In this document: one piece after another, positions 1 to 64,000 of the stretch | Numbering within the stretch: position 1 is the stretch's first letter | Layout of the letters: each line of letters begins with the position of its first letter | NCBI RefSeq assembly: GCF_963921235.1 | Contig: NC_086097.1 | Location: forward strand, 133,426,001-133,490,000 | Direction of reading: 5' to 3' | Length of the DNA: 64,000 bases | Origin: Mobula hypostoma | Taxonomy: Eukaryota | Notes under the pieces: model-generated | Seen by the model: only the letters and a program-made list of their open reading frames with translations | Told to the model about the DNA's origin: nothing | Databases searched by the model: none | Translations under genes and position numbers: made by a program

Positions 1-1561
1 TTTTTTCTCCAATTCCAGAAATTAACTTAAAATTTATTAACATTTTTGCAAATAAAGAGCAATAGAAAACATGATCTTCAAACCGTAATTAAAGCTAGGA
101 GGAGAGACCAACTATAAATCTTCAATCTGAGCCATTACCAAGTGATTCTTGCTTAAAGGTGCACATATGATCAGAATCAGTGATCCCCAAAATTAATTTG
201 GTGCAAGATAAATGCCTAAGCCTACCTCTACTACCATACAGCACTGACCTTTGGTAAAAAAATTGTTTTGAGAAGGAAGGCAGTGGTAGAAGAAATAATG
301 ATCTGCTGTAATAGCTATATTTAAATAAATAATCTTGAAACTATTACACTTTCCCAGAGTTTATAATAAATATTGGTAAAAAATACATGCTTAAGACATC
401 TTCAGTATCTTTCTGAAGTCTTGTAGTGAGGGTCATAACATATGGCACAGACCCAAAGTTTTCATAGTATTGTTCCCATTCATTGGACTTCCTCCAACAA
501 GCATTAGTCTTTTCTAGGGATTTGCCCAGGTTCTTTTCAAACTGAAATCTAGTAGCTAAGAAAATCCAGCTGCTTACAATACCTCAGTAACAATCTCAGG
601 ACTACTATTAGCTTTGTTCGAGCTCATAGGACTAGAGGTTTCAATCCCTTTAATAAGCAGATCCTAACTCGGGTCATAGCACAGAAATCTTGAGGTGGGG
701 CTCAGTGAGTGGCAGATGCTTCCCAGGATTCGACAGCTGGGTACCCCCCCCCTTAGATGTTTCGTCAATTTAAATCCATTACATCTCCAGAGGGCTCAGC
801 AGTGTGACCCGGCATATCCCAGGTGCACCCCCTCCACATCTAGCCACCCACAGATCATTTTAGGACCCAGCTGCCATCACTCCTCTTCATCCATCACCAG
901 TGGCTGCTTTGATTGGCTGCCTCCGAGAGTTTTTTTTATATATAGCTGAGAAACAAACTGAACTCTCCAGGCTAGGATACATCCGGCATAGTAATAGAAA
1001 AGGCATCAATAGCAAATCTGGAAGAACCATATCTCTACCAGCCCCCATAATCACCATCCAATGCAAACCAATATTTTCGAATCATTTCAGATAACAAAGG
1101 CAACACCTACAAAGTTGTTATTGTTGCTTTCAACTATCCATTAAAAGCCATCCTCCTCCATTCACTTGGATCTCAAAGGTTAAAAAGAGCTGCTTGTCAA
1201 AACTCAATGTTTTTACTACATGACTTTGGCTCAGCATTTTCTTCAGCTCTGCACCTTCTATGAAGCACTCTGACACATTTATGATATTCTGTGCACCCTG
1301 CAAGACCTTGGTTTATTTTATTCAGAGGAATTTATTTGTACAATGCAATCTCAAACAGCCCAATTACAACAATAATTTTATGGATACATTAGGGGCATTA
1401 AATCTGGCACTAATATTTTGAGTTCTACATAAAATAAATGACAATTTAAACAGCTTGTATTGAAATAAATACATATATATTTTTAAATCAAAAATATTAG
1501 ACCCGAAGTGATTGGGACTACTTTCTCATCATCTTGTTTAAGTAGGCTGTCTCAGAAGCAT

Positions 1562-1880
1562 AGTCACTACCACTGTTGATTCACAGCTCCAGCTCCAGTG
1601 ACCCGGATTCGATCATGTCTTTTGCCGATGATGTGGAATCTGTGTGCTCTACCCGTGACTGTGTGGATTTCTTGGATGCTGCCATTTCCTCCCACACCTT
1701 AAAGACGTGAAGGTTGGTGGATTAATTAGCCACCATAAAATACTTTGGTGTAGGTAAATGGTAGAATTGACAGAAATATAGAGGGGAAAAAAGTTACAAC
1801 AAAACTGCAGTGAACAAGTGGGACTGCTCTGAGAGGAAGCATTGACACAACGGGCCAAATGGTTCCTATGTTATAAGGAA
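1562..1880 (+). mobile_element. V-domain tRNA-derived SINE (HE1-like), decayed
   Basis: B-box-like GGATTCGATC, V-domain-like TTTCCTCCCACACCTTAAAGACGTG, CR1-like tail GGGCCAAATGG. Confidence 0.65.
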
Positions 1881-2127
1881 AAACAGTAATTCTATCCCTA
1901 ATCTTTTTCAGTAATATAAAACCCAAACTCCTTCTGTTCTGACTCATTTTATGTCACCTATCTTTGACCCACCATTAGAGGTGCGATATTGACCCCCACT
2001 TTCTGTACTTACTTTGCCAAGAGAAAAGACCAGTCCAAATTCGAACCCCAAACCAGCCCACTGTGCCAGTGCTAGCGCGCCATAACAGCCTACATAACAA
2101 ACTTGGGCAGCATTGCCGACAACTGCA

Positions 2128-3497
2128 TTTCCCTTCCTGACGAGCTCATCACATTGTATGCACATTTCAACAGAAGGGGATTGGAATATCAGCAAACACC
2201 AGCAGCTTTCCAAACAACCTGAACCCAGTCATCGCTGTGGATGCAATATCAGTCGTCAGATCTTGAACAGAACCACTGGCAGGGGCATTTGCAGGCATTT
2301 TATTTTAATTCTTCTGCCTTCAGCTAAGGTTCCCACCTGTTTTAAGAAGATCACTATCATGTCAATACCTCAACATCTCAAAACAAGTTACATTGCCTTA
2401 ATGACAACCTTAATGACAAAAGGTTGGTCGTGGCATATGTTACTTTCAGCTTCCTAGACAACCATAACCCACTGCAATTTGCCTACCGCCAAAGGCAATC
2501 CACAGTGGACACTATTTTCCTGGATTTACATTCATCTCTCGAGTGTTTGGACAGTAAAGATAACTATTATTAGATTATTGTTTATCGACTAGTTCCACCT
2601 TCAATTCTATAATTCCAAGTAAACTCACGTCCAAACTCCTACACCTGGGACTGAACATTTTCCTTTGCAGCTGGACTTTTGACTTCTTGACTGACAGACC
2701 ACAATCAGTAAGGATAGGCAGCAACAGCTCTGCCAGGATTATTCTCAAAACTGGTGCCACACAAGGCTATGGCCTCAACCCCCCTACTCTACTCCCTATG
2801 CATTCATGACTGTATGGCCAAGTTCTGCTCTAACTCCATCTTATGATGACACCACTCTGGTGGGCTGCATCACAAATAATGGTGAATACAGGAAAGAGAT
2901 AGCGAGCCTAGTGACAATGTTTCATTACAACAGCCTTTCCCCTCAAAGTCAGCAGAACAAAAGAGTTGGTCATTAACTTCAGTGAGGGGGCAGTGTACAC
3001 ACTCCTATTTATATCAATAGTGCTGAGGTCAAGAAGGTTGCGAGCTTCAAGTTCCTGGGAATGAGCATAACCAAATGCCTGTCCTGGGCCAAACACAGAC
3101 ACCACGGCCATGAAAGCACACCAGCACTCTACTTCCTCAGGAAGCTAAAGAAATCTGGCATGCCTCCTTCAACCCTTACCAATTTTTATTGATGCACCAT
3201 AAAAAGCATCTTATCCCAGATGTATCATGGTTTGTTTTGGCAACTGCGCAGCCTGTGACAACAAAAAAACTGCAGAAGATTGTGGACACAGCTTAACACA
3301 TTACGGAACTAACCTCCCCTCCACGGGCTGTGTATATTTCTTACTGCCTCAGTAATGCAGCCGGCATAGTCAAAGACTGCAGCCACACCAGGTATTCCCT
3401 CCTCTTCCCCTCTCCCATCAAGCAGAAGATACAATAGCTTCAAAGCACACACAAACAGATTCAAAGATAGCTTCTATCCTGGTGTTATAAGATTTTT
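2128..3497 (+). mobile_element. Rex/Babar-clade LINE, decayed RT and 3' region
   Basis: Frameshifted RT motifs VPTCFKK, PLQFAYRQRQSTVD, TGATQGYGLNPLLYSL, FKFLG, FLRKLKK. Confidence 0.85.
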
Positions 3498-4240
3498 AAG
3501 ACACAAGATGTAGGAGCAGAAATAGGCCATTCAGCACATTGAGTCTGCTCCACCATTCAATCATGGGCTGATCCAATTCTTCCAGTCATCCCCACTCCAC
3601 TGCCTTTTCCCCATACCCTTTGATGCCTTGGCTAATCAAGAACTTATCTATCTCTGCCTGAAATACACCAAATGACTTGACCTCCACAGCTGTTTGTGGC
3701 AACAAATTCCACAGACTTACCACCCTCCGACTGAAGTAATTTCTCTGCATCTCTGTTCTAAATGGATGCCCTTCAAACCTGGTCATGCTCTCTAGTCCTG
3801 GACTCCCCTGCCGTGGGAAATAACTTTGCCATATCTAATTTGTTCAGGCCTTTTAACATTCAGAACGTTTCAATGAGATCCCCCCTCATTCTCCTGAACT
3901 CCATGGAATTCAGCTCAAGAGCTGCCAGGTGTTCCTCATATGGTAACCCTTTCGTTCCTGGAATAATTCTTGTGAATCTTCTCTGAACCCTCTCCAATGT
4001 CAGTATATCCTTTCTAAAATAAGGAGCCCAAAACTGCACACAATACTCTGTGTGGTCTCACAAGTGCCTTATAGAGCCTCAAAATCACATATTCTATACC
4101 TCTAGAAATGAATGTCAACATTGCATTTGCCTTCTTCACCACCGACTCAGCCTGGAAGTTAACCTTTAGGGGATTCTGCACAAGGCAAGTCCCTTTGTAT
4201 ATCTGCATTTTGAACTCTCTCCCCATCTAAATAATAGTCT

Positions 4241-4338
4241 CACAACACACATCAAAGTTGCTGGTGAACGCAGCAGGCCAGGCAGCATCTGTAGGAAGAG
4301 GTGCAGTCGACGTTTCAGGCCGAGACCCTTCATCAGGA
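4241..4338 (-). mobile_element. Penelope-like element terminal fragment inserted in CR1
   Basis: 14-bp duplication CTAAATAATAGTCT at 4227-4240 and 4339-4352; same sequence as the terminus adjoining the GIY-YIG ORF at 52007-52626. Confidence 0.85.
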
Positions 4339-4340
4339 CT
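4305..4340 (-). ncRNA. Minimal type I hammerhead ribozyme motif (Penelope-associated)
   Basis: Minus strand reads AGTC-CTGATGA-AGGGTCTCGGCCT-GAAA-CGTC-GACT: CUGAUGA and GAAA core, stem I AGUC/GACU, short stem II, palindromic ACGU stem III, GUC cleavage triplet. Confidence 0.75.
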
Positions 4341-5178
4341 AAATAATAGTCTGCCCATTTATTTCTTCCTCCAAAGTGCATGACCATACACTTTCCAACA
4401 TTGTATTTCATTTGCCACTTCTTTGCCCATTCCCCTAAACTATCTAAGTCTCTGCAGGCTCTGTTTCCTCAACACTACCCGCTCCTCCACCTTTGTATCA
4501 TTGGCAAATTGAGCGAAAAATACATTAATCTCATGGTTCAAATCATTGACAAATATCATAAAAAGCAGTGGTCCCAACACCAACCCCTGTGGAACTTCAC
4601 TGGTAACCGGCAGCCAGCCAGAATAGGATCTTTTTATTCCCACTCTTGTTTTCTGCTGATCAGCCAATGCTCCACCCACACTAGTAATTCCCATGGGATC
4701 TTATCTTGCTAGGCAGCCCCATGTGTGGCACCTTGTGAAAGGCCTTCTGAAAATCCAAGTACACCATATCTACTGCATCTCCTTTATCTACCCTGCTTGT
4801 AATTTCCTCAAAGTTCAGTAGGTTAGTCAGGCAGGATTTTCCAACAACTTCCCAGCCACTGATGTCAGGCTAGCAGTTTCCTTTCTGCTGCCTCCCACCC
4901 TTCTTAAATAGCGGAGTAACATTTGCAATTTTCCAGTCATCCGGTACAATGCCAGAATCTATCGATTCTTGAAAGATCATTGTTAATGCCTTCGCAATCT
5001 CTCCAACTACTTCCTTCAAAACCCGAAAGTGCATTCCATCTGGTCCAGGAGATTTATCCACCCTCAGACCATTAAGCTTCCTGAGCACCTCCTCAGTCGT
5101 AATTTTCACTGCACAAACTTCACTTCCCTGACACTCTTGAATGGCTGGTAAACTACAAATGTCTTCCACTGTGAAGAG

Positions 5179-5595
5179 TAGGGTTGCAAATGTCCCGTAT
5201 TAGCCGGGACATCCCATATATTGAGCTAAATTGGTTTGTCCCATACGGGACAGCCCTTGTCCCATATTTCCCCCGCTAAGGTAGAGCGTGCCTATGAAAC
5301 TGTTCGTAAGCCGAAATGGCGTAGAGCGTTCCCAGACCCAAAAAATAACCTACCAAATCATACCAAATAACACATAAAACCTAAAATAACACTAACATAT
5401 AGTAAAAGCAGAATCGGGAAGATTAAGCCAAAACCGATTTGTAGGAAAAAAAAATCGGCACATACATGCATGCGCACACAGGTGCCCGTGCAAGGCTTCA
5501 TGGTCATGGTAGTCTTTCTTGGGGTAAACACAAGTGTCCCATATTTGACTGCTACTTTTGTCCCTTATTTGGAAGTGAGAAAGTTGGCAACCCTA
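5179..5595. mobile_element. Non-autonomous hAT DNA transposon (MITE)
   Basis: TIRs TAGGGTTGCAAA / TTGGCAACCCTA; near-perfect 8-bp TSD GTGAAGAG (5171-5178) / GTGAAGAC (5596-5603); subterminal GTCCC/GGGAC repeats. Confidence 0.88.
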
Positions 5596-6132
5596 GTGAA
5601 GACTGATACAAAATACATACTCATTTCTTCTGCCATCTCTGCGTCTCTCATTACAATATCTCCAGCGTCATTTTCTATTGGTCCTGTATCTACCTTCAAC
5701 TCTCTTTTACCCTTTAAAAATGCTTCCAGTATATTATTTGATATTAGTCACCAGCTTCCTTTCATAATTCATCTTTTCCTTCCTAATGACCTTCTTAGTT
5801 TCCTTCTACAAGTTTTTAAAAGCTTCCCAATCCTCTATCTTCCCACTAGCTTTGGCTTCCTTGTATGCACTCTCTTTTGCTTTTACTTTGGCTCTGACTT
5901 CACTTGTCAGTCATGGTAGTGTCCTTCTTCCATTCGAAAATTTCTTCTTACTTGGAATATATCTGTCTTGCACTTCCCTCATTCTTCACAGAAACTCCAG
6001 CCATTGCTGCTCTGCTGTCCTTCCTGCTAGTGTCTCTTTCTAGTCAACCTTGGCCAGTTCCCCTCTCATGCCATTGTAATTTTCTTTATTTCACTGAAAT
6101 ACCGACACACTGGAATTTAACTTCTCTTTCTC

Positions 6133-6801
6133 TGTGTTGCCCTTAATGCATTTATTTGACTTTGTTGGGTCCATGCTTTAAATGATTTGTTTGTAACTAT
6201 TTTCTAGTTAAAGTTAAAGGTTGATAATTAAGTTACAGTATAACGAAGGTAAAGTCATTGTCTATGGTATATCATGGCATGTGATGACGTCACCTCCGGT
6301 TTCGCCGCGTCTAACGTGTAACCTCCAGTTCGGGAAGGTGTAAAGGTGGGTGCCATGCATGCAGCATGATCGTGAAGAGCTCCGTTTCTATCCACAAAGA
6401 AACATTATAGAAGCAACGCCGTAAGTTCTATGAAAGTATTTGAAGTAAAAATATTAATGCGGTTTCTGTTAAGGAAGCGACGGTTGGGACAGCGCGCGTG
6501 CCGGCTTTTCAATTTCAAACGTAGGGTGGGCTCGAGCCCAGCGGCGGTTTGAAGGGACTCCCCCTCGCTCACTACTCGGGGCGGCTGGAGACACTCGCTA
6601 AAAAAAGAGCGCGCACGTGGTCTCCAGAATGAAACAGACGCTATATATGTTTGTATTTTTTTTTATAAAGTTTTCACCATATGACGTTAATGTGGAAGAG
6701 TGAACAGTAAATGGTTAACCTTACTACGACTCTGTCTTCATTGGCTCTAGTTTAACTTGATGTTTAGTCAGAGTTTCAACACACTGCACGAGAACACAAC
6801 A
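6133..6801. mobile_element. Solo LTR inserted in CR1
   Basis: TG...CA termini (TGTGTT.../...ACAACA), 5-bp TSD TTCTC at 6128-6132 and 6802-6806; CR1 sequence is continuous across it. Confidence 0.85.
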
Positions 6802-7170
6802 TTCTCAAATTTCAAAGTGAATTTGATCATGTTGTGATCACTGTTCCCTAATGGCTCCTTAACCTTATGATCTCTTATCACCTCCAGATCATTGCACAAC
6901 ACCCAATCCAGCACAGCCGATCCCCTAGTGGGCTCAATAACAAGCTGTTCTAAAAAGCCATCCCTTAGACATTCTACAAATTCTCTCCAGGTCCAGTACT
7001 GCCCTGGTTTTCCCAATCCACTTTCATGTTAAAATCCCCAACGATTATCATGACATTGCCCTTCTGACACGCCTTTTCCATCTCCTGATGTAATTTGTAA
7101 TCCACATCCCAGCTGCTGTTTGGAGGCCTGTATACAAATGCCATCAGGGTCCTTTTACCATTGCCATTTT

Positions 7171-7835
7171 TTTCCTCCAAAAATACTTTATTCAGAATTA
7201 TTACAAAATAAAGTTATTTACATATAAGAAAAAACATTCATTGACTCTCAGTCCTTATTCAATAAAGTTATTTACAATAAAATTATGCGTTGACTCTCTG
7301 TTCATATACAAATGAAAGATGTTTACAATAAACTGTTCATTTACTCTCAAACCTTGGTCAAGAGTTAAGACTTATTAACAATAAAATTATCAACAATAAA
7401 GGCAGGCATTGGCTCTAATGCTTTTTCCAAATTAACAATTCCACCCACTCCTGGGGCACCATGTTGATTATCTGTCCACACCGCTGATGAGGGCTAGTCT
7501 CCTCCCCACCCAACCCCTCACACTCCCACGGGTGATGAACCTTAAACTGTGGTCCTTCCCCACTGGGCCTTCGCGGTGGCCGCACCAAGCTTGAGTGCCT
7601 CCCTCAGCACGTACTCCTGCAGGCAGGAGTGAGCCAGTCGGCAGCATTCAGTCACGGGCATCTCCATGTGCTGGCAGACCAAAGCGCGTCTTTCACCGAA
7701 TTGATGATCTGCCAGCAGCACCGGATGTTTGTCTCCGTGTGCGTCCCCGGGAACAGCCCGTAGATCACGGAGTCCTCGGTAACGCAGCTGCTGGGCATGA
7801 ATCTTAGCACTGTCCCTTCCATTCTCCTCCACACC
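7171..7835 (-). mobile_element. Tx1-clade LINE 3' fragment
   Basis: C-terminal ORF2 peptides VTEDSVIYGLFPGTHTETNIRCCWQIINSVKDALWSA and LQEYVLREALKLGAATAKAQWGRTTV*, then an AT-rich 3' UTR with AATAAA and A-tail. Confidence 0.8.
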
Positions 7836-8396
7836 TTCTTTATTTACCCTTGCCATTTCTTAACTCAACCCATAGAGACTCTACACCTTCTGATCCTATG
7901 TCATTTTGAACAGTTCTCTAGTATGATAGGAGGGAATCTTGGGACTCTTGACCTCACAATACCTCATTATGACCTTGCACTTTTTGTTTGTTTGCACTGT
8001 ACTTTATCTGTAACTAAAATTTTATTCTGCATTCTGTTATTGTTTTAATACCTCAATGCACTGTGTAATGATTTGATCTGCATGAATGATATGCAAAACA
8101 AGTTTTTTTTTCCTCCCGGTACCTTAGCAATTTAAGTGAAAAATCATTACTTCAACAGAAGACCATAAGACACAGGCCGTTCAGCCCATCAAGTATAAAA
8201 TCACTATACATATTACAAAATAACGGCAACCATACTGAAGACTAGTTAAAGGGCACCTATCACCTTTCAATCTATTAAAAAACCACATGTAAACAAGCAC
8301 ATGCAATATTTCACCTCTTCTTCCTAAAAACAGAAAAATACAAACATACAAACATCACCCATAAAACACCATCAGTCCTTCACACCCTAAATCAGC

Positions 8397-10262
8397 TGGT
8401 GTACTGTATGGCCAACAGTATAATAAGGGACTACTTTACGTTGCATGCGTTATAGAAACATAGAAACATAGAAAATAGGTGCAGGAGTAGGCCATTCGGC
8501 CCTTCGAGCCTACACCGCCATTTATTATGATCATGGCTGATCATCCAACTCAGAACCCTGCCCCAGCCTTCCCTCCATACCCCCTGACCCCCGTAGCCAC
8601 AAGGGCCATATCTAACTCCCTCTTAAACATAGCCAATGAACTGGCCTCAACTGTTTCCTGTGGCAGAGAATTCCACAGATTCACCACTCTCTGTGTGAAT
8701 AAGTTTTTCCTAATCTCGGTCCTAAAAGGCTTCCCCTCTATCCTCAAACTGTGACCCCTTGTTCTGGACTTCCCCAACATCGGGAACAATCTTCCTGCAT
8801 CTAGCCTGTCCAATCCCTTTAGGATCTTGTACGTTTCAATCAGATCCCCCCTCAATCTTCTAAATTCCAATGAGTACAAGCCCAGTTCATCCAGTCTTTC
8901 TTCATATGAAAGTCCTGCCATCCCAGGAATCAATCTGGTGAACCTTCTTTGTACTCCCTCTATGGCAAAGATGTCTTTCCTCAGATTAGGGGACCAAAAC
9001 TGCACACAATACTCCAGGTGTGGTCTCACCAAGGCCTTGTACAACTGCAGTAGTACCTCCCTGCTCCTGTACTCAAATCCTCTCGCTATAAATGCCAGCA
9101 TACCATTCGCCTTTTTCACCGCCTGCTGTACCTGCATGCCCACTTTCAATGACTGGTGTATAATGACACCCAGGTCTCGTTGCACCTCCCCTTTTCCTAA
9201 TCGGCCACCATTCAGATAATAATCTGTTTTCCTATTTTTGCCACCAAAGTGGATAACTTCACATTTATCCACATTAAATTGCATCTGCCATGAGTTTGCC
9301 CACTCACCCAACCTATCCAAGTCACCCTGCATCCTCTTAGCATCCTCCTCACTGCTAACACTGCCACCCAGCTTCGTGTCATCCGCAAACTTGGAGATGC
9401 TGCAGTTAATTCCCTCATCTAAGTCATTAATATATATTGTAAACAACTGGGGTCCCAGCACTGAGCCTTGCGGTACCCCACTAGTCACCGCCTGCCATTC
9501 TGAAAAGGTCCCGTTTATTCCCACTCTTTGCTTCCTGTCTGCTAACCAATTCTCCACCCACACCAATACCTTACCCCCAATACCGTGTGCTTTAATTTTG
9601 CACACTAATCTCCTGTGTGGGACCTTGTCAAAAGCCTTTTGAAAATCCAAATATACCACATCCACTGGTTCTCCCCTATCCACTCTACTAGTTACATCCT
9701 CAAAAAATTCTATGAGATTCGTCAGACATGATTTTCCTTTCACAAATCCATGCTGACTTTGTCCGATCATTTCACCGCTTTCCAAATGTGCTGTTATCAC
9801 ATCCTTGATAACTGACTCCAGCAGTTTCCCCACCACCGACGTTAGGCTAACCGGTCTATAATTCCCCGGTTTCTCTCTCCCTCCTTTTTTAAAAAGTGGG
9901 GTTACATTAGCCACCCTCCAATCCTCAGGAACTAGTCCAGAATCTTGAAAAATTCTCACTAATGCATCCACTATTTCTTGGGCTACTTCCTTAAGCACTC
10001 TAGGATGCAGACCATCTGGCCCTGGGGATTTATCTGCCTTCAATCCCTTCAATTTACCTAACACCACTTCCCTACTAACATGTATTTCACTCAGTTCCTC
10101 CATCTCACTGGATCCTCCGTCCCTTACTATTTCTTAGGCACATATTGATCTGTACATGTGTGCTGAGTTCGGATTATGCCAGTAAAGAACCATGAAACTT
10201 AGCTCCTGTCTCCAGCGTTTTTATTAATAGCATTGTTGTGTAACCAGGCTACATACACAACA
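8397..10262 (+). mobile_element. 5' LTR of Gypsy element, split by a CR1 insertion (LTR parts ~8397-8451 and ~10135-10262)
   Basis: 3' part ends ...ACACAACA just before the PBS and contains AGTAAA; the putative 5' part starts TGGTGT, an imperfect inverse of the 3' end; the left boundary is uncertain. Confidence 0.6.
8452..10134 (-). mobile_element. 5'-truncated young CR1 LINE with uninterrupted RT ORF (8550-10103, 517 aa)
   Basis: KSPGPDG, YRPVSLTS, YLDFQKAFDKV, GVPQGSVLGP, FADDTK motifs without stops; (TTTCTATG)n 3' tail. Confidence 0.96.
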
Positions 10263-10265
10263 AAT

Positions 10266-10276
10266 TGGCGACAAGG
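10266..10276 (+). promoter_or_regulatory. Primer-binding site, tRNA-Ser(GCU) type
   Basis: TGGCGACAAGG 3 nt after the LTR end; one mismatch (CpG decay) from TGGCGACGAGG, the complement of the tRNA-Ser(GCU) 3' end. Confidence 0.75.
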
Positions 10277-10648
10277 CTAATGAACCTACATCGTATCGAA
10301 ACGCCGTGTTTTAATTGATAACGACACTCGGAAGAAGAGCGCAAGGAACTAGCCAAAGAGCGGAAGGAGGAGGCAGAGTGAGGCCACGAGTCTGAAAGGA
10401 AGCGGGAACACAGCCGGGGTCAGCAACGTCGGGAGACCAAGAGACACAGTCCGAGCCACAGCACGTCCTGCCGAGACCACAGCTGGCGCTGACCCTCAGG
10501 GACTGAGGGTCTACCTGCCCCAGAAGGGAGATAAAAAGGAGCGAGACACACACATCCAGATGGAGTGCACTCATGGCGCTAGCAAAAGGGACACGCGAGT
10601 CAAAAAAGGAAAATAAGGGGAGAACGGGGCTTAATTAACATAACAAAG

Positions 10649-11840
10649 ATGGCGATGATTGGAACCATTACAGCATTTGATAGTGGCATTGAAAACTGGG
10701 CAACTTACATTGAAAGAGTGGAATTATATTGTGAGGCTAACAGTGTTAAGGACGAAAAGAAAGCCAGCACCTTACTCAGTATTATGAGTGCAAAAACATA
10801 TGGCCTGCTACAGAGCTTGTTAACCCCTGAAAAGCCAGCTGACAAAACATTCAAGTAAATAGTAGACACTCTCCAACAGCATTTAAACCTCAAACCACTG
10901 GTCATTGCTGAAAGATTTAAATTTCACAATTGGAATCAGAGCAAAAATGAAAGCATTTCTGAATATTGTACTGAATTGTGCAAATTATCGGAACGTTGTC
11001 AATTTGGAGTTGGTCTATCAGATGTATTGAGGGACAGGTTAGTGTGTGGCATGCACTGTGAAACCACACAAAAGAAGCTTCTGTGTGAAAGAGACCTTAC
11101 TTTCAAGAAAGCGCTAAACATTGAAATATCAACAGAAACAGTGGCACGGGATGCTTCCGAGATACAACAAAAATCTCTGGAATATGCCACAAATAAAATG
11201 TCACTGAACAGGAATGAAGGGAAGAAATGTTACCGTTGTGGGAACAGGTCACATGACCCAGATGGCTGGTGGTTTAAAGACAAAGAATGCTGAAACTGTG
11301 GCAAACAGGGCCACATTGGCAGAGTATGCAAAGCTAGTCAACAGCAGAAAAAGGGCAAAACACAGAGAAACAAGAAACCCCAGAAAGGAAAATACAACAA
11401 GGCACACAAAATGAAAGAAGGCAGTTCTGATGAAAACGACTCCAATGAAAGTGAATTGTCTTGTCGGCAACTTCACAGCGTGAAAGAGACAGACGATCGA
11501 AGAGTAATATGCATCACTCCACAAGTGGCAGGCGTGAGACTGAAAATGAAATTGGACACAGGCTCAGCCTTAGCAGAGATCTCTGTACATGACTACAAAT
11601 GATTATTTTCCTCACATATCTCTGAAATGAACTAAAGTACTGCTAAAGACTTACACAGGACAGAAAGTGCGTCCCAAAGGTAAAATTAAAGTGACAGTGA
11701 CCTACAGAGACAAAACACAGCAACTGAACCTCTATGTACTGAAAAATGGAGGACCACCGTTACTGGGACGTGAACGGCTCAGGAAAATCCAGTTGAGTTG
11801 GCACACAATCAAGGCACTAGATGTGTCAACAAAGGGGGGC
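10649..11840 (+). mobile_element. Gypsy (Mag-like) gag-protease, inactivated by stops and one frameshift
   Basis: MAMIGTITAFDSGIENWATYIER, LRDRLVCG, two CCHC-type knuckles (CYRCG..H, C*NCGKQGHIGRVC), protease LDTGSA, LLKTYTG, PPLLGR; ORF pieces 10649, 10976 and 11411 share one frame. Confidence 0.92.
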
Positions 11841-11855
11841 AGCTCAGCGGGGAAG

Positions 11856-12502
11856 ATGTCCACAGCTCTCCTCTCACCCACTGTCGATTATTACAACGAC
11901 GAGGAGGAGCTAGACAGCATTGACGATGAGGACAATGCAGTATCTGTAGCCGTGACTCAGATGAAGATAGAGGATGCAAGGGAGACAGATGTTGCCAATA
12001 AGCAGTATGATGAAGACTACCTGGAAGTAAAAGAGCAGATGTACCAGAAGAAATTGACATCTCTCAAAAGACAGCTACAGCAGTTACAGGAAGGCACTTA
12101 GCAGGAGTATCAGAAAAGGATGAAGAAACTAGATCAACAATACAAGAATACGAAATGCAGAGCTTTTTCTGCAACTGAAGACAGAACAAGTGGAAAGGAA
12201 TTATATTAAAGAGAAGAAAGCAGCAGTGAAGGAATTTGAAGATAAAAAGATTGAGTTAGAAGAAAAGAAAAAGATGATTGAGAATGAGAGGCTATCAATA
12301 GAACTCACAGGAGATTCTATGGAGGTAAAGTGAATAATGACTAGGAAACTAAGGAGGAGACCTAATGACCCTGTTCCAATTACCAACAAAAGACGAAAAC
12401 ATGCACCTGCGCTGTTAAAATACTTGTTAACAGATGAACAGATAATGGAAGATCTGCGAACTCTCAATAAGCTTAAATCTCCAAAATGACCAGCATCTCC
12501 AT
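11856..12502 (+). pseudogene. SUDS3: SUDS3 (Sin3-HDAC subunit SDS3) processed pseudogene, 5' part
   Basis: Intronless [119 protein letters not shown]; matches recalled vertebrate SUDS3; has stops and indels. Confidence 0.95.
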
Positions 12503-13473
12503 TCAAACAGAACAGTTTTCACACAAAGTAAATCTCAAACCAATCATTTCCTCCATTGAGAATCATACACTTAATCCTTTGCAGGAAAGTTTCTTTTGCA
12601 AGTACATATTCTGAATCCTCAGCCAATGTGTCTTGTTTTTCACAAAGAAGTTGGGAAACATCATCAAAAGCGAGGCAAATTCTGGCAACAAACTGTAAGG
12701 TTTCTACTGTTGTATTTTCACAGTTGTGCTGAATGTGCACCTGAAGGAATTCTCCCCCTTGAGCCAGACTGCAGGTAATCCTTAATATCAGCAAAACTGC
12801 ACTTTAACAGCAGCTTAAGAACAATGGAATGAACAACAGGATTTCAATCAACTGCTTCATCAAACGGTGAATGATTACTGGTAAAGTACTGATCTTTCTG
12901 TAAGTCATTGGATTGTCCCGAGTTTTGAATAACTAGCAGAGACAGCAGATCACCAACTACTTCTTTGCTGGTGGCAAGTGATCTTTGAAACAGACCATGG
13001 AAACCGAAGCTATGAAAAATGCATCACACCTCTTGCGAAATATGACTAATTTTGCTACAGCTTCACTTATTTCTTCTGTTACCACTACTACTACTACTAC
13101 GTCGACTCAGGCCTAGGGGGTACATAATTATCATCTACAGAAGTACGGCACAGTGGGCAGAGTCGTTGTCCTGATTCAAGCCACCGCTTTATACATCTTA
13201 AACAGTAAAAATTATCACATGGAAGCAGGATGGGATCACTGAGTTCTCCTAAACAAATTGTACATTCTTTCAGATCATACCTGAAGAACAGACATCCTGC
13301 ACTATTTTCACAGTCCGAGGACTTGAACCACAGCCCAAAAGAGCCCTCGGGATCTCACATCAAAGTTACTGTTCAAACTCTTTGCAAGTTGACCAACATA
13401 GAATGCAACCTTGTTCTCCAATTTATCATGTATTTCTTTAACTTCCAAAATGATGTGTTCCACAAAAAGTGAT
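12503..13473 (-). pseudogene. RNF213: RNF213 (mysterin) processed internal fragment including the RING finger
   Basis: SLFVEHIIL..., RING CTICLGELSDPILLPCDNFYCLRCIKRWLESGQRLCPLC (13148-13264), FRKRCDAFFIASVSMVCFKDHLPP, SPFDEAVD*NPVVHSIVLKLLLKCSFADIKDYLQ, VETLQFVARICLAFD, NDWFEIYFV*KL; colinear with recalled human RNF213; flanked by AGCATCTCCAT duplication. Confidence 0.9.
13086..13117 (-). mobile_element. 32-bp extreme 3' end of a non-LTR element with (GTA)n tail
   Basis: Minus strand CCTAGGCCTGAGTCGACG(TAG)n interrupts the RNF213 codons YVP|VVTEE; family not determined. Confidence 0.55.
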
Positions 13474-13765
13474 AGCATCTCCATCTTCTCCTGAGCATCT
13501 TCCCAGCACTCCTGCTGAATCACCAACACAAAGATATGAAGCAGAAATAGAAGATTGAAAGTTATATTACGATTAGAGATGGTATCATAAAGGTCAGGCT
13601 ATCTATTTGGAATCCAAGGAGAATACGAAGACTGGCTGTGTAATTAGCTCAGTTGGAACAAATGAGATATGGGTAAGGAAGACAAGTGATAGCACAAAGA
13701 TGCGTCTATATCTAGGACAGCTGCACAGACGAGTCTTCATTATACGGAGGCGATCTGCTGCCTAG
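13474..13765 (+). pseudogene. SUDS3: SUDS3 processed pseudogene, 3' part to the stop codon (3' UTR continues to ~13860 with ATTAAA at 13851)
   Basis: [94 protein letters not shown]. Confidence 0.95.
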
Positions 13766-13871
13766 AACTCTTAGCAAGTTGGAGGCGCACATCTTCTTAA
13801 CTCCCTATGCTCGGAGGTCAACTTTTCATGACTTTTATATGGAAATCTGTATTAAAACAAACAAGGTTATT

Positions 13872-13910
13872 GACAGACATTACCCGGAGAGGCAGAGAAG
13901 ACCCCCCCAC
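13872..13910 (+). mobile_element. Gypsy integrase extreme C-terminus remnant
   Basis: Encodes DRHYPERQRRPP, matching the RRYPxRxRRPP ending typical of Mag-like Gypsy pol; short, so moderate confidence. Confidence 0.6.
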
Positions 13911-13920
13911 CCCAATCAAA

Positions 13921-14700
13921 AGTGGTGACGTTATCAGCATATAGGAGGAAGGTTGAAAATCTGGTTGAATGGTGCCATAACAGCAACACAGAAAACCTAC
14001 AGCACAATACAGACCCTTTGGCCCACAAAGCTGTGCTGAACATGTCCTTACCTTAGAAATTACCTAAGGTTACCCATAGCCCTCTATTTTTTTTTTAAGC
14101 TCCATGTATCTACCCAGGAGACTCTTAAAAGACCCTATCGTATCCGCCTCCACCACTGTCGCCGGCAGCCCATTTCCACGCATTCACCACTCTCTGCGTA
14201 AAAAACCTACCCCTGACATCTCCTCTGTACCTACTTCCAAGCACCTTAAAACTGTGCCCTCTCGTGTTAGCCATTTCAGCCCCGGGAAAAAGCCTCTGAC
14301 TATACACATGATCAATGCCTCATCATCTTATACACCTCTATCAGGTCGGCTCTCATCCTCCATCACTCCAAGGTTCATTCAACCTATTCTCATAAGGCAT
14401 GCTCCCCAATCCAGGCAACATCCTTGTAAATCTCCTCGGCAACCTTTCTACAGTTTCCATATCTTTCATGTAGTGAGGTGACCAGAACTGAGAACAGTAC
14501 TCCAAGAGGGGTCTGACCAGGGTCCTATAGAGCTGTAACCTCTCACTCAGTGTCAGCAAGACAAAAGGGCTGATTATTGATTACAGGAGCGGAAACCAGA
14601 GGTCCACAAGCCAGTCCTCATTTGGGGATTGAAGATGGAGAGGTTCAGTATCTTTATATTCTTTCGCAATATCATTTCAGGGAATCTGTCCTGGGACCAG
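13921..14700 (+). mobile_element. Rex/Babar RT fragment interrupted by a minus-strand CR1 3' fragment (~13988-14536)
   Basis: SAYRRKVENLVEWCHNSN ... NLSLSVSKTKGLIIDYR on the + strand; CR1 RTLVRPLLEYCSQFWSPH and TRGHSFKV on the - strand. Confidence 0.8.
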
Positions 14701-15574
14701 GCTGTTCTTCGCACTTGGACCCGGGCCACGCCACAGCTATACGCTCTCATTCTGGACCCGAAGACACATTCCAGCCTGCATCGATTTAGGTGGATGGGCT
14801 CCAAAACTCCTCCACTAAGACTTCACTCTGCTTCGCTTCCTCCAACTCCATCTCTGATTCTCACTTAGTCTCAAAAAAGCCTTGATCTCGCTCCAACTCC
14901 ATCTCACACCCATACGTCTCAACACTCGGATCAGCCTTCTTTCGTTCACTTCTTCATTGTTTGCAGTGATCGTTTACCACAATTTTCCATATAAGTGCTA
15001 TTAATAGAGTATTTTGTATTTAGAGTAATAGAGTATTTAGCCAGATTCCAGAGAAAACACTGTGCATGAAAAAACATTTATCTTTTTAAATAACTATTTA
15101 CCAATTGCCAACACTAATGCTTATGGCTTATGTTCACTGTTTAAGTTTAAAAAAAAGTTGCAAGAGGATACCAGTAGAACAAAGAAAAACACAGAGCTCA
15201 GAATGAGTCTATTCATTTGGACTTATACATGCCAACATTAGCTGCCCAAAGATGTCTGGTTTAGGTTCATTTCCACATTTGTCTCATTAAGGTCAAGGTT
15301 ACTTCCTTGAAATTTCCAATTTCCCTTTTTCCAGAGACACTTTGCATGAAAAAATTTCTTTTCACACTGCCAGGTAACAGACACTCCTCCTTGCACCAAA
15401 CCGACGATCAATGAGAGGAACGGTAGTTCTTACACCATTTTAATATACTGTGCAGATAAACATTGCATCGTGCAGGAAAAGTGAATAGCAAAGAAAAGTC
15501 ATTTGGCCAATCTTAAATGCCTCTTTCCGATCCTGTGCATAGGTCAACCAGGTTTTATTTGAGTTTCCCCCAAC

Positions 15575-15850
15575 TCTCCTCTCCCATCAGATTCCTTCAA
15601 CAGCCTAACTTTTCTCACTTTACTCCCCCCCCCACCCGCCTTCTTTCCCCTTCACCTGGCTTCATGGATTAACTTCCAACTTGTACTCCTACCTCTCCTC
15701 TCCCACCATCTTCATCTGACTTTTCCCCCTTCCTTGCTAGTCCTAATGAAAGGTCTCAGTCCGAAACGTCAACTGTTTATTCCTCATCCTAGATGCTGCC
15801 TGACCTGGAGGTCCTCCAGCATTTTGTGTTATTCTGGATTTCCAGCATAT
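15575..15850 (+). mobile_element. Penelope 3' terminal fragment with mutated hammerhead motif (15739-15774)
   Basis: Pyrimidine-rich body, then AGTCCTAATGAAAGGTCTCAGTCCGAAACGTCAACT and GATGCTGCCTGACC...CCAGCATTTTGTG. Confidence 0.75.
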
Positions 15851-17299
15851 TGTAGTACACACCAGCAAAATAGTTTTTTTCCAGTGAACCTGGTGAGTTT
15901 AAAAGAAGCAGGAAAGATTCAGACACTCCATACCACAGCTCTGACTGCTATCCCACCTACATTCCTGACCCCTCAGATTCCCAACCCTGGCTCTGGTTGC
16001 ACAAGCAGCCCATTTTCTGGCTGTACACCCTGCTTACACACTGGACTAGCAGCTCACATTCCAGACCAATGGGATAGATGCTGAGTGAAAAAAAAGGATT
16101 TCTGAATAATTAGATGCCAGATTACTGGTCAAACTTTTAAAAATGTTTTCCTATTCTTCCTACCGGAATCATATTCCACATACCTTTCCTTGCCCCACAT
16201 CTACATTGCTTTGCATATTCTCTACTGTTTACTCTCCATTTGCTTCTTCAATAAATTTTGATCTCATCATCCTTGTGCTAATCATAGCCTACCAACCTGA
16301 AAATGCCCATTAATTCTAACTTCCTTTACTGTCCTTTACTCAGTCACTCCACATCATTGCTTAGCTTCTTATGTGCCAGCTTACTGAACGTCTTCTGAAA
16401 CTGCAGAAACCATGCACTGTTGGAACCCATTTCCCTTCCATAAACCTACATCAAATCTGCCTAGTGCTTTCAGTACAACCACATTGTACTTTCAGCATGA
16501 TTGCTAAGTGATCAGATGAACCAATCGTTTCCTAATTCTCTTGCTATATTTCATATATTAATAGTTTCAATTCCTCACTATATTAGCAACAGAAGGAAGT
16601 CTTCCAAGTATGTTTCTTTCACAATGGAATACACATGTTAAATACTATATTTGTCTTTAAATCCTTATACTATTCATCTGCTATTTACCAATTAATCTGA
16701 TTTTCTTCATGAGGAAGTTACTCCCAAGTACTCTCCAATCTAATGTAAAAATTCTATCATATAATGTTTACTCATCCCTGGGCAATAGCAGTATTATGAC
16801 ATTACTTTTTAATGTCGTCTTATTAACACAAGTTCGAAATAGCTGTCCTCATTGGTTCCACGGCATATGCCTTCCCAAGTTGTGACCACTCTTCACTTCT
16901 GCAGCTACAAGGTCCTTTATCATTGGATCAAGCCCAAGCACAAACACCACCCTCCCACCCATTCACATCCTTCTCTGAGCCCCAGTCCTATTATCTTTTT
17001 CAGTGCTAAACATCAAATGCACTGGAACAGTCTCCTACATTGTTCAGAGTGACTATATCCCTGTTACAGTTAAATCAGATCAATTATATCAGTAGATATT
17101 ATTTTAAATGATTTTTGAAAGCAGGTTTCATTTTAACATCATAATTTTTCCAAATTTGACCTTCCTAATTAATGCATCATAAAATTCATCATCCTTTCCT
17201 GATACAGAATTATTTATTACCAAACTGCTCCTTTAGCTACAAATTTTCATATTAAACTCCCCTTTGTCTCCAAAGTAAAAAGATTAATGAAATAGTTAT

Positions 17300-17380
17300 C
17301 AACTGCTTCTGTCTCTCCAGGTAATCCGAGACAGCTTCAATGACGTTGAGATCGGGATTCTGTGGAAGCCATACCATCTG
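17300..17380 (-). mobile_element. Tc1 transposase fragment
   Basis: WLPQNPDLNVIEAVSDYLER resembles the WPxQSPDLNPIE motif. Confidence 0.7.
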
Positions 17381-17504
17381 AAACCATATATTTAAGAAAT
17401 TAGGATGCACAAGACCTTCGTATAGTACTTTATCTCTGATATTACTTAGCCACACATTAATATCAGTTATGCAAGCTTTTCTAATAATATCATGCAGTTT
17501 TCTT

Positions 17505-17880
17505 GCTGCTGCCATCAGGTAGAAGGTACAAGTGCCTCAGGACTTGCACCACCAAGTTCAAGAACAGTTACTACCCCTCAGCCATCAGGCTCTTGAACAA
17601 AAGGGGATAACTACACTCATTCTACTTCTGGTGTTCCCACAACAGATGGTCTCACTTTAAGGACTTTTCAGCTTGTTATTTCATGCTCTTTCATTTCATG
17701 TTACTTCATACTAGTTATTTATTGCTATTAATTTATTTTTGCCTTTGCATAGTTTGTTGTTCATTGATCCTGTTTCAGTTACTGTTTTATAGATTTCCTA
17801 AGTATGCCTGCAGGAAAAGAATCTCAGGGTTACATGTGGTGACATGTATATACATTGATAATAAATTTTACTTTTGATCT
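17505..17880 (+). mobile_element. Rex/Babar 3' end
   Basis: LLPSGRRYKCLRTCTTKFKNSYYPSAIRLLN, followed by 3' UTR and AATAAA. Confidence 0.8.
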
Positions 17881-18061
17881 TTAGAAGTTTGCTTTCATTA
17901 CAGCTATAAATGTAAGAGAACACTGATACTCAAGCTGCATTATCCATCAAGGTATCACTTGATCTCCTCTTGTATGTCAAAGAAACAAAGGAGAAAGAAT
18001 TTCTGATCCTTTTTTTGCCCCAAATGAGGAAAAGAAAACTTTGCTGGATCCAGAAGGGAAT

Positions 18062-18560
18062 TAGTGCCTTGAAAAAGTATTCAGCCCCCACAACTATTTT
18101 CACATTTTATTGTTTCACCTTCTAAATTTACATATTAAAGTAGGAATTTTTGAGCTAATCTATAAAAGATTGCACATCATGTTAAATGCCCCTCTAAACT
18201 TAGTCGCCGGAAAAGAATGACACTTGTAAGAGAGGGTACTGTGATGCCAACAGTCTCTCTAAGTGAGCTACGGAAGTCAGTGGCTGCAACTAGAGGTGAA
18301 GATCATGGCTCTATAATCTCTAAGGCCTTGCAAAAATGGCAATTAATCTAAGAGTGGCAAGGAGGAAGCTCTGACTCAAAAAATACACATCCTTGCCTAT
18401 ATAAACTTTGTGAAGTATCACCAAGATACTGTAAAGATGTGAAAAATGAGACTAAAGTGAAACATTTTGGCCTGAACACTAAGCAGTAAATGTATTCCGG
18501 CTCTGCACCATTGCCTAGGTCAGATAGGTCTTCCTCAGATGTGAAGTAAAGTTGAGGCAA
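18062..18560 (+). mobile_element. Tc1-family transposon remnant
   Basis: TIR-like (C)AGTGCCTTGAAAAAGTATTCAGCCCC; decayed transposase LVREGTVMPTVSLSELRKSVAA, RVARRK, ETKVKHFG. Confidence 0.78.
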
Positions 18561-20210
18561 TAAGGACTAAACTCACCAGAGTGTAGAAGAATAGTAAGTG
18601 ATTTTATTGAAAAATATTTTGAAGGAAGTCAACAGAATGGATGCTGAAAGGATGTTGCCTCTAATGGGGGTATAGTTGCAGAACAAAGGATTGGCATTTA
18701 AGAAGCACAGAAGGAATTTATTTCTCAGAGGATCATGATTCTTTGTTATTCTCTGTCCCAGAGGGACATGAAGATGCAGTCATGAAAATATTCAAAGGTG
18801 AGACTGACAGATATTTGAACTACAATGGAGTCGAGGCCAAGTTTGGATCAGCCATGATCTTAGACATAGTGCAGCTAGCTTGAGGACCAACAGAACTACT
18901 TCTGTTCCTTCTGATCTTCTGCACAGTACTACGAAATTATCAAATCACATAGCATTCTTTTTGAATAAACAGAGAAAATAACATGCACTCCCTTGAAGGA
19001 CATTTTTATAGAAAGATGCTGCATCAGCACTTGGTAACACTAATACTTTTAGAAAGACAGTCTTTAAAAGATATAGTGAACATGAAACTACACATCTCTT
19101 AATTGTTATTCTATCACTGATATATTAGCATAGGAGAAGGCCAAAAAGTAAGTTACAATAGCATATAAAAATTCTCCCAAAACTTGCAAGCCCTGATAAA
19201 AAATACACAAAGAATGTGATTGGGCCATACAATGTTGGGCTCCTTACATGGCATACAATGTTTTCCTGTAAAACATTGTACCATAACCACCACTTTAACT
19301 ACTTTAAAACTTCAGTTCATTGCAAATACAAGGATACAAGAAATGGCATATTTAGCCTATTCCGCCCTTCAAGTCTGTTCTCCACCATTCAATAAAATGA
19401 TGGATGCTTAATCTTGAACTCTGCTTCAATTTAGAATCAGTCATTTGCATGGAAATGGCCTATTCAGCCCACCAAATCTATGCCAATCAGTGGGCACCTA
19501 ATAATCACATCTTCCAACACTTTGCCCAAAGTCTAAATACTTCAAGTTTTCTAGAAACATACTTTTTAAATGCTGTCAGTAATTCTTTCTCCAATCACTA
19601 TCTCAGGCAGTCCATTCCAATTACTCACCAACTTCTGGGCCGAAAAAAAAATTCCCATCAAATCTCTTACCCCTCACACTAAAATCCATGTCCTCTAGTT
19701 TTATTCACTTCTGATATAGGGAAACGTTTACTGCAGTCTACCCCATCTATATGCCTTGTAATTTTATATACCTCAACTATGTCCCCTCTTAACCTCCTCT
19801 GCTCCAAGGAAAACTAGATTCTCCAGTCTCCATTCACAACTGAAACATTCCACCCAGGCAACACACCAGTGAATCCCCTGCACTCTATCTAGCACTATAT
19901 AATGTCAGTTCCTCATAATCCTTGACTCTCCTAAAGAGCAAATATCCTATCGTGTTCTTGATTACGTTCAGCCCACAGAATTTTCTGGGTGTAAATAATT
20001 CCAAAGGTTCACAACCCTCAAAGGAAATTCATCTTAAATGGGCAATTCCTTTATTCTGAAGTTTCCTAGAACTCTTGAAATTTTCTGTCAGGACCCTTGT
20101 CTACTTCAAACAAGTTAATAAAAATACACTAAATGACAAAAACCTCCAATTAAAAAAAAATCCAAGCAAGGACAGAGAATTCACATTTCAGTTGTTAATT
20201 GTTAACTAGG

Positions 20211-20495
20211 GTTGGCATGTTAGTGTAGTGGTTAGCACAACATTTTACAGTGCAGGCGCCCCGGGATTCAATTCCCACAGCTGCCTGTAAGGAGTTTGTA
20301 TGTTCTCCCCGTGACCACATGGGTTTCCTTTGGGTGTTTTGATTTCCTCCCAAAGTCCAAAAACTTACTGATTAGTAGGTTAATTAGTCATTAAAATTAT
20401 CCCATGACTAGGCTAGGATTAAATTGGGGGATTGCTGGGCATGTGGCTTGAAGAGCCTATTCTGCGCTGTATCTCAATAAATAAATAAACAAACA
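20211..20495 (+). mobile_element. V-domain tRNA-derived SINE
   Basis: A box TAGTGTAGTGG, B box GGATTCAATTCC, V-domain TTTCCTCCCAAAGTCCAAAAAC, (AATA/AAAC)n tail. Confidence 0.85.
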
Positions 20496-21153
20496 AACAA
20501 ACCAACCTTGTGCCAGAATGGAAATAGTTCTATTGAAAGGTAACCATGCTTTAACCAAATCAAATAAAACCTAGTTTTCTTATTGTATCTGAGTAAAGAT
20601 TCAAGATTAAGAAAAAGTTAATATTCAACAAAAGCAGGTTTAACATAATTTTTGTTGATTGCCATTCACACAAAGCACTAACTTGAGAAAGCTAAGACAT
20701 TTCTTCTGACCAATCCTTCTTCCAACATTGTTAAAGTTTATTTAATTGCACATGAACCAGAATACAATGTTCCAAAAACAAATATACAATTTTAAAGACC
20801 TATACTGACAACCCAAGCTTTACAGCCATTTAAGTTACTGAAATTTGCCTTTTCAGAATTCTTAAATCATTACCTAGGAATTTGAAATACAGATTAAAAT
20901 TCATTCTTATAATAATTTATGTGAAAAGCAGATAAGTCAACAAAAAAGTTATGCTTTTTTCAAACTGCTTTTCTTGATGCAGGCACAGATTTCAATTTGG
21001 CAGTACTGAAAACCATGATATGTTCTGTTTTTCAAGAACGAATCTACACTTCCAAACCCATAACAAGGAATCACTTGTATAAAACAGCTTTAAGATACAA
21101 AAGGAAATCCTTGCTACTTTCTCTTTTCTACGGTTGTATGGATTTCTTCTTCG

Positions 21154-21345
21154 CAACACACACAAAATGCTGGAGGAACTCAGGCAGCCAGGCAGCATCT
21201 AGAAAAAGAGTGCAGTCGACCTTTCTGGCCGAAACCCTTTTGTGAGTGTTCTCTTTTCCTACGTGCTGCCTGGCCTGCTAAGTTCCTCCAGTATTTTGTG
21301 TGTGTTGCTTGGATTTCCAGCATCTGCAGATTTTCTCATGTTTGT
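21154..21345. mobile_element. Penelope termini in inverted arrangement
   Basis: CAACACACACAAAATGCTGGAGGAACTC... followed by its reverse complement ...GTTCCTCCAGTATTTTGTGTGTGTTG. Confidence 0.8.
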
Positions 21346-21677
21346 GAATGGATCCCTTATCAGCTTATTTTTCCAGGGAATTTTAAAATAATTTGCATTC
21401 AAAGTACTGTAATAGTCAACAAACTTCTAACCATAGCAGGGGAATTAAGGGTTATGGGGAAAAGGCGGGTAAATGGAGCTGAGTTTACAGTCAGATCAGC
21501 CATGATCTTATTGAATGGCCGGGCAGGCTCAATGGGCCGGATGGCCTACTGTTGCTCCTATTTCTTATGTTATCACAGATCACAGGAAAAATATTTGCAT
21601 CACACCTAAAGAAACAATCCTTAGTCAAATAAAAGGAAGTAAAGATTTGGTAAAATGGATGATAATTTTTCAAATAA

Positions 21678-22262
21678 TAAGACCATAAGACATGAGAGCA
21701 AAATTAGACCATTTGGTCCATTGAGTCTACTTTGCCATTTCATCATGGCTGATCCATTTTTCCTCTCAACCCGAATCTCCTGCCTTTTCCCCTTATCCCT
21801 TCATGCCCTGACCAATCAAGAATCTATCAACATCTGCCTTAAATATACATGCAGACTTAGCCTCCATGACTACCTGTAGCAACAATTTTCAGAGATTCAC
21901 CACTCTCCGGTGAAAGAAATTCCTCATCTCCATTCTAAAAGGACGCCCCTCTATTCTGAGGCTATCTCCTCTGGTCTTAGACTCTCCCACCATAGGATAT
22001 CTCCTCTCCACATTCATTCTATCAAAGCCTTTCACTGGGGTTCAAATGGGGTCACCCTTCAATCTTCTGAATTCCAGTGAATACAGGCCCAGAGCCATCA
22101 AACACTCTTCATATGACAAACCTTTCAAACCTGGAATCATTTTTGTGAACCTCTTTTGAATCCAATCCAGTTTCAGCATATCCTTTCTAAGGGGCACAAA
22201 ACTGCTCACAATACTCCAAGTGAGGTCTCACCAGTGCTTTATAAAGTCTCAACATTACATCA
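21678..22262 (-). mobile_element. CR1 3' fragment
   Basis: TAAGACCATAAGACAT tail; sequence homologous to the CR1 3' end at 3498-4080. Confidence 0.85.
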
Positions 22263-23807
22263 GCATTATAATGTACTAAAACAGCGTGCTGAAGAAAACC
22301 AGTCAGAGCAGCCAATGCAGCATCCTTTTCCCAAATCTCAGCGGTAAGTATGTATATAAACAAATAAAGTGGGCAAGAGATTAAGTCGAGGATCTAGCTG
22401 CTCATTCAGCTGAGCCTAAAAGCAAGTTAAATTGTGTACCATAAAAGGCATTTTGGAAATGCAAGCCTTTCACAGAAAAGAATCCAGTTACTAACAAGTG
22501 ACAAGCACCAGTTTCTCTGGAAATGATTCAGATCAAATTCAGTGAGGAGGCATCACCAACACTTCAAGAGTGAAACCAGTCTGTATACAGCAAAAGTTAC
22601 CCCCAATCTGTCAGGTAATCCACCTTATATACTGTAAATAGTTTTACAATATGTGAGTGTATCTAGTTTGTATGTAAAGAAAAGCACAAGCCCAGCTTAT
22701 ACATAGCAAAAATTCTCCGGTCACTGAGTGAATCCAATTTGCTTAGTGAAGGGCAGCAGTCTAACTGGGAATCCAGTTTGCATGCAATAAGGGGCGTGAA
22801 AATTTGGGTGAATCCACATTTGTACAGAGTGCGAGATATGAGTCTATAAATGAGCACATCCCACACTGGTCACTCAAGAAAAACCCATCAATCACCTGTA
22901 ATCTCACTTGAGGCAGACCCTGCATGTCCCAAGGATACCACCAGCCACCTCAGAACCAGCAAAACCAGACAGGAAAACAAGTCATCATTTACTACGCAAT
23001 TCTGGTTGTGAAGAAAATTACAGCAGTTACCAACTACAAAACTGTAAAGTTCTTTGGAATAATTTGAATGACACCCTTGTCTAAGTGGTACCAATTTTTT
23101 TTACTGCAACGATTACATGCTTTGAGTGTATCAGATGTGTCATCATCTTTTTAGGCAATCTGTCAGGATTGAAGATAACTTGCTTACATTCTGGTTTTGT
23201 GGGTTCAGAAGCCAAGGGAGGAACCACAGAGTCTTGTCACAAAAGAGGAGATAATGCCTCATGGGTAAGGGAGTGGATTGGTTGGACGGAAATTTTACCA
23301 TTTCCATTGCTTATGCAGGCCCTCGCTGTATGCTCCAGATACATGGAGTCTCAATAATATCCCAATTCTGCTTCAATTTCAAACAGTCATGGGTTCCCAA
23401 AAATCAGTGACGTTGCATTTCGTTCAAGGTTTTGAGTACATCCTTGCATAGTTTCCTCCATCTGTCCGATAACCTCTTCCCAACAGCTCTGCTCCACATA
23501 AACACACAATATTGCAAACGATATTCTAATTTACATGCTTTTAAAATCTGGACTGTTCACAGAAAGCAATACAACGTACTAGAAATTTATAACTAAAATT
23601 ATCTCTGGAGAAGCCTTGTTACAGTCAGTCACATAGAACAGGACACGGAAGACTAGACTACCAAACAATCTATCTAGTATAGGGTTAAAAAAAAACTGAG
23701 TTAATACAGAATGATAAAGACTAGTCTGTGAATAAATCACGATAAAATACTAAGTGAGTCCTGCTTACACAGTGAAGCACTGTGGCTTGCAGTGAAAGTC
23801 TCTACCG

Positions 23808-24030
23808 TTTGGGAGCAAATCCAGTTCGAGGAGTGGATCCAATTTGAGCAGTGAAACCCCTACAGTCTAGAAATGCTACAATTTGAGGAGTAAATCCAGT
23901 TTAAGGGATCAAACCCCTAATCTGGCAGGGTATCCAATTTGAGTAGATCCCCCAGTTTGGGAGCAAATCCTGTCTGAGTAATTGATCCTCCTCCTCTGTA
24001 TCCAGTTTGATGAGCGGATCCATTGCAGAG
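23808..24030. repeat. Degenerate minisatellite, ~17-19 bp unit (CCAGTTTGAGGAGTAAAT-like)
   Basis: Roughly a dozen diverged units, e.g. GTTTGGGAGCAAATCC occurs twice, plus CCAATTTGAG and CCAGTTTG variants. Confidence 0.7.
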
Positions 24031-24149
24031 CTCAGTGAGAGCTCATCGCTGACTCGGGGGTGGTGGGGGTCAGGGCAACCGTGCCTGCAGACTCCCTCCC
24101 TCCCCTGTACCAGGCCGCCTACATCCCCCTCCTCCCGAGAATTAACCCT

Positions 24150-24700
24150 CACAAATATAGGGGGCAGACTAAGGCCTGATGACAGAGCACCAGGGCCAAG
24201 CAGACCGACGCGATGTCGGGCTGCTTCCCGAGTGCAGGCGGACGGCCGAGCGCGGCAGAGCCCGAGCCTGAGCCGGCGGGCCTAGGGCTCGGCCGTATCC
24301 CTGCGCCCGCCGCCCGCCCTCCCCGCCGAGATCCGGGACTACATGCCACCCAGTAGTCCCGGCCCCGGCCCAGCCTTCCCCCCGGGGTTCCCGCCGCCCG
24401 CTCACCTGCCGCCTCCGGGTCCCGCGCCGCTGTTTTCGGGGGTCGGCCTCGCGGCATTATTATTTTTTTTGGTTCTCGGATCTACTTTAGTGAGAGCGCG
24501 CGCGGGGCGGCGCCGGGGGCGCGCACGGCAGTGGGGGCGGAGCGAGATCAAGACGGCGGCGGAAGGCGGCCCGGGCCTGGCGGGAGGGAGAAGGGGAATA
24601 AGGTCGCTGCCGCTCTTTATAAGTGGGGTGTAATTTGAGGGGAGAAGAACAAGTGGTTATAAGGGAGTTGGGTTGAGGCCCCGATTGGGGTGGTTAATGA
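24150..24700 (-). promoter_or_regulatory. CpG island / promoter
   Basis: Only long GC- and CpG-rich non-repeat stretch in the window; GC box GGGGGCGG near 24533; on the minus strand CCAAT (24684-24688) and TATAAA (24616-24621) lie upstream of the ATG at 24457. Confidence 0.85.
24406..24457 (-). CDS. Probable first coding exon of an unidentified gene (MPRGRPPKTAARDPEAA, phase-1 donor)
   Basis: ATG in A-rich Kozak context (ATAATAATG) inside the CpG island, 52 coding nt, then consensus donor CAG|GTGAGC. Confidence 0.65.
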
Positions 24701-25464
24701 AAATGGTTCGGTGGAGGGGGATAGATGGTGTGGCTGTAGGTACCTGGGAAAGAGTGGGTCCCTTTGGTCTTTATGTTTGAAGCTGGGTATGTGGGCAAAG
24801 TCCTAAATGTATTCAATAAGGAGAAGGATATGGAAGATACTCAGTTCCAGTAGGGATAAGTGGATAATCTGGAGCAGGTCAGTAAGAAGGAAGTAGTTTT
24901 AAATAGATAGATATTTTTTAAGGTGATAACTAAGAAGATTGATGAAGGGAGAATGGTAGATAGTGTATGTGTAGACTGAAGTAAGGTATTTGGCAAGGTC
25001 TGTATGAAAGGTTGGTTAGAGAAACATGGTATCCAAAATGAACTGGATACCATTCAATGCTGGCATGATGATAATAGCAGAGGATGGTGGTAGAAGAATG
25101 CCTTTCTGTGACCAGTGGTGTACCCCAGAGATTGGGTGTTGAGACCCTTGTTATTTATGATTATAGGACATAAAATGGTGCAGTACAGTATAGGCTCTTC
25201 CACCCACAATAATTTGCTGACCTATTTGATAATCAATCTAACTCTTCCTACATCACCTCCATTTTTCTTTCATCCCCATCTAAGAATCTCTTATAGTCTC
25301 TAATGTGCCATCATGCCTGGCAGAGTTCCATACATTCATCACACTGTGTAAAATAAAATGGCCCTGACATCCCCTGATAGAGGGTCTCAGCCAAAACCAG
25401 CAACTGTTTATTCCCCTCCACAGGTGCTGCTTGACCTGCTGTTCCTCCAGCATTTTGGCATTTT

Positions 25465-25735
25465 AGTTAGAGACACAGCTCAGAATTTCCCCTTCAAACT
25501 GCTCCACCCAGCAATTCCTGATTTAAGCCTTGCCTAATCATGGAACAATTTAGGATGATAAAGTAACCTACTAACTGGTATGTCTGGACTGTGTAAGGAG
25601 TCTTGAGGACCCAGAAAAAAAAGCACAATTCCATGGGGAGAACTTCAAACTCCTTACAGATAATGTTGGAAATGAACTCTAATGGCAAGAGCTGTAATAG
25701 CATTGTGCTAACCACTATGCTTCAACGGCGCCCAG
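25465..25735 (-). mobile_element. tRNA-derived SINE inserted in a Penelope terminus (~25370-25795)
   Basis: Minus-strand head GGGCGCCGTTGAAGCATAGTGGTTAGCAC; Penelope CCAGCATTTTG|TGTGTGTG sequence is split around it. Confidence 0.65.
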
Positions 25736-26305
25736 TTTTGTGTGTGTGTGTGTTAGTCTGGATTTTCAACATTTGAAGAATCTCTTGTGTTTCTTAAAAT
25801 TGTTTTATGCATTTTCCCCAATCATCTTTAAATTATTCCTCCTCATGTTAGCCTGGGAGCCTCTGGCTGTCCACTCTATCTATCCCCCTTAGCATCTTAT
25901 ATGTCTCTATCAAGTAACTTCTCAACTTCCTTTGCTCTAAAGAGAATAGCTCTAGTTCAGTCAACTTGTCCTCATAAGACATGATCTCTAATCTAAACAG
26001 TAACCTGGTAAATCTCATCTGAACCCTCTATAAAGCTTCCACATCCTTCCTATAGTGAGGGGATCAGAACCGGACACAATACTCCAAGGGTGGTCTAACC
26101 AGGGTTTTACAGAGCAGCAGTGTGACCATGAACTCAATCCCCCAACTTATGAAGACCACCGTATGTTAACCACCTTATCAACTTGCACAGCTTCTCTGAG
26201 GGATCTATGGTCACGGATGCCAAGATCCCTCTGTTCCTCCATGTTGCTAAGAATCCTGCCATTAACCCTGTATTCTGCCTTCAAGTTCGACTTTCCAAAG
26301 TGTAT

Positions 26306-28230
26306 TATACTTTATACTTTCTTTATTGTCGCCAAACAATTGATACTAGAACGTACAATCATCATAGCGATATTTGATTCTGTGCTTCTCGCTCCCTGGA
26401 TTACAAATCAATAGTAAATATTAAAAATTTAAATTATAAATCATAAATGGAAAATAGAAAAATGGAAAGTAAGGTAGTGCAAAAAAAACTGAGAGGCAAG
26501 TCCGGATATTTGGAGGGTACGGCCCGGATCTGGGTCAGGATCCATTCAGCAGTCTTATCACAGTTGGAAAGAAGCTGTTCCCAAATCTAGCCGTACAAGT
26601 CTTCAAGCTCCTGAGCCTTCTCCCAGAGGGAAGAGAGATGAAAAGTGTGTTGGCTGGGTGGGTCATGTCCTTGATTATCCTGGCAGCACTGCTCTGACAG
26701 CATGCGATGTAAAGTGAGTCCAAGGATGGAAGATTGGTTAGTGTGATGTGCTGCACCATGTTCACAATCTTCTGGAGCTTCTTCCGTTCTTGGACAGGAC
26801 AACTTCCATACCAGGTTGTGATGCACCCTAGAAGAATGCTTTCTACAGTGCATCTATAAAAATTAGTGAGGGTTTTAGGGGACAGGCCAAATTTCTTTAG
26901 TTTTCTCAGGAAGTAAAGGTGCAGGTGGGCCTTCTTGGCAGTGGACTCTGCTTGGTTGGACCAAGTCAGGTCATTCGTGAATTTGACCCCGAGGAACTTA
27001 AAGCTTTTGACCTGTTCCACTTGCGCATCACCGATGTAGATTGGGTCATGCAGTCCGCTACTCCTTCTGAAGTCCACAACCAATTCCTTCGACACACATC
27101 AAAGTTGCTGGGGGAATGCAGCAGGCCAGGCAGCATCTCTAGGAAGAGGTACAGTCGACGTTTTGGGCTGAGACCCTTCGTCAGGACTAACTGAAAGAAG
27201 AGCTGGTAAGAGATTTGAAAGGGGGAAGGGGAGGGGGATCTCTTACTAGATCTTGGATCTCCCCCTCCCCCTCCCACTTTCAAATCTCTTATTAGCTCTT
27301 CTTTCAGTTGGGCCTGACGATGGGTCTCGGCCCAAAACGTCGACTGTACCCCTTTCTAGAGATGCTGCGTTCACCAGCAACTTTGATGTGTGTTGCTTGA
27401 ATTTCCAGCTTCTGCAGATTTCCTCGTGTTTGCGTTTTTAAAAACCAATTCCTTCAGCTTGCTGACGTTGAGGGATAGGTTGTTGTCTTTGCACCATGCC
27501 ACCAGGTTCTTAATTTCCTCTCTGTACTCAAACTCATCATTACCCAAGATACGGCCTACAATTTTTGTGTCATCAGCAAACTTATATATTGAGTTTGATG
27601 GAAACTTGGCTACACAATCATGGGTGTACAGTGAGTACAGCAGGGGGCTGAGTGCACAGCCTTGTGGGGCACTGCTGCTCAGAGTGATTGCAGAGGAGAG
27701 CTTGTCCCCTATTTTTACAGCCTGGGTCCTGTCTGTGAGGAAGTTGAAGATCCAGCTGCAGATCTGAGTGCTAAGGCCCAGGTTCTAGAGCTTAGGAATC
27801 AGTTTATTTGGAATGATGGTATTAAAGGCAGAGCTGTAGTCAATGAAAAGGAGCCTTACGTATGCGTCTTTATTCTCCAGGTGTTTCTACGGAGGAATGT
27901 AGGGCCAGAGAGATGGCATATGCCGTTGACCTGTTGTTTCTGTAGGCGAATTGCAAAGCATCGAGGTTGACCGGTAGGCCGTGGCTGATGTGTGCCATAA
28001 CCAATTGCTCGAAGCACTTCATAGCAATTGATGTCAGAGCCACAAGTCGATAGTCATTCAGGCATGCCACCTCGCTCTTCTTCGGCACTGGGATTATCGT
28101 TGCCTTCTTAAAACACGAGGGGATCTTAGACTGAAGCAAGGAGCATTTGAAGATGTCAGCAAACATGCACAGGCCCAGAGAACCTGTCCCGGGACGCCAT
28201 CTGGGCCCGTCGCCTTCATTGGATTTATCC
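26306..28230 (-). mobile_element. Rex/Babar LINE (RT to 3' end) with a Penelope insertion
   Basis: [58 protein letters not shown]; (AAAGTAT)n tail. Confidence 0.92.
27091..27442. mobile_element. Penelope insertion formed of two inverted termini, each with a hammerhead motif
   Basis: 13-bp TSD AACCAATTCCTTC at 27078-27090 and 27443-27455; ~150-bp inverted arms. Confidence 0.88.
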
Positions 28231-28639
28231 TTACATTTTTCAAGGTTGTTGTTTTGAGGCAGCAGTACAGTACAACAAAGTAAAATTACTTACAAAATAA
28301 AGTTTTTAAAAATTGCAAAAAAGGAGTAATAAAGTAGTGTTCGTGGACTGTTTGGAAAACTGATGGCGAAAGGGAAGAAACTATTTCTGAATCATTGAGT
28401 GTGGATCTTCAGGCTTCTGCACTTTCCCCTGATGGCAGTGACATGTCCCAGAGGGTTCCACCTTCTTGAAGCTCCAACTCTTGAAGATATCCTCAATGGT
28501 GGGGAAGGATGTGCCCGTGATGGAGCTGGATGAGTCTACAACCCTCTGTAGTCTCTTGTGATCCTGTGCATTAGAGCCTACAGACCAGGCTGTGATGCGG
28601 CCAGTCAGACTGCTCTCCACCAGAATCCTAATAACTTGG

Positions 28640-29400
28640 ATTCAAAGTGCAAAGTGGTGGATTTTGGGAAATGGAGTCAGAAATGTACTATTAATGGTAG
28701 GGCACTAGGAATGTGATGAACATGGTGATATTGGGGTTCAAGTCTAGTTCACTAAAAGTAACAACACAGCTAGATAAGGTCGTGAAGAGAGGATATAGTA
28801 TGCTTGCCCTCATAGCACAGACATTGGATATAAAAGTTAGAGGATTCTGTTGCAACTGTATAAAGCACTGCTTCAGTCACTCATGGAGTATTATGTGCAA
28901 GTGTAGCCACTACACAGAAAGGATGTGGTTGCGCTGGGCAAGTGCAAAGGGGATTCACGAGGATGTTGCCTGAACTGGAGGCCATTAGTAATGGGAGAGA
29001 CTAGAAAAGCTGGGCTTGAATTTCCTGGAGTGAAGAAAGCTGAGGTGACCTCATCAAGGCAGATAAAATTATAAGAAAAGAGATGACATTGATAGACAAA
29101 ATTCTTTTCCCTAAGGTGCAGGTATCAGAAACGAGGGAATCAATCTAAGGCACATGAGAAACGTTTTACAAGGGATCAGAGGGGAAAGTTTTTAATTACA
29201 CACAGAATGATTGATATCTGGAACTTGCTGCCAGAGGAAATGATGGAATCAGATACCATCACTGCATTTAAGGGAGATTTTGGCAGGTACCTAAAAAGGC
29301 ACAGCATAGAAGCATACAAACCTAACGAGGTAATAGGATAATGCAGATGAAAGACAAAGTTTGACAGTAGGGCCTATTTCTATGCTGTACAACTTTGACT
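28640..29400 (+). mobile_element. Old CR1 3' fragment
   Basis: SSLKVTTQLDKVVKRGYSMLALI and decayed downstream CR1 motifs. Confidence 0.7.
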
Positions 29401-30263
29401 GTATTGGGGGGGGGAGGAGGGTGAATACTGTGGGGAAACTGGACTGGACAGATACTATTAACCATGGGACTGTAGTGGCTTCTGTTTAGTCTGAGCAGGA
29501 CAGTATGCTGATAAGGTGTATCAGGGATGGAGGAGTTGGAAGAAGAAGATGTTTGAATCTGGGGAAAAAATTATCGTAGGGGCTGGAAGATGAGAAGGTT
29601 TAGGATGGAGTAATAATACTGAGAGTAATGTACAAATGCTGAAAAAGCTATATATACAGTGTATGCCTGTGACGATAAACTTGAACTGGAGTTGGAGGAG
29701 TTAGAAGGAAAGGGGAGTCCAGAGAAGACCACTTCTTGTGAGCAAATTTGGAAGAGGGCGTCAAAATAACAAGCAGAACCTGATTAGACTGAGGTAGGTA
29801 GATTCTTGGTTATCAACTGTTTAGAAGTTTATCATGAGTACACAGCAATGTGAAGTTGAGGCTGCAATCAGATCAGCCATGGATTTATGAAATGGAGAGT
29901 GAGCTTGAATGAAGTGACCTATACCTTCAGATTTTTTTTTGGTACATTAAGTTATATTGGTGATCCTCAACAAGTTGAACAACATCCCTGGAGAGAGAAA
30001 TGGGATGTTTTTAGACTAATAACCTTTTGATCAAATTCACTTGAGGTTATGATTGGCATGTATTGGCTATCCTCATCACCCTAGAGAAGATAAAGATGGG
30101 TCACCATGAATTTCTTTACTCTGTGTATTAGTGAAGGCACTCTCTCAATGTTAACGAAGGAGTTATGATGAAGAAACAAAGATCTGCAGCTAGTTGCATT
30201 CCCCTGCATCTGTTACCCTTAACCTTGGTTACAAAGGTTCCAGGTTTGGGGAATGCTCTTGAA

Positions 30264-30343
30264 CAAGGGTTCCCAACCTGGAGTCCATAGACTCCTTGGT
30301 TAATGGTATGGGTCCATGCATAAAAAAAAATTGGGAATCCATG
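30264..30343. mobile_element. 80-bp hAT MITE
   Basis: TIRs CAAGGGTTCCCAA / TTGGGAATCCATG; near-perfect 8-bp TSD CTCTTGAA / CTCTGGAA. Confidence 0.75.
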
Positions 30344-33300
30344 CTCTGGAAGAAGCCACATAGAACAGTACAGCACAGGAACATTTCCTTCGGCCCACAG
30401 TTTAAGTCCAGGTTAGTAAGTGCATTGATCATTGTGGTCAGTAGTCATTGTGGACACCCAGTGAAGTAAGTGAATCTTTAGAGTTTGGATAGAGTACCTG
30501 AACCATTAACTCTTTCTTTCTTTGCCTGTCAGTTGTTTCCCTGCATCATTGTCACATGTACTGAGGTACAGGGAAAAGCTTTGTTTTGCGTGCCTTCAAT
30601 GCAAATCGTTTCATCACATTAGTGCATTAAGGTAGTACAAGGCAAAACAATAACAATGCAGACTGAAGTGTTATATTTGCAGAGAAGATGCAGTGCAGGC
30701 AAACAGTAAGACACAAGGGCATGACAAGATAGATTGTGAGATCAAGAATCCATGTTATCATTCAAGCAGTCTATTCAATCGTCTTACAAAAGTGGGAGCT
30801 ATGTGGTTTCAGGGCCTTTGTATCTTCTGCCTACTGAGAGGGGAGAGAGGAGAGAATACGTAATGTGGGACAGGTCTTTGATCATGTTGGCTCATGCAAT
30901 TATTCTTTAACATGCTTAGCTATTCAACCAGTTGAATGACATCATAACTAGTAGACACCAGGAATGCTTTAGAATTAATGTCTGGCAGCAGCAAACAGTA
31001 GTAAAGAAGGTCAAGTTCAATTGATCTTGTGAGAGAGAACAGGTTACAGGGAAATAGGGAATAGAAATGTCATGAGATCCGACATAGATTCTATGGCTGA
31101 ATGGTGTCCTAAGGAAAAAAAGCTGAAATATACTTCCATAAGTAAGTATCGTGCTGCCTTATAGGCAATCTCCATTCCAGTCCAAATGAAGGGTCTTGAG
31201 CTAAAATGCTGACTGTTCATTTCCCTCCATAGATAATGCCTGACTTATGTTCCTCCAGTGCTTTGCACGTTGCTCCATATTCTAGCATCTGTGGTCTTTG
31301 GTGACTCCAATCTCTATTAAATGCTTGGTTGGCAGGAATGATCGACAAAGAGACATCAGATATAAGGTTCCAAAGAGAAAATAGCATGCTGTTTTGAGAA
31401 TGAACAAAATAATGCACTTTAGCTGTTCACTGTTAAAAATAAACTAATGAATACAACAGTAGATGCAAGTCAACCACTCAAAAAATGTGTCATTGCCTTG
31501 CTGCTTCCTGACAAGTCACTTGTGTGTAATTATCCAGGTTTAAATGTGGAAATACCCTAAATCTTATGCCCTATTCTTAGTTCAGCAGATCAGCATTAGG
31601 AATGAATGCCAACTGTGTGTTGAAAGGACACATCGGGACATTTACACTGGACTGCAGTTATCAGTTAAGCCGAAATTATAAATGCTGTTGCTATCTGTTT
31701 CTTTTCTAGTTTTATCATTGGCACACAACTTTGCCAAAATTGCAGACAGATCACCTTTCCTCAGCTAAATAAAAATGGTTATGCACGAAGTATTTTCAGC
31801 ACAGCAAATGACCCACTTAACCTAGTACGTTGATTATGATCTGTGAGCTCCTATCTTTTTCCTAACCTTATCAAAGCATTCCCCTATTCCACATTCTCTT
31901 TAAAATCAGAAATACTATTTTAAAATGCGTTTAGAGTTCAAATTTCTCGTGTAAATAATAAACGACTGTAGTCCCAACTCTGCTGTGGAGCAACACTTAC
32001 TGATCCTTTGAACAACCTCACCAACCTTCTCCTCACTTCACCACCAACACATTTTTTTTATCTGTGTCCTGCAGCCAGCGAGTTAGCCACTTTGCTACTC
32101 ATTTCCAACACCCCTAACCCCCCACACAAGTTTATATAGCCTGACCTTGTCCACCATACAGCATTTTATCTCTTTTTTTATAATCCAATCTTTATGCCTA
32201 CCACATTAACCTTATCAGTAATTTTAGTAGAATTTGGTAAGTTTAGTCATACACAGCATCATTTCATAAATCATAATCACATTTTCAAGTCCTTTGAGTT
32301 TTCCTATTATAGTTGTATTGTAATGATTCAGTAGTCTCCAACACTGACAAGCTGGGCATGGTCTACTCCCGACTTCATATACAGTATAAAGAAATCATAG
32401 ATACTATACAGTTCTGACACAGTTTCGTTCTGTGATACTCCAATTGTATACAGGACTATGTTTTCTGGTGCTTCTCTATAACCTCTTCCTTTAATCTTGC
32501 ACACCTTTTGTCTTTTTGGTTTTTCCTCTTGTCATTTATACTGTTTTCCTAATAAATTACAAACCTATTGGTTTAATATTTCTGCCACTTTCCTGTCTTT
32601 ATTTTTTAAGTTTAAGTTTTTCTTAGTTATGCAGCATTATTGTTTTGCTGCCTTTTGTTGAATAAATGTGTACAGTATGTGTATTTTTTCTCCCTTGATG
32701 TTCTTCCCTTTAGCTACTACTTTGCTCTATGAATGTTTGGATTTTGCTATCATTGTTAATGTAGAACTATACAGCACATTAACTGATCCTTCAGCCCACC
32801 ATGTCTGTGAAGAATACGATTCCAATTAAAACTAATCCTAACTGCCTGTCTGCACATGGTCAATATCTCTATATTCATGGACTGTTTATAAGTTCGTCTG
32901 AATGTCTCTTAAACATTGCTATTGCTATTGTATCTGCTTCTGCTGCCACCCCAGCATCATATTCCCAACACCTACCACTCTTTTATTTAAAAAAAAACAA
33001 AAACAGAAACAAACTTGTCTTGTAAGCCTCTTTAAGCAATTCCCCCCTCACCTTAAACCTAGTGTCCTCTAGTATTTAATATTTCTACCTTTAACTATCT
33101 GTCTTTCATAATTTGAAATATTTCAGTCAGCATCCCTAGGCCTCTTGACACACCAGAAAAAGCAGTTGAAGCTCGTCTATCCTCCCTTCCTACATAATAA
33201 GCTGAATCCAGGCAGCATCCCGGTGAACCTCTTTTGCACCCCAGCCAAAGCTTTCACATTCTTCCTATAGAGTGACAACCAGAGCTGTACCCAGAATCAG

Positions 33301-33685
33301 CCCTGTTATCATATGATGTAAAACTTGTTGTTTTGTGGTAGCAATGCAGGACAAAAACAAAAATCTATAAATTGTAAAAATAAATGTCACAAAGGAAAGG
33401 AATAACAAGGTAATGTTCATGGATCATTAGAAATCTGAGGGCGGAGGGGAAGAATCATTGAGTATGGGTCTTCATTCTCCTGTACCTCCTCCCTGATGAT
33501 AATAGTGAAAAGAGGGCATTTCCTGGATGGGAGGGTCCTTAATGATAGATTTACCTTGAGGCACTACCTCTTGAAGATGTGTTCATTGATGTGTTCATTT
33601 GTTGGGGGGTTGTGCCTGTGATGAAGCTGGACTGAGTCTATAACTCTCTCGAGCCTCTTGTAATCCTGTGCATTGGAGACTATAT

Positions 33686-34658
33686 TGTTACGTACCCCGT
33701 AACTGGGTTGCCAAACCAGCAGAAATGGATCACTCAGTTGGAGTCTGGATTACTAGAACTAAGAAAGTTTTATTAAAGAAACAAGCAACACAGTAATCGA
33801 AAGGATAATAAATGCAACAGTTCAGCAATGATAAACACACGTGCACAGAATTAAGGTAACAGGATCAATCAAGCTCTATCGTTGTCTAGGGGTAAATGAC
33901 CAATTTCAAAGTGACACAAAGTCCAGTTCAATTTAGTTCAGTTCGCAGTAATCGTTGCCATGGCGATGGACAATGTGGGGGGAAGGAGAGAGAGAACAAG
34001 AACGAATGATCATTCAAAACGGCTTCCACACACAGACCTGCGATATTGCTCACAAGCAGCTTCCGGGCGAGTCCTTTGTGATGTCACCTGAGGTCACCGA
34101 CTGTGACCCCTCCTCCAGATGCGGTCGATCCTCTGCAGTGAACCCGGCACCCAAGCGAGGGTGGACACACACCGGGTTCCCGCTGATCGTACCTTTCCAC
34201 CCTGTGCGTCTAAGGCTGATCCCGCGATCAGCCGTCCAAAGAGCTTCCCACCGACTCGTGGGAGGCGCACCGCTTCCAGGGTCTCGTTACCTCAGGTGTC
34301 GTGTGTGCTTGCCTTAGCGAACCTGTCCCTTTTTATCCCCCTGCTGGGGTATCGCCTGTCCATCACTTCAGACAGTTCAGGGTTCAAAGGGGGAGCCGCT
34401 CTAGACAGCTCTGTCTCCCGTCCCTTCATTACACTTCTCCAAATCGCCTGTCCATCACTTCAAACAGTTCAGGGTTCAAAGGGGGAGCCGATCTTGACAA
34501 TACCCAGACTGATGGCTCCTTCATTAACATCTCCAAATGCTGCTTCATTGTGTTTCTTATCTCTCCTTCCCCTGAGGACAGGTGGCAGACCAACTGCTGA
34601 TGCCACTGGTGCTAGCCCAGGCCAGCAAACATCTTAATTTATGTGTATTCTCGTCACA
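33686..34658 (-). mobile_element. Solo LTR (973 bp) inserted in a Rex/Babar fragment
   Basis: TGTTACG...CGTCACA termini, 4-bp TSD ATAT (33682-33685, 34659-34662), minus-strand AATAAA near 33770. Confidence 0.88.
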
Positions 34659-35514
34659 ATATCAAGTGGTGATACAATCAGTTAAAATGCTTCCCACTAT
34701 ACATATGGTGACATACCAAATATCCTCAAAATCCAAACGAAGTAAAGTTGGTGGCATGCCTCCTGGCTAGATCTTCTGTGATGTTGACTCCCAAGAACTT
34801 AAAGCTGCTTACCCTTTCCACCACTGACCACTCAATGAGAACTAGTGTTTGTTCTCCTGACTTCCCCTTCCTGAAGTTCACAATCAGTTCCTTGGTCTTA
34901 CTGATGTGAGGTTGTTGTTACGTTCTACCTCACTCCTGTAAGTCATTATTTTATAGATGGCTTAGCCACACGAAAATAAAGGGTTAAATACAGCTTCAAG
35001 GCATCGACCATGTGGGACAGTATAGTCAAGTGAGACCATTGAAGTGAGATCACCAGAGCCAACCTTGCTTACTGCAGACGAGATGGGTGAGAATGTGTGT
35101 GACAGTGTGGAATCAACCTAGAAGAATATAGCTTCCCTTTACACAGCAAGGGGCGCTGGAGACAGATGAGATGGAGTTAATGGAAGTATGTGAAATGTAC
35201 CCAACAACTAAGGGACAATGAAATCAGTTGTCAGCTTGTAGTCTCTATTGATTTTAACATCTCTATTGTGAATGGTGAATGATCGTGCAAGTAAGGAATT
35301 CAGACATATACAATTTACCAAATGGTCAATGTCAGTAACCGATAAGACAATTCTGTATAAAAATAGCAGTTTTCTGCCCTGGCTTGGGAACAGTGTGGTG
35401 ACGGAGGCCATGCTGTCCACCTTGTGCACGAGTAAATAAATCACATTTGAGTCGTATGAGTGTGTTTGTTCTGCACCCAGTTATTTGTTATTTTGCTTAT
35501 TTTATTATCACCAA

Positions 35515-36150
35515 TGACACACCAAGGAGGAGATGTTATCATCTTTGTGGTCTCCCAATCAGGAGTCGAGGATCCATTTGCAGAAGGGGAGGTACAGAGG
35601 CTCAGACCTTGAAGCTTGGTTACTAATACAAAAGGAATGATAGTATTGAATGCCAAACTGTAATCGGTAAACAGTAGCCTCACATATGTCTGCAGTTGTC
35701 TAGGTACTCCAGAGCAATGTGGAGGGCCAGTGAGATTGCATCCGCTAAAGACCTGTTGCGGAGGTAGGAAAATTGCTGCAGATCCAGATCCTTACTCAGG
35801 CAGGAGTTAATTCTAGCCATAACCAACCTTTGAAAGCATTTCATCAGAAGAAATGTGAGTGTTACTGGGCAATTGTCATTGAGGTGGCTCACCCTGCTAT
35901 TCTTGGGCACCAGAATGATTGTTGCCCTTTTGAAGTAGGTGGGAACCTGAGACTGCAGCGATGAGTGTTTGAAAGTTTGCTTGAATACTCCAGCCATTTG
36001 TTGGTACAGGTTTTCAGCACCTGGCCATGTACACCATCAGGATCTGATGCTTGGCAAGGGTTTATCCTCCTGAAGGATCGCAAATAACAGCCTCCAAGCC
36101 AGAGATCACAGGATCTCCACTGCTGCGGGAATTGGCATTGGTACATGCAA
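35515..36150 (-). mobile_element. Rex/Babar RT fragment
   Basis: VPTYFKRATIILVPK, QFSYLRNRSLADAISLAL, LFTDYSLAFNTIIP. Confidence 0.85.
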
Positions 36151-39100
36151 TGTTACTTCCTTTTTTTATACATCCAAGAAATCACTATCCAAGAAGATTT
36201 CAAATAAATTGTATTTATCTGTGCCCCAAATACTTGAGTAGTAAAAGATAACTTTAAATTTAGTTACTATAGTAGGAAACATAGCAACAGAAAGTGTGTT
36301 GTATAAGTGACTATTTGTTCTGTTTTTAGTTATAGCGTGAGAAATGCATCGAGAAAATACTCCCCACCCCTGACTTCACTTCATGGAAGTTTTGCTATGG
36401 AATTTACTCATCTACTTGAGAGGAAATATGGCCTGCCAGTTCAGAACCAGCCTTGAATTTTGCACCTGGATGACATTTGGCCAACCAAATCCAAGTGGAC
36501 AGCGAGATGGGAGAAATGATGAGTTTCAATTGAAAGAGAATGGCAAATTTGTTGTTCTCCAGAGGAGTTTTTATGGAGGTAAACAAGTTTGAGATTGGTT
36601 TATCAAGAGGAAAGCAGCTCTTATTAATGAATAATTCATGCTTTAGGCAAAAGACACATGGGAATGTAAGAATTTTTACTAGCTGGTTAGAATCTGAAAT
36701 GTTTTGCCTATAGAGGTACAGGAAATGGAATCAATCTTCTGATGCCTTCGAAAGAGGATCGAATAGGCATTCTGAATTTACGGGTTAATGGGGGAAGAAT
36801 AGGGGAAGAGTGAGGGAAAGGGGGGAATGGAATTGAGCTACAAAGAGCAAAGAAATCAAACTGCTGAAGAGACTCAGCAGGTTGAGCAGTTGGCGTGGGG
36901 GGAGAAGGAATTGTCAGAGTTTCAGATTAAAATCCTGCACCAGGATTGAATGGAGAAGGAAGATAACATATAGACAAGGGGAGAACTGAGATAGTGGCAA
37001 GCTTGTGATTGGTGGACTGAGAAAGGGTGAAGGATGACAAGCAGGTGGAACCAGGTGAGAAAGGGGTGGAGTTGGGAGACAGGAAGGTGGATAATAGGAA
37101 GAAGCAAAGAAAAAGGCAGATAGAACCAGGTGGGGAGAGGGGAGGGTGAAAGTGGAGACAGCGGATGCTGGGTTATAAGCAGATACAAAGGTTACCACTG
37201 TTGGAATCTAAAGCGAGCTTGCAATGACCCATTGGGATGGATGGCTTCCTTTTGTTCCATAACCATTTTAATTCAATGTTGCTGTGTTTCCAATTACACC
37301 TAAAAATGACACAGGGAGGAGCAGAGAGTGCATATTGGGGATATGAGAAAATCGGTGCATCCTGATGGGAATAATCCCTTGAGTGTTTAAAGGCAAGGGG
37401 CAACATATGGGTCTGAAAGTGGTATGGAATGGAAATTGCAAAAAGATGATCTGTTGAACATGAATTATGACATTCTGTTGAGGAGGGAATCTTATTCTGG
37501 TTCTGAGAGGGAAGGGTAGAGTTGAAGACATGTGACAAGTGTTTGTGGAATAGGAATAGAAATTTAAGAATATAAGAAGGAGCAGGAATAGGCCTGTTGG
37601 CCTGTTGAACCTGCTCCACCATTCGTAGATCATGATTGATCTGGGAGTGGGCTCAGGTTCACCCTACCTGCCTACTTCCCACAACTCTTAATCTCCTTGC
37701 TATGCAAAAATCCATCTAGTTGTATATGAAATGATGCAACAGGGGCACTTGGCACTGCTGCACCATTCAGTAGACCATGGTTCATCTAATTGTAACTTCA
37801 ACTTTGCATTTCCAGCGAACCTAGTAACCATTCATCCCCTGTGCTTATCAAAAATTACCTATCTCTGTTCAGTGAATAATTAGAGACTTAACTTGCTTCT
37901 GAGAGTGTTCCAGATATTCCGGACCCCTTTGAGAGAAACAATTTTGCCTATCATAAATAACTAACCCTTTTAAACAGCAACCCCAGTTCTCAATTGTGTC
38001 ATACGAGGTAACATTTCCACATCCACCTCATCTAATTCCTGTATGTTTCCATCAAGTTGGCTGTCAAGTCTGGCTTCTAAACTCCAGAAGATATAACCCT
38101 GGCCTGTCCAACCTGTCCTCAAGAAATCCGACGATTGCAGGTACTTAGTGAATTACAAAATACCAATGCCTTTATGGCATCCAGATGTGATCTTGCCTAT
38201 GGCGTGCATTACCACCCTGATTTTGTGTTCAATTTGCCTAGCAGTAAATGATGTCTTGATTACTGTAGCTGCATACTAGCCTTTTCTAAATCATGCATAA
38301 GGACATCCAGATCAATCTGCATCTCAGAGCTTTGCAATCTCTCACCATTAAAATGATATGCAGCTTTATTAGTTTCCTTGTCAAAATGAAAAACTTTCCA
38401 TTTTCACATATTACATTACAATTTTCAGATCTTTCAAAACATGCACACGGCCAAGGACCTTGTCATCTATGAGAGAGAAGAATCCTTGACAGAGTATCTC
38501 TTGTGTCCTTCCATTAGCTCTTTTTGCCACTTAATTTTATACTTTCCATCTAGCATATTTTCTTTGATCATCCATCCCCATCTTCAGAATTTTAAAGTAA
38601 AGGCTGTTTATCTTGGAACCTTTATTTTCTTTTCAATTCTTTTGAAAGGTCATTGATCTTAAATGTCAACTTTCTCTTTACAAATGCCTCAGACCTGAAT
38701 ATTCCAGCATTTTTTGCACAGATTTCCAAAGTACTTCACTCTAATATACTCTTTTTCTAATCTTTGTTTTTCAACAACTATTCTGATTATTTACATGATT
38801 ATACTATTCTTAGCAGCCATTTATAGAAAAGGTTTAACCAAAAAGAATTGTGAGTGCTACTACATTGCCTTTTCTGAGATCAAGAGCGATATACCTCACC
38901 TTTACTTTGTGATGGTATCACATTCTTGAAACTAGATTAGCTGTAAACCTCGTATACTCTTCAAGATTCCTTGTTGGCCTTTTGTTCTGAATTGTGACTA
39001 TACTAAGTAGATAGCTACTGATCATATGTCTTGGTGTTGGCTGTTGCTGTATTGTACTTCTGCCTAAAATAATAACCAAACTCTTCAAAATATATGAAGA

Positions 39101-39219
39101 GAAAGCTTGTGGGAGAAGATAGGCAGCTTAAAATACATACAGTTGATATTAAGTTCAAAATACAAAATAAAATTATTATCAAAGTACATATTGGAATTAC
39201 ATACAACCCTTGCAGTCAT

Positions 39220-41040
39220 ACTCAAATGATGGATGCTTCTTTCGTGTGACAGCTTTCATGTAGATGTGCTCAATGGTGGGAAGAGTTTTACCCGTGATGG
39301 ACCGGGCCGTATCCACTATTTTTTGTAGGATTTTCCATTCAAAGGTATTGGTGCTTCTATACCAGTCTGTGATGCAGCAACTACACATTTTCAGAGATTT
39401 GTCAAAGTTTTAGATGTCATGCCAAATCTTCACAAATTCTTAAGGAAGTAGAGGTGCTGCTATGTTTTCTTCGTAATTGCACTTGTGTGTTGGGTCCAAG
39501 ACGGGTCCTCCAAAATAATAACACTGAGGAATTTAAAGTTACTGATCCTTTCCACCACTGATCCTCCAATGAGGACTGGCTCATGGACCTCTGGTTTCCT
39601 TCTACTGAAGTCAATAATCAGCTCCTTGGTCTTGTACACATTGAGTAATAGGTTGTTGTTATGGTACCACTCTGCCAGAGTTTCAATTTCCCTCCGATAT
39701 GTTGGTTAGTCGCCACCTTTGATTCACCCTATGACAGTGGTGTCATCAGCAAACTTGAATATGGCATTGGACTTGTGCTTAACACACAGTCATGTGTAAA
39801 GCGAGTAGAGCAGGGTGATCAGAGCACAGCCTTGTGGTGCACCTATGCCGATGGAGATCGTGGAGGAGATGTTGTTGCCAATCCTAACTGACTGGGGTCT
39901 GCAAGCGAGGAAATCGAGGGTCCAATCACACACGGTATTGAGGCCAAGGTCTTCGAGCTTACTGATTAGCGTAAAGGGGTTGAGTGTATTGAATGCTGAG
40001 CGTTCAAAAGTTTATAAAAACCACCCTCATGTATGCATCTTTGCTGTCCAAATGTTCTAGGGTTGAGTGAATAGTCAACGAGATGGCATCTCCTGTGGAC
40101 CTATTACTCCTGTAGGCAAATTGGAGTGGATCCAAGTCACTTCAGGCAATGTTTCATGACCAACCTTGCAAAACACTTCAACACAGTGGATGTAAGTGTT
40201 ACAGAATGATAGTCATTGACACAGGTGACCACATTCTTCTTAGGCACCAGTATAACTGAAGCATGCTTGAAGCAGGTGGGTACCTCAGACTGCCAAAATG
40301 AGAGGTTAAAGATCTCAGTGAATACTCCAGCCAGTTGATCAGCACAGGTCTTTAGTACTTGGCCGTGTACCCCATCTGGGCTGGATGCTTTTTGTGGGTT
40401 CATCCTCCTGAAGGCTGCTCACATGTCATCCTCAGTGATTGAAATCACAGAATCATTGGGGGCTGTGGGAGTTCATGATGGTTCCTTGACAGTCAAAGTG
40501 AGCATAAAAGGCATTGAGCTCATATGGAAGTGAAGTCCTGTTGACACCTATTTCACTTGATTTAACTTTATAGGAGGTGATAGTATTCAAGTCCTGCCAC
40601 AACTGTCGAACATTCTTCATTGATTCAAGTTTAATCCGGAATTGCCACTTTGCCCTTGAGACGGCTTTCTGGAGATCATATATTTTAACTTTCTTGGTCA
40701 CCAGACCTGAATGCCTCCTACCTGGCCCTCAGCACATTGCGGAGCTCATGTTTCACCCAGGGCTTCTGATTGCGGAAGACTTTGAATGATTTTGTGGAGA
40801 CACGCATCTACCACTGTTTTAATAAAGTCCATGACAACATGGTGTATTCATTCAGGCCCACAGATGAGTCCATGAACATGGGCCAGTCCATGGACTCGAA
40901 GCAATCCTGTACCGCTCCTCTGCCTCTCATGACCACCTTTTTGTTGCCCTAATCTCTGGAGCTTTGCTCATTAGGCTCTGCCTTTTTACAGGTAGGAGAA
41001 GGACAGCCAAGTGATCCGATTTACCAAAATATGGTCTGAT
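39220..41040 (-). mobile_element. Rex/Babar LINE, decayed
   Basis: SLPYELNAFYAHF, KASSPDGVHGQVLKTCADQLAGVF, VPTCFKHASVILVPKK. Confidence 0.88.
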
Positions 41041-41819
41041 ATAAGAACTCAGGGCTAGGTCATGTCCATTAACTGTTTGTAGATGCAAAGATGTATGTAT
41101 TGTCAAGCTGCTTATGGTAAATAATGCATGAAATACTTGAGTTAGTATCTGAAATTTATTAACTATAATAAGCCCACTGATTTCCTGATGCAGAGTTGAA
41201 AATTCCTGCCTATATCCTGACTTTTTTTGTCAAATGGGCATTGGATGGTAAATTTATTTGACTTGCTTGTTGTGAATTTGGAATTCATTTCGGAACGCTA
41301 TTTATAGTGATTTCTATGTGATGCCAAGTTGATTGTACACCTGCCCTCCAGCTATGTCTCAGCTTGCCAGTATTATTTACTAGATATCTGCTCTATTGGT
41401 GCAGTAATAATATTTGTTTATTATCACATTTTATAGTTGTCAGAAATTGCTTTCTACTATTAATTGTGGCAGTATTTTCATAATAGCACAAAAATAAATT
41501 CCTCTTCCGGTAAATTTTCAATAGTATTGGCAGTATTTCATCAAAGAAAACACAGATGTCTTGTTTGGCCAACTGTTCATGAAGAAAGTACAAATGGATA
41601 ATAGCTATTTTTAATCTAAGTTTGCAAGCATAGCTGAAGTCTGCAAATAGATTCTATATATATATATACAAAGCTCCGATTTAATTTTTGTTTCCAATTA
41701 TTTAAAAATAAAACAATAAAAATTTGGTATGGAGCAGAAGCAACATTTTAAGCATTTTAAGGATGAAGTGTAGCTAGTCTTTAAAAAAAATCTATTACTT
41801 CAAGGAGGGCTAACATTCC

Positions 41820-42465
41820 AGTCACTGAATAATGCAGAGACTCAGGTGGTTCAAATTCCTGGGTATTAGCATATCAGATAACTTATCTCGAGCCCAGCAC
41901 ATAGATGCGATCACAAGGAAGGCTTGTCTGCATCTTTACTTTCTTAGGAAGTTAAGGAGATTCAGTGCCAATGTACTGCTGAGAATCTCGTGACCGGTTT
42001 CTTCATAGTCTAGTACAGCATCTCGAATGCACAGTAATGTTAAAAGCTGCAGAAAGTAGTAGAGTCAGTCCAATACATCACGGGCACATCTCTGTTTACC
42101 ATCAGAAGTGCCTACAGGAAGCATTGCCTCTAGATGGCAACATCCATCATCAAAGATTCCAGGCCATGCCATCTGGATCTAACATTGGGCAGATATACAG
42201 AAGTCTGAGTTCCACGCGGCCAAGTTCAACAACAGCTTCAACCATTCACTTTTCTTCAACCATTCACTTCTTTAACTGAAAAATGCAATCTTAATTGCTA
42301 AGCTTAGCGATATTATGATCATTGTGTTCTTTCTTTTAAAAACTTTGTCTGATTTATGATTTTTATGAATATATGATGTTATGTGTGGTGATGCTGCTAC
42401 AAGTATGTTTTATCATTACACATGTACATGCATATACCGGTGCATTTAGCAATAAACTTAACTTT
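41820..42465 (+). mobile_element. Rex/Babar 3' fragment
   Basis: FKFLGISISDNL, ITRKACLHLYFLRKLRRF; AATAAAC(TTTGAC) tail. Confidence 0.75.
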
Positions 42466-42592
42466 GACTTTGAAAAAAGTCATCAATAATGTCAACATTT
42501 CCCATTTCAAAACAATTGTGGCTCTCAGAAATCATTTTAATGTTAATTAGAATAGTACTAATTGTTTCAGAAGTGGCTACAATTGTAAGGGT

Positions 42593-45500
42593 GACAATAG
42601 ACAATAGGTGCAGGAGTAGGCCATTTAGCCCTTTGAGCCAGCCCCACCATTCACATGGCTGATCATCCACAATCAGTATCCAGTTCCTGCCTTTCCCCCA
42701 TAACCTTTGATTCCGCTATCTTTAAGAGCTCTATCCATCTCTTTCTTGAAAGCATCCAGAGACTTGGCCTCCACAGCCTTCTGGGGCAGAGCATTCCATA
42801 CATCCACCACTCTCTGGGTGAAAAAGTTTTTCCTCAACTCCATTCTAAATGGCCTACCCCTTATTCTTAAACTGTGGCCTCTGGTTCTGGACTCACCCAT
42901 CAGCGGGAACATGCTTCCTGCCTCCAGTGTGTCCAATCCCTTAATAATCTTATCTGTTTCAATAAGATCCCCTCTCAGCCTTCTAAATTCCAGAGTATAC
43001 AAGTCCAGTCGCTCCAATCTTTCGACATATGGCAGTTCCGCCATCCCGGGAATTAACCTTGTGAACCTACGCTGCACTCCCTCAATAGCAAGAATGTCCT
43101 TCCGCAAATTTGGAGACCAAAACTGCACACAGTACCCCAGGTGTGGTCTCACTAGGGCCCTGTACAACTGCAGAAGGACCTCTTTGCTCTTATACTCAAT
43201 TCTCCTTGTTATGAAGGCCAGCATGCCATTAGCTTTCTTCACTGCCTACTGTACTTGCATGCTTTCTTTCAGTGACTGATGTACAAGAACACCTAGATCT
43301 CGTTGTACTTCCCCTTTTCCTAACTTGACTCCCTTTAGATAATAATCTGCCTTCCTGTTCTTACCACCAAAGTGGATAACCTCACATTTATCCACATTAA
43401 ACTGCATCTGCCCACTCACCCAGCCTATCCAAGTCGCCCTGCATTCTCATAATGTCCTCCTCACATTTCACACTGCCACCCAGCTTTGTGTCATCGGCAA
43501 ATTTGCTAATGTTACTTTTAATTCCCTCATCTATATCATTAATATATATTGTAAACAGCCGTGGTCCCAGCACTGAACCCTGCAGTACCCCACTGGTCAC
43601 CACCTGCCATTCCAAAAGGGAGCTGTTAATCGCTACTCTTTGTTTTCTGTCAGCCAGCCAATTTTCAATCCATGTCAGTACTCTGCCCCCAATACCATGT
43701 GCCCTAATTTTGTCCACTAATCTCCTATGTGGGACTTTATCAAAGGCTTTCTGAAAGTCCAGGTACACTACATCCACTGGCTCTCCCTTGTCCATTTTCA
43801 TAGTTGCATCCTCAAAAAATTCCAGAAGATTAGTCAGGCACAATTTCCCCTTCGTAAATCCATGCTGACTCGGACCGATCCTGTTACTGCTATCCAGATG
43901 TGTCGTAATTTCATCTTTTATAATTGAGTGCAGCATCTGCGGCATCAGGCTAACTGGTCTATAATTCCCTGTTTTCTCTCTTCCTCCCTTCTTGAAGAGA
44001 GGGACAACATTAGCCACCCTCCAATCCACAGGAACTGATCCTGAATCTATAGAACATTGGAAAATGATTACCAATGCGTCCACAATTTCTAAAGCCACCT
44101 CCTTAAGTGCCCTGGTATGCAGAACATCAGGTCCCGGGGACTTATCTGCCTTCAGACCCAACAGTCTATCCAACACCATTTCCTGCCTAATATAAATTTC
44201 CTTCAGTTCATCCATTACCCTAGGTCCTTTGGCCACTGTTATATCTGGGAGATTGTTTGTGTCTTCCCTAGTGAAGACAGATCCGAAGTACCTGTTCAAC
44301 TCGTCTGCCATTTCCTTGTTCCCCATAATAAATTCACCCGCTTCTGTCTTCAAGGGCCCAATTTTGGTCTTAACTATTTTTTTCCTTTTTACATACCTAA
44401 AGAAGCTTTTACTATCCTTTATATTCTTGGCTAGTTTTCCTTCGTACCTCATTTTTTCTCCGCATATTGCCTTTTTAGTTACCTTCTGGTGCTCTTTAAA
44501 AGTTTCCCAATCCTCCGGCTTCCCACTCGTCTTTGCTATGTTATACTTCTTCTCTTTTATTTTTATACTGTCCATTACTTCCCTTGTCAGCCACAGCCTC
44601 CCCTTACTCCCCTTAGGATCTTTTCTCCTCTTTGGAATGAACCGATCCTGCACCTTCCGCATTATTCCCAGAAACACTTGCCATTGCTGTTCCACTGTCA
44701 TCCTTGCTAGGGTATTGTTCCATTGAACTTTGGCCAGCTCCTCCCTCATAGCACCATAGTTCCCTTTGTTCAACTGTAATACTGACACTTCCGAGTTTCC
44801 CTACTCCCTCTCACATTGTAGATTAAAACTTATCATATTATGGTCACTACCTCCTAATGGCTCCTTTACCTCGAGGTCCGTGATCAAATCCGGTTCATTG
44901 CACAACACTAAATCTAGAATTGCGTTCTCTCTGGTAGGCTCCAGTACAAGCTGTTCTAAGAATCCATCTCAGAGGGACTCCACAAACTCCCTTTCTTGGG
45001 GTCCAGTACCAACCTGATTCCTCCAGTCTACCTGCATGTTGAAATCCCCCATAACAACTGTAGCATTACCTTTGCGACATGCCAATTTTAACTCTTGATT
45101 CAACTTACACCCTACATCCAGACTACTGTTTGGGGGCCTGTAGATAACTCCCATTAGGGTCTTTCTACCCTTAGAATTTCTCAATTCTATCCATACTGAC
45201 TCTCCTGATACTATGTCCCCCCTCGCAAGGGACTGAATATCATTTCTCACCAACAGAGCCACCCCACCCCCTCTGCCCCTCAGTCTGTCCTTTTGATAGG
45301 ACGTATACCCTTAAATATTCATTTCCCAGGCCCTGTCCACTTGAAGCCATGTCTCTATTATTCCCACAACATCATACTTACCAATTTCCAACTGTGCCTC
45401 AAGCTCATCCACTTTATTCCTTATACTCCGTGCTTTCATATACAGTACTTTTAATTCATTACTCCCCTCACCTCCCATATCAATTCCTATTTCACTTGGC

Positions 45501-46240
45501 CATACTGTACGATCCCTTCTTGAGCTTTCTGCTCTGTTGATTCTGCTGTCTTTCTTAACTTCTTGTATTCTCACTTTCCCTTTATCTCCATCCTTATATT
45601 TCCAGTTCGTCCCCTCCCCCCCACTACTTAGTTTAAACACCCCTGTGTTGCAGAGGCAAACCTGCCTGCCAGAATGCTGGTGCCCCGCTTATTAAGGTGC
45701 AACCCGTCCCTTTTGTACAATTCATCATTACCCCGAAACATACCCCAGTGGTCCAAGAATGTAAATCCTTGCTTCCTGCACCAGTTCCTCAGCCACACAT
45801 TCAGATCCATTATCTCCCTGTTCTTGCCCACTCCAGCACGAGGAACTGGAAGCAAACCAGAGATAACCACCCTGGAAGTCCTGCTTTTCAGCCTTCTTCC
45901 GAGTTCTCTGAAGTCACGCTGTAGAATGTCTTTCCTCTTCTTCCCCACGTCATTTGTGCTGACATGCACCACCACTTCCGGATGTTCACCTTCACTCTTG
46001 AGGATTCCCTGCAATCACTCGGTGAAATCCTGGATCCCGGCACCAGGGAGGCAACACATCATCCTTAAATCTCACCTGTTGCCATAGAAACCCCTTTCTG
46101 TACCTCTCACTAAGGAGTCCCCTACTACCACGGCTCTGCCTGACGTCTGTCTCCTTGGCTTTGCTTCAGCGTCAATTGTTGACTCGCAGACCTGACAGCC
46201 TCTCAGGCTGGCATCATCTTCTGTCCCAACAGCTTCCAAG
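42593..46240 (-). mobile_element. Long CR1 LINE: ORF1 esterase, endonuclease, RT and 3' tail
   Basis: SGNH esterase VVVHVSTND...DGLHLN (45628-46014), endonuclease ARSIRNK/ETWL/YRPPN/GDFN, RT ORFs 43397-44788 and 42673-43242, (CTATTGT)n tail. Confidence 0.95.
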
Positions 46241-47906
46241 AGCTATCCGTTGCATGTTGCTTTAATGTTCCATCCTTCTCATTTTGAACTTTGTATTTGG
46301 GTTCCCACACTCTTCCAAAGGGAACAGGTATCAGATCCTGACTGACAAATGGTCACAGACCCACAATGCTAAGTGTTTCTCTTTTAACTCATGCTACCTG
46401 ACCTGCTAAGTTTTTGTTTTCAGAACTTTCTGTTTTTATCCCTTCTTCTGACTTGGTGCACTACATCCTTATAAGTATAATACTTAATACAATAGTTTCA
46501 AATAACCAACTTCCAGTATTGAGAAACCATCAACCTGTCATGTAAACTGATATTTCTCTCCACAGATATTGCCTGACGTACAGAGTAGTTCCAATATTCT
46601 GTTCAGATTTTCAGCTTCAGTGTCTTGTACATCTGCAGTTTTCAACATAACCATACCTGCATTGGTTAATCTTCTAATTTTTCTGTCTCTGTTCTAAATC
46701 CTCTCCTCGCTCTATTCATACCCTCAGGCTTGTTTTTTAGTATTTCCATGTTTGGTTTCTCCAACTGCACCTGTTCATCGCTATTTGTCTCATCCATGTC
46801 TTCTCTCTTGCACTTGTGTCCCTCTCGCTTCCTTCACTCTCCTAGCTTGACGTTTGTCCTCATCTTCCCTTTGATTTTGTGTGTGTAATTAATTTGATTG
46901 CCATTTTGGACTTTGAAAGTAACGTCAAGGTAATTAGAAGATTTATTTTGCTGTGGCTGAATTTGAGCCATGCCATTCAGGAGCAATTACAAGTCATTAA
47001 TTTAAAGCTCCAATAACAGAGCAAATTTGTCATATTGCTGCCAATCTGAGCGATTTGCTGGGCTATTGGATGTTGCTTCTATTAAAACCCCAAAGCTTTA
47101 CTTTTTTTTAATAGCCGTGTACGTTTCTGTGAAGCAAGTCAACTAATAACTCCACTTCAACTAATGTTTCTTCGAGTGTTGCTGTGGGGGTTATTTATTC
47201 TAGAAATTTCTTTTGGCTTAACCTGTACCTCATTGTTTGTACCTATACCTTACTATCAGTGTATATGACAATAAACTTGACTTGACTTCAAAGGAATTGT
47301 TAAAGTAAGTTTAAAGGAATTGGAAACCCATTCCCTACTAGATTACCTGTCATTGCGATTTCCATATTCCGCTTTATCAGAGTTTTACTATAATTTCCTC
47401 AAATGGTAATTGAACTGTGGATTTTTCTCCCTCTTTAAAAGCTATATGTTATTTAATAGTAAACCTAAAATATATTTTGGTGGATGGTGTGTAGAGTCAA
47501 GGTATGTGGATCCACCATGAATTACTTGTAGTTGAATAGGCTTAAAGGAGCACTGTGTCTCTTTGTTCCAAATTTAAGGCAATCTCTGTATTAACAGCCA
47601 AGTTGATTACTAACTAACTCTGGTTGTTATCCATAACCTCCAGTGGGTAAACGTGAGATTCTTCATTCAAAAGGAAAAGAGCTTCACAATGAAATCAGCA
47701 GTTGTTATGCCTCTTAACAGGATCTTTTCTCACAGACTGGAAATGAGACAGGATTGTATTTCACAAAGACTGTCACAATTTTGCAATTGAAAACATTTGT
47801 AAAATATATTAATATGCAGAGCATAATATTCTATTGTAGTAAAAAATAAATTCCTCAGTTCAAAAACCTCAAGTTAATCAACCTGAAACAGTAACTCCGT
47901 TTCCAT

Positions 47907-50900
47907 ATACACTCAGCAGCCACTTCTTTAGTTATCTCCTGTATCTAGTAAAGTGGCCACTGAGTGTTAGTTTGTGGTCTTCTGCTGCTGTAGCCTGTTC
48001 AGTACTTCAAGGTTTGATACGTTGTGCATTCAGAGACATGTGGTTTTTTGAGTTACTGATGGCTTCCTGTCAGCTTCAACTAGTCTAGCCCTTTTCTTCT
48101 GACCTGTCTCATTATCAAGGTACTTTCGCCCACATAACTGCCAATCACTGGGTATTTTTTCATTTTTTTGCACCATTCTCTGTAAGCTCTAGACTGTTGT
48201 GTGTGAAAATCCCAGGAAATCAACAGTTTCTGCAATACTCAAGCCACCCCATCTGGCATCAACAATCATTCCACACTCAAAATGTCAGTACCTCCAGTTG
48301 AACTCTGTCTTGTTGTGTGTTTCCCCCTAGCTGTCAGTCTGTGGATTTGTTTTGCCATGTGCTCCTGCTCTACTCTGGCCCCTGTATTACTGAGTACTCT
48401 GTCTCTCATCTGTTCCTCATTGTTACCTGTATTGCTGCCACCTGTGTCTCATTGTGCTCCACCTATCATCTGCCACTCTGTTTATTACTCAGTGTATTTC
48501 AATCCTGTGTTTTCACCTGTTTGCTGCCAGATTGTGCCAGTGAATTATCCTGAGTCTTTCCAGCAGTCATGTCTGTACTCTGTGTGAATATCAACTCTGC
48601 CTGTTTCCCATTCTGGTTTTTGGATTTGTCTGGATGTTTTGATCTCTGCCTGAACTTTGACACCAACTTTGTTTGCACCTCGGGATTTGTTACTCAATTA
48701 ATATCACTGTGTGCACAGTACCGGGTCTGCGATTGGATCCTTGCTCCAGCGCCTGATAGTACAATCTGGGCAGAATGGATCTAGCAGACCCCGGTCGTCT
48801 GAGAGCTGTCCTGGAACAACGGAGTGATGCTGGGGAGACGCCAGAACCAGCTGGACTCCGTGTTCAGGGTAGTGGAGTTGCTTTCTGCCAATGTAGCCGA
48901 TCTTGTGGCCCAGACTCAGTCACCTCAGCTGTCCCAGGGTGCCCATCAACATTCTGCGACTGCATCTTCCATCCTGCCCTCTCTGTCCTCGCATGCTCCT
49001 CCTATCCAAGAGCCCTGTCTGCCTCCTCCAGAAAAGTACACAGGTGAGCCCGGTACCTGCCGCTCTTTTCTTTCCCAGTGCACCCTCATTTTTGAATTAC
49101 AACTAACAACCTTTCCAACTGATCGAGCCAAGGTGGCCCACGTCATCACTCAACTATCCGGTTGGGCGAGAGAATGGGGAACAGCCGTCTGGGAGGCAGG
49201 CTCACCTTTCTGCATCAGTTTTCAGTTATTTTCTGAGGAGATGAGAAAAGTGTTTGATCGCTCCAAACATGGGAGAGAGGCTGCCCATGAAATGCTGCAC
49301 ATGCACCAGGGGTGCAGATCTGTGTCAGATTATGCAATAGAGTTCCGGACCCTAGCCACCTCCAGCGGCTGGAACTCGGAGGCACAGTACGACACCTTCC
49401 TGAATGGCCTCTCCGAAGACATCAAAGGTGAGCTGGTCACCCGGGACCTTCCTGCCACCTTTTGAAGTCCTGGTGGTTTTGGCCATCCGTATTGATGTTC
49501 ACCTTCAGCAGCGCCGCAGAGGAAGAGGTTCCAGAGGGTCCCTGGGGGCACTGAGTGAGTTCCAAGCTCCTCATCAGACTACATTGCCCTGCCGTTTGCC
49601 CCCATCTACAATTCCTGTTCCAGAGCTCAAAGCTATAAAGGTTGACTGTACCCGCCTGACACCGACTGAAAGACAAAGAAGAATCAGCACCCATTCCTGT
49701 CTGTACTATGGCCAACCAGACCACTTCATCTCCAGCTGTAAGCTCACCAGTAGGATGAGGAGTACTGGTGAGTGTGACCCCTGTCCAGCCCTCCTCGATG
49801 CCACTCACTCCCATACCTGCTTCGCTGGAGTGGGGCAGCCAATGGCGAGCAACCTAAGTCTTGGTGTTTTATTGATTCTGGCTTGGCTGCCCAGTGGGGA
49901 TTACCCACATCTGCCCTCCAGTCACCATTGGTGGCCAATGCTTTGAATGGTCAGAAACTGGCTAACATCACCCATGTCACAGCCCCGGTGAGTCTCAGTT
50001 TTTTCCGGCAACCACCATGAACAGTTAACCCTTTATGTTATTGACTCTCCTCAAGCTCCCCTCCACTCTCCGCCGCATTCATCCCACCTTCCATGTGTCC
50101 CACATCAAGCCTTTCATGAGCCACCCCCTGTATCTTGTCCCCAAACACCCCCCTTCCCTCACGGCTCATTGATGGGTCAGAGGCCTTCACGGTGCGTCAA
50201 CTGCTGGATGTTTGTCGCCAGGGCTGTGAACTGGGAGGGCTACGGTCCTGAGGAGAGTTGCTGGGTCCCTGCCCGTAACATCCTGAACCCGTCTCTCATC
50301 AGGGACTTTCATCTCCAGAACCCAGCTCTACCTGCCGTGATGCCAGGAGGCGTCCGAAGGGGGGTGGGTGGTGTACTGTCAGTACCTCCAGTTGAACTCT
50401 GTCTTGTTGTGTGTTTTCCCCCTAGCTGTCAGTCTGTGGTTTTGTATTGCCATGTGCTCCTGTCCCCACTCCTGCTCCACTCCAGCCCCTGTATTATTGA
50501 GTACTCCGTCTCTCACCTGTTTCTCATTATTACATGTCTTGCTGTCACCTGTGTCTCATTGCACTCCACCTATCATCTGCCTCTCTGTTTATTGTTCAGT
50601 GTATTTCAGTCCTGCGTCTTCACCTGTTTGTTGCCAGATTGTGCTAGTGAATTTTCCTGAGCCTTTCCAGTATTTGTATCTGTACTCTGTCCATCTGAAT
50701 ATCAACTCTGCCTGTTTCCTGATTCTGGTTTTTGGATTTCTCTGGATGTTTTGATATCTGCCTGAACTTTGATGCCAACTTTGTTTGCACCTCATGATTT
50801 GTTACTCAATTAATATCACTGTGTGCACAGTACTCGGTCTGCGATTGGATCCCTGTGCCAGCGCCCTGGCACAAAATTACTTAGATCAGATTTTGTCCCC

Positions 50901-51030
50901 ATTCAGACATTTGGCCGGAACAACAACTGAACCTTTTGACCATATCTGTGTGTTTTTATGCATTGTTACTGTCACATGATTGCTTGATTAGATATCCACA
51001 TTAACAAGCAAGTATACCTAATAAAGTGGC
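47907..51030. mobile_element. Tc1/mariner-type non-autonomous element, split by the Gypsy insertion
   Basis: TACACTCAGCAGCCACTT...AAAGTGGCC termini; the flanks 47907-48277 and 50877-51030 join to match the uninterrupted copy at 57316-57755. Confidence 0.75.
48283..50871 (+). mobile_element. Internally deleted chromodomain-bearing Gypsy (Sushi-like) LTR retrotransposon
   Basis: Paired LTRs 48283-48758 and 50377-50871, 5-bp TSD CAAAA, purine tract before the 3' LTR, Gag (PPPEKYTGEPGTCRSFLSQC, QGCRSVSDYAIEFRTLA), chromodomain remnant [21 protein letters not shown] and RNaseH absent. Confidence 0.95.
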
Positions 51031-52006
51031 CTGTGTGTGTGTGTGTGTATCTGACTAGAATTATTCCACCATTAATTAAGTTTCAAAGTTGCAACACTTT
51101 GATTTTAAACGCTGAGCTTAATTTTAAAATGAAATATGTATTCCAAGCAACAGTGATACGTAACTACTCTGAACTATTGTGATAGAGATTAATGTTCAGT
51201 CCTTGCTTAAAACAAAATGATCCCTGCTTTGAAGCCAAATAACCACAGTTCAAATTAAAAGGTGTGAGTGCTGTACACAAACTATATCAATTAAAGTCCT
51301 CTTATGAAGCATATTTTAATTTAATAACTAAAACATAGCCATCCAATGATTACTAATGCAGAACATCCCCATTAAAGGGAGATTGATTTAAGCTGTCTAA
51401 TTTTTGCTGTTGATGGAAGTGCCATAATGTAAAGCAACTGCGCCTCAATGTAATAGATCTATTAATGTAACTCCTCCAATGCTCCCTACTAATATTAAAC
51501 TGAGTGACTGACATAATTGTCATCTGCTTAAGAGGGAGGTGGTGAGGGAGCGTGAAGTGCAAAGTGTGGTTTGAATTTTTGTCAGACATAGCTCTGCATT
51601 GGCTAAACTGCTCAGTGGTAGAAATTCAGGCACACTTAGCTATCTGAGATGTGTTGAAATGTAACCGTTTAACAATGCAGTACCAGTGAAGATGAGTCAT
51701 AAAATCAACAACTGTATTTGAGTAAGTGAGCAAAAGTAATGTGAGGAGTAACCAGATGGCAAATAGCAATAGCACGTGTTCTATGTGCTGGTGTATTGCT
51801 GTCACATGTATAGTGTTGCATTTACAGAAAAAAGTGCAATGCAGATAGCCAAAGTACAAGGACCACAATGAGGTAAATTAGTGATTGATGACTGTTGTTG
51901 GATGAATCAAAGTTGATGATAAATTGGCATATAGGAGGGAGATGGAAAATCTGCCTGTCTTCAACAATGTCTCACTCGACATAAACAAAACCAAGCAGCT
52001 CATTAT

Positions 52007-53770
52007 CAACACACACAAAGTGCTGGAGGAACTCAGCAGGTCAGGCCGTATCCATGGAAATGAACAAACAGTCAACATTTCAGGCCAAGACCCTTCTTCA
52101 GAACTGGAAAGGAAGTGGGAAAATACCAGAATAAAAAAGGTGAGGGAGGGGAAGGAGGGTAGGTAGAAGGTGATAGGTGAAACCAGGTGCGTGGGAAAGG
52201 TGAAGGGCTGCAGATGAAGGAATGTGATAGTACAGGAGAGTGGACCGTAGGAGAAAGGGAAGGAGGAGGGCCACCAGGAGATATGAAAGGCAGGTGAGGA
52301 GAGCTAAGAGGGGAGAGGGAGGGAAATGTTCTTTTTACAGGAAGGAGAGATCAATATTTATGCTATCAGGTTGGAGGCTACCCAGACAGAATATAAGGTG
52401 TTGCTCCTGCATGTCATCATTGCACAAGAAGAGGCCATGGACCCACATATCGGAACAGGAATAGGAATTGGAATTAAAGTTTTGGGACTCTGGAAAGTTA
52501 TGCTTTTGCTGCATGGAGCAGAGGTGTTTGACGAAGCAGTCCCCCAATTTACACTAGGTCTCACCAATGTAGAGGAGCCAGCATTGGGAGTACCAGATAA
52601 AATAGACAACCTCAGCAGATGACAATTATGTTAGTCACTCAGTTTAATATTAGTAGGGAGCATTGGAGGAGTTATTTTAATATATCTATTAAAGGAGGGA
52701 GGAGAAGATGGTGGCGCGACGCAGTGCGCGCGGCCATTCCGAATTATATTGTATGTGTTAACTAGGATGCTGTGCACAATCCTGATTTGATGGAGGCAGC
52801 TGTGAGAAGCACGGAGGAACATCTGGAGAAACTTCTGAAATGCCCACTTCGCTGCCGCTGCTACTGTGCGATCGAGAATCTCCGGAGGGGAAGGCCCCAA
52901 ATCCTCGGCTTTGCCTATTGCCGGGTCTGGGGTTGAAGCGCTCGGCAGAGATGGTGCTCAGTACTCAGTGTTGGAGAGCTGGTCGGAGGCTCGGAGTTTT
53001 CGGATGGACTCCGAGTTGGACTGTTGTCGGATGGTTCCAGGATGCTGCCTTGGCAGGTTTGCGGCACTAGGGGTTCACCGTCTGTGTGAGATGATGGGAC
53101 TTTCAAGAGACTTTGAGACTTTTTACCATGCCCATGGTCTGTTCTTTATCAAATTATGATATTGCTTTGCACTGTTGTAACTATATGTTATAATTATGTG
53201 GTTTTTGTCAGTTTTTCAGTCAGATTGTCATGTGTTTCTATGATATCATTCTGGAGAAACATTGTATCATTTCTTAATGCATGCATTACTAAATGACAAT
53301 AAAAGAGAACTGCGTGTCCTCATAATCTAATCTAAGTGTTGCCTCACCTGGAAGGACTGTTTGCGCCTCCAAATGGAGGTGAGGAAGGAGGTGAATGGAC
53401 AGGTGTAACACTTTGGCTGCTTGAAGGATAAGTACTGGGAGGGAGATGGCGGGAAGGAACAAATGGACCAGGGAATCATGGGGAGAGTTAGGGAGAATTA
53501 TGTGTTCAACGTGGAGGCTCATGGGGTGGTGGTAGGTAAGGACAGGAGGGACTCTATCACTTAGTTGGCAGGAAGATGGAGTGAGTGTGGATATCCAGGA
53601 AATAGAAGAGAGGGCAGCATCAGTAGTGGAGGAAGGGAAACTCCATTCTTTAAGAAGGAGGACATCTCTGATGTCCTGGAAAGGAAAGCCTCATCCTGGG
53701 GACAGATGCGGCAGAGACGAAGGAACTGAGTATAGGGAAAAGCATTTTTATGGAGGCAGTGTGGGAAGAG
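52007..53770 (-). mobile_element. Penelope-like element with GIY-YIG endonuclease remnant, interrupted at ~52627-53334
   Basis: VYFIWYSQCWLLYIGETKCKLGDCFVKHL, EQHLIFCLGSLQPDSINIDL; terminal hammerhead-like motif at 52069-52106. Confidence 0.88.
52627..53334 (+). mobile_element. Non-coding retroposon (SINE-like) with CpG-rich head and (AATCT)n tail
   Basis: Interrupts colinear Penelope sequence; LINE-like 3' UTR ending GACAATAAAAG...TAATCTAATCTA; no recognisable ORF. Confidence 0.6.
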
Positions 53771-53774
53771 GTTA

Positions 53775-54145
53775 AAACCATAAGATATAGGAGCAGAATT
53801 GGACTATTTGGCCCATGAAGTCTGCTCTGCCATTTCATCATGGCTAATCCATTTTTCCTCTCAGCCCCAATCTCCTGCCTTCCTGTATCCCTTAATGCCC
53901 TGATCAATAAAGAATCTATCAGCCTCTGCCTTAAATATACATAAAGACTTGGCCTCCACAGCTGCCTATGGCAACAAATTCCACAGATTCATTACTCTCT
54001 GGCTAAAGAAATTCCTCCTCATGTCTGTTCTAAAAGGACACCCCTCTATTTTGAGGCTACCATGGGCTCGTAGCTTGTTAAGCAGCCTCATGTGTGGCAT
54101 CTTTTCAAAGGCCTTCTGACAATCCAAGTACACAACATCAACCAT
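53775..54145 (-). mobile_element. CR1 3' fragment with internal deletion
   Basis: ACCATAAGATATAGGAGCAGAATT tail; homologous to 21678-22262. Confidence 0.8.
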
Positions 54146-54429
54146 GACTATAAATTGGCCCCTGCTCTTTGAAAACTATGTCAATAGTACTTACGTGCTT
54201 TAAAAAGGTCTACAGAACTCTCAGGCTTACTATATGAAGTAACATTTTGCTACCTTATCTGAAGCAGACATTTTCAGAAAATTATCTTTAATGGGTCCTT
54301 AAAATTATGGCATGATTAAAGCAAGAGGAAGTAACTTGTAAAATCATTTTTGCATTAAAACTGAAATAAAGTTCCATTATAAATAATAGGTATTTCTCAA
54401 AGTATTTTTGTTTTGCATCCATTGAAATA

Positions 54430-55048
54430 ATCCTGGTGTACACAAAACTCCAGGTGTACTGGGCTGCCATTGTCACAACACTGTTCTATGGCTCCAAAGC
54501 CTGGGTCTTGTACTGCAAACAAATCCTGTTGCTTGAGCGCTTCCGTCAGCACTGCCTCCACTCCATCATGCGTATCAGCTGGCAGGATCATGTCTCCAAC
54601 AATGAGGTCCTGGAGCAGGCTCAACTTCCAAGCATTGAGGCGACTTTCCTCCTCGAGCAGCTCTGCTGGTCAGGCCACGTGTCTCGCATGGACAACTCCA
54701 GGTTACCGAAAGCAGTACTCTACGGAGAATTCTCTCTGGGCAAATCTTGGTGTCCCGTGCAAAAGGTACAAAGACCAACTTAAGCAGCAGCTCTCTCAGG
54801 CAAATATCAAGGTCAACAAGTGGCAGCAAGTGGCTTGTGACAGAGACCGCTGGAGAATGCCAATCCACGGAGCAGCCAAGAATTTTGAGAAATCCAGTAG
54901 AGTGACTGCTGACGAGACGAGGAGACACAAGGAGGAACCTATTACCCAAGTGCCCGCATCCCAGCTGTTCCCGTGTCCCTACTGCTCCAGAGTCTGCAGA
55001 TCCAAAATTGACCTCTACAGTCACCAAGGATCGTGTCATCACTCCTGA
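54430..55048 (+). mobile_element. RTE-clade LINE C-terminal fragment
   Basis: TKLQVYWAAIVTTLFYGSKAW, ISWQDHVSNNEVL, WSGHVSRMDNSRLPKAVLYGE, KRYKDQLK, C2H2-like CPYCSRVCRSKIDLYSH. Confidence 0.9.
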
Positions 55049-57315
55049 GGGGCAGGTGTAGCACTTGTTCCAGTTGCAAGGATTAGTGCCAGGAGAGAGA
55101 TCAGTGGGGAGGGATGAATGGACAAGGGATTCACATAGGGAGCAATCCCTGCAGAAGCAGGACCTGGGAGGAGGGAACGGAGATCAACTTCTACCCGTTT
55201 TTATCACATCTTCCATTTCTTCTCCAGCTTTGACTTTAAAAGGAGTAGTGCTTTTTGCATCAACTACACCATGTGATAATAAGATCCACATTGCTACCAC
55301 TCCAGGGACAAACAATTATTCAAATCATAATTGCTTTTATTAGTGATTTTCATTTATGGGCCCTGGTGTTTGTTTCTGGCTACTAGCTCCCAACCATTGT
55401 ATGCAAACATTTTCCCTACATCCACTCTATTGAATGCCTGTAAGTTTTATTCTTTTCTGCAAAGAACTCTAAGTAAATCAAACTGCACTTTAAAAATGAA
55501 AATAACAAACATTCACTGACAGCTTTCATTAGAGAATGATGAGGATATATTATGCCCATTCTAAAATACATGTTTCACATTTCAAGGATGTCAGTCTGTC
55601 AAGCAATACCATTGTAATGAGGCAGGTGTAAGTGCAAGTAAAATTTGTACTGTCATTTTAATGAACCATTAAACGTATAGCCTTGTGAATCATGCTGCTT
55701 AAATTTCACAGCATGGTTTATGTATGCAAGCAAAACAGCACCATCTCTTTGCACTTACAGATTCTATAAATAGTAAAACTCAGTTGACAACTTAATCTTG
55801 TCCTTTCACCTACAGAGTTACCTGATGACACTAGAAGATGGTATTTATGTGTGATTAGCACAATATGTTCAAAGTAAAAACAATGTGATAAGTCAAGGAA
55901 TATTAAAAGTACATTTACCAACCAGAAATGGCAAGAATATCAAAACACACAAACTCAAAGGAAGCCCTGTGCTGCAATGCGCTTGTCATTAATTAATATT
56001 TGATACTTGTAATATCTAGTAAACTAACTTTAAAAATTAGTATAATAATTGATATTATGCTCAGCTGAGGGCTTAATGTTCTTCACTGCCAAGGATACTC
56101 TAAGAACATCTTTCACCTGATTTGAATAGTATTTTCAAAAGGAATTTTTATACGGTATAAAGTGTCATAATATATAAATGTTAACCATGAATACACTTAT
56201 CAGGTGATACTTGGCATCTTATTTGATTTGTGCAGCCTTTAATGTGTGCCAGGAATATAGGAGATGAGTCTACACTTTCTGCCTCTATCACCACCTTGAA
56301 TGAAGCTGCAGTGCCCGGCCTCAATCCCATGGAAGTCTTTCTTTTCAGGAATTTTGTAGAACTTGGAGCACAAAAACAGTGCTCGGCCTGGACACACTGT
56401 ATTGATGATGTGGACGTGAACCTCCATTTCATCACCTTATCAACCTATTGCATTTTACTTGTGTTTATCTTGCATATCCCTTAAATGGAAAAGAACACCT
56501 AAAGTAACTACAGTTTATGGTATTTTAAAAGATTATGCTATTTAACTTCCTTTTTAAAGGAACATTCCTGGAATGTGAACACCCAAATTTCACCCCCCCC
56601 CAAATGCTGGGCATTTAAGTTAACAATGTTGGTGTATCTGAAGTCATACTTAAAACTGACCAGCTGAGGACAAATCATAACCCTCAGTGAAGGGCATTAG
56701 TGAATCAACTGGCATTTGGCTTTTCACAACAATCTATTACATTCATTATAACCTACTAGGTTTTCATTCCAAGTTTACTAATAACTTAAGTTTCACAACT
56801 CCACGAGATACATAGAAAACCAGGTTGACAATTTTAAAGTTGAGCTGAATCAGGAATGAGCGTAACTGGGGAAACACAGTTCTAAAAGAAAATGGACCTG
56901 ATGTAATTGAAAATATCAGAGGCAGAGTTTTTGATAAACTCAAGTATACAGGAAGAGCAAGTTAAGAAGCAGACAGATGAATATAAGAACACCTAAGTCT
57001 GGATGTAATGAAAGCATGAGCACTTGTCAGGTACTGTATGTCTCATTGAGATATAGGGCCAATTGCCTGATCTTTGTGTCCTTTAAACTGACTGACAATT
57101 TCCAAATTTGTCTGTGTTCTTTTTGTATCTTATGATAGTTATCTTTTTAAAGTGTCAGGTGTCTGGACATGATATTAAGGCTTCCTCTCCCTGCTTTAGT
57201 CACAAGGCAATAGTTATGCAGATATTTATAGAGATGTAAAAGAAAATCTGTATTTTGGTATCCCTAATGACAGTCAAATTCAAATTGCTGCTGCCTCTCA
57301 TTCCTTTTCTGAACA

Positions 57316-57755
57316 TACACTCAGTGGCCACTTTATTAGGTACAGAAGAAAGACCTTCCATATAACAATAAATGTTGTGTGTTCAAAGATGCTCTTCTGA
57401 ACACCGTCGTAAGCATGGTTATTTGAGTTACTGTCACCTTCCTGCCAATCTGAACAGGTCAGGCAATTCTCCTCTGACCTTTCTCATTAGCAAAGCCCAC
57501 AGATCTGCTGCTCACTGGATTTTTTTTCACCACATTCTCTTTAAACTCTAGAGATTGGTGTGCATGAAAATCGCAGGAAATCAGCAGTTTCTGAGATAGT
57601 CAAACCACCCTGTCTGGCACCAACAATCATTCCATGGTCAAAATCAGTTGGATTTCTTCCCCATTCTGATATTTGGTTTGAACAACAACTGAACCCCTTG
57701 ACCATGTTGCATTGTGTTGCTGTCACATGATTGACTGATTAGATACTTGGGTGTA
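57316..57755. mobile_element. Tc1/mariner-type non-autonomous element
   Basis: TACACTCAGTGGCCACTTTATTAGGTACA terminus; minus-strand transposase N-terminal remnant DFDHGMIVGARQGGLTISETADFL. Confidence 0.8.
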
Positions 57756-59089
57756 TCTCCCAACTGGTAATGTTCAGGTTTTGGTGGAAACATTCATTGG
57801 TTCCTGATTGTATTTAATTGATATAATATAGAGAAACCACTTCCCCTGCACTGGAGAGTTCAGAACAAATGGTCAAAAACCATTAAACTTTATTGTTATA
57901 TGGAAGGTCTTTCTTCTTAAAATAGTGAACTGGGAATCTGAATTGGGCTTCCAAAGTCAGGTTGCTGATAGAGAAATCAATCTCATATTAAAGGTAGGTG
58001 GAGGTAAAAGTGCAGATCTGCCATGCCCCACTTAATATGATATGCTCAAGGAAATGAGTAGCCATCTTCATTCTCCAAGTTCCAACCACTCAGGACAGGA
58101 CTGATTTACCTTCCAGAGTCATGCATTTGACATCCAGTTGTGAAAGATGTTTAAGGAGAGGTTGGTGTGAATTATAATGTATTATTATGCTCACAGATGG
58201 AGAATATTTGAGGTTTTGTCTAGCAAAATACCCCTCAACATTCAAATATTGCTGAGTTCTGGAGCAAAGGGGTCTCATCTACAGTTATGTAGAGTCATGG
58301 TCAGACCATACTGAAAGAATTCTGTACAGTTTTAGTCTCCCTATCCTTAAAAGCAAGGCACTTGTAAAAGGGGAAGCGGCAATAAAGGCTCAATAGGCTG
58401 GCTCCTGAGGTGGTGAGCTTGCAGGATGTGGAAATATTGAGAAGACTATATTTATAATATAGAAGAATGAGAGCAGCTCTTGTTTGAAATGATTACAGGA
58501 TTTGACAGGCAGGATGCAAGGAGGTCTCTAAAACCAGGGGTCGTGGTCTCAGTAAAAGTGGTGCAGAGTGTGTCTGAAACCTTGGAGTTCTTTATCCTCC
58601 AAGGATACTGCGGAAGAGTCATTGTATTTGATCAATACATTTGTGGATGTTACGGAAATTGAGGGATTAGCAGGAAAATGGAGCTGAGTTTAAAAATAAA
58701 CCACAATAATCTCTTGTTCCTAATTGTTAATTAATGTTCCTAATCATTTATTCTTCCATTGTTCTGCACCTTATTAAAAGTATGGCATTAGTTTGTCAAG
58801 CATCTTGATGCTAAAGATCCATAGAAGCAGACCCCAAACACGGATTATAATTTAAAACCAAACCAGCTGCCTCAGTTTTTGATCAAATCTAAAAGGCTAC
58901 AAGGAAAATATTTAACTACATCATGTGTTGGACTTTGGTTTTAAAGAAACGCTACTTGATATTTAGGAAGTGTTTTGTAAATGTTCATTTATTAGCAAAG
59001 CGACATAAATTGTGTAATTCCATTACAGAACACAAACATTATAATTTATTTTAAAGAGGTCTAGCAATAAAACTCCTAAGAACAATAAG

Positions 59090-59428
59090 ACCAGTGCCTT
59101 GTACAGCCTCAGCATTACATTGTTGTTTTTATATTATAGTTCTCTCAAAATGAATGCTAATATTGCATTTACCTTCCTTATGCTCAACTCAACCTGCAAG
59201 ATAACCTTTAGGAAATCCTGCATGAGGACGCCAAAGTCTCATTGAATCTCTGATTTTTGAATTTTCTCCCCGTTTAGAAAATACTCTATATCTTTATTCC
59301 TTCTACCTAAGTGAATGACCATACATGTCCCAACATTATATTCCATCTGCCACTCTTTGCCCATTTTCCCTCTCTGTCTAAGGCCTTTTGCAGACTCCCT
59401 GCTCCATCAACACTACCTGACCCTCCAC
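59090..59428 (-). mobile_element. CR1 RT fragment
   Basis: Homologous to 4060-4490 of the first CR1. Confidence 0.8.
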
Positions 59429-60589
59429 ACAGATGGTAGTTTGCCTCCTAGGTGCCAGGGTCCGGGGTGTTTCTGATCGCGTCCACGATATCTTGAAGTG
59501 GGAACAAGAACAGCCAGAGGTCATGGTACGCATTGGTACCAATGACATAGGTAGGAAAAGGGAGGAGGTCCTGAAAACAGACTACAGGGAGTTAGGAAGG
59601 AAGTTGAGAAACAGGACCTCAAAGGTAGTAATCTCAGGATCACTGCCTGTGCCATGTAACAGTGAGTAGGAATAGAATGAGGTGGAGGATAAATGTGTGG
59701 TTGAGGGATTGAAGCAGGGGGCAGGGATTCAGATTTCTGGATCATTGGGACCTCTTTTGGGGCACGTGTGACATCTACAAAAAGGACAGGTTGCACTTGA
59801 ATCGAGGGGGACCAATATCCTGGCGGGGAGGTTTGCTAAGGGTATTGGGGAGAGTTTAAACTAGAATTGCTGGAGGGTGGGAACTGAACTGAAGAGACGC
59901 TTGGCTCACAAATAGAGAAAGCTTGGAGACAGTGCGAGAGGGAGGATAGGTAGGTGATAGAGAAGTGACGTGCTCAGACCGATCATTTGAAATGTGTCTA
60001 TTTTAATGCAAGGAGTATCATGAATAAAGCAGATGAGCTCAAAGCGTGGATCAGTACTTGGAGCAATGATGTTGTGGCCATTACAGAGACTTGGATGGCT
60101 CAGGAGCAGGAATGGTTACTTTGAGTGCCAGGCTTTAGATGTTTCAGAAAGGACAGGGAGGGAGACAAAAGAGGCGGGGTTGTGGCACTGTTGATCAGAG
60201 ATTGTGTCACAGCTTCAGAAAAGGAGGAAGTCGTGGAGGGATTGTCTACGGAGTCTCTGTGGGTGGAAATTAGGAACAGGAAAGGGTCAATAACTCTTGG
60301 ATATTTTTTATAGACCTCCCAATAGTAACAGGGACATCAAGGAACAGATAGGAAGACAGATTCTGGAAACGTGTAATAATAACAGGGTTATTGTGGGGGG
60401 AGATTTTAATTTCCCAAATATTGATTGGCATCTCCCTGGAGCAAGGGGTTTAGATGGGGTGGAGTTTGTTAGGTGTATTCAGGAAGTTTTCTTGACAGAA
60501 TATGTAAATAAGTCTACAAGAGGAGAGGCTGTACTTGATCTGGTATCGGGAAATGAACCTGGTCAGGTGTCAGATGTCTCAGTGGGAGA

Positions 60590-61222
60590 GTATACTTTAT
60601 TGTCGCCAAACAATTGATACTAGAATGTACAATCATCACAGCGATATTTGATTCTGCGCTTCCCACTCCCTGGAGTACAAATCGATAGTAAATATTAAAT
60701 ATTTAAATTATAAATCATAAATAGAAAATAGAAAATGGAAAGTAAGATAGTGCAAAAAAAACCAAGAGGCAGGTCCGGATATTTGGAGGGTATGGCCCAG
60801 ATCCGGGTCAGGATCCGTTCAGCAGTCTTATCACAGTTGGAAAGAAGCTGTTCCCAAATCTGGCCGTACGAGTCTTCAAGCTCCTGAGCCTTCTCCCGGA
60901 GGGAAGAGGGATGAAAAGTGTGTTGGCTGTGTGGGTCGTGTCCTTGATTATCTTGGCAGAACTGCTCAGACAGCGTGCGGTGTAAAGTGAGTCCAAGGAC
61001 GGAAGATTGGTTTGTGTGATGTGCTGGGCTGTGTTCATGATCTTCTGCAGCTTCTTCCGGTCTTGGACAGGACAACTTCTGTACCAGGTTGTGATGCACC
61101 CTAGAAGAATACTTTCTACGGTGCATCTATAAAAATTAGTGAGGGTTTTATGGGACAGGCCAAATTTCTTTAATGTCCTCAGGAAATAAAGGCGCTGGTG
61201 GGCCTTCTTGGCAGTGGACTCT
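60590..61222 (-). mobile_element. Rex/Babar 3' fragment inserted in CR1
   Basis: Near-identical to 26306-26950 (ESTAKKAHQRLYFL...NSFFPTVIRLLNGS*). Confidence 0.92.
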
Positions 61223-61639
61223 ATAGTGATCACAATTCTATCTCCTTTACCATAGCATTGGAGAGGGATAGGAACAGACAAGTTAGGGAAACGTTTAATT
61301 GGAGTTAGGAGAAATATGAGTCTATCAGGCAGGAACTTGGAAGCATAAATTGGAAACAGATGTTCTCAGGGAAACGTACAGAAGAAATGTGGCAAATGTT
61401 ATGGGGGTATTTGCATGGAGTTCTGCATAGGTACGTTCCAATGAGACAGGGAAAGGATGGTAGGGTACAGGAACCATGGTGTACAAAGGCTGTTGTAAAT
61501 CTAGTCAAGAAGAAAAGAAAAGCTTATGAAAGGTTCAAAAAAACTGGATAATGATTGAGATCTAGATTATAAGGCTAGCAGGAAGGAGTTTAAGAATGAA
61601 ATTAGGAGAGCCAGAAGGGACCATAAGAAGGCCTTAGCG

Positions 61640-62895
61640 CAGGACTCCCCAACCTTTTTAGCACCGCAGACCATTTTAATATTGACAATATTCTTGTGGA
61701 CCGGTTGACGGGATGGGGGGGGGGATGGTGGAGGGGTAATGTTAATCATGAGCGGAATATAGGTGATAAGTCAACTATAAGTCACTAGTCAGTGGCTAGT
61801 ACACTCAATTTCATTTCTAAAGGGGTTTATCTAACAAATTTAATATTAAACACACAGCGCATATTTTCCTCACATGAATGTAGTGATAAGTTAATTCTAA
61901 CAGTGGTCCCAAACCTCCGGGCCACGGACTGATACATTGCCGCAAAGAATGCAGCAGTACAGTGGTAGCCGGAACGCACCCAGCACATCTTTAAGTAAAA
62001 AGCCGAAATAAACAAGCTAATTGATTAGGTGCCGCCCAGCACGTAAATGTCGGCCCAGATCAGAGGCGACACAATCGGCAATCGCCTCTGATCTGGGCCG
62101 ACATTTACGCGCCGGGCGGCACCTAATCAATTAGCTTGTTTATTTCGGCTTTTTTCTCAAAGATATGCTGGGTGTGTTCCGGCCACCGCTGTACCGCTGC
62201 ATTCTTCGTGGCCCAGAGGTTGGGAACCACTGAATTATAAGTCATTTATAAGTCAATAGCATCATAACATTTTAAATAATGTTTGGATATTAAACACACA
62301 GCACCTATTTTCCTTGTATGAACATATAAAATCATTGCAACACACCAATATCGCTGAATCAGTGGGAGCCCTGGGCTTGTTTTCCTGTAACAAGACAGTC
62401 CCATCGAGGGGTGATGGGAGACAGCGATACTCGAAGGGATTCCTTATGTCCAGTCTATTCCGCAATTTAGTTTTCTTTGCATTCATTGCAGAAAACTCCG
62501 CTTCGCAGCGATATGATGTTGGAATTGGAAGCAGTGTTTTCAGTGCTTTTGTGGCTATCTCAGGATATTCATCCTTGACTTTGATCCAGAATGCCGGCAG
62601 AGATGTTTTGTCAAACATACTTTTCAGCCCACTGTCATTTGCAAGCTCAAGGAGTTGACCTTCTTCCCGCGCTGACATGGAAGATTCACCGGGAACATTC
62701 ACAAATGGGTCACAGACCCATTCCTTTGCATATCTTGGGTCACTGCTGACCTCGCGTGCGTTAAAGTTCAACAGTGGGCATGACAGGAAATGAGGAAAGG
62801 TGCAGCTGACTCATATCGTTTCATATCGCCAAATCATATCATTTCCTCGTGGCCCAGTAGCACATGCTTTGCAGACCAGTGGATGGAGACCACTG
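61640..62895 (-). mobile_element. Deleted hAT (Charlie/Buster-like) transposon with C-terminal dimerisation-domain remnant
   Basis: Perfect 8-bp TSD CCTTAGCG (61632-61639, 62896-62903); CAG...CTG termini; FWIKVKDEYPEIATKALKTLLPIPTSYRCEAEFSAM..KTKLRNRL. Confidence 0.92.
61901..62232. mobile_element. Palindromic hAT MITE nested in the hAT element
   Basis: CAGTGGTCCCAAACCTC / GAGGTTGGGAACCACTG termini; near-perfect 8-bp TSD AATTCTAA / AATTATAA; nearly the whole element is an inverted repeat. Confidence 0.9.
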
Positions 62896-64000
62896 CCTTA
62901 GCGGACAGGATTAAGGAAAACCCCAAGGCATTCTACAAGTATGTGAAGAGCAAGAGGATAAGACGTGAGAGAATAGGTCCAATCAAGTGTGACAGTGGAA
63001 AAGTATATATGGAACCAGAGGAGAAAGCAGAGGTACTTAATGAGTACTTTGCTTCAGTATTCACTATGGAAAAGGATCTTGGCGATTGTAGGGATGACTT
63101 ACAGCAGACTGAAAAGCTTGAGCATATAGATGCAGTATTAAGAAAGAGGATGTGCTGGAGCTTTTGGAAAGCATCAAGTTGGATAAGTCACCAGGACCGG
63201 ATGAAACATAACCCGTGCTACTCTGGGAGGTGAGGGAGGAAGTTGCTGAGCCTCTGGCGATGATCTTTGCATCATCAATGGGGACGGGAGAGGTTCTGGA
63301 GGATTGGAGGTTGAAATGTTGTTCCATTATTCAGCATGGCTTTGTGAAAGGCAGGTTGTGCCTTACGAACCTGGTTGAATTTTTTGAGGATGTGACTAAA
63401 CACATTGATGGAGGTAGAGCAATAGATGTAGTATATATTGATTTCAGCAAGGCATTTGATAAGGTACCCCATGCCAGTCTTATTGAGAAAGTAAGGAGGC
63501 ATGGGATCCAAGGGGATGTTGCTTTCTGGATCCAGAACTGGCTTGCCCACAGAAGACAAAGAGTGGTTGTAGAGGGGTCATATTCTGCATGGAGGTCAGT
63601 GACCAGTGGTGTGCCTCAGGGATCTGTTCTGGGACCCCTACTCTTCGTAATTTTTATAAATAACATGAATGAGGAAGTGGAGGAATGGGTTAGTAAATTT
63701 GCTGATGACATAAAGGTTGGGAGTGTTGTGGATAGTGTGGAGGGTTGTCAGAGGTTACAGCGGGACATTGGTAGGATGCAAAACTGGACTGAGAAGTGGC
63801 AGATGGAGTTCAATCCAGATAAGTGCGAGGTGGTTCATTTTGGTAGGTCAAATATGATGGCAGAATATAGTATTAATAGTAAGACTCTTGGCAGTGTGGA
63901 GGATCAGAGGGATCTTAAGGTCCGAGTACATAGGACACTCAAAGCTGCTGTGCAGGTTGACTCTGTGTTTAGGAAGGCATACGGTGCATTAGCATTCATC

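Follow-up and report, generated by a model that had tools for sequence, protein, structure and literature searches.

The 64,000-nt stretch of Mobula hypostoma DNA analysed here (the window) contains one copy of a Gypsy LTR family in which RT, RNase H and integrase have been replaced by a spliced SUDS3 mRNA. We consider it likely that SUDS3 was captured by template switching, that the chimera was amplified in trans and went on to capture further host mRNAs, that its cargo was a passenger, and that all copies seen are now dead. A sequence-only reading of the window had already proposed that LTR-mediated capture replaced RT-RNase H-integrase and that the chimera moved as a non-autonomous family. 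The former is borne out by comparison with a helper family, the junctions and intron loss, and the latter by copy number, LTR pairs and distinct target-site duplications (TSDs).

Structure of the element in the window

The LTR end, PBS-like site, gag and protease were all located in the order given by that reading. The interval that it assigned to the element, 8397-13910, holds except for 8452-10134, where a minus-strand LINE splits the 5' LTR. The features and their support are as follows.

8400-8451, plus strand: 5' LTR, part 1, beginning TGT; 84-95% over 44 nt to the start of the LTR in helpers and other copies
8452-10134, minus strand: CR1-like LINE fragment, a later insertion in the LTR and outside the element proper; 527-codon stop-free RT-like frame
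10135-10262, plus strand: 5' LTR, part 2, ending ACAACA (at 10262); matches of ~129 nt with both LTRs in other copies
10266-10276, plus strand: PBS of the TGGCGAC type, PBS-like TGGCGACAAGG; same position in most copies, and in the two helpers, that have both LTRs
10649-11450, plus strand: gag with two CCHC-like knuckles, ATG at 10649; translation, 54-63% identity to Gypsy polyprotein N-termini (P0001-P0006)
11451-11843, plus strand: aspartic protease (LDTG) and linker to the switch; helper loci matches
11837-11843, plus strand: left microhomology GGGCAGC, common to helper pol and the SUDS3 5' UTR (parent exon 1); junction in frame
11844-12502, plus strand: SUDS3 5' UTR tail and CDS exons 1-9, spliced; parent gene, Pfam Sds3, PDB 4zqa and 2n2h, indel table
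12498-13475, minus strand: spliced RNF213 mRNA fragment, antisense, 8 exon pieces; exon-by-exon match, Pfam RING
13476-13765, plus strand: SUDS3 CDS exons 10-12 (capped Tudor domain); parent comparison, PDB 7sxi
13766-13878, plus strand: first 113 nt of the SUDS3 3' UTR, without poly(A); parent last exon
13872-13910, plus strand: right microhomology GACAGAC (13872-13878) and final integrase codons; helper 3' ends, parent 3' UTR

The LINE fragment, presumably CR1, recurs elsewhere in the window and is absent from the LTRs of other copies. We take the PBS to be of the tRNA-Ser(GCT) type; ARAGORN found no tRNA in the window. Gag has stops at ~10856 and ~11291, and the protease, with its DTG motif at 11555-11563, has a stop at ~11603 and a frameshift near 11611-11630. 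As noted earlier, this copy has no 3' LTR: it ends in a C-run, with the PPT and 3' LTR lost, whereas other copies continue into both. It therefore shows neither an LTR pair nor a TSD, the 3' end being gone past 13910 and the 5' LTR being split by the LINE.

The SUDS3 CDS had been described as complete and uninterrupted from 11856 to 13765. Its ATG (11856) and stop (13763-13765) are indeed present, but the frame between them is interrupted, with 1910 nt against 319 codons in the parent. The intervening 12498-13475, which separates exons 10-12 from the 5' part of the CDS, is antisense spliced RNF213 and had been missed. In addition, 24 nt of exon 6 are gone; this in-frame deletion near 12251 is family-wide, and private frameshifts and stops also occur in 11844-12502. 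The reported ATTAAA at 13851 exists and no poly(A) accompanies it, but it is not the mRNA end, as the parent 3' UTR goes further and ~220 nt more of it are retained in 16 A-type and 4 B-type copies.

Capture junctions and the helper family

The parent SUDS3 gene (G000:C78:8439661-8380300) has 12 exons. All 12 are joined in the element and all 11 introns, including an AT-AC intron, are absent, in agreement with the intronless cargo read earlier. An exon-end pattern gave four matches, namely three element copies and the parent.

The abrupt switch into the SUDS3 5' UTR was placed at 11843/11844. In 11 of 12 helper loci the match to the window runs to precisely 11843, after which they continue into RT. 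Helpers show 82-90% identity to the window over LTR-gag-protease, and tblastn of P0005 (Pfam RT, RNase H, rve) was colinear along them, placing RT-RNase H-integrase downstream; the autonomous partner thus has the order gag-protease-RT-RNase H-integrase. Judged by similarity to K02A2.6-like polyproteins, the helper family is Ty3/Gypsy. The helper match stops at 11843 and resumes at 13872, which confirms that the pol sequence between the junctions is missing. The stretch DRHYPERQRRPP, previously read as the last codons of a Gypsy integrase, matches the integrase C-terminus of this same family, and 13872-13910 is the helper integrase end.

A 7-nt microhomology between helper and mRNA is found at both SUDS3 junctions (on the right, in R1 copies), while at least 7 nt was seen at only 0.065% of 200,000 random helper-by-mRNA breakpoints for each junction. 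The longer right junction, R2, showed no microhomology in the helper/mRNA comparison, and the right junction of the window copy may reflect later recombination between chimera and helper instead of the first capture. Across the left junction, SUDS3 is in frame with gag-protease. As first noted, no TSD surrounds the SUDS3 cDNA in the window copy. No leftover pol was seen to the left of the cDNA in the copies examined, none of which was a tailed, TSD-flanked SUDS3 retrocopy, the arrangement named beforehand as contrary to capture.

Copy number, insertions and subfamilies

The genome-wide junction search proposed in the sequence-only reading gave 151 exact matches to the left motif (Gypsy protease end plus SUDS3 5' UTR) and none to reversed control patterns. 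With a 711-nt junction query, all 40 scored matches were at 91-93% and near full length, the window itself being excluded. After calibration we estimated ~380 chimera copies and ~140 pol-bearing helpers, a ratio of ~2.7 to 1 that is rough, the calibration sets being small and selected by similarity (16/40; 8/12). The protease-SUDS3 junction is also bridged by DNA contigs of organisms C and E.

Both LTRs are present in 19 of 43 chimeric sequences examined. LTR pairs of ~200-225 nt (TG...CA), with PPT and 5-bp TSD, were found in these 19 chimeras and in two helpers; among the chimeras the TSD is exact in 11 and has at most one mismatch in 16, and all are different. The 24-nt deletion occurs in 65 of 65 copies spanning the site. 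The common junction and deletion, together with distinct TSDs, indicate that one capture was followed by secondary retroposition. The gag-protease tree is star-like and weakly supported (7 of 36 inner branches starred); it neither separates subfamilies nor bears on monophyly, and selection on source elements is therefore hard to see. The RNF213 capture is common to one subfamily, and a Y-box mRNA was added in another. In subfamily B, SUDS3 is split before exon 10; subfamily C keeps ~125 SUDS3 codons.

The RNF213 insert is ~970 nt of spliced mRNA lying antisense inside the SUDS3 CDS, and its source gene (G000:C68:48810686-48833701) matches it exon by exon at 89-100%. It includes the RING domain at 13100-13270 and a TAC microsatellite expansion at ~13083-13119, and copy L036 gave a PDB RNF213 match with E=1.3e-40. 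In the longer form, B1, the insert starts at a 7-nt match, CTCCTGA, and ends at a 3-nt match, CAG. Putting the left junction of B1 together with the right junction of B2 leaves 22 nt of SUDS3 on both sides of the insert; none of the copies seen had both junctions in full. The RNF213 exon past the B1 junction was not found in ~16 kb, so the B1 microhomology may exceed 7 nt. We also considered an 11-nt repeat flanking the insert (12492-12502 and 13474-13484) as a TSD and rejected it, since longer B1 copies show it to be a deletion remnant of a longer arrangement. The Y-box capture has an 11-nt common stretch at its junction, which keeps the frame in 6 of the 9 copies that could be read.

Fate of the SUDS3 cargo

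None of 50 full-length SUDS3 frames is intact. Normalised N/S in SUDS3 was 1.08 for transitions and 1.05 for transversions, with no drop in shared frequency classes (Fisher p 0.51 and 1.0). From these substitutions, SUDS3 looks like a passenger whose copies decay neutrally, and the earlier idea that a chromatin-silencing cargo mattered finds no support in an N/S of about 1. No purifying selection was detected on the cargo frame, in a test that has little power for the stem branch. In gag-protease, the pairwise N/S values of 2.17 (chimeras) and 1.92 (helpers) are uninformative.

Nearly all copies carry the deletion and the same three amino-acid changes. Fixed differences from the parent number 10 at synonymous sites and about 10 in the UTRs and amount to about 3-4%; since the copies are ~3% diverged at non-CpG sites, the parent lineage alone could explain them. 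Any one frameshift is shared by at most 2 of 58 copies in gag-protease and at most 4 of 68 in SUDS3, which suggests that the founder had an open frame. Both sense captures are also in frame, and a pure passenger model has to ascribe this to chance (about 1 in 9). The deletion removes eight residues within the solved coiled-coil segment 4zqa, a region described in a passage of PMC8800102 as serving dimerisation.

Among contigs from two presumed RNA runs, none spanned the protease-SUDS3 junction. One run (X16) yielded the SUDS3 mRNA of the parent, which retains the 24 nt, and an RNF213 contig of 12.6 kb. The other (X20) yielded a contig of 529 nt that lacks the 24 nt and breaks off at the microhomology; this contig may be DNA or collapsed copies.

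Origin of the family

We propose that a spliced SUDS3 mRNA was packaged together with the RNA of a Gypsy element whose gag and pol formed a single frame. While reverse transcribing, RT would have departed from the element RNA close to the end of integrase, entered the mRNA inside its 3' UTR, copied it to 12-19 nt upstream of the ATG, and rejoined the element at GGGCAGC just past the protease. The product would have retained LTRs, PBS, PPT, gag and protease and lost RT-RNase H-integrase. The helper family would then have amplified it in trans, in a single burst, to several hundred copies. Active descendants may have recombined again, with antisense RNF213 first and the Y-box mRNA next, and pieces of the chimera may have been shed through short-repeat deletions, until all copies seen were dead.

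A LINE could instead have inserted a retrocopy of SUDS3 within an integrated Gypsy element, with deletion of pol, tail and TSD before amplification. The genome is rich in CR1-like LINEs and the R2 junction lacks microhomology, as this route would allow. However, it needs two separate deletions trimming both cDNA ends, the left end of the pol gap falls on the 7-nt helper-mRNA microhomology, and tail, TSD and left-side pol remnant are absent from all copies examined, so that we regard it as very improbable. A useful cargo with the same origin is somewhat less improbable, albeit still unlikely: a fusion of Gag-protease to a SUDS3 whose coiled coil was shortened might have interfered with Sin3-HDAC silencing, or antisense RNF213 might have damped a host restriction gene, leading to the burst. 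The entire CDS taken in frame, the open founder frame, the deletion inside the reported dimerisation region, the likewise in-frame Y-box junction and the excess of chimeras over helpers all fit such a role. Against it, N/S is about 1 across all frequency classes, the deletion and three amino-acid changes have come close to fixation, the successful subfamilies B and C cut or dropped SUDS3, and the number of fixed synonymous and UTR differences does not exceed what is expected from the parent lineage by itself. We are slightly more doubtful still of an extended scheme, in which the founder polyprotein acted as a Sin3-HDAC decoy that let the chimera outgrow its helper, and antisense RNF213 and an in-frame Y-box RNA chaperone were later taken from host mRNAs as counter-defence.

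For the RNF213 insert only, the choice is much closer, and a target-primed insertion into an already integrated copy, by a LINE or by break repair, has nearly even chances against switching within the particle. The antisense orientation, the CTCCTGA start, the CAG end and the 22-nt SUDS3 flank duplication resemble a TSD with internal priming, and ordinary minus-strand switching onto a sense mRNA cannot yield an antisense insert. However, a switch onto mRNA during plus-strand synthesis, followed by re-copying, would be expected to give the same anatomy. Moreover, the insert has no poly(A), and the later Y-box capture with its 11-nt common stretch shows that the lineage kept recombining with mRNAs.

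Comparison with known systems

Defective retroviruses that transduce oncogenes are helper-dependent and express gag-onc fusions, with pol replaced by cellular cDNA in frame with gag. The present family differs from them in its Gypsy backbone, with no env seen and no sign of cargo selection.

The mechanism of LTR-mediated retrocopying in animals is already known (Tan et al. 2016, PMC5131818), and the new part here is scale and serial capture. The cases described there share with ours the replacement of internal ORFs by intronless mRNA, microsimilarity at switch points, the lack of tail and TSD, multi-gene chimeras and secondary retroposition. However, as described, they occupy one to few insertion sites, whereas the present family has several hundred copies, exceeding its helper, and added at least three host mRNAs stepwise, including an entire CDS joined in frame to gag-protease. 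Maize Bs1, as summarised in the same paper, is likewise an LTR element with pieces of three host mRNAs and common switch points, but has one to five copies per genome; the vertebrate family has about a hundred times more and shows no cargo constraint. DNMT-carrying retrotransposons, as outlined in PMC5890265, also acquired a host chromatin-silencing gene; in contrast, our element is non-autonomous and its cargo decays neutrally. In the open literature we found no paper describing a SUDS3-carrying Gypsy family.

According to the available text of a recent preprint (bioRxiv 10.64898/2026.06.26.734816), SUDS3 is among the top five retrocopy parents in cartilaginous fishes; that text treats retrocopies as LINE-driven and selection-filtered and mentions only non-LTR elements. 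The SUDS3 copies studied here, which we infer to belong to the same lineage, are instead one capture amplified as an LTR family, and this family probably explains the high rank of SUDS3. SLU7, another of the top five, gave only 5 exon matches, at one locus in the genome.

Annotation pipelines will take such copies for paralogues of SUDS3, RNF213 or Y-box genes. Retrocopy counts can reflect one capture multiplied by the spread of a transposon, and neither expression in the germline nor selection. With its many replicate copies, the family opens junction rules, helper recombination and cargo fate to study in a vertebrate.

Organization of the window copy

The window belongs to a 3.48-Gb genome in which CR1-like repeats are abundant, and its Gypsy copy is organized as follows.

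8400-10262, + strand: 5' LTR, interrupted by a LINE fragment
8452-10134, - strand: LINE fragment inside the 5' LTR
+ strand: PBS-like site, then gag from 10649, then protease
from 11844, + strand: SUDS3 sequence

The best-matching Gypsy polyproteins share, at their N-termini, 54-63% identity with the gag and protease of this copy. The sequence-only reading had described an uninterrupted SUDS3 coding sequence; this is contradicted by positions 12498-13475, which are antisense RNF213, and their minus-strand translation is a RING domain. In a sister copy, the insert region matched RNF213 residues 3968-4126 of PDB 9g08 (E 1.4e-40). The window copy is a decayed, truncated member of B2, the window type among copies carrying antisense RNF213. 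Within the RNF213 insert, a TAC microsatellite is expanded at 13083-13119 in the window copy only (3-4 letters in other copies).

Elsewhere in the window, a stop-free minus-strand frame at 7542-7859 looks like the C-terminal end of a Tx1/L1-like LINE protein. At 48362-50865, direct repeats 87-92% identical and spaced about 2.1 kb apart may be a further LTR pair or have arisen by tandem duplication, and long, near-perfect inverted repeats at 61939-62212 (131-nt arms) and 27082-27403 (109-nt arms) are probably foldback SINE pairs.

Replacement of pol and the parent genes

A protease-RT query gave 14,048 candidates, many of them from other families; 150 were scored, so that the number of loci with pol is at least 150. 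The best 12 related pol-bearing copies (helpers) were 82-90% identical to the window across LTR-gag-protease, and each of these 12 matches stopped at 11843. The integrase end, visible in six of the 12 extended helpers, reads GACAGAC or a close variant, then RRYPERQRRPP and a stop. Taken together, these two observations place both flanks of the cDNA in one family, and the helper comparison indicates that RT and RNase H were replaced in the chimera, as was almost the whole integrase, upholding the earlier claim of a replaced pol core between same-family flanks.

The SUDS3 parent, located by its exon-end pattern, lies at C78:8439661-8380300 (12 exons, 319 codons). The captured copies lack every parent intron, and intron 7, of the AT-AC (minor spliceosome) type at C78:8398854-8395736, is cleanly absent. 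Mapping against the parental mRNA, as had been proposed, revealed microhomology at both junctions: GGGCAGC is common to the SUDS3 5' UTR and the helper on the left, and GACAGAC to the 3' UTR and the helper on the right (probability under random breakpoints 0.00065 for each). The SUDS3 frame is continuous with protease across the left junction. The RNF213 insert matches its parent (C68:48.81-48.83 Mb) exon by exon, in antisense.

Copy number, age and origin

A junction query matched at all 40 scored places (608 candidates), and a SUDS3 C-terminus query at 150 of 150 (381 candidates). Exact motifs occurred 151 (chimeric), 92 (helper) and 15 (window-type RNF213 junction) times in the genome; given that known copies matched these motifs exactly in 16/40, 8/12 and 9/24 cases, respectively, this suggests roughly 380, 140 and 40 copies. 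Further chimeras with two LTRs and target-site duplications, as the note had proposed to seek, do occur in the genome: both LTRs were present in 19 of 43 chimeric sequences examined, and of these 19 the duplication was perfect in 11 and had at most one mismatch in 16. Their LTRs differ by 9.5% on average (4.5-11.9%), which would correspond to tens of millions of years at an assumed, uncalibrated substitution rate of about 1e-9 per site and year. In a comparison that covered 4 of 24 listed runs, the protease-SUDS3 junction was bridged by DNA contigs from two other organisms, and one bridged the RNF213-SUDS3 junction. An in-frame deletion of 24 nt, lying between short direct repeats, was present in all 65 copies covering the site; therefore, the family had a single origin.

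Serial capture of cargo

Of the 30 junction loci listed first, 18 carried SUDS3 alone, eight also carried RNF213 and four were cut by other insertions. The longer B1 copies exit SUDS3 at CTCCTGA and retain about 70 nt of extra RNF213, and a 138-nt piece is kept in some and lost in others; B2 has both deletions and resumes SUDS3 where exon 10 begins. In locus L106, we identified a third cargo, a cold-shock-domain (Y-box) mRNA (Pfam CSD, 1.9e-20), whose parental exon 1 is likely G000:C75:3305166-3305343. This subfamily (L106, L132-L143, L146 and L147; e.g. G000:C1:126318594 onward) has the order gag-protease, SUDS3 5' part, Y-box (about 710 nt), antisense RNF213, SUDS3 3' UTR, integrase tail and LTR. 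The SUDS3/Y-box junction was spanned over the whole query in 22 of 40 scored matches; the join has an 11-nt shared stretch and is in frame in six of nine readable copies. At the right end, the window has form R1, and form R2 has 220 nt more UTR and shows no microhomology; parsimony would favor R2 as the first form, with R1 arising later by a switch onto helper RNA. Separately, at one locus the RNF213/SUDS3 junction is duplicated over 311 nt, with the extra stretch directly after the PBS, ahead of gag (L026:5844-6154).

Possible function of the cargo

The captured cargo was more probably a passenger than functional in the founder. Support for a function is limited to the open founder frame, the two in-frame sense junctions (SUDS3 and Y-box) and the excess of chimeras over helpers. 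Against it, the subfamilies with RNF213 and Y-box multiplied after SUDS3 was broken. None of 50 copies has an intact full-length SUDS3 frame, and normalized N/S against the parent is near 1 across 68 copies, for singletons and shared classes alike. Because the tree is star-like, it says little about selection on the founder, either way. Near-fixed differences from the parent comprise 10 synonymous and three replacement changes. The synonymous ones, unpolarized, fit changes in the parent lineage alone. We take two of the replacements to be element-derived. For the other one, that origin rests on PDB 7sxi.

Comparison with known systems

The anatomy agrees with LTR-mediated retroposition as characterized in the accessible text of Tan et al. 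2016 (PMC5131818) and not with LINE retrocopies, supporting the LTR-mediated capture first proposed; it differs from the cases in that text in scale and stepwise cargo gain. As far as its accessible text goes, a 2026 preprint (bioRxiv 10.64898/2026.06.26.734816) ranks SUDS3 as one of the five leading parents of retrocopies in cartilaginous fishes and treats non-LTR drivers and selection only; the present family likely explains that rank. SLU7 seems to be a single intron-containing gene (G000:C21:67570344-67576725), and no SLU7 copy burst was seen in the M. hypostoma genome. Silencing RNAs can arise from retrocopy arrays, according to PMC9674220; this is a precedent for a possible similar role of antisense RNF213, but not evidence for one in this family. 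The literature searched held no published description of the present family. The family is real and multi-copy; its mechanism was already known, and what is new is the scale and the serial capture.

Follow-up and report, generated by a model that had tools for sequence, protein, structure and literature searches.

Antisense RNF213 cDNA inside a SUDS3-bearing Gypsy family of Mobula hypostoma

How does a fragment of one gene come to lie, in reverse, inside a processed copy of another? The window analysed here, a stretch of 64,000 nucleotides from the genome of Mobula hypostoma, raises this question: two exact copies of AGCATCTCCAT stand in it at 12492-12502 and 13474-13484, 971 bp apart, and split a SUDS3 reading frame at exactly the positions that a first-pass annotation had reported. 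That annotation had also read the intervening sequence as an antisense, colinear, intronless and tail-less RNF213 cDNA that includes the RING finger, and comparison with the parent gene bears this out. The minus strand of the insert encodes a RING finger (coding stretch approximately 13148-13264, minus strand; Pfam zf-RING_2, E 1.4e-10) for which the 10 best PDB matches are all RNF213, with E values of 7.5e-17 to 7e-16 and the next match at 5e-8. The RNF213 parent, found on contig C68 through one RING match and one RZ-finger match, aligns with the insert at 89-100% over 8 exons spread across about 23 kb (G000:C68:48,810,686-48,833,701). AG and GT flank every exon, and joining the parental exons yields an open frame of 394 aa. 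Six of the exon-exon joints that the annotation had proposed looking for are crossed in the window, and the seventh falls in a segment absent from the window copy. Since 8 AG/GT-bounded exons are joined with their introns gone, the insert (12498-13475, minus strand), which is antisense to SUDS3 and to the surrounding element and has no poly(A), is a fragment of processed RNF213 mRNA.

The joining of 8 exons rules out a DNA-level copy of a single RNF213 exon, and identical junctions in dozens of dispersed copies rule out an assembly chimera. The RNF213 frame does run on into KLFCLNG, as had been noticed, KLFCLNG being simply the parent's own sequence. The window copy additionally carries the private 3' tip of a LINE with a (GTA)n tail (13086-13120, minus strand), identical in 35/35 bases to a repeat at C68:48,887,495-529 and not found in sister copies; from one motif, we take its clade to be RTE-like. 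A second, distant RNF213-like gene (C68:41.27-41.30 Mb; L051-L055) has 30-54% protein identity to the insert and is not the donor.

This locus is a decayed member of a non-autonomous Ty3/Gypsy family in which pol has been replaced by a SUDS3 cDNA. Its parts lie on the plus strand of the window. The 5' LTR begins with TG at 8400, where it matches the LTR start of a sister copy, breaks off at about 8452, and resumes at 10134-10262, where it ends in CA and matches both ends of sister copies. Between the two parts lies a minus-strand LINE fragment (8453-10133) with a 527-aa open frame (10133-8553) and a short tandem tail near 8454, presumably CR1-like judging from its motifs. A putative primer-binding-site-like motif follows at 10266-10276, directly after the LTR end in sister copies, and then decayed Ty3/Gypsy gag and protease (10649-11843), with stops and a frameshift in the window. 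SUDS3 sits after these remnants and before the last integrase codons (11837-13878), with exons 1-9 and the start of exon 10 at 11837-12500, in the protease frame, and exons 10-12 plus a portion of the 3' UTR at 13476-13878. Both parts align to the parent (G000:C78:8,439,661-8,394,500), and the first matches Pfam Sds3. The parent has 12 exons over 59 kb (C78:8.38-8.44 Mb), and its 11 introns are gone from the copies.

In the SUDS3 capture, internal Gypsy sequence was replaced, with microsimilarity at both switches. The 5' junction carries the 7-nt GGGCAGC (11837-11843), common to pol-bearing copies and SUDS3 exon 1, and the commoner 3' junction carries the 7-nt GACAGAC, common to pol-bearing copies and the SUDS3 3' UTR, where the sequence goes back to the Gypsy integrase end (13872-13912). 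The polypurine tract is absent from the window copy and its 3' LTR has been lost. SUDS3 is in frame with the protease across 11631-12143, and a Gag-protease-SUDS3 fusion is thus a predicted product of the founder. A long 3' variant, with about 230 more SUDS3 UTR bases and less Gypsy (L072, L073, L075, L079, L093, L106, L126, and L127), shows no clear overlap at its switch, and neither 3' variant can be obtained from the other by deletion alone.

The locus, which the first-pass annotation read by itself, is one of hundreds of copies, and its RNF213 insertion is not a one-off. We estimate about 300 family copies in the genome, about a third of them with antisense RNF213. Junction patterns searched across the genome with up to 2 mismatches, and with reversed patterns as a control, gave 213 empty sites, 36 right junctions of the window type, and 70 long junctions, against 0 for the reversed controls; 13-14 of the 70 are near-matches to unsplit SUDS3. 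The estimated classes are 213 empty-site matches, about 56 long-junction copies, and about 35 window-type RNF213 copies. The first-pass annotation had asked whether other Gypsy-SUDS3 copies lack the insert, and the empty sites beside filled copies give the answer. A similarity search with the insert returned 303 candidates, 40 of which were scored. The 80 sequences that were classified (79 fetched and the window; the fetched stretch L125 holds no element and was left out) comprise 33 window-type, 24 long-junction, 17 empty, and 6 unclear copies, counts that differ from genome proportions in that the fetched copies were selected by similarity. Both 3' variants of the SUDS3 UTR occur in empty and in filled copies, which points to recombination among copies.

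Sister copies have the two LTRs, primer site, polypurine tract, and target duplication that define an LTR retrotransposon. Their LTRs are about 200-225 bp long, run from TG to CA, and differ by a median of 7.5% within a pair, and a perfect 5-bp target duplication is present in 11 of the 14 copies with both LTRs recovered (15 before one self-comparison was removed). From the 5-bp duplication and the short LTRs, we take the family to be possibly of the Mag-like clade. Pol-bearing relatives exist: 7 of 30 loci fetched with the protease piece run into reverse transcriptase, RNase H, and integrase, in Pfam order, and not into SUDS3. All 77 of the SUDS3 copies scored lack the same 24 nt, a stretch that occurs once in the genome, which indicates that the hundreds of SUDS3 copies derive from one capture. 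Segmental duplication is ruled out since the copies end at LTRs with differing 5-bp duplications. Other insertions are also present among the copies. Four (L104, L112, L134, and L136) carry gag-region insertions at window-equivalent positions 10707 and 10779 that open with a similar terminal motif, possibly PIF/Harbinger-like DNA transposons, and an empty-type copy (L066:3669-4352) carries an unrelated 684-bp repeat within the same SUDS3 target stretch.

The 11-bp duplication that the first-pass annotation took for the original footprint did not hold up. The SUDS3 parental target reads AGCATCTCCGT, with CCGT, so two of the 11 duplicated bases reflect CpG decay. Among the 30 window-type copies scored, the right repeat reads TCCGT in 14, TCCAT in 12, TCTGT in 3, and TTCGT in 1; the left repeat has G in 0 of 32 and TCCAT in 25 of 32, and it never has G because its last bases derive from RNF213. 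The aligned copies thus indicate a 9-bp repeat with a 3-nt overlap in the window-type subfamily. In the window the left repeat occupies 12492-12500 (plus strand), a 9-bp remnant whose last 3 nt (TCC) are shared with RNF213, and the right repeat occupies 13474-13494 (plus strand), a full 21-bp copy of what we infer to be the original duplication, its first 2 nt (AG) shared with RNF213.

Relative to the window type, the long-junction copies extend 12 bases further into SUDS3 and keep an extra 72 bases of RNF213, which displaces the older junction by 72 nt in the 3' direction of RNF213 and by 12 nt along SUDS3. At this junction SUDS3 matches antisense spliced RNF213 in 8 exact bases and, allowing one bulge, in 17/21, a match that straddles the joint between two RNF213 exons; a random pair would show 8 exact bases with a chance of 2.6e-5, and the pairing is better with spliced mRNA than with pre-mRNA. 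The long-junction pairing site is therefore likely to be where RNF213 was primed. A splicing intermediate ending at an RNF213 exon end is disfavoured, as the pairing extends into the next exon. A single deletion between two TCC motifs converts the long junction into that of the window, whose left junction is probably a later deletion scar. The long-junction copies are themselves truncated at the other end, most of them stopping at 845 and joining the Gypsy 3' region at a GGCAGAG overlap, and two reach about 1,000 of the 1,158 nt of RNF213; 30 of the 33 window-type copies reach 1,158. From these pieces we infer that the original insertion brought in an RNF213 cDNA of about 1.16 kb, duplicated 21 bp of the target and was later trimmed. 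None of the 62 RNF213-bearing sequences keeps both original junctions, and no two of the genome-wide right- and long-junction matches lie 1-1.2 kb from each other; the 21-bp duplication is accordingly a reconstruction. The right RNF213 junction (13474-13476; C78:8,394,508) coincides exactly with the joint of SUDS3 exons 9 and 10, and the left junction of the long type with a joint between RNF213 exons, possibly by chance together with AG-rich exon ends.

A further trimming step removed a 128-nt segment, kept in 12 of the 24 long-junction copies and lost in all 33 of the window type; its scar, together with a private 9-nt loss, lies at 12767-12768 (plus strand). On the element strand the segment opens with GT and closes with a run of pyrimidines followed by AG. 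Splicing of element RNA, on more than one occasion, is the likely cause of its loss; a deletion between short repeats may account for it instead. The loss is present on both haplotype backgrounds and may have recurred, so its sharing is no proof of a single origin.

The SUDS3 and RNF213 parts are of one age. Comparing their divergence from the parents, as the first-pass annotation had suggested, gave private divergence (the minority-state fraction) of 4.47% for SUDS3 and 4.53% for RNF213 and fourfold-site differences of 5/109 and 7/148. A tree built from 69 SUDS3 segments has a star-like shape and leaves the subfamilies unordered, with an A-B distance of 7.3% versus 7.3% for A-A. Because the divergence of the two cargoes is equal and distances within and between classes are alike, these data indicate that SUDS3 capture, RNF213 capture, and spread belong to one burst. 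The nonsynonymous to synonymous ratios of minority states, 2.44 and 3.09 versus neutral expectations of 2.88 and 2.74, suggest that the copies decayed neutrally, without sign of function. A functional retrogene is rejected, as the longest open frames in the 80 sequences are only fragments and private changes are near neutral. Contigs of three possibly-RNA runs contain parent-like SUDS3 and RNF213 and some element-type pieces, and one DNA run contains 2 reads; neither is given weight for expression or age.

Any account of how RNF213 entered starts from what is observed directly: SUDS3 was captured once, at 7-nt microhomologies; some copies are empty and others filled; the RNF213 cargo is spliced and antisense; the copies are dispersed, with LTRs and 5-bp target duplications; and the two cargoes are equal in age. 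Since empty and filled copies coexist, dispersed and of the same age, the second capture took place while the LTR chimera was mobile, as had been supposed. Given the antisense orientation, the textbook jump onto mRNA during minus-strand synthesis is excluded, barring an antisense donor. The geometry is that of a plus-strand DNA end primed on mRNA, either at a nicked chromosome or on a nascent plus strand in a particle; the footprint favours the former and the setting favours the element's own reverse transcriptase.

We tentatively favour the latter, a template switch by the element's own enzyme during plus-strand synthesis, at a confidence that stays a little short of even. A growing plus strand ending in SUDS3 exon 10 would have paired with RNF213 mRNA through the 8 exact bases and copied about 1.16 kb toward the mRNA's 5' end. 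Synthesis would then have switched back to the element at a 2-nt overlap lying 21 nt upstream, leaving an antisense insert and a 21-bp duplication. Pol-bearing relatives could have continued to copy the chimera in trans, deletions and probably one cryptic splice would have produced the present subfamilies, including that of the window, and all copies would thereafter have decayed neutrally. This family already captures mRNA by template switching, its other junctions carry 7-nt microhomologies of that kind, and the insertion site, TCAGGAGA, is not an A-rich priming site and has no TT/WAAAAWW target, the consensus being of the TT/AAAA type (PMC5322556). Capture in a particle would land in a replicating element by default and so explain the immediate amplification, and many LINE and DNA-transposon insertions within copies were private. 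Against it, the short duplication with a 2-nt 5' overlap is the usual footprint of target-primed reverse transcription, for which PMC5322556 gives staggers of 8-30 nt, and LINE reverse transcriptases exist in this genome. The Drosophila cases described in PMC5131818 are replacements (15/15), not insertions into a continuous element, our literature search found no direct precedent for antisense capture in plus-strand synthesis, the intact two-junction ancestor is missing, and the 128-nt loss leaves a single origin unproven.

The strongest rival, which we hold to be about one chance in three, is that a LINE (RTE, L1/Tx1, or CR1) nicked a genomic master copy and primed on RNF213 mRNA at the pairing site, with a 21-bp duplication and amplification to follow. 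The geometry fits exactly: the 3' overlap lies where the downstream repeat begins, the 5' overlap is 2 nt, the 21-bp duplication is within the 8-30 nt range, and either orientation is allowed (PMC5322556). LINE pieces are also abundant in the genome. However, the site is not A/T-rich, unlike the consensus for tailless copies, which PMC5322556 found only in L1-bearing therians and the anole; the LINE would have had to hit an active copy, presumably a very small share of a 3.5-Gb genome; and other nested LINE insertions were not amplified. The first-pass annotation had argued for an internally primed insertion of processed RNF213 mRNA by a LINE, or for RNA-templated break repair. Internal priming by microhomology stands, on 8 exons and 8 exact bases, but at the older junction 72 nt further, the priming site and duplication seen in the window being secondary; a LINE is possible and the element's own enzyme at least as likely.

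Other routes appear less probable. A break in a genomic or extrachromosomal copy, patched with RNF213 mRNA or cDNA, is unlikely: it would account for microhomology at both ends, and spliced mRNA capture at breaks has been reported in mouse zygotes (PMC4516963), but a clean 21-bp duplication requires a staggered break; sequence cannot separate the routes. A minus-strand switch whose template was an antisense transcript from an older retrocopy of RNF213 would be textbook capture and accounts for the orientation, yet the 40 scored of 46 RING candidates are 39 family copies and the parent, and the adjoining RNF213 exon has a single match, at the parent (1/1 candidate), which makes this quite improbable, with the proviso that the donor may be lost. 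Two independent RNF213 captures at one spot, one giving the type with the 9-bp duplication seen in the window and one the long-junction type, would fit the lack of an intact common ancestor, the 5 sites that separate the types, and the possibly recurrent 128-nt loss, but we consider this very improbable given the same mRNA block at the same 12-bp spot, the equal age, the one TCC-TCC deletion that converts long to short junction, the two long-junction copies that reach about 1,000 of 1,158 nt, and a different deletion in that stretch in another copy, L112.

Much of this has parallels. Published work already covers capture by LTR elements, chimeras of several genes, and their secondary spread (PMC5131818), as well as tailless, internally primed L1 copies (PMC5322556), and the Gypsy-SUDS3-RNF213 element is an unusual form of a known route of gene duplication. 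Like the LTR-mediated retrocopies of Tan et al. 2016 (PMC5131818), it has a partial host mRNA in place of pol, microsimilarity at the switches, no poly(A), and both LTRs kept, with at least 2 genes per element and secondary retroposition as a non-autonomous element, and the SUDS3 capture fits fully. RNF213 shares the microsimilarity (8 nt exact, 17/21; 2 nt) and the lack of poly(A), but it did not replace element sequence: it was inserted antisense with a duplication, and empty sites exist. There are also about 300 copies here and not few, and the supplements of PMC5131818 may contain antisense cases. Maize Bs1, as summarised there, likewise combines several host genes in one LTR element with switch points shared by all copies, but has 1-5 copies versus hundreds, all decayed, here.

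The poly(A) tail and TT/AAAA target of L1-type processed pseudogenes are not found. Tailless retropseudogenes (Noll et al. 2015, PMC5322556) resemble the RNF213 insert in having no tail, internal priming by target complementarity, and a short duplication, but they are L1 products at A-rich sites, as opposed to a non-A-rich site in a mobile LTR element of a cartilaginous fish; their traits (no tail, a target complementary to the 3' end, and a duplication of 8-35 nt) match the reconstructed ancestor only, and 0 of 62 copies are intact. Pxyfem of Plutella (PMC9674220) is also a multi-copy partial host-gene cDNA lying by LTR gag fragments in inverse orientation with microsimilarity, but its silencing RNAs have a shown role, whereas the copies described here are dispersed and decayed. 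It is possible, if rather doubtful, that an LTR reverse transcriptase can capture host mRNA in antisense through a plus-strand jump and return with a short duplication, leaving a LINE-like footprint without a LINE, and that the antisense RNF213 copies, roughly 90 in number and dispersed, could also have supplied putative silencing RNAs directed at this immune gene.

A preprint (10.64898/2026.06.26.734816) ranks SUDS3 as one of the leading parents of retrocopies in cartilaginous fishes. It attributes non-mammalian retrocopies to CR1/Tx1 LINEs and interprets the profiles of lineages as the outcome of selective filtering. Since hundreds of SUDS3 copies stem from what appears to be one capture, SUDS3 retrocopy counts can be inflated by a single hitch-hiking event. 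Our literature search found no paper on this Gypsy-SUDS3-RNF213 family and none that combines SUDS3 with elasmobranch. Among vertebrates, the family offers a large example of an LTR element capturing genes, and its copies are numerous enough to order SUDS3 capture, RNF213 insertion, trimming, and decay, and it illustrates that a neat duplication seen in one copy may be a late scar. The RNF213 copies also preserve an older state of RNF213. Relative to the parents, the copies share 25 nonsynonymous and 10 synonymous differences in RNF213, against 4 and 12 in SUDS3, which suggests that RNF213 has evolved fast since capture, with founder errors pooled into those counts.

Some smaller features were also recorded. 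The SUDS3 parent has an AT-AC intron of the minor-spliceosome type (C78:8,398,853-8,395,737; L187) that is correctly removed in the copies. Two copies (L145 and L146; C68:0.13 Mb and 1.88 Mb) are identical over 110 bases and possibly represent a recent or an assembly duplicate. A degenerate tandem array with units of about 50 nt lies at 7210-7430 of the window.
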